DNA from: an uncultured cyanobacterium | GTDB lineage: Bacteria > Cyanobacteriota > Cyanobacteriia > PCC-6307 > Cyanobiaceae | DNA: 64,000 nt | Reading direction: 5' to 3' | Assembly (NCBI GenBank): GCA_963697335.1 | Contig: CAVONQ010000007.1 | Location: 162,878-226,877, forward strand | Part shown: piece after piece, positions 1 to 64,000 of the stretch | How positions within the stretch are numbered: the first letter of the stretch is position 1 | Layout of the letters: each line of letters opens with the position of its first letter | Position numbers and translations under genes: made by a program | The notes under the pieces: model-generated | The model's input: the letters and a program-made list of their open reading frames with translations, nothing else | Databases searched by the model: none | Told to the model about the DNA's origin: nothing

Positions 1-1017
1 CAGCAAGCCGTAGCGGGCCCGGGCGAAGCCCTCCAGGTCCCAGGCCTCCAATAGGTTATGGAGCCACAGCAGCACCGGCAGGTTGATCCCTCCGGGCGCC
101 TCGGACCAATCCGGCAGTCCCTCCTGCCAGGTCTGCAGCCAGCGGGCCCCCAGGGCCTCGTGGCGTGCCTGCCCGAGCTTCTCCAGCACAGGCGGCAGCA
201 GGTGGTCGGCCTGATCCAGCAGCCCCACGGCCTCCAGATGCAGGTCCAGGTCGGCCGGGCAGGACGCCCCCACGCTGATGGTGTCGATCCCTGGAGCCGA
301 GAGACAGAACAGGTCGTTGAACACGATCGGATGCAGGGGTGCGCACAGCTCAAGCAGCCGCGGGGATGGGGTGTGCAGATGGCCCCCCTTGTCCGTGGGG
401 CTGATCACGAACACGCCCATGTCGTGGCGGGCTGCCAGCTCCAGCGCAGGTTGGTTGTCCTGGCGGATGAAATACCAGTGGAGATTGATGTAGTCGAAGG
501 CATCGCTGGCGATGGCCTCGAGAATCAGCTCCAGGCTGGCGTGGGTGGAGAAGCCCACATGGCCGATGCGCCCCTGGCGCTGCCAGCGCCGCGCCACCTC
601 CATGCAGCCGCCCGGGCGCAGGGTGTGGTGCAGATGCTCCGGCAGGTTGACGCCATGGATGGCCAGCAGATCGACCCGCTCCACCGCAAGCCGCTCAAAG
701 CTGAGGCTGAGCTCGGCCTCAAAGGCGGCGGGATCCTCCTGGGGGGGCACCTTGGTCTGGAGGATGCGGCAGGGATCGGGGCGCTGGCCCAGCAACCAGC
801 CCAGCTGACGTTCGGAGCTGCCGTAATGGCGGGCAGTCTCGATGTGGTGCAGCCCCTGGGCCCTGGCCTGATCCAGGGTCGCGGCCAGATTGGCCTGGCT
901 CTCTGCGCTGATCTGGTCGCCGGGAAGGTCTGTCCAGCTCTGCTGAAACCGCATGCCCCCCATGGAGAGCACCGGCATGGCCAGCTCGGTGCGGCCGAAG
1001 CGACGGGTGGGAATCAT
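1..1017 (-). CDS. Aldo/keto reductase family oxidoreductase (3' end runs off the window)
   Basis: Not in the ORF track because it lacks a stop in the window. The reverse strand from ATG at 1017 reads MIPTRRFGRTELAMPVLSMGGMRF..., a typical AKR N-terminus; the + strand ORF 58..1023 is its antisense shadow. Confidence 0.85.
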   Translation of the reverse strand, partial: MIPTRRFGRTELAMPVLSMGGMRFQQSWTDLPGDQISAESQANLAATLDQARAQGLHHIETARHYGSSERQLGWLLGQRPDPCRILQTKVPPQEDPAAFEAELSLSFERLAVERVDLLAIHGVNLPEHLHHTLRPGGCMEVARRWQRQGRIGHVGFSTHASLELILEAIASDAFDYINLHWYFIRQDNQPALELAARHDMGVFVISPTDKGGHLHTPSPRLLELCAPLHPIVFNDLFCLSAPGIDTISVGASCPADLDLHLEAVGLLDQADHLLPPVLEKLGQARHEALGARWLQTWQEGLPDWSEAPGGINLPVLLWLHNLLEAWDLEGFARARYGLL

Positions 1018-1075
1018 GGCTGAAGCGGCTTGGTAGGCAAGCAGGGCCGGTGGCATGGCACCAGGCGGGCGAGTC

Positions 1076-1495
1076 CTAGGCCGATGGACTGACGTCGCGC
1101 CGGGGCAGGGTGCGTCTGACCCGGGAGGGGCTGGGGAAGCCGAGGGGCTGGATGTCCTGCTGGGAGAGCTGCTCGACCAGCGAGGGGAGCGCCTCGTAGG
1201 CCACCCAGTGGATGCAGTCCACGGGGCAGGTGTCAATGGCCTCCTGGATCCGATCGGTGCTGTCACCGTCCTGGCGGATGGCCCTGGAGCGTCCCCAGGT
1301 TTCCTCCACCAAGAACGTGTTGCCGGCCACGTGGGCGCAGTACCGGCAACCGATGCAGACGGCCTCATCGACCCACACGGCCTGCTGTCGCAGGGCACCG
1401 CCGAGGACCGGCTCAAGCCCCGTGGCGGCTGGCTGCTGGCGCTGACTCGGGGCTGTGAAGGCGAGGGCTGGATCGATGCCGGTGGTCACGCTCAA
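1076..1495 (-). CDS. Ferredoxin (4Fe-4S/3Fe-4S type)
   Basis: CIGCRYC and CPVDCI cysteine motifs. Confidence 0.85.
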   Translation of the reverse strand: MSVTTGIDPALAFTAPSQRQQPAATGLEPVLGGALRQQAVWVDEAVCIGCRYCAHVAGNTFLVEETWGRSRAIRQDGDSTDRIQEAIDTCPVDCIHWVAYEALPSLVEQLSQQDIQPLGFPSPSRVRRTLPRRDVSPSA

Positions 1496-1881
1496 CTCCA
1501 GCGGGTCACCACCAGTTCGATGCTGCCATCGGCCTGATTGGCCTGTTCGGTCACTTGGAAGCCCTCGTCGAGGCTGGCGGCGAGCACGGTGCGCAGGGCG
1601 TAGCGCTGGGTGAGCTGGGCGAGGAAGCGCTCCACGGGAACCTGCTGTCTCCAGAGGTCGAGGTCGGTGACCAGTTCGTAGCGCTCCTGGCTGGCGTTGA
1701 AGCGGAAGCCGATGTCGGCGCCGTTGGGCTGGCTGATCGCCACCTGGGCCAGCTCGCTCTGGCCGCGGTAGCCCCGCACTGGCAACTCCCCTTCCCTGGG
1801 GTCGTAGCCCAGGTCGCTGAGGGCTTCGAGCAGGGCCCCACGGTCACGGAGCTCGGTCTTGACGGTGCTGAAGTGGGACAT
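1492..1881 (-). CDS. ycf35: Ycf35/DUF1257 family protein
   Basis: Starts MSHFSTVKTELRD (ATG at 1881), contains VRGYRG and ends GSIELVVTRW; C-terminal part of ORF 1492..2370. Confidence 0.8.
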   Translation of the reverse strand: MSHFSTVKTELRDRGALLEALSDLGYDPREGELPVRGYRGQSELAQVAISQPNGADIGFRFNASQERYELVTDLDLWRQQVPVERFLAQLTQRYALRTVLAASLDEGFQVTEQANQADGSIELVVTRWS

Positions 1882-1885
1882 GGCC

Positions 1886-2092
1886 TCAGGTGAGCTGGGT
1901 GGTCTGGGATTCGTTCTGGAGCTGCCGGGCAGGCTGGTAGGCCTCCGCCGTGTTGCTGCGCTGCTGGACGCTGCCCAACCGGGCTTCGATGCGCTCGGTG
2001 AGCTGCTCGCAGCCCTGGCCCTGAACGCCCTCCACCAGTTCTTCGACCCGGCCATCGGGCCGGATGCAGAAGCGGATGGTGTGTTGCGCCAT
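1886..2092 (-). CDS. DUF2997 family small protein
   Basis: IRFxIRPDGRVEExVEGVxGxxCxxLT motif; usual neighbour of DUF1257. Confidence 0.8.
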   Translation of the reverse strand: MAQHTIRFCIRPDGRVEELVEGVQGQGCEQLTERIEARLGSVQQRSNTAEAYQPARQLQNESQTTQLT

Positions 2093-2146
2093 CCCGTGAC
2101 GGTTCGGATTATGGGGATGTTAGCCGTGATCTGGGGCAGGCTGGGA

Positions 2147-2980
2147 TCAGGCCAGCAGGCCCTCATCCACCAAGGTCTGGAGCCGCTCCAGCACCTCGGG
2201 CTGCTCCAGTTGCTCAAGGGCCAGCCGCGCTTCATCGCGCACGCCCGACTCCGCGTCGTGAAGCATGGTGTGCAGCAGGCACTCCACCAGCTCCTGCTGG
2301 CGCGGTTGCACCAAGTCGGCAAAGAGGCGACCCAGGCCCCAGGCACTGTTGCTGCGGACGGCAGGCTCACTGTCGATGCGCAGACTCAACAGCAGCTGGG
2401 CGGCCGCGGGATCCGCCTTGGCTGGCCCGGTGCTACCGGCATCCGCCAGGGAACTGGCGGCCCAGAGGCGTACCGCCGCGATGTCCACCTGCAGGGCCCG
2501 GATCAGGGGGTTGAGCACCGGCGCCTCGGGGTAGTTGCCGAGGCTCCAGGCCACGGCCTTGCGCACGTAGCCGTTGTCATCGCTGGCCAGCAGGGCCAGC
2601 AGGGGAGCCACGGCCTGGGGGCTGGGGTTGCGGCCCAGGGCGTACACCGCGCTCATCCGCAGGATCGGGCAGGAGGCCTCCAGCAAGGGCAACAGCAGGG
2701 GCACCGAGCGGGGATCACGGTGCTCACAGAAGATGCGCAGACCCTGCATGCGCTGCTCGTGGGCCCCGGCGAGCAGGGTCAAACCCAGCTCGCATTCGGC
2801 CACCACGTCCACCGCGCTGTCCTCGGCACCATCGAGCTCATCGAGCGGATCCCCCAGCAGCTCCTGGGCCAGCTCCTGGGCCAGCACGTCCGGATCGAGA
2901 TACAGCTCCTGGGGGCTCTCCGGATAGGGACCCGGCGTGGCTGGCAGCTCGGGCCAGGGATCAGACGGAGACACGCTCAC
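2147..2980 (-). CDS. HEAT-repeat (PBS lyase-like) protein
   Basis: Repeated helical motifs LRMSAVYALG, VRKAVAWSLG, VRLWAASSLA, VRSNSAWGLG. Confidence 0.8.
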   Translation of the reverse strand: MSVSPSDPWPELPATPGPYPESPQELYLDPDVLAQELAQELLGDPLDELDGAEDSAVDVVAECELGLTLLAGAHEQRMQGLRIFCEHRDPRSVPLLLPLLEASCPILRMSAVYALGRNPSPQAVAPLLALLASDDNGYVRKAVAWSLGNYPEAPVLNPLIRALQVDIAAVRLWAASSLADAGSTGPAKADPAAAQLLLSLRIDSEPAVRSNSAWGLGRLFADLVQPRQQELVECLLHTMLHDAESGVRDEARLALEQLEQPEVLERLQTLVDEGLLA

Positions 2981-2989
2981 CGGATTCGC

Positions 2990-3115
2990 TCAACCGACAG
3001 GAGCGGGGGCGGCCATGTCACCCGGCAGCCAGATGCGGGCACTGACGGCAAACAGCGCCAGGCCAAATAACACCACGATGGCGGCGGGCAGCAGGGTGGA
3101 GCGAAAGAATTGCAC
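2990..3115 (-). CDS. Small single-TM hypothetical protein (41 aa)
   Basis: GTG start; (M)QFFRSTLLPAAIVVLFGLALFAVSARIWLPGDMAAPAPVG; co-oriented with its neighbours. Confidence 0.6.
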   Translation of the reverse strand: MQFFRSTLLPAAIVVLFGLALFAVSARIWLPGDMAAPAPVG

Positions 3116-3164
3116 TGGGATCCGGCAGGAACTGGGGGCAGAAGGCCCACTACCGGGGCCATCA

Positions 3165-4934
3165 TCACCCCTGTGGGCCCTGCCCCAGCAGCCCGCGCAA
3201 CTGGCCCTGAAGCCGGCGCCCCTGCTGCAGCGCCAGGGTCCCCAGGACCGCCACCGCCAGACCACCCCAACCCCAGAGGGGCAGTTTGAGCAAAAAGCCG
3301 CCGATGCCTACCAGGGCACCGAACAGCACGGCACAGCTGCTCACCAGCTGGGTGAGCAGCTCCAGCAGCGTCTCCTCGGGTTCGACGCCGGTGCGCTGCC
3401 TCCAGCGGCGCCAGCCGGGCCCCGCCGGCCGCACCTGGCGCACGAAGTGCTCCAGCACCTCCGCAGACTCCGGCGGCGTGGAGAGCATCACCCCAATCCA
3501 CACCACTCCGGTCACGGCGGTGGTGACCAGCAACCGTTCGCCGTAGTCGTCGATGCGCAGCAACGGCACCACCGAGGTGCCGAAGCCCACCAGGAACCCT
3601 CCCAGCATCGCCGCCAGCTCGGCGGCGGCATTGACCCGCCACCAGAACCAGCGCAGCACCAGCACCACCCCCGGGCCCGTGCCGATGGCGATCACTAAGC
3701 GGAATACCGTGCCGATGTTGTTGCTGAGCAGGGCCGTGATCACGCCCAGCACCACCAGCAACACCGAGGCCAGCTGGGCGATCAGCAACAGCTCGCGCTC
3801 GCTGGCACGGGGTCGCATGAAGCGCTGGTAGAGGTCGTGGGTGAGGTAGCTGGCCCCCCAGTTCACCGCCGTGCTCACTGTGCTCATGAACGCCGCCACC
3901 AGGGACACCACCACCAGCCCGAGGGCCACAGGGGGCAGCAGCCGCACCGCCAGCAGCGGATAGCTCTGTTCCCAGTCGGTCTGGTCGGGCAGGAGCACCA
4001 CCGCCGCCAGGGCCACCAGGATCCAGGGCCAGCTGCGCAGCAGATAGTTCACCACCAGGAACACCCATGCCGCCACCCGGGCTTCCCGTTCGTTGCGGGT
4101 GGCCAGCAGCCGCTGGATGAACTCACCGCCCCCGTCGCTGCGGCGGAAGCTCCACCACTGCAGGGCGATGTAGGCCGTGAAGGTGGGCACGGAAATGCCG
4201 GCACCCTCCAGCCAGCGAATCCGGCCACCCTCCACCTGCCAGGGCACCATCGAGAGCAGCTCCGGGCGATCCAGGGCCCGCAGGCTGGCAAGCATCGCGT
4301 CCATGCCGCCGGCGGCGTGCACGGCCGCCACGGCCACGGCCACGGCACCGGCGAGGGCCAGCACAAGCTGGACCATGTCCGTCACCACCACGGCCCAAAG
4401 GCCGCCTGCCGCCGTGTAGATCAGCACCAGCACCCCCACGATCGCCAGCAGCGTGAGACGGGCCTCAGGAGTGGGGGCCAGGCCGAGGGCCTCACTCACC
4501 TTGGCCATGGCCAGGAAGGCGTAGCCGATGCCGATGCAGTTGATCGGCAGGGCGAACAGGAAGGCCTTGATGCCCCGCAGCCAGGCGGCCGTGGCTCCGC
4601 CGTAGCGCAATTCAGTGAAGGCGGCGTCGGTGAGCACACCACTGCGGCGCCAGAGGGGCGCGAACACCACGGCCATGGCCACGTGCGCCACCCCGAAGCT
4701 CCACCACTCCCAGTTGCCGGCCAGCCCGCGCACCCCCACGAGCCCGGCCACGTAGAGGGGGGTGTCCACCGAGAAGGTGGTGGCGGCCATGGAGGCGCCG
4801 GCCAGCCAGCCCTTGAGGCTGCGTCCGGCCACGAAGTAGTCCGACTGGTCGCGGTTGCGACGGGCCAGCCACAGGCCCAGCAGCAGACTGGCCCCTAAAT
4901 AGACGATCAGGATCAGCCAGTCGATCGTGTGCAA
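3165..4934 (-). CDS. Sodium:solute symporter family protein
   Basis: IDWLILIVY...DYFVAGRSL...SMAATTFSVDT and AAFMSTVST motifs, many TM helices; start placed at TTG 4934 (approximate). Confidence 0.85.
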   Translation of the reverse strand: MHTIDWLILIVYLGASLLLGLWLARRNRDQSDYFVAGRSLKGWLAGASMAATTFSVDTPLYVAGLVGVRGLAGNWEWWSFGVAHVAMAVVFAPLWRRSGVLTDAAFTELRYGGATAAWLRGIKAFLFALPINCIGIGYAFLAMAKVSEALGLAPTPEARLTLLAIVGVLVLIYTAAGGLWAVVVTDMVQLVLALAGAVAVAVAAVHAAGGMDAMLASLRALDRPELLSMVPWQVEGGRIRWLEGAGISVPTFTAYIALQWWSFRRSDGGGEFIQRLLATRNEREARVAAWVFLVVNYLLRSWPWILVALAAVVLLPDQTDWEQSYPLLAVRLLPPVALGLVVVSLVAAFMSTVSTAVNWGASYLTHDLYQRFMRPRASERELLLIAQLASVLLVVLGVITALLSNNIGTVFRLVIAIGTGPGVVLVLRWFWWRVNAAAELAAMLGGFLVGFGTSVVPLLRIDDYGERLLVTTAVTGVVWIGVMLSTPPESAEVLEHFVRQVRPAGPGWRRWRQRTGVEPEETLLELLTQLVSSCAVLFGALVGIGGFLLKLPLWGWGGLAVAVLGTLALQQGRRLQGQLRGLLGQGPQG

Positions 4935-4998
4935 GGCGAGCGGCGCTGGTGGGCGCAGTATGAAGGCGTGATCTCTGCCGGCCGCTGCGACCTGCCCG

Positions 4999-6510
4999 AT
5001 GCTGAACAGCTTCTTTGCCGACTCCCTCGACCAGGACACCGTGCGCAGGCGGATCCTGGACCTGGAGAACGGGCGAGTGGGGTTCTACAGCATCGGGCTC
5101 TACCCGGCATCGCTGGCCTACAACAGCGCCATGCACGGCGGCGGCGACCGCCTTTTGCTGGCTCCCCGGCCGGGCCGCTCCCTGTTCGGGGCCTTCACCC
5201 CGCGGGACCTCTCCGGCATGGATCCCCTCCATGTGGCGACCATGGAGAAAATGCTCGTGCACGAGCAGGATGGCGAGGTGCGACCGAACAGCCTGCGCAC
5301 CTTGATCGAGCTCTGTGATCTGGTGGTGCTCACCGCCAACAGCAACCACATCGAGCAGGACTTACACGAGGCTTGTGAGCTGCGGCGGGAACTCGGGCGC
5401 GAGCAGGTGGTGATGGCCTGCCTGGCTGGATCGTTCAGCCACGACCCGCTCCGCAACGATTCCTATGTGCTGTGTGAACGGCAGCCCAACCTGGCCTTCT
5501 TCTCAGGCTTCCACAGGCACGGCGCCCTGCGCGATCCCGTGGACAGCTTCACAGCCAATTTCTGCCATCCCAACGGCATCACCGCGATGATCGGCGCAAG
5601 GCTGATGGATCGGCTCTCTCCAAACATCCAGGTGTCACCTGGGGTCCACAACGTAGAGGCCCAGTACATCAAAGCCGCCAAGAATATCTCCTCAATCTTC
5701 GCTGGTTTCGGCTACTCCTTCCACGCCGAGAATACCGGTATTTTGCCCACCTTGCTCACCCTGTTGCTCGACCAGTGCCTGGATCAGGCCTCGGCCGTTT
5801 CGATGCGGCGCCGCGACCGGCAGCGCCTCTACGGCCGGCAGCCCTTTCCGCTCACCGAGCTGGGTTACGGGGTGCAGCGGATCGAGGCCACCCTCAGCCG
5901 GGGGGGCGAAATGGAGAAGGTGCGCGATCACACTTTCACCCAGCTCACGGCGATGGTGGCGGACGTGCGTGGCAGCATGATGCTGCCTGTATGCGGCAAA
6001 CCCACCCGTAACTTTCAGGCCGGGCAGATCCTGGCCGAGGGCATGCGCAAACTCAGCCGCTGCCCCGTGGATGTGGATGAATTCGAGCAATGGTGCGAGC
6101 AATCGGGCGTCAAGAAAGGCGGGCTCGAGGGCCTGAAGGCGTTGCGCTATTGGCCCCAGATTCTGTTGAACTACGGCATTCAGGTGCACGATGCTTCGAT
6201 GGTGAACCTGCTCTACATGGCGATCTTCGGTAAGAGCGACACCAAGGCCATTGCCTTTCGAGTCATGACCGAAAGCCGGGAACTCTCCAACTACTGCCAG
6301 GAATCCGTGCGCCCTTCCCACAGTCGGCGCTACTCGGAGGCACTGCAGAGCCTGGAGCGTCCCGAGAGCCTTGATCTGCTCGCCAACGCCGTCGTGGCCG
6401 ACAACGCCCGGCGGGCCATCCCCGACGACAGCAACACCGACGAGGGCAGTTCCAGCGAAGAGACACCGGCCTATCTCCGCGCCATGAATGTAATTGAAAA
6501 CGTGTGGTAA
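4999..6510 (+). CDS. Conserved hypothetical protein with remote similarity to NAD(P)H-dependent glycerol-3-phosphate dehydrogenase (GpsA fold)
   Basis: Clean 503-aa ORF. Motifs in GpsA order: DLVVLTANS, FFSG, KAAKNISSIFAG, TRNFQAG, LEGLKAL. Confidence 0.55.
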   Translation: MLNSFFADSLDQDTVRRRILDLENGRVGFYSIGLYPASLAYNSAMHGGGDRLLLAPRPGRSLFGAFTPRDLSGMDPLHVATMEKMLVHEQDGEVRPNSLRTLIELCDLVVLTANSNHIEQDLHEACELRRELGREQVVMACLAGSFSHDPLRNDSYVLCERQPNLAFFSGFHRHGALRDPVDSFTANFCHPNGITAMIGARLMDRLSPNIQVSPGVHNVEAQYIKAAKNISSIFAGFGYSFHAENTGILPTLLTLLLDQCLDQASAVSMRRRDRQRLYGRQPFPLTELGYGVQRIEATLSRGGEMEKVRDHTFTQLTAMVADVRGSMMLPVCGKPTRNFQAGQILAEGMRKLSRCPVDVDEFEQWCEQSGVKKGGLEGLKALRYWPQILLNYGIQVHDASMVNLLYMAIFGKSDTKAIAFRVMTESRELSNYCQESVRPSHSRRYSEALQSLERPESLDLLANAVVADNARRAIPDDSNTDEGSSSEETPAYLRAMNVIENVW

Positions 6511-6542
6511 CGCTGAGCGAAAGCCGCAAGGAGCGGTCCTGA

Positions 6543-7784
6543 TCAAAGCTGGCGGATGACGAGGGCCATCATCTGCCGCAGGGCGCGCAATAGCCCCAGG
6601 GCTTGGTCTCGCTGATGCCGCAGCTGCCTGATCAGCTGCCGCTTGCGATCGAGTTTCGCCTGGAGGGCTGCATTGCGCTCCCGTCGGGAAGCGAGCCGCT
6701 CTTGGGTGTGCTCGTGCTGCTGGGCCAGGGCGCAGTGCAGCCCTTCCAGGAGTTCCCGTTCCTGTTGCAGCCGGGAATGCGCAGCCCTGAGCTCGCTGAG
6801 CTCCAGGGTCTGCCTCCTGACGCTTGACCTGGAGGCCTCAAGTTCGAGCTCGCGTTGCCTGCAATCGGCGCGCAGGGCGCGCAGCTGATCCGTACCCGAA
6901 CGCCAGCCCGGAATCGCCCCAGGGCAGGCCAGCACCCGCGCCACCAGTGGGCCGAGCAGGGCCTGGGCCGCCCCAGGGGTGAGGTCGTCTGCGAGCATCT
7001 GCGACTGCAGCCCTTGCCAGGTCTCCACGGCTGCTTCAGCCAGTGCCCCAGGCGGCAGGGTCAGTTGGGTCTGGCGCGCAGCCCGCTGACGCACCTCTCC
7101 AGCCGCATAGGACTGGCTGATCACCTGCCCTACCAGGGCAGGAGAAAGCCGTTCCAACTGAGCCGGCTGCAGCCATCCCTCCCAGAGCCCGGCCAGCGCG
7201 CTGCTGAGCCGCTGCAGAGGCCAGGTGTCCGCAGAGGCAAAACTCTCGAATAGGAGGCACAGCTGAGGGGACCCGCTCTCCCGGCCCAGCAGGGCCAGGT
7301 TGTAAGCGGCCCAGATCGCCAGGCCTCGGTCGGGGGGGATGCCATCCCTGGCCTGCAGAGAGGCGGCTACCTCAATGGGGTGCCGGACGATGGCGATCAG
7401 GGGAACCTGGCGCAGCAAGATATGGCGGTAGGCCTCGCTGGTGAGGCAGAGGCGCGGATCCTTATCGATCCAGAAGTGATCGCCGGTGTGAACCGGCAGA
7501 TCGGTACGCAGCCCGGCCAGAAAGGCGCGGCTCTCGGCCACAGCGAAGTCAGGCTGACCCAACCAGGGGGAATCCCAAGAGCATTCAAAAAATGCAAGAA
7601 TACGTTCGTTAACCTTCATCAGAGAACGGGATTCGAAGTAACCCTTGGAGTTCTCAAACGTCGCAGGCAGAGCAGCAGAGCCGTCAAACAGCGGATTGGC
7701 AAGGCCTAGCTGATTGGCAACCTCATGCAGAAGGCCAGACAGGAAAGATGTGCCCGAGCGGTGACAACCAGCAACAAACAGCAA
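6543..7784 (-). CDS. Sulfotransferase family protein with C-terminal coiled coil
   Basis: GCHRSGTS PAPS-binding loop, KDPRL and VRHPIEVAASL motifs; heptad-rich tail. Confidence 0.8.
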   Translation of the reverse strand: MLFVAGCHRSGTSFLSGLLHEVANQLGLANPLFDGSAALPATFENSKGYFESRSLMKVNERILAFFECSWDSPWLGQPDFAVAESRAFLAGLRTDLPVHTGDHFWIDKDPRLCLTSEAYRHILLRQVPLIAIVRHPIEVAASLQARDGIPPDRGLAIWAAYNLALLGRESGSPQLCLLFESFASADTWPLQRLSSALAGLWEGWLQPAQLERLSPALVGQVISQSYAAGEVRQRAARQTQLTLPPGALAEAAVETWQGLQSQMLADDLTPGAAQALLGPLVARVLACPGAIPGWRSGTDQLRALRADCRQRELELEASRSSVRRQTLELSELRAAHSRLQQERELLEGLHCALAQQHEHTQERLASRRERNAALQAKLDRKRQLIRQLRHQRDQALGLLRALRQMMALVIRQL

Positions 7785-7912
7785 GACAACCGCCTAACCA
7801 ACCAATCCCGACTTTACAGCCAATGAAGACAGCCAACGAGCGCAGACAACAGCGGAATCGTGGCGCACCTCTGGCTGCATGGGATCAAGCCCAGGAGCCC
7901 GGGGCGCCAGAT

Positions 7913-9004
7913 TCAGGCCTGGGCCGTGGTGCCGGGCGACAGGCGGCGCCGCAACTGACCGCAGGCCGCATCGGCATCCAGTCCCCGACTGGCCCTCACA
8001 CTCACCGCCCCATGGCGGGCCTCGAGGATGCGGCGGAAGACCTCCACCGCTGCCGGGGCAGGGCGCTGAAACGCCTCTTCCTCAATGGGGTTATAGGGAA
8101 TCAGGTTCACATGGCTCTGGAAGCCCCGGATCAGCCGTGCCAGGGCCTCGGCGTGGTGGGGCTGGTCGTTGAGCCCACCCAGCAGGATGTATTCGAAGCT
8201 CACCCGTCGGCCTGTGATCACCACATAGCGGCGGCAGTCGTCGAGCAGTGCCTCGATCGGATAGGCATGGGCCGTGGGGATCAGCTCCTCCCTCAGCCGC
8301 TGATCCGGGGCGTGCAGGCTCACGGCCAGGGTGAACTGGGCGCGGCCCAGCTCGGCCAGGGCCCGCTCCGCCAGGGTGGGCAGGGTGCGAGGCACACCTA
8401 CCGTGCTGACGGTGATCTGGCGCTGGGCCATGCCGAGATCAGCGCAGAGGCAGCGGATGGCAGCCAGCACCGCCTCGATGTTGAGCAGCGGCTCACCCAT
8501 CCCCATGAACACCACGTGGCTGGGACGCTCATCCATGGCCTCGCGCACGGCCAGAACCTGGTCCACGATTTCGTGCACCTCCAGGGAGCGCTGCAGGCCC
8601 CCCTTGCCGGTGGCGCAGAAGCGGCAGGCCATGGAACAGCCCACCTGGCTGCTGACGCAGGCCGTGAGGCGGCCCTTGGCCGGGATGCCCACGGTTTCGA
8701 GGCTGAGGCCATCGGCCGTGGCCAGCAACAGCTTGGTGGTGCCATCGCGGGCGATGCTGCGATGCAACTCCTGGGAGCGGCCGATCCAGTCGGCGGATCC
8801 GGCCGGAGGCGAGCTCAGCAGGCGCTCGCGCCAGGCCTTGGGCAGCACCGTGACGCCATCGATGCTGCGGGCCCCCTTCGCATAGATCCAGTCATGGAGC
8901 TGACGGCCGCGGAATGGCTTCTCACCCTGTTGCTCCGCCCAGGCTTCCAGCTCGCTCAGGCTGCGGCCCAGCAGATGGGCAGAGGAGGTGGGGCGGGCCG
9001 TCAT
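7913..9004 (-). CDS. rlmN: 23S rRNA m2A2503 / tRNA A37 radical SAM methyltransferase
   Basis: [22 protein letters not shown] and AACGQL motifs. Confidence 0.95.
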
Positions 9005-9011
9005 CAGGTGG

Positions 9012-13459
<4,448 letters not shown>

Positions 13460-13471
13460 TCAGAAGCCTGT

Positions 13472-15376
<1,905 letters not shown>

Positions 15377-15503
15377 GGGGGGTGACTAACGCGCGGAGAT
15401 CGAAAGGGGTGGCTTCAACGGGGAGGTATCGACTGTGAAGCAGCGACACGAAGGGCAGGCCTGAGAGGACGGCAGGCCGTACCTCCCAGGAGCACCGGGT
15501 CGA

Positions 15504-18500
15504 TCAGTCGTCGTCGTAATCCGCGACGCCGAGGGACTCGTAGGTGGGCCGGCTTGGCGTGCTGCGGCGGGGGTTGACGTCCTGCATCAGATCCACCTCT
15601 TCGCCAGCATCGGTGTACACCGCGATGTCGAGGCCCAGGGACTGCAGCTCGCGCATCAGCACCTTGAACGACTCCGGGGTGCCGGGGCGGGGGATCGGCT
15701 TGCCCTTGACGATGGCGTTGAGGGCCTCGTTGCGGCCCTGCATGTCGTCGGACTTGACGGTGAGCAGCTCCTGCAGCGTGTAGGCCGCGCCATAGGCCTC
15801 CAGGGCCCAGACTTCCATCTCGCCGAGGCGCTGACCGCCCTGCTGGGCCTTGCCGCCCAGGGGCTGCTGGGTGACCAGGGAGTAGGGACCGGTGGAGCGG
15901 GCGTGGATCTTGTCGTCCACCAGGTGCACCAGCTTGAGGATGTGGGCATAGCCCACGGTCACCGGCTGGTCGAAAGCCTCACCGCTGCGGCCGTCGATCA
16001 GTTGGATCTTGCCGGGGTTCTCCGGGTCATAGACCCAGTCCTTGCCGGGCTGGCTGGCGGCTTCCTCCAGGAAGGCCTGCACGGTCTGCTTCGATTTCTC
16101 GGCGCCGTGCATCTCATCGAAGGGCACCACCTTGACGCGGCAGTCCAGGTGGGCGGAAGCCCAGCCCATCAGGCACTCGAACACCTGGCCCACGTTCATC
16201 CGGCTGGGCACGCCCAGGGGGTTGAGCACGATGTCGATGGGTGTGCCGTCGGGGAGATAGGGCATGTCCTCGCGGGGGAGGATGCGGCTGATGATGCCCT
16301 TGTTGCCGTGGCGGCCGGCCATCTTGTCGCCCACCTGAATCTTCAGGCGCTTGGCCACATACACCCGCACCACCATGTTGGCCCCCGGTGGCAGTTCGTC
16401 ACCCTGTTCGCGGGTGTAGATGCGCACATCCACCACGCGGCCACGCTCGGTGCTGGGCACCCGCAGGGAGTTGTCACGCACATCGCGAGCCTTCTCACCG
16501 AAGATGGCGCGCAGGAGCTTTTCCTCAGGCGGCTGATCGGATTCTCCCTTGGGAGTCACCTTGCCCACCAGGATGTCGCCGCTTTCGACGAAGGCACCCA
16601 CACGGATGATGCCCATCTCATCGAGATTGCCCAGGCTTTCTTCAGCCACATTGGGGATCTCTCGGGTGATCTCCTCCGGGCCGAGCTTGGTCTGGCGGGC
16701 CTCAATCTCATACTTCTCGATGTGCACCGAGGTGTAGAGATCGTCGGTGACGAGCCGCTCGCTCACGAGGATGGCGTCCTCGTAGTTGTATCCCTCCCAG
16801 GGCATGTAGGCGATCAGCACGTTCTGACCCAGGGCGATTTCACCACCCTCACAGGCCGATCCATTGGCCAGCACCTGGCCTGCGATCACCGGATCTCCCT
16901 GGCGCACGATCGGGCGCTGGTTGAGGCAGGTGTCCTGGTTGGAGCGCTGGTACTTCTGCAGGTAGTGGGTGTGGTCCACGCCGTCTTGATCGCGGATCAC
17001 GATGGCCGTGGCATCCACATAGGTGACCGTGCCATTGACCCGGGTGATCGGCACCATGCCGGAGTCGCGGGCGACCTGGGTCTCCAGGCCCGTGCCCACC
17101 AGGGGGCGCTCCGGACGCAGTAACGGCACGGCCTGACGCTGCATGTTCGAACCCATCAGGGCGCGGTTGGCGTCGTCGTGCTCCAGGAAGGGAATCAGGG
17201 AGGTGGCCACGGAGATCACCTGCACCGGCGAGAGCTGCACGTAATCCACCTGCTCGGGTGGCACCTTTTCAAAATCCTGGCGGTAGCGCACGGGCACCAG
17301 GTCAGCCGTGATGCGGCTGTCGGAGTCGGTCGGCACGTCGCCGGGGGCGACGCGGCACTCGTCCTCCAGATCAGCGGAGAGGTAGATGGGATTACCTTGC
17401 TTGATCACAATCCCCTCCTCCACCTTCCAGAAGGGGGTTTCAATGAAGCCGTATTCGTTCACCCGGGCATGGGTGGCGAGCGAACCGATCAGGCCGGCGT
17501 TGGGGCCCTCCGGGGTTTCGATCGGGCAGATGCGGCCGTAGTGGGAGGGGTGGATGTCGCGCACGGCGAAACCGGCCCGCTCCCGGGTGAGGCCGCCTGG
17601 ACCGAGCGCGCTGATGCGGCGCTTATGGGTGAGCTCAGCCAGGGGGTTGGTCTGATCCATGAACTGGCTCAGCTGGCTGGAGCCGAAGAACTCCTTGATC
17701 GCCGCCACCAGGGGCTTGGGGTTCACCAACTGGGCCGGGGTGAGGGACTCGGTCTCACCGACGGTCATCCGTTCCCTGATGATTCGCTCAAGCCGGTTGA
17801 GGCCCACGCGCACCTGGTTCTGCAGCAACTCGCCCACGGAGCGCACACGACGATTGCCCAGGTGATCGATGTCGTCGATCTCATAGCCGGGCTGGCCCAA
17901 CTGCAGGCCGATCAGGTAATCGAGGGTGGCGAGCAACTCCTCCTTGGTGAGCACCCGCGTCTCATCCGGCACGGTGAGCCGCAGTTTCTTGTTGATCTTG
18001 TAGCGGCCAACCCGGCCGAGGTCGTAACGCTTGGCGTCGAAGAAGCGGGAATCCAGCAGGCTCTGGCCGCCGCTCACGGAGGGCGGTTCACCCGGACGCA
18101 GCTTCTTGTAGAGCTCCAGCAGAGCCTGGTCCTGGGAGGTGATTCCATCCACGCTGGTGGCGGATTCAATCGTCTTCGAGTAGTACTCGGGGTGGCGCAG
18201 CTTATCGAGTACGTCCACATCCGACAGGCCCATGGCCCGCATCAGAACGTGGGCATTGATCTTGCGGGTCTTATCCACCCGCACGTGCATCAGCTCGTGC
18301 TTATCGGTTTCAAACTTCAGCCATGCTCCCCGGTTGGGAATCACACTGGCGTTGTAGGTCTTGCGTCCGGTCTTGGGGTCTGGCTCTTCTTTGAAATAGA
18401 CGCCGGGAGAGCGAACGATCTGATTCACGATCACACGCTCAGCACCATTGATGATGAAGGTGCCGCGCTCGGTCATCAGCGGCAGTTCACCGATGAAAAC

Positions 18501-18800
18501 CTCCTGCTCCTTGATCTCACCGGTCTCTTTGTTGACCAGCCGGCAGGTGACATACATCTGCGAAGCGAAGGTGGCATCGCGCCGCTTGGCTTCTTCCACG
18601 TCATGGCGGGGACGCTTCAGCCGGTATTCACTGCCAATGAAGTGCAGCTCAAGTTTGCCCGTGTAGTCGGTGATTGGCGAAAAGCTCTCAAGCTCTTCGA
18701 TCAGGCCCTTCTCCAGGAACCATTTGAAGCTCGCCCGCTGTACCTCCACGAGATCGGGCAGGTAAGTGACGGTCTTGGCGACCTGGATCGCGCTGCTCAT
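15504..18800 (-). CDS. rpoB: RNA polymerase beta subunit
   Basis: [30 protein letters not shown] and [13 protein letters not shown] motifs. Confidence 0.99.
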
Positions 18801-18883
18801 GCGGTGAACCTGCAGGATCGGACATTGAAGCGGTGGCCTGTCGGTCCATCAGCCGGCTGATCGCTCGCGGCCGCCCACGCGAA

Positions 18884-18910
18884 CAGCCGCTCCCCAGAGG
18901 GGAACGGCTG
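18884..18910 (-). promoter_or_regulatory. Stem-loop in the tatD-rpoB intergenic region (possible terminator or leader structure)
   Basis: cagccgctcccc-aga-ggggaacggctg imperfect inverted repeat. Confidence 0.4.
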
Positions 18911-18995
18911 CCCAGGGGGAGGCATCTAACGAGATCGCATCAAGGCTGCAGACGTCGACAACAAGGAGCGCTTTCGCATCCAGGCCAATGAACAA

Positions 18996-19844
18996 TCATA
19001 CACTGTCACCAGGAAGCCCAAACAGCGTCCTGGCATTGGCCGTGCTGGTGCGGGCCACGGCTTCCAGGCTCTCCCCCCGCAGCACCGCCACCCGCTCCGC
19101 CACGGCGGCCACATAGGCCGGTTCATTGCGCTTGCCCCGGCGCGGCACCGGAGCCAGGAAGGGACAGTCGGTTTCCACCAGGTAGCGATCGGCTGGCACG
19201 GCCCGGGCACAGGCGTGGGTGGCCTCGGCCTTCGCAAAGGTGACCACCCCGCTGAAGCTGATGTAAAACCCGAGCTCGAGGAACGCCTCCATCTCCTCGG
19301 GAGTGCCCCCCCAGCAGTGCATCACCCCCCGGGGGCACAGGCCCTCGCCACGGCGCAGGCGCAACTCGGCGAGCATCGGCTCGGCGGCATCGCGGCAGTG
19401 CACGATCACCGGCAGATCCAGCCGGCAGGCCAGGTCGAGCTGGGGCCGCAGCACGGCCAATTGGGCCTCGAGGTTCTGCTCCCGGAACAGGTCCAGGCCC
19501 AGTTCGCCGATGGCCACAACCCTGGGGTCAGCCAGGGCGGCCTGCTCCAGAACAGCCGCGGTGTCGCTGCTCCAGTGCTCGGTATCGAGGGGATGGACCC
19601 CCACCGAGTAACGCAACTCCGGAAGGCGATCGGCGAGGGCCCTAATCGCCGGGATTTCGGCGGGCTCCACGCAGGCATGCACCAGAGACACCACTCCGGC
19701 CTGTCGCCAGCGCGCGATCACGTCATCGAGATCGTCGTCAAACTGGCGAAAGACAATGTGGCAGTGGGAATCCACCAGCCCGCCGTGGAAGAGGGGCTCG
19801 GCTGGATGGGCAGCCTCGCTCTGGGCGGCAGACGTCGGCGTCAT
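18996..19844 (-). CDS. tatD: TatD family hydrolase/DNase
   Basis: DSHCH, GVHP, AIGELGLD, VMHCW and ETDCPFLAP motifs. Confidence 0.92.
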   Translation of the reverse strand: MTPTSAAQSEAAHPAEPLFHGGLVDSHCHIVFRQFDDDLDDVIARWRQAGVVSLVHACVEPAEIPAIRALADRLPELRYSVGVHPLDTEHWSSDTAAVLEQAALADPRVVAIGELGLDLFREQNLEAQLAVLRPQLDLACRLDLPVIVHCRDAAEPMLAELRLRRGEGLCPRGVMHCWGGTPEEMEAFLELGFYISFSGVVTFAKAEATHACARAVPADRYLVETDCPFLAPVPRRGKRNEPAYVAAVAERVAVLRGESLEAVARTSTANARTLFGLPGDSV

Positions 19845-19940
19845 GGGAATGGGGCGTCAGGGCCGTGGCCATGCTGGCTCAGCACCAGCCAGGCTGGTGA
19901 CCTAGGACGACACCTGCCGGATCCCCGCCCGACCGAGGCC

Positions 19941-20264
<324 letters not shown>

Positions 20265-20366
20265 TCAGCGATCGATGATCTTACCTCGGTGCCTTCCAGC
20301 CTCCCCGCCGCGGCCCCTGGGCCGGGGAGGCCTGCTGTGGCCCTCTAGGTTGAGCACCTGCCTCGC

Positions 20367-21686
20367 GTGACTTCCGTGGCCGCCCCCTCCACTGCGCTGC
20401 TGCTCACCTGCCTGCGGGATCCGGCAGCCGCAGCCGAACGCCTCGAGGCCATCGCCGGACGGACCCAGGGCGGGGCCAGCGAACAGGCTGCATCGCTGGT
20501 GGACGAGATCCTTCAACTGGTGCGGAGAGAAGGCGATGCCGCCCTGCTCAGCCTCACGGAGCGCTTTGATGGCGTGCGCCCGGATCCGCTGCGGATCCCG
20601 CCGGAGCGGCTGGCCAGCGCCTGGGACCAGTGCCCGCCTCCCCTGCAGGAGGCCCTGCGCCTGGCCCACGGCCGCATCCTGGATTTTCATCGCCGCCAGG
20701 TGCCGGCAGACCTGAGCGTCACCGGTCCCCATGGCGAAACCCTGGGCCGGCGCTGGCGACCGGTGCAGCGCGCCGGGCTGTACGTGCCTGGCGGCCGGGC
20801 CTCCTACCCGAGCACAGTGCTGATGAACGCCGTGCCTGCCGTGGTGGCGGGGGTGGAGCGGCTGGTGATGGTGACGCCGCCTGGCCCGGGCGGTGAGCCG
20901 AACCCCACCGTCCTGGCCGCAGCCCATCTGGCCGGCATCGACGAGGTCTACCGGGTTGGGGGCGCCCAGGCGATTGCTGCCCTCGCCTACGGCACGGCGT
21001 CCATTCCCCGCGTGGATGTGATCAGCGGCCCCGGCAATCTCTACGTGACTCTGGCCAAGAAGGCGGTGTACGGCCAGGTGGCGATCGATTCCCTGGCCGG
21101 GCCGAGCGAGGTGCTGGTGATCGCCGACCACACCGCCCGGGTGGAGCAGGTGGCCGCCGACCTGTTGGCCCAGGCCGAACATGACCCCCTGGCGGCGGCC
21201 ATCCTGCTCACCACCAGCGAGGAGCTGGCCAGCGCTCTGCCCCAGGCCCTCGAAGCCCAGCTCCGGGGACACCCGCGCGCAGCCATCACCCGCTCGGCCC
21301 TGGAGGACTGGGGCCTGGTGGTGATCTGCCGCGATCTCGGCAGTGCCGCCGCCCTCAGCGATCGCTTTGCCCCGGAACACCTGGAGCTGCTGGTGCAAGA
21401 GCCCCAGGCGCTGGCGGAACAGATCCAGAACGCCGGCGCGATCTTCATGGGGCCCCACAGCCCGGAGGCGGTGGGCGACTACCTGGCCGGGCCGAACCAC
21501 ACCCTGCCCACCTCCGGGACAGCCCGCTTCGCCGGGGCCCTGAGCGTGGAGACGTTCCTGCGTCACACCTCGCTGATCCACTTCAACCGGGCCGCCCTCG
21601 AGGCCACGGGCCAGGCCGTGATCACCCTGGCCGAGAGTGAGGGGTTGCACAGCCACGCCGAGTCGGTGCGGCGGCGGCTGAGCTGA
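20367..21686 (+). CDS. hisD: Histidinol dehydrogenase
   Basis: GLYVPGG, AGPSE, QAEHD, APEHL and GPNHTLPT motifs. Confidence 0.97.
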
Positions 21687-21719
21687 AAGCCTGCCGAGAT
21701 CGGTGCGGCTGGCAGGAGC

Positions 21720-22433
21720 TCAGCGTTTGTCGAGATCTCTGACGCTGGGGCTGTCCGCCTCGATCTGGCCCACCAGCACCTGATCGGCCAGGTTCACGAA
21801 CAGGCCGTTCTCCAGCACCCCCGGAAGGTTGTTGATCTGCAGCTCCAGCCCCTCGGGATCGGGGATGCCACCGGCAAAGCGCACATCCAGCACCAGGTTG
21901 CCCTGATCCGTCACCACGGGACCGGCCTTGCGCACGGCCATACGCAGCTGGGCTGCACCGCCGAGGGCCTGGAGTTCCGCCTGCACCTGGCGCCAGGCGC
22001 CCGGCAGCACCTCCACCGGCAACAGGAAGTCGAGGTTGAGGGTGTCCACCAGCTTGGTGGCATCCACCACCACCACAAAGCGGTCGGCGCGGCGGGCCAC
22101 CAGCTTCTCCTGCACGTGGCAGGCGCCACCCCCCTTGATCAGCTGGAAGGCCGGATCCACCTCATCGGCTCCGTCAATGGCCAGATCAATGCGGCTGATG
22201 GCATTGAGGCTGGCGAGGGGGATGCCCAGCTCAGCCGCCAGCACCTCGCCCTGGAAGGAGGTGGCCACGCCGGTGATGTCGCTGAGCTCGCCGCTGCGCA
22301 GCCGGGCGCCCAGGGCCTGGATCATCAGCGCGGCGGTGGAGCCCGATCCCAGCCCCACAACCATGCCACTGCGGATCTGGTCGGTGGCCGCCAGGGCCAC
22401 CGCCTGCTTCATCCGGTCCTGCAGCTCGGCCAT
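21720..22433 (-). CDS. rpiA: Ribose-5-phosphate isomerase A
   Basis: [15 protein letters not shown] and KGGG motifs. Confidence 0.97.
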
Positions 22434-22475
22434 CGGCACCAACCCCTCGCGCGCGCCGCGACCGTAGCAGCGGCC

Positions 22476-23690
<1,215 letters not shown>

Positions 23691-24476
23691 CTAGGGAGGG
23701 GACCAGCGCAGCAGGGACTCCTGAAAACCGCCCGGTGCGCCGATCTCCAGCCAGCGTCCGCCGGGGTCGTCAGGGCGGCCCAGGGGGCAAGCCTGCACCG
23801 GTCCGAAGCCGCAGAGGGTGGAAGGGCAACCGAGCAGGGGCACCTCCCGACGGCCGGGCAGGCTGCCGCGCCAGTGCTGGTGGATGTGGCCGAACACCAC
23901 GGCCTCCAGGTCCCTGGCTTGCCCCAGCAGCTGGAGCAGGACCGACCCATCAAGCAGCCCGATGGCATCCATCTCCGGGTCGCCGATCGCCACGGGGGGA
24001 TGGTGCACGGCCACCAGCAGGGGTAGGGGCGAGGCGTTCTCCAGCTGTTGGAGAACGCCCGCCAGCCAGGCAAGCTGCGTGGCTCCGAGCCAACCAGCGG
24101 TGGCTCCGGCCTTGTGGCTGTCGAGCAGGAGCAGCCTTGCCCCAGGCCCCTCCACCAGCGCCGGCGCGATCGGACTGTGGCGACCCAGAACGGAGCGCAG
24201 CAGCTGGGGATGGTCGTGGTTGCCTGGCAGCAAGGCCAGGGGAAGGCCCAGGAACTGCAACGATGTGTGGAGATGGACATACCCCGCCAGGCTTTCGTCC
24301 TGGCAGAGGTCACCGCTGAGCAGCAGCAGGTCCGGCGGGGCCGCGGCCGCCGCCAGGGCTTGCCGCAGCCCGTGGGTCAGGCAGGCGAGGGGCTGGCGAC
24401 CGCGATAGACGCCGCCTGGATCGGCAAGCAGGTGGGGATCGCTCAGCTGCAACACACGCATCCATTCCTCCGGCAC
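23691..24476 (-). CDS. Metallophosphoesterase (CpdA/Icc-like)
   Basis: SDPHL, SGDL, PGNHD, HHPP and FGHIH motifs. Confidence 0.88.
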   Translation of the reverse strand: MPEEWMRVLQLSDPHLLADPGGVYRGRQPLACLTHGLRQALAAAAAPPDLLLLSGDLCQDESLAGYVHLHTSLQFLGLPLALLPGNHDHPQLLRSVLGRHSPIAPALVEGPGARLLLLDSHKAGATAGWLGATQLAWLAGVLQQLENASPLPLLVAVHHPPVAIGDPEMDAIGLLDGSVLLQLLGQARDLEAVVFGHIHQHWRGSLPGRREVPLLGCPSTLCGFGPVQACPLGRPDDPGGRWLEIGAPGGFQESLLRWSPP

Positions 24477-24512
24477 CTGCGCTTAAGTTGCCCGCTGAAT
24501 AGCGAGGCCGCC

Positions 24513-24812
24513 ATGGCAGCAATCCCCCCCGGCACCCGGCAGCGTTGCAGCCTTTGTCAGGTGGAGATCCAAGGCATGGCTGGCGGCGCCGACCTGGTGC
24601 ACTTCAGCCAGGGGGCGCCGGGCACCCGCGCCAAGCTCTGGGCACGGGTCTGCCAGTACCTGCGCAGCGATGAACAGAAAGCCCAGTGCATGAACCTGGA
24701 CGCGGAGCGGCGCGGCACCGTTCAGCGCAGTGACTACTACGCCGAGGCCCCCGTGATCGATCTGGGCGCGCTGGCTTCCCCTTCTGATGGCAGCAAAGAT
24801 CCCCTAGGGTGA
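24513..24812 (+). CDS. Cyanobacterial hypothetical protein (Cys-containing, 99 aa)
   Basis: ATG at 24513: MAAIPPGTRQRCSLC...LWARVCQY...QC. Confidence 0.65.
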   Translation: MAAIPPGTRQRCSLCQVEIQGMAGGADLVHFSQGAPGTRAKLWARVCQYLRSDEQKAQCMNLDAERRGTVQRSDYYAEAPVIDLGALASPSDGSKDPLG

Positions 24813-24873
24813 CAAATCGGCCTTGAGGTCCTTGGGCCAGGCCTGGTTCCGGTCTCCCACGGTCTGTCCTTCG

Positions 24874-25350
24874 GTGCCCCATCCCCTGCTGCCCAAACTC
24901 GAAGCTCTGGCTCGCCAGACCTGCGCGGCCCATGGCTGTGAGCTCAAGGGTGTGGCACTGCTCAGCCATCGGATTCCGATCACGTTGCAGGTGATGGTGC
25001 AGCGGGCTTCAGGCGGCGACATCACACTCGACAACTGTGCCGCCCTGTCCCCAACGCTGGCCGAGGCCCTGGAATCCGAGGGCTTGCTGACCGACGAGGC
25101 CTATGTTCTGGAGGTCAGCAGTCCCGGCGTCAGCGAGGAACTGCACGACGATCGGGACTTCCGCAGCTTCCGCGGTTTCCCGGTGGCCGTGCGCTTCCGC
25201 GATGCCAAGGGATCGGAAAGTCGCTGCGAGGGCCTTCTTCTGGAGCGCACCGAGAGCGAGCTGCAGATCAACCAGCGCGGCCGCATCAAGCGGTTCCCAC
25301 TCGAAGCGGTGATCCAGGTGCTCCTGGTCACGCCGAGCGTGGAGAGCTGA
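24874..25350 (+). CDS. rimP: Ribosome maturation factor RimP
   Basis: ITLDNCAALS and YVLEVSSPG motifs; lies upstream of nusA. Confidence 0.93.
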   Translation: MPHPLLPKLEALARQTCAAHGCELKGVALLSHRIPITLQVMVQRASGGDITLDNCAALSPTLAEALESEGLLTDEAYVLEVSSPGVSEELHDDRDFRSFRGFPVAVRFRDAKGSESRCEGLLLERTESELQINQRGRIKRFPLEAVIQVLLVTPSVES

Positions 25351-25385
25351 GCTCCAACAACTGAATCACCCACAACCGAAAACCC

Positions 25386-26789
25386 ATGGCCCTGGTCTTA
25401 CTTCCCGGCCTGAATAATCTGATCGAGGACATCAGCGAAGAAAAGAAGCTGGCGGCCTCGGTGGTCGACGCGGCCCTGCGAGAAGCCCTGCTCAAAGGCT
25501 ATGAGCGCTATCGCCGCACCCTTTATCTCGGCATCAGCGAAGACCCTTTCGAAGAAGATTACTTCTCCAACTTCGACGTCCAGCTGGATCTCGACGAAGA
25601 AGGCTATCGGGTGCTGGCCTCCAAAATCATTGTGGAGGAAGTGGAAAGCGAAGACCATCAGATTGCCCTTTCTGAGGTGCAGCAGGTCGCCGAAGACGCC
25701 CAGATCGGCGACACCGTGGTACTGGATGTGACCCCGGAGAAGGACGACTTCGGGCGCATGGCCGCAGCCACCACCAAGCAGGTGCTGGCCCAGAAACTGC
25801 GCGACCAGCAACGGCGCATGATCCAGGAGGAATTCGCCGATCTGGAAGACCCGGTGCTGACCTCCCGGGTAATCCGATTTGAGCGCCAGAGTGTGATCAT
25901 GGCCGTGAGCAGTGGCCTCGGGCGCCCGGAGGTGGAAGCCGAACTGCCGCGCCGTGATCAGCTCCCCAACGACAACTACCGCGCCAACGCCACCTTCAAG
26001 GTGTTTCTGAAGGAAGTGAGCGAAGTGGCCAGGCGCGGCCCCCAGCTGTTTGTGAGCCGCTCCAATGCCGGCCTGGTGGTCTATCTCTTCGAAAACGAAG
26101 TGCCCGAGATCCAGGAGGGTTCCGTGCGCATCGTTGCCGTGGCACGGGAAGCCAACCCGCCCAGTCGTTCGGTAGGACCGCGCACCAAAGTGGCGGTGGA
26201 CTCGGTGGAGCGGGAGGTGGACCCCGTGGGTGCCTGCATCGGCGCCCGTGGTTCACGCATTCAGCAGGTGGTGAACGAACTGCGCGGCGAAAAGATCGAT
26301 GTGATCCGCTGGTCCCCCGATCCGGGCCAGTACATCGCCAATTCCCTCAGCCCGGCCCGGGTGGAGGCCGTGCGACTGGTGGATCCCGATGGGCAACACG
26401 CCCACGTGCTGGTTCCCCCCGATCAGCTCAGCCTGGCGATCGGCCGCGAGGGCCAGAACGTTCGCCTGGCGGCCCGGCTCACCGGCTGGAAGATCGACAT
26501 CAAGAATGCCCACGAATACGACCAGGCCGGCGAGGACGCGACCGTGGCCGAGCTGATTGCCCTGCGGGAAGAAGATGAGGCCCTGCAGGCCGAGGCCGAA
26601 GCCCGACTGGCGGTCGAACAGGCCACCCGCGCCGAGGAAGACGCCCGCCTGCGGGAGCTCTACCCCCTGCCGGAGGACGAGGAGGGTGGACCCTATGGCT
26701 ATGGCGGGGGCGATCTGTCCGGGGCCGAGCCAGAAGCTGGGGCAATCGATCCCCAGGCAGCAGAGCCCACAGAGGCCGAAACCCGGTGA
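25386..26789 (+). CDS. nusA: Transcription termination/antitermination factor NusA
   Basis: DPVGACIGARGSRI and LSLAIGREGQNVRLAARLTGW motifs. Confidence 0.98.
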   Translation: MALVLLPGLNNLIEDISEEKKLAASVVDAALREALLKGYERYRRTLYLGISEDPFEEDYFSNFDVQLDLDEEGYRVLASKIIVEEVESEDHQIALSEVQQVAEDAQIGDTVVLDVTPEKDDFGRMAAATTKQVLAQKLRDQQRRMIQEEFADLEDPVLTSRVIRFERQSVIMAVSSGLGRPEVEAELPRRDQLPNDNYRANATFKVFLKEVSEVARRGPQLFVSRSNAGLVVYLFENEVPEIQEGSVRIVAVAREANPPSRSVGPRTKVAVDSVEREVDPVGACIGARGSRIQQVVNELRGEKIDVIRWSPDPGQYIANSLSPARVEAVRLVDPDGQHAHVLVPPDQLSLAIGREGQNVRLAARLTGWKIDIKNAHEYDQAGEDATVAELIALREEDEALQAEAEARLAVEQATRAEEDARLRELYPLPEDEEGGPYGYGGGDLSGAEPEAGAIDPQAAEPTEAETR

Positions 26790-27088
26790 GCCCCCCATCA
26801 GCCCCCGGGGTGGTGCTGCGGCGCTGTGTGGCCTGCCGGGTCCTCGCCGATCGCCGCGGTCTCTGGCGGGTGGTGCGCCTGGCTTCAGGTGGGATCCAGC
26901 TGGATCAGGGGATGGGCCGGTCGGCCTACCTCTGCCCCTGCAGGGACTGCCTGGAGGAAGCCCGGCGGCGACGGCGCCTGCAGCGATCCCTCCGCTGCCA
27001 GGTGGCCGACGCACTGCTCGATCTGCTGGACGAGCGGCTGGATGGGGAGCCTCAGCCCGCCTCAGGGGCAAGCTCTGAGGCAAGATGA
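26786..27088 (+). CDS. ylxR: YlxR/DUF448 RNA-binding protein
   Basis: RRCVACR and GRSAYLC motifs; lies between nusA and infB. Confidence 0.88.
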   Translation: MSPPSAPGVVLRRCVACRVLADRRGLWRVVRLASGGIQLDQGMGRSAYLCPCRDCLEEARRRRRLQRSLRCQVADALLDLLDERLDGEPQPASGASSEAR

Positions 27089-27166
27089 ATCTTGGCTGCA
27101 GCTTGCGTGCAGCCTCGTGCCCACGGCTCCCACGGGAGGCCGGAGCCCGGACCATTGGAGACCTGA

Positions 27167-30535
<3,369 letters not shown>

Positions 30536-30563
30536 GCTCCGCCCACTCCCGAGCCCCCCAGCC

Positions 30564-31241
30564 TTGACCCCCCGCAGCGAGCCCCTGCTTTGGCTTCAGC
30601 TCATCGCCTTGGGGGCCATCCCCTTGGAGCTGCTGCTGCTGCTGCTGCTGCTGGCGGGGGCCGATCCGGGGCCGGCTCCAGCCCTGGAGCGACTACTGGC
30701 CTGGGGTCTTGGCGTTCTGGCCCCCTCGCTGCTGCTCTGGCGCCAGCCGGCCGATTGCTGCTCGCTGCTGCTGGTGCAGGTTCCACTGGCTGGACGCAGC
30801 CCGTTGCAACGGCGCCTCGCTGGCCTGCAGGATGCCCTGGCAGCAAGGCTGCTGGGGATCCTCGGCGCCCTGGGCCTGCTGCCGCTGCTGTGGGCGCTTG
30901 ACGGGCGGGCCGCAGCCGTCTCGGGCTTCTCCCCCCTGGCCCAGAGCAACCGCCTGGTGGTGCTGCTGCTGAGCGTTCCACTGCTGGCGGTGCTGCTGTG
31001 GCAATGGCATCAGCTGATGCAGGCCGCCTGGCTGCTGACCCGAAGCCAGACGCATCTGGAACAGGCGGCACCCCTGAGCGCCGAAGAACTGGCCCAACAG
31101 CGCCTCTGCCTTGGCTTGCCCCTGCTGCTGCTGGCCCCCCTGGTTTCAGTCAGGGTCGGTGGCGGCGGTGCGGTTGCGATCGAACCAGAGCAAGCCCCCA
31201 AACAGGCCGAGGGCGCTGATCTGGATGAGCAGGTCAGCTGA
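30564..31241 (+). CDS. Cyanobacterial low-complexity-tail membrane protein
   Basis: SEPLLWLQL...GADPGP...LLWRQP; several TM segments; directly follows infB. Confidence 0.7.
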   Translation: MTPRSEPLLWLQLIALGAIPLELLLLLLLLAGADPGPAPALERLLAWGLGVLAPSLLLWRQPADCCSLLLVQVPLAGRSPLQRRLAGLQDALAARLLGILGALGLLPLLWALDGRAAAVSGFSPLAQSNRLVVLLLSVPLLAVLLWQWHQLMQAAWLLTRSQTHLEQAAPLSAEELAQQRLCLGLPLLLLAPLVSVRVGGGGAVAIEPEQAPKQAEGADLDEQVS

Positions 31242-31439
31242 GCCCACCTCAGCTCCCGAGGCCCCGCGCATTGCCATGGTGGCCAGCCCCACAGCGCCGG
31301 AGGCCGCCAGAGCCAGCCACAGGGCACGGCGCAGACCGCGCCAGGGGGTGCGCACTTCCTGCATCAACCTGGCCCTGAGCTCTGGATCAATCGGGCGCGG
31401 CTGGGTCCCCATGGGCGGCCTGGATGGTGCGGACCCCAC
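31146..31439 (-). CDS. DUF3493-like membrane protein
   Basis: RARLMQEVRTPWRGLRRALW motif followed by two TM helices; start uncertain. Confidence 0.7.
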   Translation of the reverse strand: MGSAPSRPPMGTQPRPIDPELRARLMQEVRTPWRGLRRALWLALAASGAVGLATMAMRGASGAEVGSADLLIQISALGLFGGLLWFDRNRTAATDPD

Positions 31440-31459
31440 AATGCTAATTTCGATTCGGC

Positions 31460-31531
<72 letters not shown>

Positions 31532-31565
31532 TCAGTCATCCCAAGTGGCCCGAGCGGAAGTCCCA

Positions 31566-31608
31566 CCATTCTCTACATCTTCAGCCGCCCCGAAGATGTA
31601 GAGAATGG
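31566..31608. repeat. Perfect 17-bp inverted repeat downstream of tRNA-Thr
   Basis: ccattctctacatcttc - 9 nt - gaagatgtagagaatgg. Confidence 0.9.
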
Positions 31609-32052
31609 CGCGGAATCAAAGAGTGGGTTTCGAGATTTCAGCTGAACTGCAATAAATCAAACAAATGACCCTGCCTGGATGCTGGTCAATGGGTTGAATG
31701 AAGTGCTATCTCGGGAGTCGATGCGTCAATCGGCAGAACGCAAGGAGGATGGAAAACGCCTGAACACGCTGAACGATTGCTCACCAACGCAGCATGACGC
31801 GGTACATTGGGCCTGCAAGTATGAACAGGGGTAACAGCCCATTGCTCCAGTGATTTGATCACATCACTGGTAGTGGGCCTCAGCGGCCAAGGACATCACT
31901 GCCCAGAAAGCGCCTTGGTTGAACGCCCACCCAGCGCTCCTGTCGATCACCCTCGGCAGGGAAATTGTGCCGTGGTGGTTCTGCCCGATCCGGCGGACTA
32001 GCTACAGACAGCATCTGCCTGCAGCTTCAGCCACCAGTGGAGCTGGCAGCCC

Positions 32053-32172
32053 TCAGCGAGGATTGTGCGGTGCCAGGTCACTGGGGCGGGAGAGAACAAA
32101 GCCCACCATGGTGGTGAGCACGATCACGAGGGCAGTGACCCCGGCGATGGCTGCGGAATAGTCGGTACTCAT
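32053..32172 (-). CDS. Small single-TM protein (39 aa) downstream of an hli gene
   Basis: MSTDYSAAIAGVTALVIVLTTMVGFVLSRPSDLAPHNPR; starts 5 nt after the hli stop codon. Confidence 0.6.
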   Translation of the reverse strand: MSTDYSAAIAGVTALVIVLTTMVGFVLSRPSDLAPHNPR

Positions 32173-32177
32173 GGCGA

Positions 32178-32321
32178 TCAACCCAGACCGATCTGGGAAA
32201 GGATGCCTTGGCCCGTGAGCAGCTCGGTGCCGAGACCGATCACGAAGCCAAGCATGGCCAGACGGCCATTCCAGGTTTCTGCGAAGGCACTGAAGCCGAA
32301 GCGGCCGGTGGTGTCGTCCAT
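32178..32321 (-). CDS. High-light-inducible protein (47 aa), too short for the ORF track
   Basis: MDDTTGRFGFSAFAETWNGRLAMLGFVIGLGTELLTGQGILSQIGLG; ExxNGRxAMxG motif. Confidence 0.92.
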   Translation of the reverse strand: MDDTTGRFGFSAFAETWNGRLAMLGFVIGLGTELLTGQGILSQIGLG

Positions 32322-32330
32322 AAAGATCAC

Positions 32331-32353
32331 GAAGTGTTAAAACAACTGTAACA
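32331..32353 (-). promoter_or_regulatory. Putative hli promoter (extended -10 TGtTACAGT overlapping an HLR1/RpaB-like imperfect repeat)
   Basis: Minus strand reads tgttacagttgttttaacac, an AT-rich patch just upstream of the hli ATG. Confidence 0.45.
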
Positions 32354-32423
32354 GACCATGAAGGGACCGGGCTCGCCAAGGTTCCCTCCCTCCTGGGCCT
32401 GTAGCGCCGCCCAATCGGATTTC

Positions 32424-32930
32424 TCATGCAAACCGGGTGCCCTCCCCGGGCAGGTCAATGGGCTCTGCGCTCTCGGCAAGGAGCTCGAAATCGTCGAACT
32501 CGAAACCTGGGGCCACGGTGCAGACCACCAGACTCCAGCGCCCGCAACTGGCGGCGGCCTGCCACCAGTCCGCCGGCACAACGGTCACTGGGGTGAGCGA
32601 GCTTGCTTCCGGGCTCCTGGCGTCAGGCCCGACCGGGGTCCTGAGCCTTGAAACGCTGGCTTGCCCCCCCGCGGGCGGCATCTGCCAGAGGTCGAGGGGA
32701 TCGCCGCTGAGATGCTGCCAGGACTCCTCGGCCTGCCTGACCCGGTGCCAGCGGCTGACGGTGCCTGCAGCCAGCAGGAACACGATCTGGGTGAAGGCGC
32801 TGCGCCTGGCTCCATCGGAACGCGTCACCACCAGGCTGCTGCGGTGGAGTTCCCGATACCAGCCCCCCTCCGGGTGGGCCTGGAGCTGGAACTGCTCCAC
32901 CAGGGCAGCGATCTCAGGTTTGGCAGTCAT
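32424..32930 (-). CDS. Cupin (DUF985/Cupin_5 family)
   Basis: HPEGGWYRE, SRWHRV and CTVAPGFEFDDF motifs. Confidence 0.88.
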   Translation of the reverse strand: MTAKPEIAALVEQFQLQAHPEGGWYRELHRSSLVVTRSDGARRSAFTQIVFLLAAGTVSRWHRVRQAEESWQHLSGDPLDLWQMPPAGGQASVSRLRTPVGPDARSPEASSLTPVTVVPADWWQAAASCGRWSLVVCTVAPGFEFDDFELLAESAEPIDLPGEGTRFA

Positions 32931-32956
32931 CGAGGGCTTGAGCCGGCCCAACCATC

Positions 32957-32981
32957 AAAAACCCCCCTGGTGAGAGGGGGG
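32957..32981 (-). terminator. Rho-independent terminator downstream of psbA
   Basis: Minus strand CCCCCC-8 nt-GGGGGG-TTTTT; a longer stem-loop at 33016..33057 lies between it and the psbA stop. Confidence 0.7.
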
Positions 32982-33066
32982 CGGCGGGGATTCCGTCTGG
33001 TTGGAAGCTTGTGATGGCTGAGCCATCCAGTGAGCAAGCTCACAGAGGGTCTCAGCCCATTCAGCC

Positions 33067-34146
33067 TCAGCCGATCGCCGGGGCGGTCAGAGCCACGGGG
33101 GTGGCTTCTGCTGCAGCCAGGTCGAGGGGGAAGTTGTGAGCGTTGCGCTCGTGCATCACTTCCATACCCAGGTTGGCGCGGTTCAGCACGTCGGCCCAGG
33201 TGTTCACCACGCGGCCTTGGCCATCGAGGATCGACTGGTTGAAGTTGAAACCGTTCAGGTTGAAGGCCATCGTGCTCACGCCCAGGGCGGTGAACCAGAT
33301 GCCGACCACCGGCCAGGCAGCCAGGAAGAAGTGCAGGCTGCGGCTGTTGTTGAAGCTGGCGTATTGGAAGATCAGACGACCGAAGTAACCGTGGGCAGCC
33401 ACGATGTTGTAGGTCTCTTCCTCTTGGCCGAACTTGTAGCCGTAGTTCTGGCTCTCGCTCTCGGTGGTTTCACGCACCAGGGAGGAGGTCACCAGGGAGC
33501 CGTGCATGGCGGAGAACAGGGAGCCACCGAACACACCGGCCACACCCAGCATGTGGAAGGGGTGCATCAGGATGTTGTGCTCAGCCTGGAACACCAGCAT
33601 GAAGTTGAAGGTGCCGCTGATGCCGAGGGGCATACCGTCGGAGAAGGAGCCCTGACCGAAGGGATACACCAGGAACACAGCCGAAGCAGCAGCCACGGGG
33701 GCGCTGTAGGCAACACAGATCCAGGGGCGCATGCCCAGGCGGTAGGAGAGTTCCCACTCACGACCCATGTAGCAGAAGATGCCGATCAGGAAGTGGAAGA
33801 CAACCAGCTGGTAAGGACCGCCGTTGTAGAGCCACTCATCGAGGCTGGCAGCTTCCCAGATGGGATAGAAGTGCAGGCCGATGGCGTTGCTGGAGGGCAC
33901 AACAGCACCGGAGATGATGTTGTTGCCGTAGATCAGCGAACCGGCAACCGGCTCACGGATGCCATCGATGTCAACAGGGGGAGCGGCGATGAACGCCACG
34001 ATGTAGCAGATGGTCGCAGCCAGCAGGGTGGGGATCATCAGCACGCCGAACCAGCCCACGTAGAGGCGGTTGTTGGTGGAGGTGACCCACTCGCAGAACT
34101 GCTGCCAGCTGGAGGCGCCGGAGCGCTGCTGGAGAGTGGTGGTCAT
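33067..34146 (-). CDS. psbA: Photosystem II D1 protein, D1:2-like (MGREWE, Glu at the position-130 equivalent)
   Basis: MTTTLQQRS...NRLYVGWFG...[13 protein letters not shown]; true ATG at 34146 (the ORF track over-extends it). Confidence 0.99.
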
Positions 34147-34255
34147 GAGAACAGGTGATGGGTGCTCGAAAGAGCAGGTAAGTAGGACGGCAGAAGCACT
34201 GCAGGGCAAAACCCGGAAGCAGGAACGGCCGCGGGACGGAACCCCGTCGCTGCTT

Positions 34256-34285
34256 AACGTAACAGAACGTTGCGGGGTTTGTGAA
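34256..34285 (-). promoter_or_regulatory. Putative psbA sigma70 promoter
   Basis: Minus strand TTCACA-18 nt-TACGTT with a TG extension. Confidence 0.45.
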
Positions 34286-34365
34286 GAGGGATGTCGTGGT
34301 CGACAGCGATGGGCGCCCGGCGGCGGCCGCTTCGCTATGTCTGCGACACCCACGTGCAACCAGGC

Positions 34366-34722
34366 ATGGCCATGCCAGCCCCCCCGGCCCGCTTTCAGGC
34401 CCGCCTGCCGCTGGCCCTGGCCCTGGCCCTGGCGTCGGCCTTCGCCCTGGCCGCCTGCGAGAAGAAGCCTTCCGCCGAGCTGCAGCAACTGCAGCAGCGC
34501 CTTGAGCAGCAGGACCTCAAGATCCAGCAGCTCGAGCAGAAGCTCAATGCCGTGACGCCCAAGGGAACAGCCGACAGCAGCGGCAAACCTCCGGCAGGGC
34601 CGGTGAAATCCCTCACCTACCGCAGCGGCACGAGCGATGACCGGCTGCGCATCTACTGGGCCGATGGCACCAGCAGCAATCTGCCCTGCACCCAGGAGCA
34701 GGCCACCCTCGTTTGTGGCTGA
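34366..34722 (+). CDS. Hypothetical lipoprotein with a short coiled coil
   Basis: Hydrophobic signal followed by an ALAAC lipobox. Confidence 0.65.
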
Positions 34723-34790
34723 TCGGGTCTTCCGACAGAGGGGCTAAGGCATCAGCCTCACGGCATTACAAGAGCTGCGGGTCTGTCGCC

Positions 34791-35288
34791 ATGGGGCACT
34801 CCACTACCTGCCATCTGCTGGAGCGGGCTGGGCAGTTGGCCACGCGGTGTCTGCTCAGCGCAGGCCTTGTGATGGCCACCAGCGTGCTGGAAGCTCCCCT
34901 CGGACAGGCGCAGGAGCCTTCGCCTGGGAGCCTCACGGGCCAGACCCTGCAACGGATCGAGCAGATCCAGGCGGAATCGGCGGGCCTGCAGAGAGCGATC
35001 AACCTGGCCCGCGGCACCGCGGCCAAGCTCAACGGTGGTCTCAGCGTCTACCGCCCAGCGGTGTGCATGTTTCAGGGGGTGAGCAACAACCCCTGCCTGG
35101 TGGAGCGCGCCGCATCTGGCTTCACCTTCCGCTTCCTGGGCGGCAGCCCGGGCTGGGAACAGCTTCAACTTCCGGCCACGGTGGAAACCGAACTGGTGAT
35201 CTCCACCGACGGTCGCACAGTCCTGCAGATCGTCTACAACGGCCCGCCCAGGCCCGAAGCAGCCCTTCCGGACGGCCCAGAGGCCTGA
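34791..35288 (+). CDS. Hypothetical secreted protein
   Basis: Signal-like N-terminus; NGGLSVYRP and FRFLGGSPGWEQ...ETE motifs; start uncertain. Confidence 0.65.
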   Translation: MGHSTTCHLLERAGQLATRCLLSAGLVMATSVLEAPLGQAQEPSPGSLTGQTLQRIEQIQAESAGLQRAINLARGTAAKLNGGLSVYRPAVCMFQGVSNNPCLVERAASGFTFRFLGGSPGWEQLQLPATVETELVISTDGRTVLQIVYNGPPRPEAALPDGPEA

Positions 35289-35308
35289 GGCTCCGGCTCG
35301 GCTGCCCC

Positions 35309-36304
35309 TCAGCCCGAGCCGAGCACTGCGGCGGCCTCCCCCAGGGCCAGTCCCCAGGAATCGGGCACGGACCACACCTGCCGCTGGGTGAGGCTCAGGG
35401 CGATGCCTTTCTCGCCATAGGCCGCCTCGTTGATGAACACCGCCACGGGAGCATCGCCGCTGCCCCGGCCCTCAAAGCGCAGCACCGTGCCGTCGGCGTC
35501 GAGGAAGAGGGGATCGCCGCTGCGCAGCGGCCACCAGTCCCGCGACTGCAGCGCCGGGTGTATGCAGGCCTGGGGCGAGCCATCGGCGCGCCGGGGCACA
35601 TCCAGGCTGCCCAGATGGCCGTGCACCACCAGGGTTGAGGGCAGCAGCAGGCGTCCCTGCCGGGCCGAGGCCAGCACCGCCAGGGCCGCCTCCAGGGCCA
35701 GCTGGGTCTGACGGCAGATCCTGGCCTGGAGCACCCCCTGGGGCACGGGGCCCACCTCAATCACCACGCCGCAGGGCCACTGCTGCACCAGAAAGCCGGT
35801 CTGGCTGGGATCGCCCTCGTGCAGGTAGATCGGCAGGCCAAGCCGGCTCTGGATCCCGGCGGCCAGGGCCAGGTCGGCCGGGCGGCGGCCGTAGACCACC
35901 AGGCAGTTGCCCATGGCGCTGGTGGTGCTGTGCAGGTCGATCACCGCCCCGCAGGGCTGGCTGCCGCCGGGGCCGTGGCAGGCGATCAGCTCGCGGGCAC
36001 GGCGCACTTCAAGGCATTGGTCGGCAGTGTCTGCCAGCTGGGAGTCACTGAAGCAGCGGTTCAGGTCGCGCTCCAGATAGCGCCGGTTGCAGGCGTAGGC
36101 ATCGGGGTTGCCCAGCACCAGCTGCAGGGGAAGCCCCGCCGTGGCGAGGGTGCCGGGACATTGCAGCCAGTGCTCCAGCAGCCAGGGGGCATTGCGCTCG
36201 TTGCCGTGGGTACCGGCCACCACCAGCACGCCGACGGCCTGACCCGGCGGTGCGGTGCTGGTGGCCGGCGCGCAGCCGGGCTCCTGGCCTGGATGATCGT
36301 GCAC
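35309..36304 (-). CDS. Aspartoacylase (succinylglutamate desuccinylase/aspartoacylase family)
   Basis: GTHGNE, RDLNR, IDLHSTT and FINEAAY motifs. Confidence 0.9.
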   Translation of the reverse strand: MHDHPGQEPGCAPATSTAPPGQAVGVLVVAGTHGNERNAPWLLEHWLQCPGTLATAGLPLQLVLGNPDAYACNRRYLERDLNRCFSDSQLADTADQCLEVRRARELIACHGPGGSQPCGAVIDLHSTTSAMGNCLVVYGRRPADLALAAGIQSRLGLPIYLHEGDPSQTGFLVQQWPCGVVIEVGPVPQGVLQARICRQTQLALEAALAVLASARQGRLLLPSTLVVHGHLGSLDVPRRADGSPQACIHPALQSRDWWPLRSGDPLFLDADGTVLRFEGRGSGDAPVAVFINEAAYGEKGIALSLTQRQVWSVPDSWGLALGEAAAVLGSG

Positions 36305-36369
36305 GGCCCTCTCCCTTGGCCCCTCACGTCAGCCTGGCGCAGAGTCGGTGCAGCAGTGAAGGCAGGCCA

Positions 36370-37359
36370 ATGGCGCCAGCACCGATTCTGGTACGCAGCG
36401 CCCGCTGCGCCTGGCAGTGGCAGTGGCGGCAGCTGATGGGGGGCCTGGCGCCCGCCGATGGGGCCGGCAACTACCGGCGCCCCGAGGGGGTGTTCACCTC
36501 CCCACCCCCGCCGCCGCAGGACGCCGCAGAGCCCGGCGCCCATGTGCTGATCGTGGGCAGGAGCTGCCCCTGGGCGCACAGGGCCTGGCTGGTGTGGAGC
36601 CTGCGCCAGCTCGGCGGCAGCATCACCCTGCAGGTGGCGGAGCCCGATCCAGAGGCGGGCCGCTGGCGTTTCAGGGAGCGGTTCCTGGGCTGCGACAGCC
36701 TGCAGGAGCTCTACCGCCTCTGTGGGGCCCCGGCCGGAGTACGGGCGACGGTGCCGGTACTGGTGTCGCCGCGGCGGGGCGAGGTGCTGGTGGGCGAGAG
36801 CGCCCGGCTGATCGAACTGCTCAACCGCTGGCCCTCCCCCGGCGACTGCGACCTCGACCCCCCAGCCCAGCAGCCCCTGAGCCAGTCCTGGCGGGAGCGC
36901 CTCCAGCACGCGGTGAACGACGGCGTCTACCGCTGCGGCTTTGCCCGCAACCAGGAGGCCTACGACCGGGCGGAAGCCGCCCTGTTCGCCACCCTTGCGG
37001 AGGCGGAACAGCAGCTGGGCGAGAACGAGGCCACCAACCCCTGGTTGAGCGGCCCCGAGCCGAGCCTGGCCGATGTGCAGCTGTTCCCCACCCTGATCCG
37101 CCTGGAGTTGGTGTACGCCCCCCTGTTCGGCGTGAGCCGCCTGCCCCTGAGCCAGCTGCCGGCCCTGTGGCGCTGGCGCTCGCGCTTCCATGCCCTCCCC
37201 GGGGTGGCAGACACCTGCTGGCCGGACGCCTGGCGACAGGACTACTTCGGGGCCCTGTTTCCCCTGCACCCCTCGGGCATCGTCCCGGCCGGCCCGCCCC
37301 TGGCCACACTGGTGGGAGATCCCCCCGCACCTGGGCACCATGACGGACTCCGCAGATGA
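36370..37359 (+). CDS. Glutathionyl-hydroquinone reductase-like glutathione S-transferase
   Basis: CPWAHR, TVPVL, NDGVYRCGFA and LFPTLIR motifs. Confidence 0.88.
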   Translation: MAPAPILVRSARCAWQWQWRQLMGGLAPADGAGNYRRPEGVFTSPPPPPQDAAEPGAHVLIVGRSCPWAHRAWLVWSLRQLGGSITLQVAEPDPEAGRWRFRERFLGCDSLQELYRLCGAPAGVRATVPVLVSPRRGEVLVGESARLIELLNRWPSPGDCDLDPPAQQPLSQSWRERLQHAVNDGVYRCGFARNQEAYDRAEAALFATLAEAEQQLGENEATNPWLSGPEPSLADVQLFPTLIRLELVYAPLFGVSRLPLSQLPALWRWRSRFHALPGVADTCWPDAWRQDYFGALFPLHPSGIVPAGPPLATLVGDPPAPGHHDGLRR

Positions 37360-38008
37360 TCCCACCGGGCTGTCCACGACGGACCCGGTGTGCCAGGGCG
37401 TCTACGGCCCGTTCACGATCACGGCGGAGGATCGCCGCGAGGTGCTGGGCTACCGGCTCAGCCTGCTGGTGGTGGCCCTGGCCCAGATTGCCCTGCTGGC
37501 CCAGTGGCGCTGGCTGGGGGCTGGCTGGCTCTGGCCCTGGCTGCTGCCGATGGCGGCAGGGCTGGGGCTGGCCTTGCGCTGGATTCACATCTATCTGAAG
37601 CCCCTGCATCAGGCCCTTCGGGCCTTCTGGCTGCTGGGCTGCCTGGGCTTCCTGGCCCTGGCGATCCAGGCAGGCCCTGGGGCCATGGCCACAACCCTTC
37701 AGGCAGACGGTCGCTGGATCTGGGCCGTGGGGCCCTTCTTCGCCGCCCTGGCCGGGATCGGCTTCAAGGAGTTCTTCTGCTTCCAACGACCCGAGGCAAT
37801 CGGCGTGACCCTGCTGTTGCCCCTGGCCCTGCTCGGGCAGCTGAGCGGCCTGCTGTCCCCGAGGGCCAGCGGCACCCTGCTGGCCGTCGAGGCGGTGCTG
37901 CTGCTGGTGCTCTGCCTGCGCAAGTTCCCCATGGCCGCCGCGGCGGATGTGGGCGACAAGAGCGTCTTCGCGGCGCTGCAGGATCGCCGCCAGGGCGCCG
38001 GAGTCTGA
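37340..38008 (+). CDS. DUF2301 family membrane protein
   Basis: IHIYLKPLH, FKEFFCF and DVGDKSVF motifs. Confidence 0.8.
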   Translation: MTDSADDPTGLSTTDPVCQGVYGPFTITAEDRREVLGYRLSLLVVALAQIALLAQWRWLGAGWLWPWLLPMAAGLGLALRWIHIYLKPLHQALRAFWLLGCLGFLALAIQAGPGAMATTLQADGRWIWAVGPFFAALAGIGFKEFFCFQRPEAIGVTLLLPLALLGQLSGLLSPRASGTLLAVEAVLLLVLCLRKFPMAAAADVGDKSVFAALQDRRQGAGV

Positions 38009-38009
38009 C

Positions 38010-39995
<1,986 letters not shown>

Positions 39996-40110
39996 CGTCG
40001 CCCGACTCAATCAGCGGCCCACCACAGAGTCGGAATCAGCAGGCATCCGGGCTTGCATGGCCCGTAAGGTGGGCATCAATGCGCTTCGGACCGACCCGGC
40101 CGGCAACTGC

Positions 40111-40329
40111 ATGAACAACATCGACGAGCACATCCAGAAGGACCAGACCGAGATGGAAGCGGCAAAAGCTTCCGGCAACCTCGGCAAGGTCCGCCATCTG
40201 GAGGATGAGCTCAAGGGGCTCCAGGAGTACAAAGCCCACCACCCAGAAGACAGCCACGATCCCTCCCCGCTTGAGGTGTACTGCGAGCTGAACCCCGAAG
40301 CCCCCGAGTGCCGGGTCTACGACGACTGA
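40111..40329 (+). CDS. cp12: CP12 (type with only the C-terminal cysteine pair)
   Basis: C-terminus LEVYCELNPEAPECRVYDD; ATG at 40111. Confidence 0.9.
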   Translation: MNNIDEHIQKDQTEMEAAKASGNLGKVRHLEDELKGLQEYKAHHPEDSHDPSPLEVYCELNPEAPECRVYDD

Positions 40330-40334
40330 GCCCC

Positions 40335-41435
<1,101 letters not shown>

Positions 41436-41474
41436 CTAGGATTCCAGCTGAAAGCGGGCCACGTGGGAGCAGGT

Positions 41475-42689
41475 TTGGCGGAGGTTCGGTTCCACGGGGT
41501 TGGCAAGATCTACCCACCTCGACGGGGCGGCGCACCGGTGGAGGTGTTGCGGCAGTTGGAGCTGCACGTCCGCGACGGCGAATTTCTGGTGCTGGTGGGG
41601 CCCTCCGGCTGCGGCAAGAGCACCCTGCTGCGCCTGCTGGCCGGGCTGGAGCAGCCCAGTTCCGGCACGATCTCGGTGGGCGATCGCGATGTGACGGAGC
41701 TGCGGCCGGCCCAGCGCGACGTGGCCATGGTGTTCCAGAGCTACGCCCTCTACCCCCACCTGACCGTGGCCGGGAACCTCAGCTTCGGGCTGCGGCGCAG
41801 CCGGCCCCGCACCGCCATCCAGCAGCTGCAGGACAGGCTGCATCTGGCCAGCCAGCACCTCCCCAGCCCCCTGCGGATCCGCTCCCCCCGGGAGGAGCGG
41901 ATCGCTGAGCGGGTGCGCCAGGTGGCGGGCAGCCTCGAACTCGCGCCACTGCTGCAGCGGCTGCCGAAGGAGCTCTCGGGGGGGCAGAAGCAACGGGTGG
42001 CCCTGGGGCGGGCGATCGCGCGCCAGCCGGCCGTGTTCCTGATGGATGAACCGCTCAGCAACCTCGATGCCAAGTTGCGGGCCGGCACCCGCGCCCAGAT
42101 CGTGGAGCTGCAGCGCTCCCTGGGCACCACCACCCTCTACGTGACCCACGACCAGGTGGAGGCGATGACGATGGGCCACCGCATCGCCGTGCTCAATGGC
42201 GGCAGGCTGCAGCAGCTCGGCACCCCGCTGGAGCTCTACCAGTGGCCCGCCAACCTGTTCGTGGCCCAGTTCATCGGCAGCCCGCCGATGAATCTGCTGC
42301 CGGTCACGGCCGTGGCGGCGGGGCAGCTGCAGCTAGGGGGCCGCAGGCTGCCGGTGGAGGGGCCCATGGCCGAGGTGCTGGCCGCCCAGGTGGGCCAGGG
42401 GCTCACCGCCGGGCTGCGGCCGGAGCACCTGCGGCTGGCCCCGGCCACGAACCGCAACCTGGCGGCAGAGGTGCAGCACGTGGAGGCTCTGGGCAATGAG
42501 CAACTGGTGAGCTGCCGGCTGGAGGCCGGCGACCACCTGGTTCAGGTGCGGGTGGCGCCGGAGGAACGCCTGGCCGCGGGCCACACCATCCACCTCGATC
42601 CAGAGCCGGCGGGCTGGCGCCTGTTTGACGCCGCCGGCGACGCCCTGGTCCCGGACAGTCAGCCCGCCCTGAGCCTGCCGGATCTCTAG
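41475..42689 (+). CDS. Sugar/osmolyte ABC transporter ATP-binding subunit (MalK/UgpC type)
   Basis: GPSGCGKS, MVFQSYALYPH, LSGGQKQR and DEPLSNLDAKLR motifs; TTG start approximate. Confidence 0.9.
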   Translation: MAEVRFHGVGKIYPPRRGGAPVEVLRQLELHVRDGEFLVLVGPSGCGKSTLLRLLAGLEQPSSGTISVGDRDVTELRPAQRDVAMVFQSYALYPHLTVAGNLSFGLRRSRPRTAIQQLQDRLHLASQHLPSPLRIRSPREERIAERVRQVAGSLELAPLLQRLPKELSGGQKQRVALGRAIARQPAVFLMDEPLSNLDAKLRAGTRAQIVELQRSLGTTTLYVTHDQVEAMTMGHRIAVLNGGRLQQLGTPLELYQWPANLFVAQFIGSPPMNLLPVTAVAAGQLQLGGRRLPVEGPMAEVLAAQVGQGLTAGLRPEHLRLAPATNRNLAAEVQHVEALGNEQLVSCRLEAGDHLVQVRVAPEERLAAGHTIHLDPEPAGWRLFDAAGDALVPDSQPALSLPDL

Positions 42690-42699
42690 CGCCGGCGGC

Positions 42700-45129
42700 T
42701 CATGAGCGCAGATGGATCACGCTGCAGCCGGGGCCGCCATCGCCCTGGGCCGCATCGTCCACCCGCTCCACGTAGGCCACGCCCCGCAACCACTCCCGCA
42801 GGCCGCGCTTGAGCTTGCCGGTGCCAATGCCGTGGATCACCCACACCGGCCCGTTGGCCCGGCGCAGCTGCTCCTCCACGGCGGCTTCCGCCTCATGCAC
42901 CCGCAGCCCGCGCACGTCCACGGTGTTGCGCTCGGTGCGCACGTCGGCACCCCTGCCGCCGAGGCCCGAGCGGGCCCGCACCTGCACCTCGGGAGGCGGC
43001 GGCGGCGAGGGCTTCTCGCCGTTCAGGCCTTCGATGCCCTCCAGGGGCACGCTGAGACGCATCACGCCACAGCGCACGCTGAGCTCGCGGCCGGCCTCGC
43101 TCAGGGCCAGCACCTCGCCGGCCTTCCCCAGGGAGAGCACCCGCACCCGCTCCCCTACCCCAGGCATCCAGCCGCCATGGTTGCGCCGCTCAGGCGCCGG
43201 CCGGTGCTCCTGCTCCAGCTGCCGCAGCCGCTGGCCGGCCTGGCGGGCCGTCTCCCCGAGGGGGCGGCTGGCCTCGCCCCCCTGGCGCAGCCGGCGGATG
43301 ATGCGGCGCACCTCCTGCTGCCCCTGGCGAATCGAGCGTTCCAGGTCGCGGCGACGCTGTTCCTGCAGCTCGGCGCTCTGCTGCTGCTGCTGCTGCCAGC
43401 GCAGCAGCAGTTCCTCGTGCAGCAGCTCGGTGCGGGCCAGCAGGGCGGCCGCCTCCTCTGCCGCCTCCTGCTGCCGCTGGCGCTGGCTTTCCAAGCCCAC
43501 GATCACCTGATTCACCTCCCCCTCGCCCAGGGGCCCGAGCTGGCGCTGCGCCTCCTCCAGCACGGCCTCGCTGAGGCCGAGGCGGCGGGCAATGGCGAGG
43601 GCATTGCTGCGACCGGGAATGCCCCACTGCAGGCGGTAGGTGGGCGAGAGGGTCTCCACGTCGAAGGCCACCGAGGCGTTCTCGAAGCGGGCATCGGCGT
43701 ACTTGAGCGCCTTGAGCTCGCCGAAGTGGGTGGTGGCCAGGGTGAGCCGGGCCCGCTCGGCCAGGTGGCGCAGCAGGGCGGCGGCCAGGGCTGAGCCCTC
43801 CACCGGATCGGTGCCGGCGCCCACCTCGTCGAGCAGCACCAGGGAGGCGCCCCGGGCGGGGGTGCTGAGGGCGGCCAGGATCCTGGCGATGCGCCGGATG
43901 TGGCCGCTGAAGGTGGAGAGGTTCTGCTGCAGCGACTGCTCATCGCCGATGTCGGCCAGCACCAGACCGCACCAGGGCAGCCGCGGCGTGCCCGTGCAGG
44001 GCAGGAACAGGCCGGCGCGGGCCATCAGCACGGCCAGCCCCAGGCTCTTGAGGGTCACGGTCTTGCCGCCGGTGTTGGGGCCGGTGATCGCCACCACCCG
44101 CAGCTCCGGCGCCACGGCGAGGGTCACCGGCACCACCGGGTGACCGCCCTGGCGCCGCTGCTGCCAGAGCAGCAGCGGGTGGCGCAGGTCCACCAGGGAG
44201 AAGGGCGCCAGGGGGTCATCCTCCAGTTCGGGCCGCACGGCCCCGAGCCAGGCGCCATAGCGGGCCCTGGCCAGGCCGGCATCGAGGCGCCGCAGCACCT
44301 GCTGCAGCTGTGCCAGCGCCTCGGCTTCCTGGCCCACCAGGCCACTGAGCTCCCTGAGCACGGCCTGCTCCAGCTCCCGCTCCTGCCCCTCCAGCTCCCT
44401 GAGCCTGTTGCCCAGGCCAATCACCGCCTGGGGTTCCACAAACACCGTGCTGCCGGAGGCAGAGCTGTCGTGCACCAGCCCCGGCACCCGGGCCGCGGCC
44501 CCGGCCTTCACGGCCAGCACCGGCCGGCCGGCCCGCTCGGCCGGCACCGTGTCCTGCAGCAGGGGCGCATAGCGCCGCAGCAACTCCGAGAGGCGATCGC
44601 GGCGATCGCTGCGCACCCCCTGCAACTGGCGGCGCAGCCCCGCCAGCTCGGGGCTGGCGCGATCAGCCACCCGGCCACCCTCATCGAGGCAGAACCTCAG
44701 CCGCTGCTCCAGGTCCGGCAGGGTGCGCAGCTCGGCCACCAGCGCCGCACACACCGGCCGCAGCTGGGGTTCATCGAGCTGGCGGCGCAGGCGACGGGCC
44801 GCCGCCAGGGTGCCCGCCAGCTGCAGCAGCGGCTCGCCCGCCGCGCAGCCGCCCTTGGCACAGAGCAGCACCAGGGCGGCGATGTCGGCCACGCCGTCAA
44901 AGCTGAGCCCCCCCTCCAGCAGGCCGTCGAGGCCCAGCAGCTCCGTGGTTTCCGCCAGCAGGGCGCGGCTCTCGGCAAGGCTGGCCGGCAGGGACAACTC
45001 CAGGCATTGGTTGCGACCGGCCACGGTGCTGGCAAAGCCCGCCAGCTGCTCGGCCAGCCGCGGCCACTCGAGCAGCTCAAGAGCTTCCTGCTCAATACCG
45101 CTCAGTGCCTCAGGCCCCCTGCCGTTCAC
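42700..45129 (-). CDS. mutS2: Endonuclease MutS2
   Basis: TGPNTGGKT, LSTFSGH and LLDEVGAGTDP motifs; C-terminal Smr domain (IHGIGTG). Confidence 0.95.
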   Translation of the reverse strand: MNGRGPEALSGIEQEALELLEWPRLAEQLAGFASTVAGRNQCLELSLPASLAESRALLAETTELLGLDGLLEGGLSFDGVADIAALVLLCAKGGCAAGEPLLQLAGTLAAARRLRRQLDEPQLRPVCAALVAELRTLPDLEQRLRFCLDEGGRVADRASPELAGLRRQLQGVRSDRRDRLSELLRRYAPLLQDTVPAERAGRPVLAVKAGAAARVPGLVHDSSASGSTVFVEPQAVIGLGNRLRELEGQERELEQAVLRELSGLVGQEAEALAQLQQVLRRLDAGLARARYGAWLGAVRPELEDDPLAPFSLVDLRHPLLLWQQRRQGGHPVVPVTLAVAPELRVVAITGPNTGGKTVTLKSLGLAVLMARAGLFLPCTGTPRLPWCGLVLADIGDEQSLQQNLSTFSGHIRRIARILAALSTPARGASLVLLDEVGAGTDPVEGSALAAALLRHLAERARLTLATTHFGELKALKYADARFENASVAFDVETLSPTYRLQWGIPGRSNALAIARRLGLSEAVLEEAQRQLGPLGEGEVNQVIVGLESQRQRQQEAAEEAAALLARTELLHEELLLRWQQQQQQSAELQEQRRRDLERSIRQGQQEVRRIIRRLRQGGEASRPLGETARQAGQRLRQLEQEHRPAPERRNHGGWMPGVGERVRVLSLGKAGEVLALSEAGRELSVRCGVMRLSVPLEGIEGLNGEKPSPPPPPEVQVRARSGLGGRGADVRTERNTVDVRGLRVHEAEAAVEEQLRRANGPVWVIHGIGTGKLKRGLREWLRGVAYVERVDDAAQGDGGPGCSVIHLRS

Positions 45130-45608
45130 AGCAACGGTGGCGGGATGGGCGCCTGCCCCGACACGTTGCTGGGGATGCCGCCTGGAGGCTCGTAGAGCAT
45201 CTCGAGCCAGTTGCCCTCGGGATCGCGCAGGTAAAAGCTGGCGGTGCCGTCGCGGTGGTCATGAACCGGGCCGCAGCAGTGGCCGGCGGCGCTGAGGCTG
45301 CCATGCACGGCATCCACCTCGGCGCGATCGCGGAAGTGGAGCGCCATATGGGGGCCTGCAGCCGTGTAAGCGGGGCTGAGCAGGGCGATGCCCTCGCCGC
45401 TGCCGGGCCATTGCAGGTAGGCCCAGTCCTCGGCCTGCCAGGTGAGCCGCAGGCCGAGGTCCACATAGAAGGCCGTGGCCCGCTCCATGTTTTGCACCCT
45501 CAGGGCCACATGGCCCAGCCGGTGGGGAACGGCAACGCTGCCAGGCGCCCTCGGGGCAGCCGCCGGGGAACTCTCGGAGAACAGGGGCGCTCGATGGGAG
45601 CCGGCCAT
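45126..45608 (-). CDS. VOC/glyoxalase family protein
   Basis: LGHVALRV, HMALH and FYLRDPEGNWLE motifs. Confidence 0.85.
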   Translation of the reverse strand: MAGSHRAPLFSESSPAAAPRAPGSVAVPHRLGHVALRVQNMERATAFYVDLGLRLTWQAEDWAYLQWPGSGEGIALLSPAYTAAGPHMALHFRDRAEVDAVHGSLSAAGHCCGPVHDHRDGTASFYLRDPEGNWLEMLYEPPGGIPSNVSGQAPIPPPLL

Positions 45609-45694
45609 GGCAACACAATCCGTGGGATGCGGAGTGGGAACGGAGAACGTGGAGACACCATTCTCTCGACAGCGGATGGCCCGCCGTGGCGGCC

Positions 45695-46696
45695 TCAGGC
45701 CTGCCGCAGCCAGGCCGCGGCGTCGCAGGCGTGGTAAGTGAGGATCAGATCAGCTCCGGCCCGCTTGAAGCAGAGCAGGGTTTCCAGTACCACGGCCCGC
45801 TCGTCGATCCAGCCCCGCTCGGCGGCGGCCTTCACCATGGCGTATTCGCCGCTCACGTTGTAGGCGGCGATTGGCTGCTCACTCTCGCCGCGCAGCCGGT
45901 GGATGATGTCGAGATAGGCCAGGCCGGGCTTCACCATCAGGATGTCGGCCCCCTCCCCCTCATCGAGCTGGGCCTCCAGGATCGCCTCGCGGCCATTGGC
46001 CGGATCCATCTGATAGGTGCTCTTGTCCTTGGGAATCGGCTTGCCCGGAGCCGCCCGGGGAGCGGAATCGAGGGCTTCGCGGAAGGGGCCGTAATAGGCA
46101 GAGGCGTACTTGGCCGTGTAACTGATGATGCCCACATGTTCAAAGCCCTCCTCATCGAGGGCTTCGCGGATGGCGCCGACACGGCCGTCCATCATGTCGC
46201 TGGGGCCGATCAGGTCGGCACCGGCGCGGGCCTGGGCCACGGCTTGGCGGCAGAGGATCTCCACGGTTTCATCGTTGAGCACCACCCCCTCAGGGCTGAC
46301 GATGCCGTCGTGGCCGTCGCAGGAGTAGGGATCGAGGGCCACATCGGTCATGATCGCCATCTCGGGGTGCACCTCCTTGAGCCGACGGATGGCGCGGGGG
46401 ATGAGGCCGTGCTCGTTGAAGCACTCGGCGCCGTCTTCACTCTTGAGGCCATCGGCCACCTTGGGGAAGAGCACCACGCAGCGGATGCCCAGCTCCCAGG
46501 CGCGGCCCACCTCCTCCACCAGCCCCTCCAGGCTCCAGCGCTGGCAGCCGGGCATGGCGCCGATCGGCTCGTTCGTGGCTCCCTCGTGCACGAACAGCGG
46601 ATAGATGAAATCAGCGGCGCTGAGCTGGTGTTCCCGCACCATCGCCCGCAGGGCCGGCGTGCGGCGCAGACGGCGGGGGCGGTAGCTGAGCTCCAT
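45695..46696 (-). CDS. hemB: Porphobilinogen synthase
   Basis: RPRRLR, SDMMDGR, YGPFREA, MVKPG and YNVSGEY motifs. Confidence 0.98.
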   Translation of the reverse strand: MELSYRPRRLRRTPALRAMVREHQLSAADFIYPLFVHEGATNEPIGAMPGCQRWSLEGLVEEVGRAWELGIRCVVLFPKVADGLKSEDGAECFNEHGLIPRAIRRLKEVHPEMAIMTDVALDPYSCDGHDGIVSPEGVVLNDETVEILCRQAVAQARAGADLIGPSDMMDGRVGAIREALDEEGFEHVGIISYTAKYASAYYGPFREALDSAPRAAPGKPIPKDKSTYQMDPANGREAILEAQLDEGEGADILMVKPGLAYLDIIHRLRGESEQPIAAYNVSGEYAMVKAAAERGWIDERAVVLETLLCFKRAGADLILTYHACDAAAWLRQA

Positions 46697-46768
46697 GGAA
46701 CCAGATGTGCTGGGGCGGATCCTAGGGAGGGGCAGGCCGCCGCTCAGGCGTGAGGACGGGGGCCGCCC

Positions 46769-47746
46769 TCACAGCCTGGCTGCCTCCATCCAGCCGGCCC
46801 GCGGGTCGGCACTGCGGGCGCTGCGCAGCTGCTGCAGCAACTGCCGCTCCTCCTCGCTGAGGGTGTCGGGCAGACGCAGCACCGGGGTGAGCAGCAGGTC
46901 GCCGCGGCCGTCCTTGAGGGGCCAGCCCTTGCCCTTGAGCCGCAGGCTGCGGCCGAGGGTCATGCCCGGAGGCACCTGCACGGAGGCCTCGCCATCGGGG
47001 GTGGCCACCCGCACCTCACCGCCGAGGGCCAGTTCATCGAGGCTGAGGGGCAGTTCAGAGCGCAACTGGTCGCCATCGAGCTTCCACACCGGATGGCTCT
47101 GGATCTGGAGGTTGAGGTAGAGGTCGCCGCGACGGCCGGTGCCGGGCTGCAGGTTGCCCTTGCCCTTGAGCCGCAGGCGGCTGCCCTGGCGGACCCCGGC
47201 CGGGATGCGCACCTGCACCCGTTCATCGTTCACCGCCAGGGTGCGCTCACAGCCCCGGAAGGCCTCGGACAACCCCAGCGAGAGATTGGCCTCGGCATCG
47301 AGGTTCACAGCCGCACCGCGGCCGCCCGGGCCGGCGAAGCCACCACCTCCAAAGCCGGCGGGGAAACCACTGCCAAAACCAAAGCCGCCGGGCGCACCGG
47401 CAGCACCGCCGCTGGCCCCAAAACGGCCGAGCAGGTCGTTGATGAAATCGTCGAAGTTGCCGTAACGGCCGAAGTCCACATCCATGCCGCCCACGCCGCC
47501 CCCGGCGCCGGCCTGGCTCCAGTACTGGCCAAACTGCTCGTAGCGGCGCCGCTTATCGGGATCAGAGAGCACCTCGTAGGCCTCGCTGATCTCCTTGAAG
47601 CGGGCCTCGGCGTTCTTGTCGCCGGGATTCACATCCGGGTGATATTGGCGGGCCAGTTTGCGGAAGGAACGCTTGATCGCATCGGCATCGGCCCCCCGGT
47701 CCACACCCAGCACCTTGAAGTAGTCGCGGTAGCCGTTGGTGGTCAT
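46769..47746 (-). CDS. DnaJ-class co-chaperone lacking the Zn finger (CbpA-like)
   Basis: J domain with HPD, G/F-rich linker and DnaJ C-terminal domain. Confidence 0.92.
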
Positions 47747-47928
47747 CAACTGGGGCTCGAAGGCAGGCTGGGAGGAAGGGGGGATGGCCGCAAGCAGGCC
47801 AATCATTGCTTTCAGTCTCTCAGCCGCAGCTGCGATTCAGGGCGGCTGGACTGGGCGGAAGCCCGAACGGGCCCGAGCCGGCGGCAGGGCAGCACGCCTA
47901 CGCTGCACGTCCGTTCGTGGCGCCCCAG

Positions 47929-48384
47929 GTGATCGTTCCCCCTCGACGCTCGGCCCTGCTCACCAGCCTGGCCGTGGGCCTGCTGGGGGTGGTGGTCACA
48001 GCCAGCGCCGATGCCAGGGGCGGCTCGGGTGCGAGCGCAGCCTCCACTTCCCCCCACGTGGGCGAGGCCCTGGACAACTCCACGGCGGAGCAGCGCTCGC
48101 TGAGCGCCCACCTGGCCGCCCAGGGAGCGATCTTCTACGGCGCCTGGTGGTGCCCTGCCTGCTTCCAGCAGAAGAACCTGTTCGGCAAGGAGGCCGGCAA
48201 CAGCCTTCCCTACGTGGAGTGCGACAAGAGCGACGAGGGCCGGCAGCGCTGCCAGGCTGCCGAGGTGCGGGCGTTCCCCACCTGGGATCTGAAGGGCAAG
48301 CCACGGCTGGAGGGGGTGCAGAGCATCGACGAGCTCAAGGCCTGGAGCAACTACGGCAGCGCCAGCCGTGCCTCCCAGCCCTGA
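47929..48384 (+). CDS. Exported thioredoxin-like protein (resembles the VKOR-associated Trx domain)
   Basis: Signal peptide; FYGAWWCPAC, YVEC and FPTW motifs. Confidence 0.8.
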   Translation: MIVPPRRSALLTSLAVGLLGVVVTASADARGGSGASAASTSPHVGEALDNSTAEQRSLSAHLAAQGAIFYGAWWCPACFQQKNLFGKEAGNSLPYVECDKSDEGRQRCQAAEVRAFPTWDLKGKPRLEGVQSIDELKAWSNYGSASRASQP

Positions 48385-48456
48385 TCTGGTTCAGGATGGG
48401 AGTCAAGCCCCAGGAGGCCCTACCGCTCCCGGACTGCCCTGGTTCTTCTCCCCTGA

Positions 48457-48843
48457 ATGGCCCTCTGTTCCCCGCAAGCCTGGCCGGGACTGTTCCTGCT
48501 GGCGGCGTTGTGCACACCCACCGCAGCCCTCTCCCAGGGGCTCGCCGGCAGCGCCGCTGCCGCCGCGATCCAGGGCAGCCTCAGCACCGTGCCCGTGCCA
48601 GGCGCCCAGACCACCGTCAACCGGGTGCAGCCAAAAAGGGCGGCGTTCCATGCCCTGAATGGAGCGGCCTCCGGTGACATGGTGCCCCCAACTGAGCCCG
48701 CGCCCGCACCAGCAGCCAGTACCCCGGCAGCGGCGGCGGTGCCCGTCGTCAGCGGCGCCCGCATCAACGGCCGCCTGGTGCCCTACTGCTCCCATGGTGC
48801 TCTGTGCCACGGCGCCATGCTCAGGGCGCTGGGTCTGCGCTGA
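48457..48843 (+). CDS. Hypothetical secreted Ala/Pro-rich protein with a C-terminal Cys pair
   Basis: Signal-like N-terminus; ends VPYCSHGALCHGAMLRALGLR. Confidence 0.55.
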   Translation: MALCSPQAWPGLFLLAALCTPTAALSQGLAGSAAAAAIQGSLSTVPVPGAQTTVNRVQPKRAAFHALNGAASGDMVPPTEPAPAPAASTPAAAAVPVVSGARINGRLVPYCSHGALCHGAMLRALGLR

Positions 48844-48909
48844 ACCGCCAACCTGGGAGCGCCTTGCGGCCCTGTCCAATTACGATCAGGTTCCTCCACT
48901 ACGTACCTG

Positions 48910-49158
48910 ATGATCGTCATCAAGGTGAGCAATCCTTCCGACGTCGTGGCTTCTCGCATCGGCCGATTTCTGGCTGATCTCACCCCCAGCGGATTCGACC
49001 AGAGCAAGGTGGAAATCGAGCTGATCAAGCAACTCGTGGAACAGATGGCCGCCCAGGGCCTCCAGGGCGAGGTGGCCTCGGTGCGAGGCCTGGATCTCCA
49101 CAACAAAAAACTCCAGGTGGGCTCTGAACTCCAGGTGCGGCACCACAAGGTGATCTGA
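48910..49158 (+). CDS. Hypothetical protein (82 aa)
   Basis: Clean ORF with protein-like composition, co-oriented with its neighbours. Confidence 0.6.
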   Translation: MIVIKVSNPSDVVASRIGRFLADLTPSGFDQSKVEIELIKQLVEQMAAQGLQGEVASVRGLDLHNKKLQVGSELQVRHHKVI

Positions 49159-49305
49159 ACCACCGGAGCGGGTCCGCTCCCCCCCAGCCGCCAGCTCTGG
49201 CCACATCACGTCAGATCACAGTGCTGACCAGCCCGTTGCCGGGGCAGCGCCTGCGGTGCATGCTCTGGAGATCCCTGCCACCCTCCGATGCTTGGTTCTG
49301 GCCCG

Positions 49306-50217
49306 ATGGGCAGGCTGAAGCGCCACCTGCAGAGGCTGCTGGCCTCGGCAGCAGCACTCGGCCTGGTGGCCGTGCCCTCGGCCGCGCTGGCAGAAACCTC
49401 GATCGAACGGGCGGCCCGCACCGGTGAGCTCGCCCTCGGCGTGATCGGCAAGGCGCCCCCGTTCATGAGCACCGGCGCCAATGGCCAGCTGGAGGGCTAC
49501 GTGATCGACGTGGCGGGGCTGATCGCCGCCGAGGTGTCGAGCTATCTCGGCAAACCGGTGCTGGTGGTGAGTGAAACCAGCGCCGACCAGGCCGCCCTGT
49601 TCCGCCAGGTGCACAACGGCGAGATCGATCTGATGTGCGGCGCCCAGTTCACCTGGGAGCGGGAGATGTTCGTGGACTTCTCGATTCCCTTCGCCCTCTC
49701 GGGCATCCGCCTGCTGACCCGGGGCAGCGACCTCGACGGCACGCCGGCCTCCCTGGTGGGCAAGCGGATCGGCGTGATCAGCGGCAGCCTGGGTGAGGCC
49801 ACGATCAAGGCGCTGCAACCGGGTGCCCGGCTGGTGAGCCAGCCCGACCTCAGCAGCGCCGTGGCGGCCCTGGGCCGGGGCCAGCTCGATGCCGTCGCCG
49901 GCGACTCCCTGCTACTTGCTGCAGCGGCAGGCTCTGACGGGGTCTCAGGGGTCGCCCTGGTGCCCACCCAGCCGCTGAACCGCTATGCGGTGGGCTGTGC
50001 CATGCCGGAGAACAACTCCACCCTGCGCAATCTGGTGAACCTGGCGATCGCCAAGATGCTGCAGGGCTATGTGAACGGAGATCCGGCCACCCGGGCGCGG
50101 GTGAACCGCTGGCTGGGGCCCGACAGTGACCTCGGCCTGCCGGAAGAGATGATCGCCCTCTATTTCGAGAGCGTGCTGCTCAACCACGAGCGCCTGGCCA
50201 TCACGGCCCAGCCCTGA
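49306..50217 (+). CDS. grrP: GrrP, orphan extracellular solute-binding protein of Grr RiPP clusters
   Basis: SBP family 3 features (FTWEREMFVDFSIPF...SGIRLL, signal peptide); no permease nearby; adjacent to grrA and grrM. Confidence 0.85.
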   Translation: MGRLKRHLQRLLASAAALGLVAVPSAALAETSIERAARTGELALGVIGKAPPFMSTGANGQLEGYVIDVAGLIAAEVSSYLGKPVLVVSETSADQAALFRQVHNGEIDLMCGAQFTWEREMFVDFSIPFALSGIRLLTRGSDLDGTPASLVGKRIGVISGSLGEATIKALQPGARLVSQPDLSSAVAALGRGQLDAVAGDSLLLAAAAGSDGVSGVALVPTQPLNRYAVGCAMPENNSTLRNLVNLAIAKMLQGYVNGDPATRARVNRWLGPDSDLGLPEEMIALYFESVLLNHERLAITAQP

Positions 50218-50285
50218 GCACTCCTGAGGGCGCACCGCCTTCCGCAGCCGTCGTCCCGGCAACCCCCGTCCTTCCCCTCCTCACC

Positions 50286-50648
50286 ATGCCCCGCTCCTCC
50301 CTGCTCGTGCTGATGCTGGCCTTCGCGGCCCTGGCGCAACCGGCCATGGCCCGCAGCTCACGCCCCAGCAGCGCTGGGGTGGAGGTGGAAGCGAGGCTGG
50401 AGCGCATCAGCCTGGCCTTGATCGAGCGCTTCAGCCGCGGCAGCGCGCCGGAGGCTGATTCCAGGCTGGCCCGCGGCTTCGTGAACGGCGGCCCAGGCCG
50501 GGGCTTCGCCAATGGCGTCAACCGGGGCTTTGCCAACAACCATGGCTATTACGGCGGCAGCCGCAGCTTCGTCAATGGCGGCGGTGGCTACCGGGGTGGG
50601 GGCTTCGTGAATGCGGCCCGTCCTGGCGTGGGATTCGTGAACTGGTGA
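50286..50648 (+). CDS. grrA: GrrA/OscA-family Gly-rich RiPP precursor
   Basis: Signal-like N-terminus, VEARLERIS leader, and a Gly-rich core with six FxN motifs ending GFVNW. Confidence 0.9.
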   Translation: MPRSSLLVLMLAFAALAQPAMARSSRPSSAGVEVEARLERISLALIERFSRGSAPEADSRLARGFVNGGPGRGFANGVNRGFANNHGYYGGSRSFVNGGGGYRGGGFVNAARPGVGFVNW

Positions 50649-50652
50649 GCCC

Positions 50653-51789
50653 GTGCCCGTGACTCCGTTCGGGCCGATCCGGTTGCTGGTGATCCAGCCC
50701 ACATCCCTCTGCAATCTCGACTGCTCCTACTGCTATCTGCCGGAGCGCCAGCGCCGGCTGCTGCTGGAGGAAGACCTGCTGCGGCCGATCCTGCAGCGGG
50801 TGCTGGAGAGCCCCTTTCTGGGCGAAGGGTTCACGCTGCTTTGGCACGCGGGGGAGCCGCTGACGCGGCCGCCCTCCTTCTACGAGCGGGCCAGCGAGGT
50901 TCTGGCCGAAATGCTGGCCCCCTACCCGGATCTGGCGGTGGTGCAGGCCCTGCAGACCAATGGCACCCTGATCAACAGCGCCTGGTGCGACCTGTTTCGT
51001 CGCCATGGCATCGAGGTGGGCGTGAGCCTGGATGGGCCGGCCTTCCTGCACGATCGCCACCGCCGCAACCGACTCGGCCATGGCAGCCATGCCGAGAGCC
51101 TGCGGGGCATTCGGGCCCTCCAGGAGGCCGGGATTCCGTTCTCGGTGATCAGTGTGCTCACCGAGGCCTCTCTGCACCACGCCGATGCGCTGGTGGATTT
51201 CTATCTGGAGCATGGCATCCAGGAGGTGGGCTTCAACATGGAGGAAACCGAAGGCGTGCATGAGCGCTCCAGCCTCAGCGGGGAGCCCTGTGAACAGCTC
51301 TACCGCCGCTTTCTGGAGCGGGTGTGGGAACGGGTGGCGGAGGCGAACGGGGCCTTGCGGATCCGCGAATTTGAAGAGCTCTATGCCTTCATTGCCAGCC
51401 GCTCCCGGGTGGATCACTCCGATCTCAACCGGCCGATGGCCATTGTGAGTGTGGACCACGCCGGCAACTTCTCCACCTTCGATCCAGAGCTGCTGTCAGT
51501 GGACACCAGCTACGGCCGCTTCAACCTCGGCAATGTGCGCACGGATTCCCTCGCCTCGGCCTGCAGCCATCCGCGCTTTCTGCAGATGTGGAACGACATG
51601 CAGGCGGGCCTGGAGGCCTGCCGCAGCAGCTGCGGTTACTTCGGCCTCTGTGGGGGCGGAGCCGGCAGCAACAAGTACTGGGAAACCGGCAGCTTCCGCG
51701 CCAGCGAAACCCAGGCCTGCCGCTACCGGATCAAGCACGTGGCCGATGTGGTGATGGCCAAGCTGGAGCAGGAGCTGCAGCTGAACTGA
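50653..51789 (+). CDS. grrM: GrrM cyclophane-forming radical SAM/SPASM peptide maturase
   Basis: IQPTSLCNLDCSYC, WHAGEP, FSTFDPELL and the SPASM motif CxxxCxYFGLCGGG...C. Confidence 0.92.
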   Translation: MPVTPFGPIRLLVIQPTSLCNLDCSYCYLPERQRRLLLEEDLLRPILQRVLESPFLGEGFTLLWHAGEPLTRPPSFYERASEVLAEMLAPYPDLAVVQALQTNGTLINSAWCDLFRRHGIEVGVSLDGPAFLHDRHRRNRLGHGSHAESLRGIRALQEAGIPFSVISVLTEASLHHADALVDFYLEHGIQEVGFNMEETEGVHERSSLSGEPCEQLYRRFLERVWERVAEANGALRIREFEELYAFIASRSRVDHSDLNRPMAIVSVDHAGNFSTFDPELLSVDTSYGRFNLGNVRTDSLASACSHPRFLQMWNDMQAGLEACRSSCGYFGLCGGGAGSNKYWETGSFRASETQACRYRIKHVADVVMAKLEQELQLN

Positions 51790-51860
51790 GGGCAGCGGGC
51801 TTGATGGCAGATCGGGCCAGCTCTCAGAGGAAGTTGCTCACCCCGGCCCCATACATCACC

Positions 51861-52562
51861 ATGGTGCCGGTGTTGAAGGAGCTGGAGGCTGCCCTGGCCA
51901 CTCCTCTGCTGCGCTGGCTGGGCTGGGCCGGCTGGTTGGCGCTGGGCTACGGCGGGATCTGCCTTCTGATGGCCGTGGCCCAGCGCTCCTTCATCTACTT
52001 TCCAAGGCCCGCCGCCGACCCCACTGGTCAGCTGGAGCTGCCGGTGGAGGGCAAACGGGTGCTGGTGGCCCATCGGCCCAAGCCCGGCCCGCGAGCGCTG
52101 ATCTACTTCGGCGGCAACGCCGAGGACGTGTCGCTCACCCGCGCCGAGGTGGCTCGGCGCCACAGCACCGTGAGTGTGGCGGGCCGGAGCCTGGGCACCG
52201 GACCCGCCGTGCACCTGGCCGCCACCCAGCCGGTGCAGCGGCTAGTGCTGCTGGTGCCCTTCGACAGCCTGCTGGCGGTGGCCCGCGGCGCCATGCCCTG
52301 GCTGCCGGTGGACCTGCTGCTGCGCGACCGCTGGGATGCGGCGGCCGAGGCCCCCCTGGTGGAGGCCACCACCACGATCGTGGCGGCCCAGTTCGATGCG
52401 GTGGTGCCGGTGGCCCGGGCCCGGGCCCTGCACCGCGCCTTCCGGCCGGGCGTGGCGGAGCTGGTGGTGGTGGGCGACCTCGACCACAACACGCCGATCC
52501 TCCATGCCGCCGCCTTCCGCACTGCGCTGATCGCGGCCCCCCCACCTAGCCTCCCAAAGTGA
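51861..52562 (+). pseudogene. Alpha/beta hydrolase with an apparent in-frame internal deletion
   Basis: YFGGNAE and the GRSLG nucleophile motif are only ~21 aa apart; the usual YRGYG segment is missing. Confidence 0.6.
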
Positions 52563-52587
52563 CCCTCCGCTGGCGTTCAGGCCTGGA

Positions 52588-52791
52588 ATGATGTCCGAGA
52601 TCAATCTGCGGCAGGTCATCCTCGGCGTGCTCACCATCGCCATCTCCCTGGTGCTGATGGTGGTGGCGGTGAGCAAGCTGTACCCCACCCAGAACGCAGA
52701 GGCCCCTCCCGTTGATGAGGCGGGCCAGCTGCTGACCCTGGAGATGGGGGTCTCCTCTGAGATGGGAGTCCCGGAAGACCTGGGGTCATGA
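52588..52791 (+). CDS. Small single-TM hypothetical protein
   Basis: 67-aa ORF with one hydrophobic helix. Confidence 0.55.
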   Translation: MMSEINLRQVILGVLTIAISLVLMVVAVSKLYPTQNAEAPPVDEAGQLLTLEMGVSSEMGVPEDLGS

Positions 52792-52819
52792 GAGGTCTCG
52801 GGACTTTCCGGCGCCGCTG

Positions 52820-53458
52820 ATGGACACCTTCACCGAGCTGGTTGGGCACACCCTGCGCCTCCAGCCCGACGCCTTCCGACTGCTCCGCGCTGGCGAGCTG
52901 TCGGCCTGGTGGGGGGTGCTGATCGCCCTGCTGGCCGGGCTGTCCCAGGGCATCGGCCACGGCTTCATCCTGTTTGTGAACCGGGTGTCGCCGCTGCGCT
53001 TCGGCCTCAGCCTGGTGGTGGAGGCGGTGCTGGTGGTGGTGGGCTTTCTGTTCTGGGCCCTGAGCACCTGGCTGGTGGCGCGCCTGGGCTTCGGGGTGGC
53101 GATCAGCCCCACCACGGTGGTGCTGGCGCTGGGGGTGGCCCATGCCCCGGAGCTGCTGGCCTTCCTCGGCGCCCTGCCCTACCTCGGCGTGCCCTGGCTC
53201 ACGCTCCTCTCCCTGTGGACGGCGATCGCCTTCGTGGTGGCCCTGGTGGAGGTGGCCGGCCTGGGGGCCTGGCAGGCCTTCATCGCCCTGCTCGCCGGCT
53301 GGCTGGTGATGCTGCTGCTGCAGCGCCGCGCCGGTCAGCCGCTGATGCGCCTGGGCCGCAGCCTGCTGAACCGCACCGCCGGGGTGCAGCTGGTGCGGGA
53401 CCGCCGCGCCTTGAGCGTGTTGCTGGATGGCGACCCCCGAGCCCGGCAGCGGCGATGA
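52820..53458 (+). CDS. Yip1-like multi-pass membrane protein
   Basis: AGLSQGIGHGFILFVNRV and LGALPYLG motifs; about 5 TM helices; ATGA overlap with the next gene. Confidence 0.7.
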   Translation: MDTFTELVGHTLRLQPDAFRLLRAGELSAWWGVLIALLAGLSQGIGHGFILFVNRVSPLRFGLSLVVEAVLVVVGFLFWALSTWLVARLGFGVAISPTTVVLALGVAHAPELLAFLGALPYLGVPWLTLLSLWTAIAFVVALVEVAGLGAWQAFIALLAGWLVMLLLQRRAGQPLMRLGRSLLNRTAGVQLVRDRRALSVLLDGDPRARQRR

Positions 53459-56334
53459 GGCTGTGGGTGCGTCGCCATCGCCGCTGGCTGCTGGGTGGCC
53501 TGCTGCTGGCCCTGAGCGTGCTGCTGCCGGGCGCGGGCCTGCTGCTGGCCCTGGCCCGCCACACCCTGGTGCGCAGCTTCGGGGTGGTGGTGGACCTGAT
53601 CGGCATCGGCCTGGTGCTGTTTCTGGTGGCCGCCCTGCTGGCACCGCTGCAGGCCCTGGGTTGGTGGGCCGGCTGGTTCGGCGACGCCGAGGAGGGCCCC
53701 TCCAACCTGGGACAGCTGGCGGTGCCCGTGGCCGCCGACCGCACCATGCGGCGCTGGGTGGTGTATCTCGACGGCATCGGCCAGGCCTCCCAGCAAGCCC
53801 TGCCGGAGGGGGAGGACTTCCTGCGCCGGCTGGCGGCCGTCCTGCCGGACGACATCGCCATCCTGCGCGGGATCATGCCCTACTCGATCACCAACCAGCC
53901 CCTCACCGAGGGCCGCTGGCTGGCCCGGTTCTGGCGCTGGGTCGACGCCTGGCGGGTGCGCCGTCCCCTCGCCTGGCTGGGCCTGCTGGTGAACCTGCGC
54001 AACCTCACCGTGGTGGCGGTGTCGGCCGATGGCCGCTACGGCCCGCTGTACAACGCCGGCATGGCGGAGCTGATCGTGGGCTCCCTGCTGGCCAACGGCT
54101 ATGCCCCAGGCAGCGGCACGCCAGTGACGCTGCTGGGCTTCAGCGGTGGCGGCCAGATCTCCCTCGGGGCCCTGCCCCATGTGCGCCAGATGCTCGCCGC
54201 GCCGGTGCAGGTGATCTCCCTGGCCGGGGTGTTCGCGGGCAACAACCGGGTGCTGCAGGCGGAGCACCTCTTCCATCTGGTGGGCGCTCGGGACCGGGTG
54301 GCGCCCCTGGGCTCAATCCTGTTTCCGCGTCGCTGGCCCATCTTTCTGTTCTCGCCCTGGAACCGGGCGTTGCAGCGCGGCCGGGTGAGCCTGGTGCCGC
54401 TGGGGCCGGTGGGCCATGAACTGCCAGGCGGGGTAATGGAGGCCCGGCTCACCCTCCCCGATGGACGCACGCCCATGCAGCAGACCGTGGACCTGGTGAG
54501 CGCCATCCTTGCCATCCCAGACGGTGGCCCGTCGGCCCTGGCGGCGGCCGGCGGCAACTACAGCCGCTTCATCACCAACCCCTGGCACCGGCCCGATGGC
54601 CGCCGCGACCTGGCCCCCCTGCCGGATCCGCGCCTGCAGCCGCGGCCCCACTGGATCGGCCGGCTGATCCTGCCGGAGGCGGCTGCGCGCGATGGCTCCG
54701 TGGGCTTCGAGGTGCTGCAGGCGCCGCCCGGCTGGGGCCACTGCCGCGGCCGCATCGCCACCCTGCGCTGGCGTGATCCGGCCATGGCGCAGGTGACCAT
54801 GGACGTGTGCTTCAGCGATGAGGCCCGCGACAGCGCCCGCTCCGGCAACCTGCACCCGCTACGGCTGGATGGCTGGGCCCAGGTGACGCCGCTGGAGTCC
54901 CTGGCTGGGGCCCATCCCGACGACAACATGCTGGTGCGGCTGCCCGAACCGGTGGCCGTGCTGCACGAGGGGACGCCAGGGGCCGAGGGCGAGCGGCTGC
55001 AGCTGGAGGTGAGCGCCGAACCGCTGCAGACCGCCGGCCTGGCCCGGGCCCTGGTGCGGTTCGTGAGGCCCCTGGAGGGCGACGTCTGGGAGGCACTGGT
55101 CTTTGATCCGGCCTGCGGCGCCTTCACGGGGCCACCGCTGCGGCTGCGCCTGCCCCAGCCGGTGGCCAACGCGGAGGGCATCCTGCCCGCCTGCGCCGAC
55201 GGGCTGGCGGAGGGGGAGCTCAACCAGGAGGGCTGGGAGGTGAGCGGAGTGCCGGACGGCAGCGGCGCATTCGTGGTGCAGGCGCTGCTGCCGCGGCGGC
55301 TGCGGCGGCTGGCTCCCCAGCGGCTGATCCCCCAGCGCCGCGCCGCCTGGCGCTACCTGCGCCACCAGGCCTGGGGCGACACCACCGCCGGCGCCGCCAG
55401 CTCGGTGCTGCTGGCGGGGCGCGGGGCTGAGGCGAGCAATGGGCAGGCCCTGCTGGCCGAGTGGCAGGAGGGCGACCGGCTGCTGGTGCTGCACGTGTTC
55501 GGCGGCATCGGCGGCGAACAACGGGAGCAGGCCCTGCGCAGCGGCCTCTGCACGGGTCACTTCGCCTACGGCTTCGGCAGGGTGCTGCGCAATCCCCTGG
55601 CCGGCGGTGAACTCTCCGTGGCAGTGGACTACTGCCAGGTGTATGCCCACAACCCCGATGGCCTCGTGGCCGGCGCCCAGGACCGCTGGCGCTATCTCGG
55701 CGAGCGCCAGTGGGGCTGGCTGGGCTGTCGGCCCGTGGCCGACATTCTGGTGCGCTTTCCTCCCTTCACCGGCAGCTACAGCCTCGGGCCAGCGGGCGCC
55801 GAGCGACAGCGCTCTCCACTGGAGGCCTTCGGCCGCCAGCTCACGGCGATGATGGCCCGCTACCGCATCGGCGATGGCGGCGGTGGCAGCTTCGTGGGGC
55901 CGGCCCACAACTGCGCCCAGGACTCCAACCTGGCCCTGTTCGCCGCCATCCGCGACCTGGACAGGGAGATCCGCGGCGCTGACTCGCAGCGCCTTCAGGA
56001 TTGGGAGCAGCGCCATCCTCAGCAGGCCGCACGCCTGGACGCCCTGCTGGAGCTGGAGCGCATCCTGCGGGGCCGGCTGCTGCCGGTGCCGCCCCTGCGC
56101 GACGACTGGCAGCGGGGTTCGTTCCGCCTCGGCAGCAGCCTGGACGCCCAGCCGCTGCACGATCTGCTCCAGGGCCTGGGCAGCTGGCGTTCGCTGCTGC
56201 CGCGCCTGGCCTGCGAGTCGGTGCTGAAGGTGTTCCTCGATCAGGGGGCCACGGCCCTGGTGCTGCGGGCCAACCAGGTGGGGGGGCACAACCCGCGCAT
56301 TGCCCCGGTGGCGCCGCTCACGCTGGGGTGCTGA
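53455..56334 (+). CDS. Large membrane-anchored hypothetical protein (959 aa) with an N-terminal alpha/beta-hydrolase-like domain and a C-terminal His/Cys domain
   Basis: True ATG at 53455 (coupled to the upstream stop); YLDGIG, GFSGGG, GHFAYG and NCAQDSN motifs. Confidence 0.7.
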   Translation: MRLWVRRHRRWLLGGLLLALSVLLPGAGLLLALARHTLVRSFGVVVDLIGIGLVLFLVAALLAPLQALGWWAGWFGDAEEGPSNLGQLAVPVAADRTMRRWVVYLDGIGQASQQALPEGEDFLRRLAAVLPDDIAILRGIMPYSITNQPLTEGRWLARFWRWVDAWRVRRPLAWLGLLVNLRNLTVVAVSADGRYGPLYNAGMAELIVGSLLANGYAPGSGTPVTLLGFSGGGQISLGALPHVRQMLAAPVQVISLAGVFAGNNRVLQAEHLFHLVGARDRVAPLGSILFPRRWPIFLFSPWNRALQRGRVSLVPLGPVGHELPGGVMEARLTLPDGRTPMQQTVDLVSAILAIPDGGPSALAAAGGNYSRFITNPWHRPDGRRDLAPLPDPRLQPRPHWIGRLILPEAAARDGSVGFEVLQAPPGWGHCRGRIATLRWRDPAMAQVTMDVCFSDEARDSARSGNLHPLRLDGWAQVTPLESLAGAHPDDNMLVRLPEPVAVLHEGTPGAEGERLQLEVSAEPLQTAGLARALVRFVRPLEGDVWEALVFDPACGAFTGPPLRLRLPQPVANAEGILPACADGLAEGELNQEGWEVSGVPDGSGAFVVQALLPRRLRRLAPQRLIPQRRAAWRYLRHQAWGDTTAGAASSVLLAGRGAEASNGQALLAEWQEGDRLLVLHVFGGIGGEQREQALRSGLCTGHFAYGFGRVLRNPLAGGELSVAVDYCQVYAHNPDGLVAGAQDRWRYLGERQWGWLGCRPVADILVRFPPFTGSYSLGPAGAERQRSPLEAFGRQLTAMMARYRIGDGGGGSFVGPAHNCAQDSNLALFAAIRDLDREIRGADSQRLQDWEQRHPQQAARLDALLELERILRGRLLPVPPLRDDWQRGSFRLGSSLDAQPLHDLLQGLGSWRSLLPRLACESVLKVFLDQGATALVLRANQVGGHNPRIAPVAPLTLGC

Positions 56335-56685
56335 GGGCCGATCGAGGAGCAACGTCTCGCGTCAGCGCGAAGGAATTGGCGTTCCATCGACTGCCGCTGT
56401 CGGCAACTGATCGCCCCACTCCCTGCACCATGACATCAATCCATCCATCTCACTGCCACCGAGAGCAAAAGACTAAGAAATTTGAAAGCGCGCAAGGCAA
56501 CGGCGACAACGCACTAACCTGACAAGAGGCTGCCTCATTTTGCTGGAAATGACGTGGGCAACCTTGACCGATCAAGACTCCTGAGGTCATCGCCTTAGCC
56601 ATCAGCAAGGTATGCCGAGGTGTCATTCAAGCGGCGGTCTGTACCCAGCTGCGAACAGCTCACCTTGTCACTACGAGATCAACCC

Positions 56686-58254
56686 ATGGCCACGAAGAAG
56701 CCCAACATCATCCTGCTGGTGACCGATGACACGGGCTATGGCGATCTCGGCCCCTATGGCGGCGGCGAAGGGCGGGGCATGCCAACGCCTCATTTTGATC
56801 GGTTGGCCGCAGAAGGCATGACCTTCTTCTCCTTCTATGCCCAACCGAGTTGCACCCCGGGCCGGGCGGCCATGCAGACGGGCCGCATCCCCAACCGCAG
56901 CGGCATGACCACCGTGGCCTTCCAGGGACAGGGCGGTGGCTTGCCCGCGGCGGAGTGGACCCTGGCTTCGGTGCTGAAACAGGGGGACTACCGCACCTTT
57001 TTCACCGGGAAATGGCACCTGGGTGAGTCGGATTACGCCCTGCCCAATGCCCAGGGCTATGACGAGATGAAGTATGTGGGCCTCTATCACCTGAATGCCT
57101 ACACCTATGCCGATCCCACCTGGTTCCCGGACATGGCTCCAGAGCTGAGGGCCAAATTCCAGAGCGTGACCAAGGGGTCCCTTTCAGGCAAGGCCGGTGA
57201 GGCGGCGAAGGAGGATTTCAAGATCAATGGGCAATACGTTGACAAGCCAGATGAAGGCGTGGTGGGGATTCCCTTCTTCGATGGCTATGTCGAGAAAGCA
57301 GCGATCGAATTTCTAGAAGATGCTGCCAAGGAAGAGCAGCCATTCTTCCTGAATGTCAACTTCATGAAGGTGCACCAGCCCAACCTGCCCCATCCCGACT
57401 TCATTCACAGCTCGCCGTCAAAAAGCAAGTATGCGGATTCGATTGTGGAGCTGGATGCCCGGATCGGAGCGATCATGAACAAGGTGCGGGAGCTGGGCCT
57501 GGAAGAGGACACATTGGTGTTCTGGACAACCGATAACGGCGCCTGGCAGGACGTCTATCCCGATGCGGGCTACACGCCATTTCGCGGCACAAAAGGCACC
57601 GTCCGCGAAGGAGGCAACCGCGTACCCGCCATTGCCTGGTGGCCAGGCAAGATCAAGGCAGGCACGAAGAACCACGACATTCTGGGCGGCCTTGATCTGA
57701 TGGCCACCTTTGCTGCCCTGGCCGAAGTCTCCCTGCCTGCGAATGATCGCGAGGGGCAACCAACCATCTTTGACAGCTACGACATGTCGCCAGTGCTGTT
57801 CGACACCGGCAAGTGTGAGCGGGATTCATGGTTCTACTTCACTGAAAACGAGCTCACACCAGGGGCCGTTCGCCTGAACAACTACAAGGCCGTGTTCAAC
57901 CTGCGGGGTGACGATGGCGCCACCACAGGAGGCCTGGCCGTGGACTCCAACCTGGGCTGGAAAGGTGGTGAGAGCTACGTCGCCGTGGTGCCCCAGCTCT
58001 TTGACCTCTGGCAAGACCCGCAGGAGCGCTACGACATCTTCATGAATAACTACACAGAACGCACCTGGGTGCTGGTGACTATCGGCGACGTAACCAAAGA
58101 GCTGATGAAAACCTATGTGCAGTATCCACCCCGCAAGATGCAGGGCGAGGGCTACTCAGGCCCCGTCACGCTCACCCAGTACGAACGCTTCCAGCACGTC
58201 CGGGACTCCCTTGCTGCTGAGGGCATCAAGATCACCCTACCCACAGGGAACTAG
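56686..58254 (+). CDS. Arylsulfatase (Cys-type formylglycine sulfatase)
   Basis: KPNIILLVTDD, SCTPGRAA (CxPxR), GKWHLG, TDNG and REGGNRVP motifs. Confidence 0.92.
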   Translation: MATKKPNIILLVTDDTGYGDLGPYGGGEGRGMPTPHFDRLAAEGMTFFSFYAQPSCTPGRAAMQTGRIPNRSGMTTVAFQGQGGGLPAAEWTLASVLKQGDYRTFFTGKWHLGESDYALPNAQGYDEMKYVGLYHLNAYTYADPTWFPDMAPELRAKFQSVTKGSLSGKAGEAAKEDFKINGQYVDKPDEGVVGIPFFDGYVEKAAIEFLEDAAKEEQPFFLNVNFMKVHQPNLPHPDFIHSSPSKSKYADSIVELDARIGAIMNKVRELGLEEDTLVFWTTDNGAWQDVYPDAGYTPFRGTKGTVREGGNRVPAIAWWPGKIKAGTKNHDILGGLDLMATFAALAEVSLPANDREGQPTIFDSYDMSPVLFDTGKCERDSWFYFTENELTPGAVRLNNYKAVFNLRGDDGATTGGLAVDSNLGWKGGESYVAVVPQLFDLWQDPQERYDIFMNNYTERTWVLVTIGDVTKELMKTYVQYPPRKMQGEGYSGPVTLTQYERFQHVRDSLAAEGIKITLPTGN

Positions 58255-58459
58255 AGCGGGATAGGAGGCATTTCTGGTGTGAATTCAAGGAACGCTGTAA
58301 CAGATTGGCTGGCTCATGCCCCGTCAGGCCCCAGCAGGGCCACCAGCCTTCTGTAACCAATTTAAGTTTTCGAGGCTTCGCCCAAAAGGCCTGTCAAGGC
58401 AGGTGCCTGACGCAGTTGCCAGCACATGGAGGTGTGCTTAGGCTGCTTTGACCATGAAA

Positions 58460-58498
58460 TAATCAGGTGTTACCGGACCCGGATAATCAGCGTTGCTT
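58460..58498 (+). mobile_element. Candidate integron attI-like primary site (crossover G|TT at 58492)
   Basis: Direct repeat ataatcag..GTT occurs twice (ataatcaggtgtt, ataatcagcgtt); the second GTT begins GTTGCTTA, the complement of the downstream attC R'' box. Confidence 0.4.
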
Positions 58499-58627
58499 AG
58501 ACCGTGTTTTTACGGTTGTTGTGGGTCTCTAGAATACCTGCACGGCTAAGCAACAGCAAGCTCGAGCCGACACCGCCTGCTAGCCGAACGCCGTTCGTCA
58601 AGAACGGCGGTGCGGCTCAGCTAATCG
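58493..58627 (+). mobile_element. Gene-less integron cassette (~135 bp) with a putative promoter
   Basis: 5' end (G)TTGCTTAG-ACCGTG pairs with 3' CACGG-CTAAGCAAC; internal TTTTTA-17 nt-TAGAAT. Confidence 0.65.
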
Positions 58628-58633
58628 TTAGGC
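58548..58633 (+). mobile_element. Integron attC recombination site (86 bp)
   Basis: AAC-5 nt-gctCgagccgAcaccgcc ... ggcggtgcggctcagc-5 nt-GTTAGGC. The arms pair perfectly except C58563 and A58570, which are the G and T extrahelical bases on the bottom strand. Confidence 0.85.
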
Positions 58634-58657
58634 CCATCAAAAAAGAGGAGAAACACA

Positions 58658-61564
58658 ATGGCTGAAACATCTATCAAAAACGATGTCTTCAAGTTTGTCG
58701 CTTTGCGTCCACCTACTAAACGAAAGATCCAACCTCTATCACCGGGTCGCATCGTAGATACGCGACAGGTGAATGACACTCCTGTCGGCAGGATCATTCG
58801 GAAACTGGGAAGCAATGCCAATATGGACCGGGTACTACCCCAGGTAAAGCGACTTATCAACGAGAAGAACTGGTCCTCGGAGATTATCAGGGACCAGGAT
58901 GTAGCAACTATCGCGGCAACGTACCGAGCCATCGACGAGCAACTGCAGAACTTTTCTACTGAAGGCTTCGTCAAGTCGATTGAAGAGGCACTTGGTTCAT
59001 CCCCAAAAGACTTTATTCAAAGCGAGTCGGCAAATTATATTCGCGAGGGCTTGTGGGACCGATTACATGCCTTCTACCTATTAAATCGTGAGACTCCGGT
59101 TAACCTTGAAGAAATCATCGGCGGACTGCGCGCTTTCCACATTGTTGAATCGTTGGCAAACGGCGAGCAATTTAGTTCAGCGGATGACCTTAGAGAGGCT
59201 TTGAATGCCGTAGTACTGCTACCTAATTCACTCGTGCGCATCGCACCTGTCACGTCCACAGAGCGTCCACGCGTTCGCGAACAGCAGGAACGCGATAAGG
59301 CTAAACGTGAACATTTTGTTAGCCTTTGGGTCAGATACATCGAATTGAATAAAGCGGTTGATGACGTTCAACGACTAAATCCGAAAATTGAGGTGATAAA
59401 AGAAACACCGAAACCTGTATTGTACAAACAGGAAATTGACATACCTCAGACAGCAACAAATGCGACAACGGATCGTGCATTGTTATCTGTCTCGATGCAG
59501 CGCTTCCCGAAGTTCGAAAAAGCCGATATCAATGCATTGAGTCCCGCAGCTCATGCCGCAATTACACTTATTAATAAGGAGCCTGAGTTTAAAGATAAAT
59601 TCGAAGCGTTAAACAAACTGCACGATGAATTATCCAGTGTGACTGTGCAACTTCTATCTATTAAAGATCCGACACTTACGGAAATGATGCCTGATGAAGC
59701 AAGGCAACTACCTGCTTCCCTGACTATAATGGCAAGAAATGAATATTTATCTAGCCTGGGATTTTCCGAATTACCATCGCCATTCCCGTATCCTTGGAAA
59801 ATTAATTCACGGATTCGGCCGCTTGGTATTGGGGATCTCAAGGTTGTAAAACAAATCTTGCAGCAGTATGTTGCCGGCGAAGTCGCACACATCGAAAACG
59901 TGCTTCAGGGCGAGTCAAAAGAGCGCAAACACCGTATATTGGATCGAAACGAGGAGATTGTTACTGCCGAGTTGGAGACCTCCGAGGACACCGAACGCGA
60001 CACGCAGACGACTGACCGTTTTGAGTTAAAAAAAGAATCAGAAAAAACAATTCAAACTGATATGAGTGTATCTGCCGGTGTTACGGTCAGTGCATCCTAT
60101 GGCCCCGTCCAACTCGGTGCAAATGCCAACTTTGCCTACAGTCAATCTCAGACAGATACAACACGGACTTCGTCAAACTACGCTCGTGACGTTGTAGACC
60201 GTTCAGTGACAAGAATTCAGAAAAAAACGCGCGAAGAACGAGTAACCAAAGCCCTCCACGAGGTTGAGGAAATTAATACCCATGGTTTGAACAATGCGGA
60301 AGGAACAGGAAATATTACAGGAGTATATCGCTGGGTGGATAAATATTACGAGGCACAGATTTACAACTATGGAAAACGCATGATGTTCGAATTTATCGTG
60401 CCCGAACCAGCCGCATTCTATATTTATTCTCAAAACAACAATCCAGCCAAAGCCATTAATCTGGAAAAACCGAAACCTCTTGGTAACATCACACACAAAG
60501 ATATTACAGAATCGAACTATCATATCTTTATCCGTGATTACAATGTGCAAGGAGTAACTCCGCCACCTCCGGAATATCATAGACTCGGGATCGCATTTGA
60601 TCAGTCAGGCATGCAGCCAGACCAAGACACAACAAAATCGAGTCACGACCTCGTCGTTCCCGATGGATATGCTGCGGTAGACTGGTTCGGTCAGGGAAAC
60701 TACAGGTATTGGACAGGGCATGAGGCAGACATGAATTTGTGGATAGGAATAAAGGGGGGACATTTGGGAACATACCTTGACCCAGCACCGCTAAGTGGTG
60801 AGGACATGGTCGTTCCCGTAGCAATAGTAGCTGGTCAAATATCATCATACGCCTACACAGTTGAAATACATTGTGAACGGACTAGGCGTCATTACAAACA
60901 ATGGCAGATCGATACGTTTGAGAAAATTATGGCTGCGTATAAAGCAGCTATGGCTGAATACGAGGATAGACTGCGCGCCGCTGAAGCGCGGGTTGGTATC
61001 GCTATCACCGGCCAAAATCCAACCATCAATCGAGAAATCGAACGTACAGAGATGAAGAAAAGCTGTCTTACGCTACTAACCGGAGAGCGTTACGAAAACT
61101 TCAACTCCATGAGTGGAGAACCACCCGAAATCGATCTTGTGGATGCGGCAGAGGAAGGCAGATTTATTCAGTTTTTTGAACAAGCCTTCGAGTGGGAACA
61201 AATAACCTATCTATTCTACCCGTATTTCTGGGGTCGTAAGGATAAATGGGTAACGAATTCGACGACCTTCGACAATGATCCGTTATTTACAAAGTTTCTG
61301 CAGGCCGGTGCCGCGCGCATCGTTGTACCGGTCCAGCCCGCCTATAACGATGCGATCCTCTATTATTTGCAGACCGGGGATTTATGGAATGGAGGAGATC
61401 CGCCTGTTATCGATGATCCTCTTTATATCGCGTTGTACGAAGAGTTAAAGGATCAACAGGACGATCTTGGCAATGCGACACCGGAAGGCGATCCATGGAA
61501 AGTAGTCTTGCCAACGACTTTGGTTTGGTTGCAGCAAGGGCCTGAACTTCCAGTCTTCATATAA
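58658..61564 (+). CDS. Uncharacterised 968-aa low-GC cassette protein, possibly pore-forming/toxin-like
   Basis: Intact ORF with a strong RBS (AAGAGGAG) right after attC; Ser/Thr-rich alternating segment MSVSAGVTVSASYGPVQLGANANFAYSQSQT. Confidence 0.8.
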   Translation: MAETSIKNDVFKFVALRPPTKRKIQPLSPGRIVDTRQVNDTPVGRIIRKLGSNANMDRVLPQVKRLINEKNWSSEIIRDQDVATIAATYRAIDEQLQNFSTEGFVKSIEEALGSSPKDFIQSESANYIREGLWDRLHAFYLLNRETPVNLEEIIGGLRAFHIVESLANGEQFSSADDLREALNAVVLLPNSLVRIAPVTSTERPRVREQQERDKAKREHFVSLWVRYIELNKAVDDVQRLNPKIEVIKETPKPVLYKQEIDIPQTATNATTDRALLSVSMQRFPKFEKADINALSPAAHAAITLINKEPEFKDKFEALNKLHDELSSVTVQLLSIKDPTLTEMMPDEARQLPASLTIMARNEYLSSLGFSELPSPFPYPWKINSRIRPLGIGDLKVVKQILQQYVAGEVAHIENVLQGESKERKHRILDRNEEIVTAELETSEDTERDTQTTDRFELKKESEKTIQTDMSVSAGVTVSASYGPVQLGANANFAYSQSQTDTTRTSSNYARDVVDRSVTRIQKKTREERVTKALHEVEEINTHGLNNAEGTGNITGVYRWVDKYYEAQIYNYGKRMMFEFIVPEPAAFYIYSQNNNPAKAINLEKPKPLGNITHKDITESNYHIFIRDYNVQGVTPPPPEYHRLGIAFDQSGMQPDQDTTKSSHDLVVPDGYAAVDWFGQGNYRYWTGHEADMNLWIGIKGGHLGTYLDPAPLSGEDMVVPVAIVAGQISSYAYTVEIHCERTRRHYKQWQIDTFEKIMAAYKAAMAEYEDRLRAAEARVGIAITGQNPTINREIERTEMKKSCLTLLTGERYENFNSMSGEPPEIDLVDAAEEGRFIQFFEQAFEWEQITYLFYPYFWGRKDKWVTNSTTFDNDPLFTKFLQAGAARIVVPVQPAYNDAILYYLQTGDLWNGGDPPVIDDPLYIALYEELKDQQDDLGNATPEGDPWKVVLPTTLVWLQQGPELPVFI

Positions 61565-61568
61565 AGGG

Positions 61569-64000: not shown

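Follow-up and report, generated by a model that had tools for sequence, protein, structure and literature searches.

A conserved two-gene cassette pairs a giant beta-hairpin protein, a candidate pore or delivery subunit, with exchangeable toxin-type enzymes

The window analysed here is a stretch of 64,000 nucleotides from an uncultured cyanobacterium, and two genes follow each other on its forward strand up to its end. The first gene (58658–61564, +) is an ATG-initiated ORF preceded by a Shine-Dalgarno-like GAGGAG (58645–58650, +; read from the sequence, 7 nt upstream of the ATG), and its translation is a protein of 968 amino acids (P0001) that is identical in an overlapping contig. A preliminary description of the window had reported this ORF, and we found it to be real and intact. 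That it might be a spurious reading frame was ruled out by the thousands of homologues of the protein.

The second gene starts at 61569, 4 nt past the stop of the first, and runs off the window (61569–64000, +) as a frameshifted contig-end copy, split over three reading frames and carrying an in-frame stop. Pfam PAD was matched on two of its fragments, and tblastn with intact relatives placed the frame shifts near 61750 and 63165. In the overlapping contig the gene is intact (a 951-aa ORF, L071:2939-5794) and matches Pfam PAD at E=1.5e-35; its score of 123.4 bits lies above the gathering score of 25. Alignment to PAD4 put WLQDQ, VGHIDE and HCGTN of the partner opposite WMQDE, VGHVDE and HCGTN of PAD4; these motifs contain what we take to be the catalytic Asp, His/Asp and Cys of PAD. 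By its sequence, the partner is a member of the protein-arginine deiminase family. The two genes form a low-GC island of ~6 kb with no match in 40 relatives, and the cassette has been horizontally acquired. A search for flanking repeats or att sites found no common k-mer of 11 nt or longer between the two island borders.

The 968-aa protein had been called an orphan, which was wrong: 3818 representatives of 50%-identity clusters matched it at E≤1e-3, 2264 of them at ≤1e-30, and 930 full-length homologues were found at E≤1e-3 among 8000 candidates scored. Relatives are encoded in 480 species genomes, bacterial as well as archaeal, and the loci that we examined come from eleven phyla, ten of them bacterial and one archaeal. 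Homology thus assigned places the protein in a very large unnamed family of bacteria and archaea. P0001 had no NCBIfam match and, when scanned against Pfam at E≤1, only a chance one to DUF3206; neither collection revealed an NTPase, a nuclease or any further recognised sensor domain in it. Against PADLOC-DB 2.0 it matched no family at E≤0.01. In phmmer and profile searches of the PDB sequences the only matches were helical ones to coronavirus nsp8 (E≥0.037), which we put down to chance, and the ESM Atlas gave unnamed clusters of the same family plus a weak DUF2382 match (0.86). The main texts of the papers searched, among them PMC4417212, PMC8826395 and PMC3482391, mention neither the family nor any conserved gene 5′ of lodA or PAD genes. 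Fused longer forms above 1695 aa were not found in the family, which is weak evidence. In some members the C-terminus is extended by domains typical of surface-binding modules, namely DUF5648 and F5/8 type C (the latter at 25.4 bits, under its cut-off of 28.2), and we counted them in favour of a pore or delivery function.

The N-terminal domain (residues 1–380; 58658–59797, +) is mostly helical and evolves faster. A helical N-terminal part had been proposed from the letters, and structure prediction agreed with it: residues ~30–360 were modelled as helices with block pLDDT mostly 77–92 (AF2 helices at 42–361). Many relatives align to the protein only from ~residue 384 on. The N-terminus, MAETSIKNDVFKFVALRPPTKRK..., has no hydrophobic core and does not resemble a signal peptide, and the best 19-residue Kyte-Doolittle mean of the protein is 1.42 (residues 717–735), in keeping with the earlier view that it has neither a signal peptide nor a TM helix. 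The charged segment (residues 408–457) and the alternating stretch MSVSAGVTVSASYGPVQLGANANFAYSQSQTDTT (residues 469–502, starting at nt 60062) lie where they had been described; the end previously given for the latter, nt 60175, corresponds to residue 506. A beta-sandwich domain follows at residues 638–742 (60569–60883, +), with pLDDT >90 in the core model. The C-terminal long helices and alpha/beta domain (residues 743–968; 60884–61561, +) were delimited by secondary structure with mostly high pLDDT. Its invariant columns include the aromatic motif FFEQAFEW...YPYFWGR, and FFEQAFEWE and FYPYFWG, both already noticed in the preliminary description, are present at residues 838–859 and almost invariant across the family.

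Between the N-terminal domain and the sandwich lies a giant antiparallel beta-hairpin (residues 388–575, turn at Tyr481-Gly482; 59819–60382, +), which is defined by covariation, AF2 strands and near-invariant length. From APC-corrected mutual information across 180 sequences, we observed that residues 388–575 form a single antiparallel beta ladder with the register i+j=963. The mean mutual information on the antidiagonals i+j=961/963/965 was 0.034/0.043/0.035, against a background of −0.0003 ± 0.0062 and values of 0.004/0.007 on the even sums 962/964. These three antidiagonals hold 17 of the 25 top pairs but 1.5% of all pairs. The signal was seen in each of the segments 388–430, 431–468 and 469–480, and its odd/even parity is in keeping with paired beta strands more than with a helical hairpin. 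The AF2 strands (388–415/553–582, 420–429/536–545, 434–437/528–531 and 478–481/484–487) pair at i+j ~963–965; residues 427–539 have pLDDT <50 in the AF2 core model, and a first, shallower structure model put short helices inside the hairpin region, both of which weigh against the pore or delivery reading favoured below. The hairpin is continuous over ~94 rungs and is the best-conserved part of the protein. Both of the motifs that flank it were found in 60 locus proteins, and in 52 of these they lie 191 or 192 residues apart, including those of Actinomycetota, Pseudomonadota, Bacteroidota, a Bacillus plasmid and a Methanosaeta genome.

This constancy bears on the idea that the 968-aa protein inserts into the envelope of the cell that makes it and gives the leaderless partner enzyme a way out, which we regard as very improbable. 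Neither protein has a signal peptide, the cassette holds no other export gene, and the hairpin may in principle be long enough to span an envelope, all of which would suit an export conduit. However, the 191–192-residue spacing is alike in monoderm, diderm and archaeal producers, which is not expected if the hairpin were fitted to the producer's envelope, and the protein has only one membrane-length hydrophobic segment.

The shaft of the hairpin is polar and charged on both faces, with 15–33% acidic residues, and E408, H411, E413, N414, E419, R423, R426 and other shaft residues are invariant. The last 12 rungs (residues 469–494; 60062–60139, +) are strictly amphipathic and hydrophobic on one face only: face A has a mean KD of +2.21 with 0% acidic and 1% basic residues, and face B is polar (KD −1.42, 36% Ser/Thr). 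Face composition and hydrophobic moment mark this tip as the candidate membrane-spanning part. Across the family, the beta hydrophobic moment peaks in it, 13 of the 15 highest windows of the whole protein for the beta-periodic moment of family-averaged hydrophobicity are centred on residues 460–486, and the alternating pattern at the stretch exceeds chance. Y481, G482 and P483 are invariant or almost so. The candidate membrane-inserting beta-hairpin of the preliminary description has therefore gained in substance, since its Ser/Thr-rich stretch is the tip of a covariation-supported hairpin whose faces are patterned like those of a membrane-spanning hairpin. Burial of the segment in a globular fold had been named as the outcome that would speak against it; the predicted structure leaves the segment unburied, outside any globular fold. 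The covariation ladder and face composition suggest one amphipathic beta-hairpin per subunit, of a kind able to form a barrel stem. A complex prediction with four copies of residues 384–600 gave a score of 0.00 with the partner fold uncertain, which is evidence neither way.

We compared both models with the PDB by Foldseek and VIA-align wide; BFVD was searched with the core model. Fold matches came only from the sandwich (638–742) and were generic jelly-roll/CUB-like; the best was FlhE (4qxl; Z 8.9, rmsd 3.0 over 102 residues), and the weak ones include phage cement, tail and capsid-decoration proteins. The family likeness that had been suggested to aerolysin and binary-toxin translocons was not borne out as homology: neither by sequence nor by fold did the protein match aerolysin, a binary-toxin B component or any other solved pore former, which counts against a pore. 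For the aerolysin-type fold there was no Pfam match, and the fold searches, dominated by the sandwich, barely probed the hairpin region or the N- and C-terminal domains.

A long beta ribbon with a polar shaft, a jelly-roll-like sandwich and long helices are common in fibrous and capsid-associated assemblies. The hairpins might instead make up a fibre, spike or scaffold in which the enzyme is displayed, stored or shielded until release and which forms no conducting channel. An enzyme sequestered in this way would explain the missing conserved immunity gene described below, and extracellular oxidases, which are among the partners, require anchoring rather than translocation. We nevertheless consider a structural carrier unlikely: the one-sided hydrophobic 12-rung tip, whose hydrophobic face has 0–1% charged residues, is difficult to reconcile with a soluble fibre, the protein matched neither the phage genomes nor, by sequence, any fibre or capsid family, and the partners share no targeting peptide.

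We then examined what lies behind the family gene elsewhere. Of the 65 loci in which 600 nt or more follow the gene, 63 have a same-strand ORF of ≥150 aa that starts −60 to +150 nt from the stop, with gaps mostly of 2–33 nt. In these 63 loci the partner is a separate ORF, and the toxin domain is not fused C-terminally to the conserved protein. By class, the 65 downstream ORFs comprise a Het-C-like cluster (13, of which 5 have a Pfam Het-C match), PAD (8), patatin (7), a c3(+c4) pair of unknown type (7), PT-TG (5, one also with CdiA_C), LodA plus flavoprotein (4), flavin amine oxidase (4), PLD (3) and metallophosphoesterase (1); the remaining partners are small or unclassified. The main text of PMC3482391 treats Het-C as an accepted toxin domain and predicts a PLC/S1-P1-like nature for it, and that of PMC4417212 describes LodA-type oxidases as antimicrobial via H2O2. 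Small ORFs (e.g. one of 180 aa at L033) follow downstream in a few of the PT-TG loci.

On a tree of the 65 core sequences the partner class changes at least 32 times, the minimum possible being 10. The protein of the window lies inside a Het-C-associated clade, with 72% identity to its relative at locus L014, yet its partner is PAD. These distributions indicate that toxin modules have been swapped by recombination among close relatives. The type of N-terminal domain was rejected as the determinant of partner class: 55 of 56 N-terminal regions join one BLAST-linked family, which mixes all classes. Of the earlier suggestion that the protein might deliver the PAD, one part has stood, as a swappable toxin-type enzyme sits behind the family gene in most related loci; delivery of the PAD itself is still a matter of inference.

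What accompanies the two genes is less constant. No third gene is conserved across the loci, genes for secretion, lysis or immunity do not recur near them, and the phospholipase, oxidase and PAD partners have no conserved immunity gene beside them. The partners, like the 968-aa protein, lack signal peptides. These absences count against the pore or delivery reading favoured below. We found no N-terminal docking motif common to them, so they offer no evidence for binding to the 968-aa protein. Of 144 flanking ORFs, ~14 are mobile-element or defence-like (e.g. TIR+AAA_35, PD-(D/E)XK with DUF2357, an Eco57I-type methylase, ParE, Fic, integrase and IS200), and most of the flanking genes are ordinary housekeeping genes.

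An intracellular conflict system, of the abortive infection or anti-phage kind, is a further way to read these cassettes: the 970-aa protein would sense infection and activate or release the enzyme, the producer would die, and the amphipathic hairpin might harm the producer's own membrane. Both proteins look cytoplasmic, a compact, horizontally moving two-gene unit with a constant component and variable effectors is like many defence systems, the patatin and PLD partners match PADLOC effector models, and the defence-like flanking ORFs point the same way. We judge this reading improbable all the same. The conserved protein has neither a PADLOC match nor an NTPase, nuclease or recognised sensor domain, 50,697 phage records gave no match to it, and most flanking genes are housekeeping genes. 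LodA with its maturation flavoprotein, amine oxidases, PT-TG/CdiA_C and Het-C typify exported antagonistic toxins and not Abi effectors. A haloarchaeal plasmid carries a family member, then a short annotated ORF, then a patatin-like phospholipase. Archaeal membranes are ether-linked, and an acyl-ester phospholipase of a haloarchaeon should therefore target other organisms; it would have no obvious target in its producer.

Several known systems resemble the cassette in part. The stem of anthrax PA has one amphipathic beta-hairpin per subunit, of roughly 39 rungs. As in PA-type B components (PA, C2II, Ib, CDTb, Vip1), the 968-aa protein has a single amphipathic hairpin per subunit with a Ser/Thr-rich polar face, a polar, acid-rich shaft flanks the tip, a separate enzyme gene adjoins, and the concept of a membrane-spanning stem tip fits. 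In contrast to them, it has no Binary_toxB/PA14 homology at E≤1, no PDB sequence match and no signal peptide, its hairpin has ~94 rungs, its partners come from dozens of unrelated enzyme families without a common docking domain, and the family is also archaeal. With aerolysin/ETX-MTX2 it shares an alternating insertion hairpin edged by Ser/Thr and very long modelled strands (28–30 residues), whereas its size is threefold, its N-terminal 380 aa form a helical domain, it has an enzyme partner, and it gave no Pfam or PDB sequence match and, in the sandwich-dominated searches, no fold match.

Streptolysin O and NAD-glycohydrolase are encoded by adjacent genes, and the pore former aids entry of the enzyme, as perforin does for granzymes. 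The cassette likewise would pair a pore former with an enzyme whose access to the target cell it enables; it differs in lacking CDC/MACPF homology, in having one hairpin per subunit and not two, and in its far more diverse partners. Tc toxins are leaderless, as are the proteins of the cassette. Polymorphic toxin systems (PMC3482391) also swap modules behind a conserved delivery-type gene, and PT-TG, CdiA_C and Het-C recur among the partners here. Unlike in those systems, the toxin is a whole separate gene and not a C-terminal cassette, and no immunity gene is conserved; RHS, TcA, TcB and TcC domains are absent by Pfam. CBASS with the patatin CapV is similar in that a constant gene joins variable patatin, PLD or phosphoesterase effectors in a mobile cassette, but the cassette has no cyclase, NTPase or known sensor domain, nor does its conserved protein match PADLOC.

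The explanation that we favour, and hold with a little less than even confidence, takes the 968-aa protein as the subunit that serves as pore or delivery device in a new two-gene toxin cassette. The mobile cassette would encode the conserved ~970-aa protein first and an exchangeable toxin-type enzyme second, here the protein-arginine deiminase, acting as ‘B’ and ‘A’ subunits, respectively. As both lack signal peptides, they would be released by lysis or another route. Several copies may then join their hairpins into a long beta-barrel stalk, whose hairpin tip would span the target membrane, and the enzyme would pass through the pore or reach its substrates owing to it. The oligomer, the barrel, membrane insertion, the target cell and the physical link to the enzyme are steps that we infer.

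A broader version, in which the family is an envelope-independent polymorphic toxin module of bacteria and archaea, seems to us possible but doubtful. Here a barrel stalk of ~94 rungs, with a 12-rung tip entering the target membrane, would serve as conduit or access for many exchangeable enzymes (PAD, phospholipases, oxidases and nuclease-type toxins). We estimate the length of such a stalk at roughly 250 Å, at 2.7 Å per residue; to our knowledge, no toxin stem described so far reaches even half of this. Against the favoured explanation as well, a hairpin of 94 rungs may bend or have a non-pore structural role, and a plain tube wall has no obvious need of invariant shaft residues. Translocation in particular is opposed by H2O2-producing LodA and the amine oxidases, which act outside cells and would need none.

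Two descriptions are firm and new even if the pore idea fails, the covariation-defined 94-rung hairpin and the cassette of a conserved gene with a swappable enzyme. If the pore or delivery reading is true, thousands of ‘hypothetical proteins’ in at least eleven phyla would be the chassis of an unrecognised two-gene toxin class of unusual build, a single giant beta-hairpin with a catalogue of interchangeable payloads. A function would thereby be assigned to a large dark family, and it would become clear why many PAD, LodA, patatin, PLD and Het-C genes of bacteria stand in an orphan genomic context. It would also offer a testable model of how leaderless toxins reach their targets, and a natural modular scaffold for protein delivery.

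The protein under study, P0001, is encoded by an ORF of 968 codons with an ATG start (58658–61564, + strand) that is preceded by GAGGAG (58645–58650, + strand). The preliminary description had called it an orphan, a claim contradicted by our searches. We scored 8000 candidates and obtained 930 proteins with E ≤ 1e-3 to P0001, most of them full length with 40–65% identity, and each named hypothetical in every source. Among the 50%-identity cluster representatives, 3818 matched at E ≤ 1e-3, 3267 at ≤1e-10 and 2264 at ≤1e-30, and 480 matches were confirmed among GTDB species genomes. Sequence searches of Pfam, NCBIfam, PADLOC and PDB gave no match, and our literature searches yielded no description of the family. 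The 60 placed locus proteins come from ten bacterial phyla (Pseudomonadota, Bacteroidota, Actinomycetota, Chloroflexota, Acidobacteriota, Cyanobacteriota, Verrucomicrobiota, Thermomicrobiota, Fibrobacterota and Methylomirabilota) and a Methanosaeta genome. Relatives were found on 15 plasmids, including B. thuringiensis HD-771 p01 and a Natronorubrum megaplasmid, and in none of 50,697 phage records. The conserved core comprises residues ∼384–967 (P0001 numbering); the N-terminal ∼380 residues diverge faster, yet 55 of 56 form one BLAST-linked family. The relatives P0124, P0179, P0209 and P0260 have additional modules at the C-terminus: F5/8 type C (scoring under the Pfam cut-off), DUF5648 and DUF3597.

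We fetched 68 related loci, 65 of which have at least 600 nt downstream of the family gene. In 63 of these 65, the start of an ORF of ≥150 aa on the same strand lies −60 to +150 nt from the family-gene stop, the gaps being mostly 2–33 nt; in the remaining two the downstream ORF lies at +242 and +185. No conserved gene was observed upstream of the family gene at these loci. We are highly confident that the family gene and a swappable enzyme gene constitute a cassette.

The partner belongs to a ∼670–860-aa cluster with weak to moderate Het-C matches at 13 loci (5 with a Pfam hit), and is a protein-arginine deiminase (PAD) at 8 loci as well as in this genome, a patatin-like phospholipase at 7, a PT-TG pre-toxin protein at 5 (one with a CdiA_C toxin domain), LodA followed by a flavoprotein at 4, a flavin amine oxidase at 4, a PLD at 3 and a metallophosphoesterase at 1. 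A pair of ORFs from clusters c3 and c4 (∼360 and ∼510 aa), neither with a Pfam or PADLOC match, takes this place at 6–7 loci, including L012, L035, L037, L044, L047 and L050. Partners at the rest are small or unclassified. Het-C has been predicted to be a toxin domain of PLC/S1-P1-like type (PMC3482391). LodA-type oxidases are antimicrobial via H2O2, and their cofactor forms with the help of the flavoprotein encoded downstream, which they require (PMC4417212). The partners share no common N-terminal motif and lack signal peptides, except for the ORFs of cluster c17, which may be unrelated neighbours. On the B. thuringiensis plasmid (L072, 6972–11023), the gene of a 967-aa family member, annotated as hypothetical, shares 4 nt with a hypothetical gene of 383 aa, which distantly resembles the c23 class of partners (28% identity, E 8e-19).

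To follow the exchange of partners, a FastTree phylogeny was built from 65 of 69 core sequences, leaving out rows of <700 aa (L024, L026, L040 and L052); row L060 was labelled 'other', although it is Het-C-cluster-like. At least 32 changes of partner class are needed on this tree, where 10 is the minimum, whereas shuffled labels required 45.6 on average and none of 200 shuffles was as low as observed. Partners are thus inherited over short distances but often swapped. P0001 itself is placed within a group of Het-C-associated relatives (it is 72% identical to the L014 member), yet has a PAD partner, and the PADs closest to that of this genome sit behind proteins of another clade. The flanking ORFs, of which 144 of the 157 selected were scanned, are mostly ordinary metabolic or transport genes, ∼14 of 144 being mobile-element or defence-like; among them we saw neither a secretion system nor a lysis cassette, nor any conserved immunity gene.

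In this genome, the GC content of the window is ∼63–73% up to 56 kb and 46–49% from 58 kb on. The window lies at the end of contig C7, and its last 5.37 kb (58631–64000) overlaps the start of contig C1 of the same assembly (L071, 1–5363) with 99.5% identity; the 15 mismatches and 9 gap openings are concentrated in the PAD gene, and P0001 does not differ between the copies. The PAD gene begins at 61569 (+ strand), 4 nt past the P0001 stop. Its window copy is broken into three frames with one in-frame stop, whereas the C1 copy is an intact 951-aa ORF (L071, 2939–5794; Pfam PAD, 123.4 bits). Low-depth contigs of a public run match the C1 version at both sites that they cover (∼63166–63194 and 63878–63882); since the source sample may itself underlie this run, the agreement is not independent support. 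Because the C1 copy is intact and these contigs agree with it, we treated the breaks as a contig-end or strain-variant artefact and not as a sign of a dead partner. The PAD motifs align to those of PAD4, and on this alignment the enzyme is apparently active. Just past the PAD stop lies an inverted repeat rich in GC (CCGCCCAAAGTGC...GCACTTTGGGCGG; L071, 5870–5915), which has no T-run and was not called in the terminator scan.

As GC returns to 0.6–0.75 ∼6 kb into C1, the low-GC island is essentially the P0001 and PAD genes. No P0001 match was present in 24 same-genus genomes and 16 others of the same class, which points to recent horizontal acquisition. Upstream, at or near host GC, lie a radical-SAM enzyme (50653–51789; Pfam Radical_SAM, 1.8e-15) and, ∼5 kb downstream of it, a sulfatase (56620–58254; Pfam Sulfatase, 1.1e-41), which could be a sulfatase and its anaerobic sulfatase-maturase-type partner. 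Within the high-GC host sequence, a candidate 1141-aa ORF (52909–56334) gave no Pfam match at E ≤ 0.01; at this GC content, long antisense ORFs that overlap one another are typical.

The sequence features that had been described for P0001 were borne out: AF2 helices lie between residues 42 and 361 (block pLDDT mostly 77–92), followed by the charged segment (∼408–457), the alternating stretch (469–502, from nt 60062 onward) and the aromatic C-terminal motifs (838–859), which are near-invariant across the family. The N-terminus is unlike a signal peptide, and a TM helix is absent (top 19-residue hydropathy mean, 1.42). When hydrophobicity was averaged over 48 homologues, 13 of the 15 top beta-periodic moment windows of the whole protein centred on residues 460–486, so the alternation is not a chance trait of P0001 alone.

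An AF2 model of residues 370–968 from a deeper alignment (82 rows) was much improved (pLDDT 78.3, pTM 0.61), with confident strands of 28–30 residues at 388–415 and 553–582 and further strands at 420–429 and 536–545. Residues 427–539, which contain the alternating stretch, were modelled with low confidence, and their structure is based on covariation. Alignment columns 386–582 are nearly gap-free, and in 52 of 60 locus proteins and 200 of 223 collected proteins the flanking motifs are 191 or 192 residues apart. For these columns, APC-corrected mutual information from 180 distinct sequences (Neff 138) gave antidiagonal means of 0.034, 0.043 and 0.035 at i+j = 961, 963 and 965, against a background of −0.0003 ± 0.0062 and a highest other antidiagonal of 0.017; the even sums 962 and 964 gave 0.004 and 0.007. 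These three antidiagonals make up 1.5% of all pairs and account for 17, 22 and 32 of the 25, 50 and 100 highest-scoring pairs, respectively. The signal is separately present in segments 388–430, 431–468 and 469–480. A constant sum with strict parity indicates an antiparallel beta ladder and not a helical hairpin. The AF2 strand pairs all fall in the same register, including the low-confidence 434–437/528–531 and 478–481/484–487. Residues 388–575 thus very probably form one giant hairpin of ∼94 rungs with its turn at Tyr481-Gly482, and the beta-hairpin suspected earlier in the alternating stretch falls within this ladder.

One face of the last 12 rungs (469–480/483–494) is hydrophobic (mean Kyte-Doolittle +2.21, 0% acidic, 1% basic) and the other polar (−1.42, 36% Ser/Thr). 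Rungs 412–468 are polar on both faces with 15–33% acidic residues, and the base (388–411) is of mixed character. The 12 amphipathic rungs approximate one membrane thickness, and the polar shaft would add an estimated 150–190 Å, at 2.7–3.3 Å per residue; the anthrax stem is ∼105 Å long. At this length, a ribbon of two strands cannot be free-standing; in the simplest interpretation, P0001 copies would associate side by side into a barrel, with the hairpin tip across a membrane. Such a barrel would make P0001 a pore-forming or delivery subunit, which we propose tentatively, at slightly less than even chances, with the neighbouring enzyme as putative payload or co-toxin. The shaft residues are unusually invariant and fold searches found no similarity to any solved pore former, both weaknesses of the pore reading; that P0001 is instead a carrier or fibre that forms no pore seems unlikely. 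A conduit by which the producer exports its own enzyme is more improbable still: monoderm, diderm and archaeal producers have hairpins of almost the same length, which speaks against a conduit tailored to the envelope of the producer.

The pore reading is also weakened by the absence of signal peptides, export and lysis genes, and extracellular oxidases need no translocation. An intracellular defence system, in which the cassette would act within its producer, has in our judgement a low probability; the partner set of phospholipases, H2O2-generating oxidases, PT-TG/CdiA_C, Het-C and PAD fits antagonism between organisms. So does the Natronorubrum bangense plasmid (L073, 4291–9346), where a 71-aa ORF separates the gene of a haloarchaeal family member (annotated as 1147 aa) from that of a patatin-like phospholipase downstream: the membrane lipids of the host are ether lipids, among which no substrate for an acyl-ester lipase is obvious.

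Conceptually, P0001 as a pore or delivery subunit comes closest to the binary A-B toxins (anthrax PA type), to pore formers like aerolysin, to polymorphic toxin systems and Tc toxins, and to enzyme delivery assisted by a pore (SLO with NADase, perforin with granzymes); P0001 showed no sequence match to any of them. It differs from these systems in hairpin length and in having no leader peptide, and its cassette in carrying the payload as a separate whole gene and in having archaeal members. P0001 and its partner would belong to a known kind, the pore former plus enzyme toxin pair; a bolder possibility is that the family may represent a new, universal delivery chassis.
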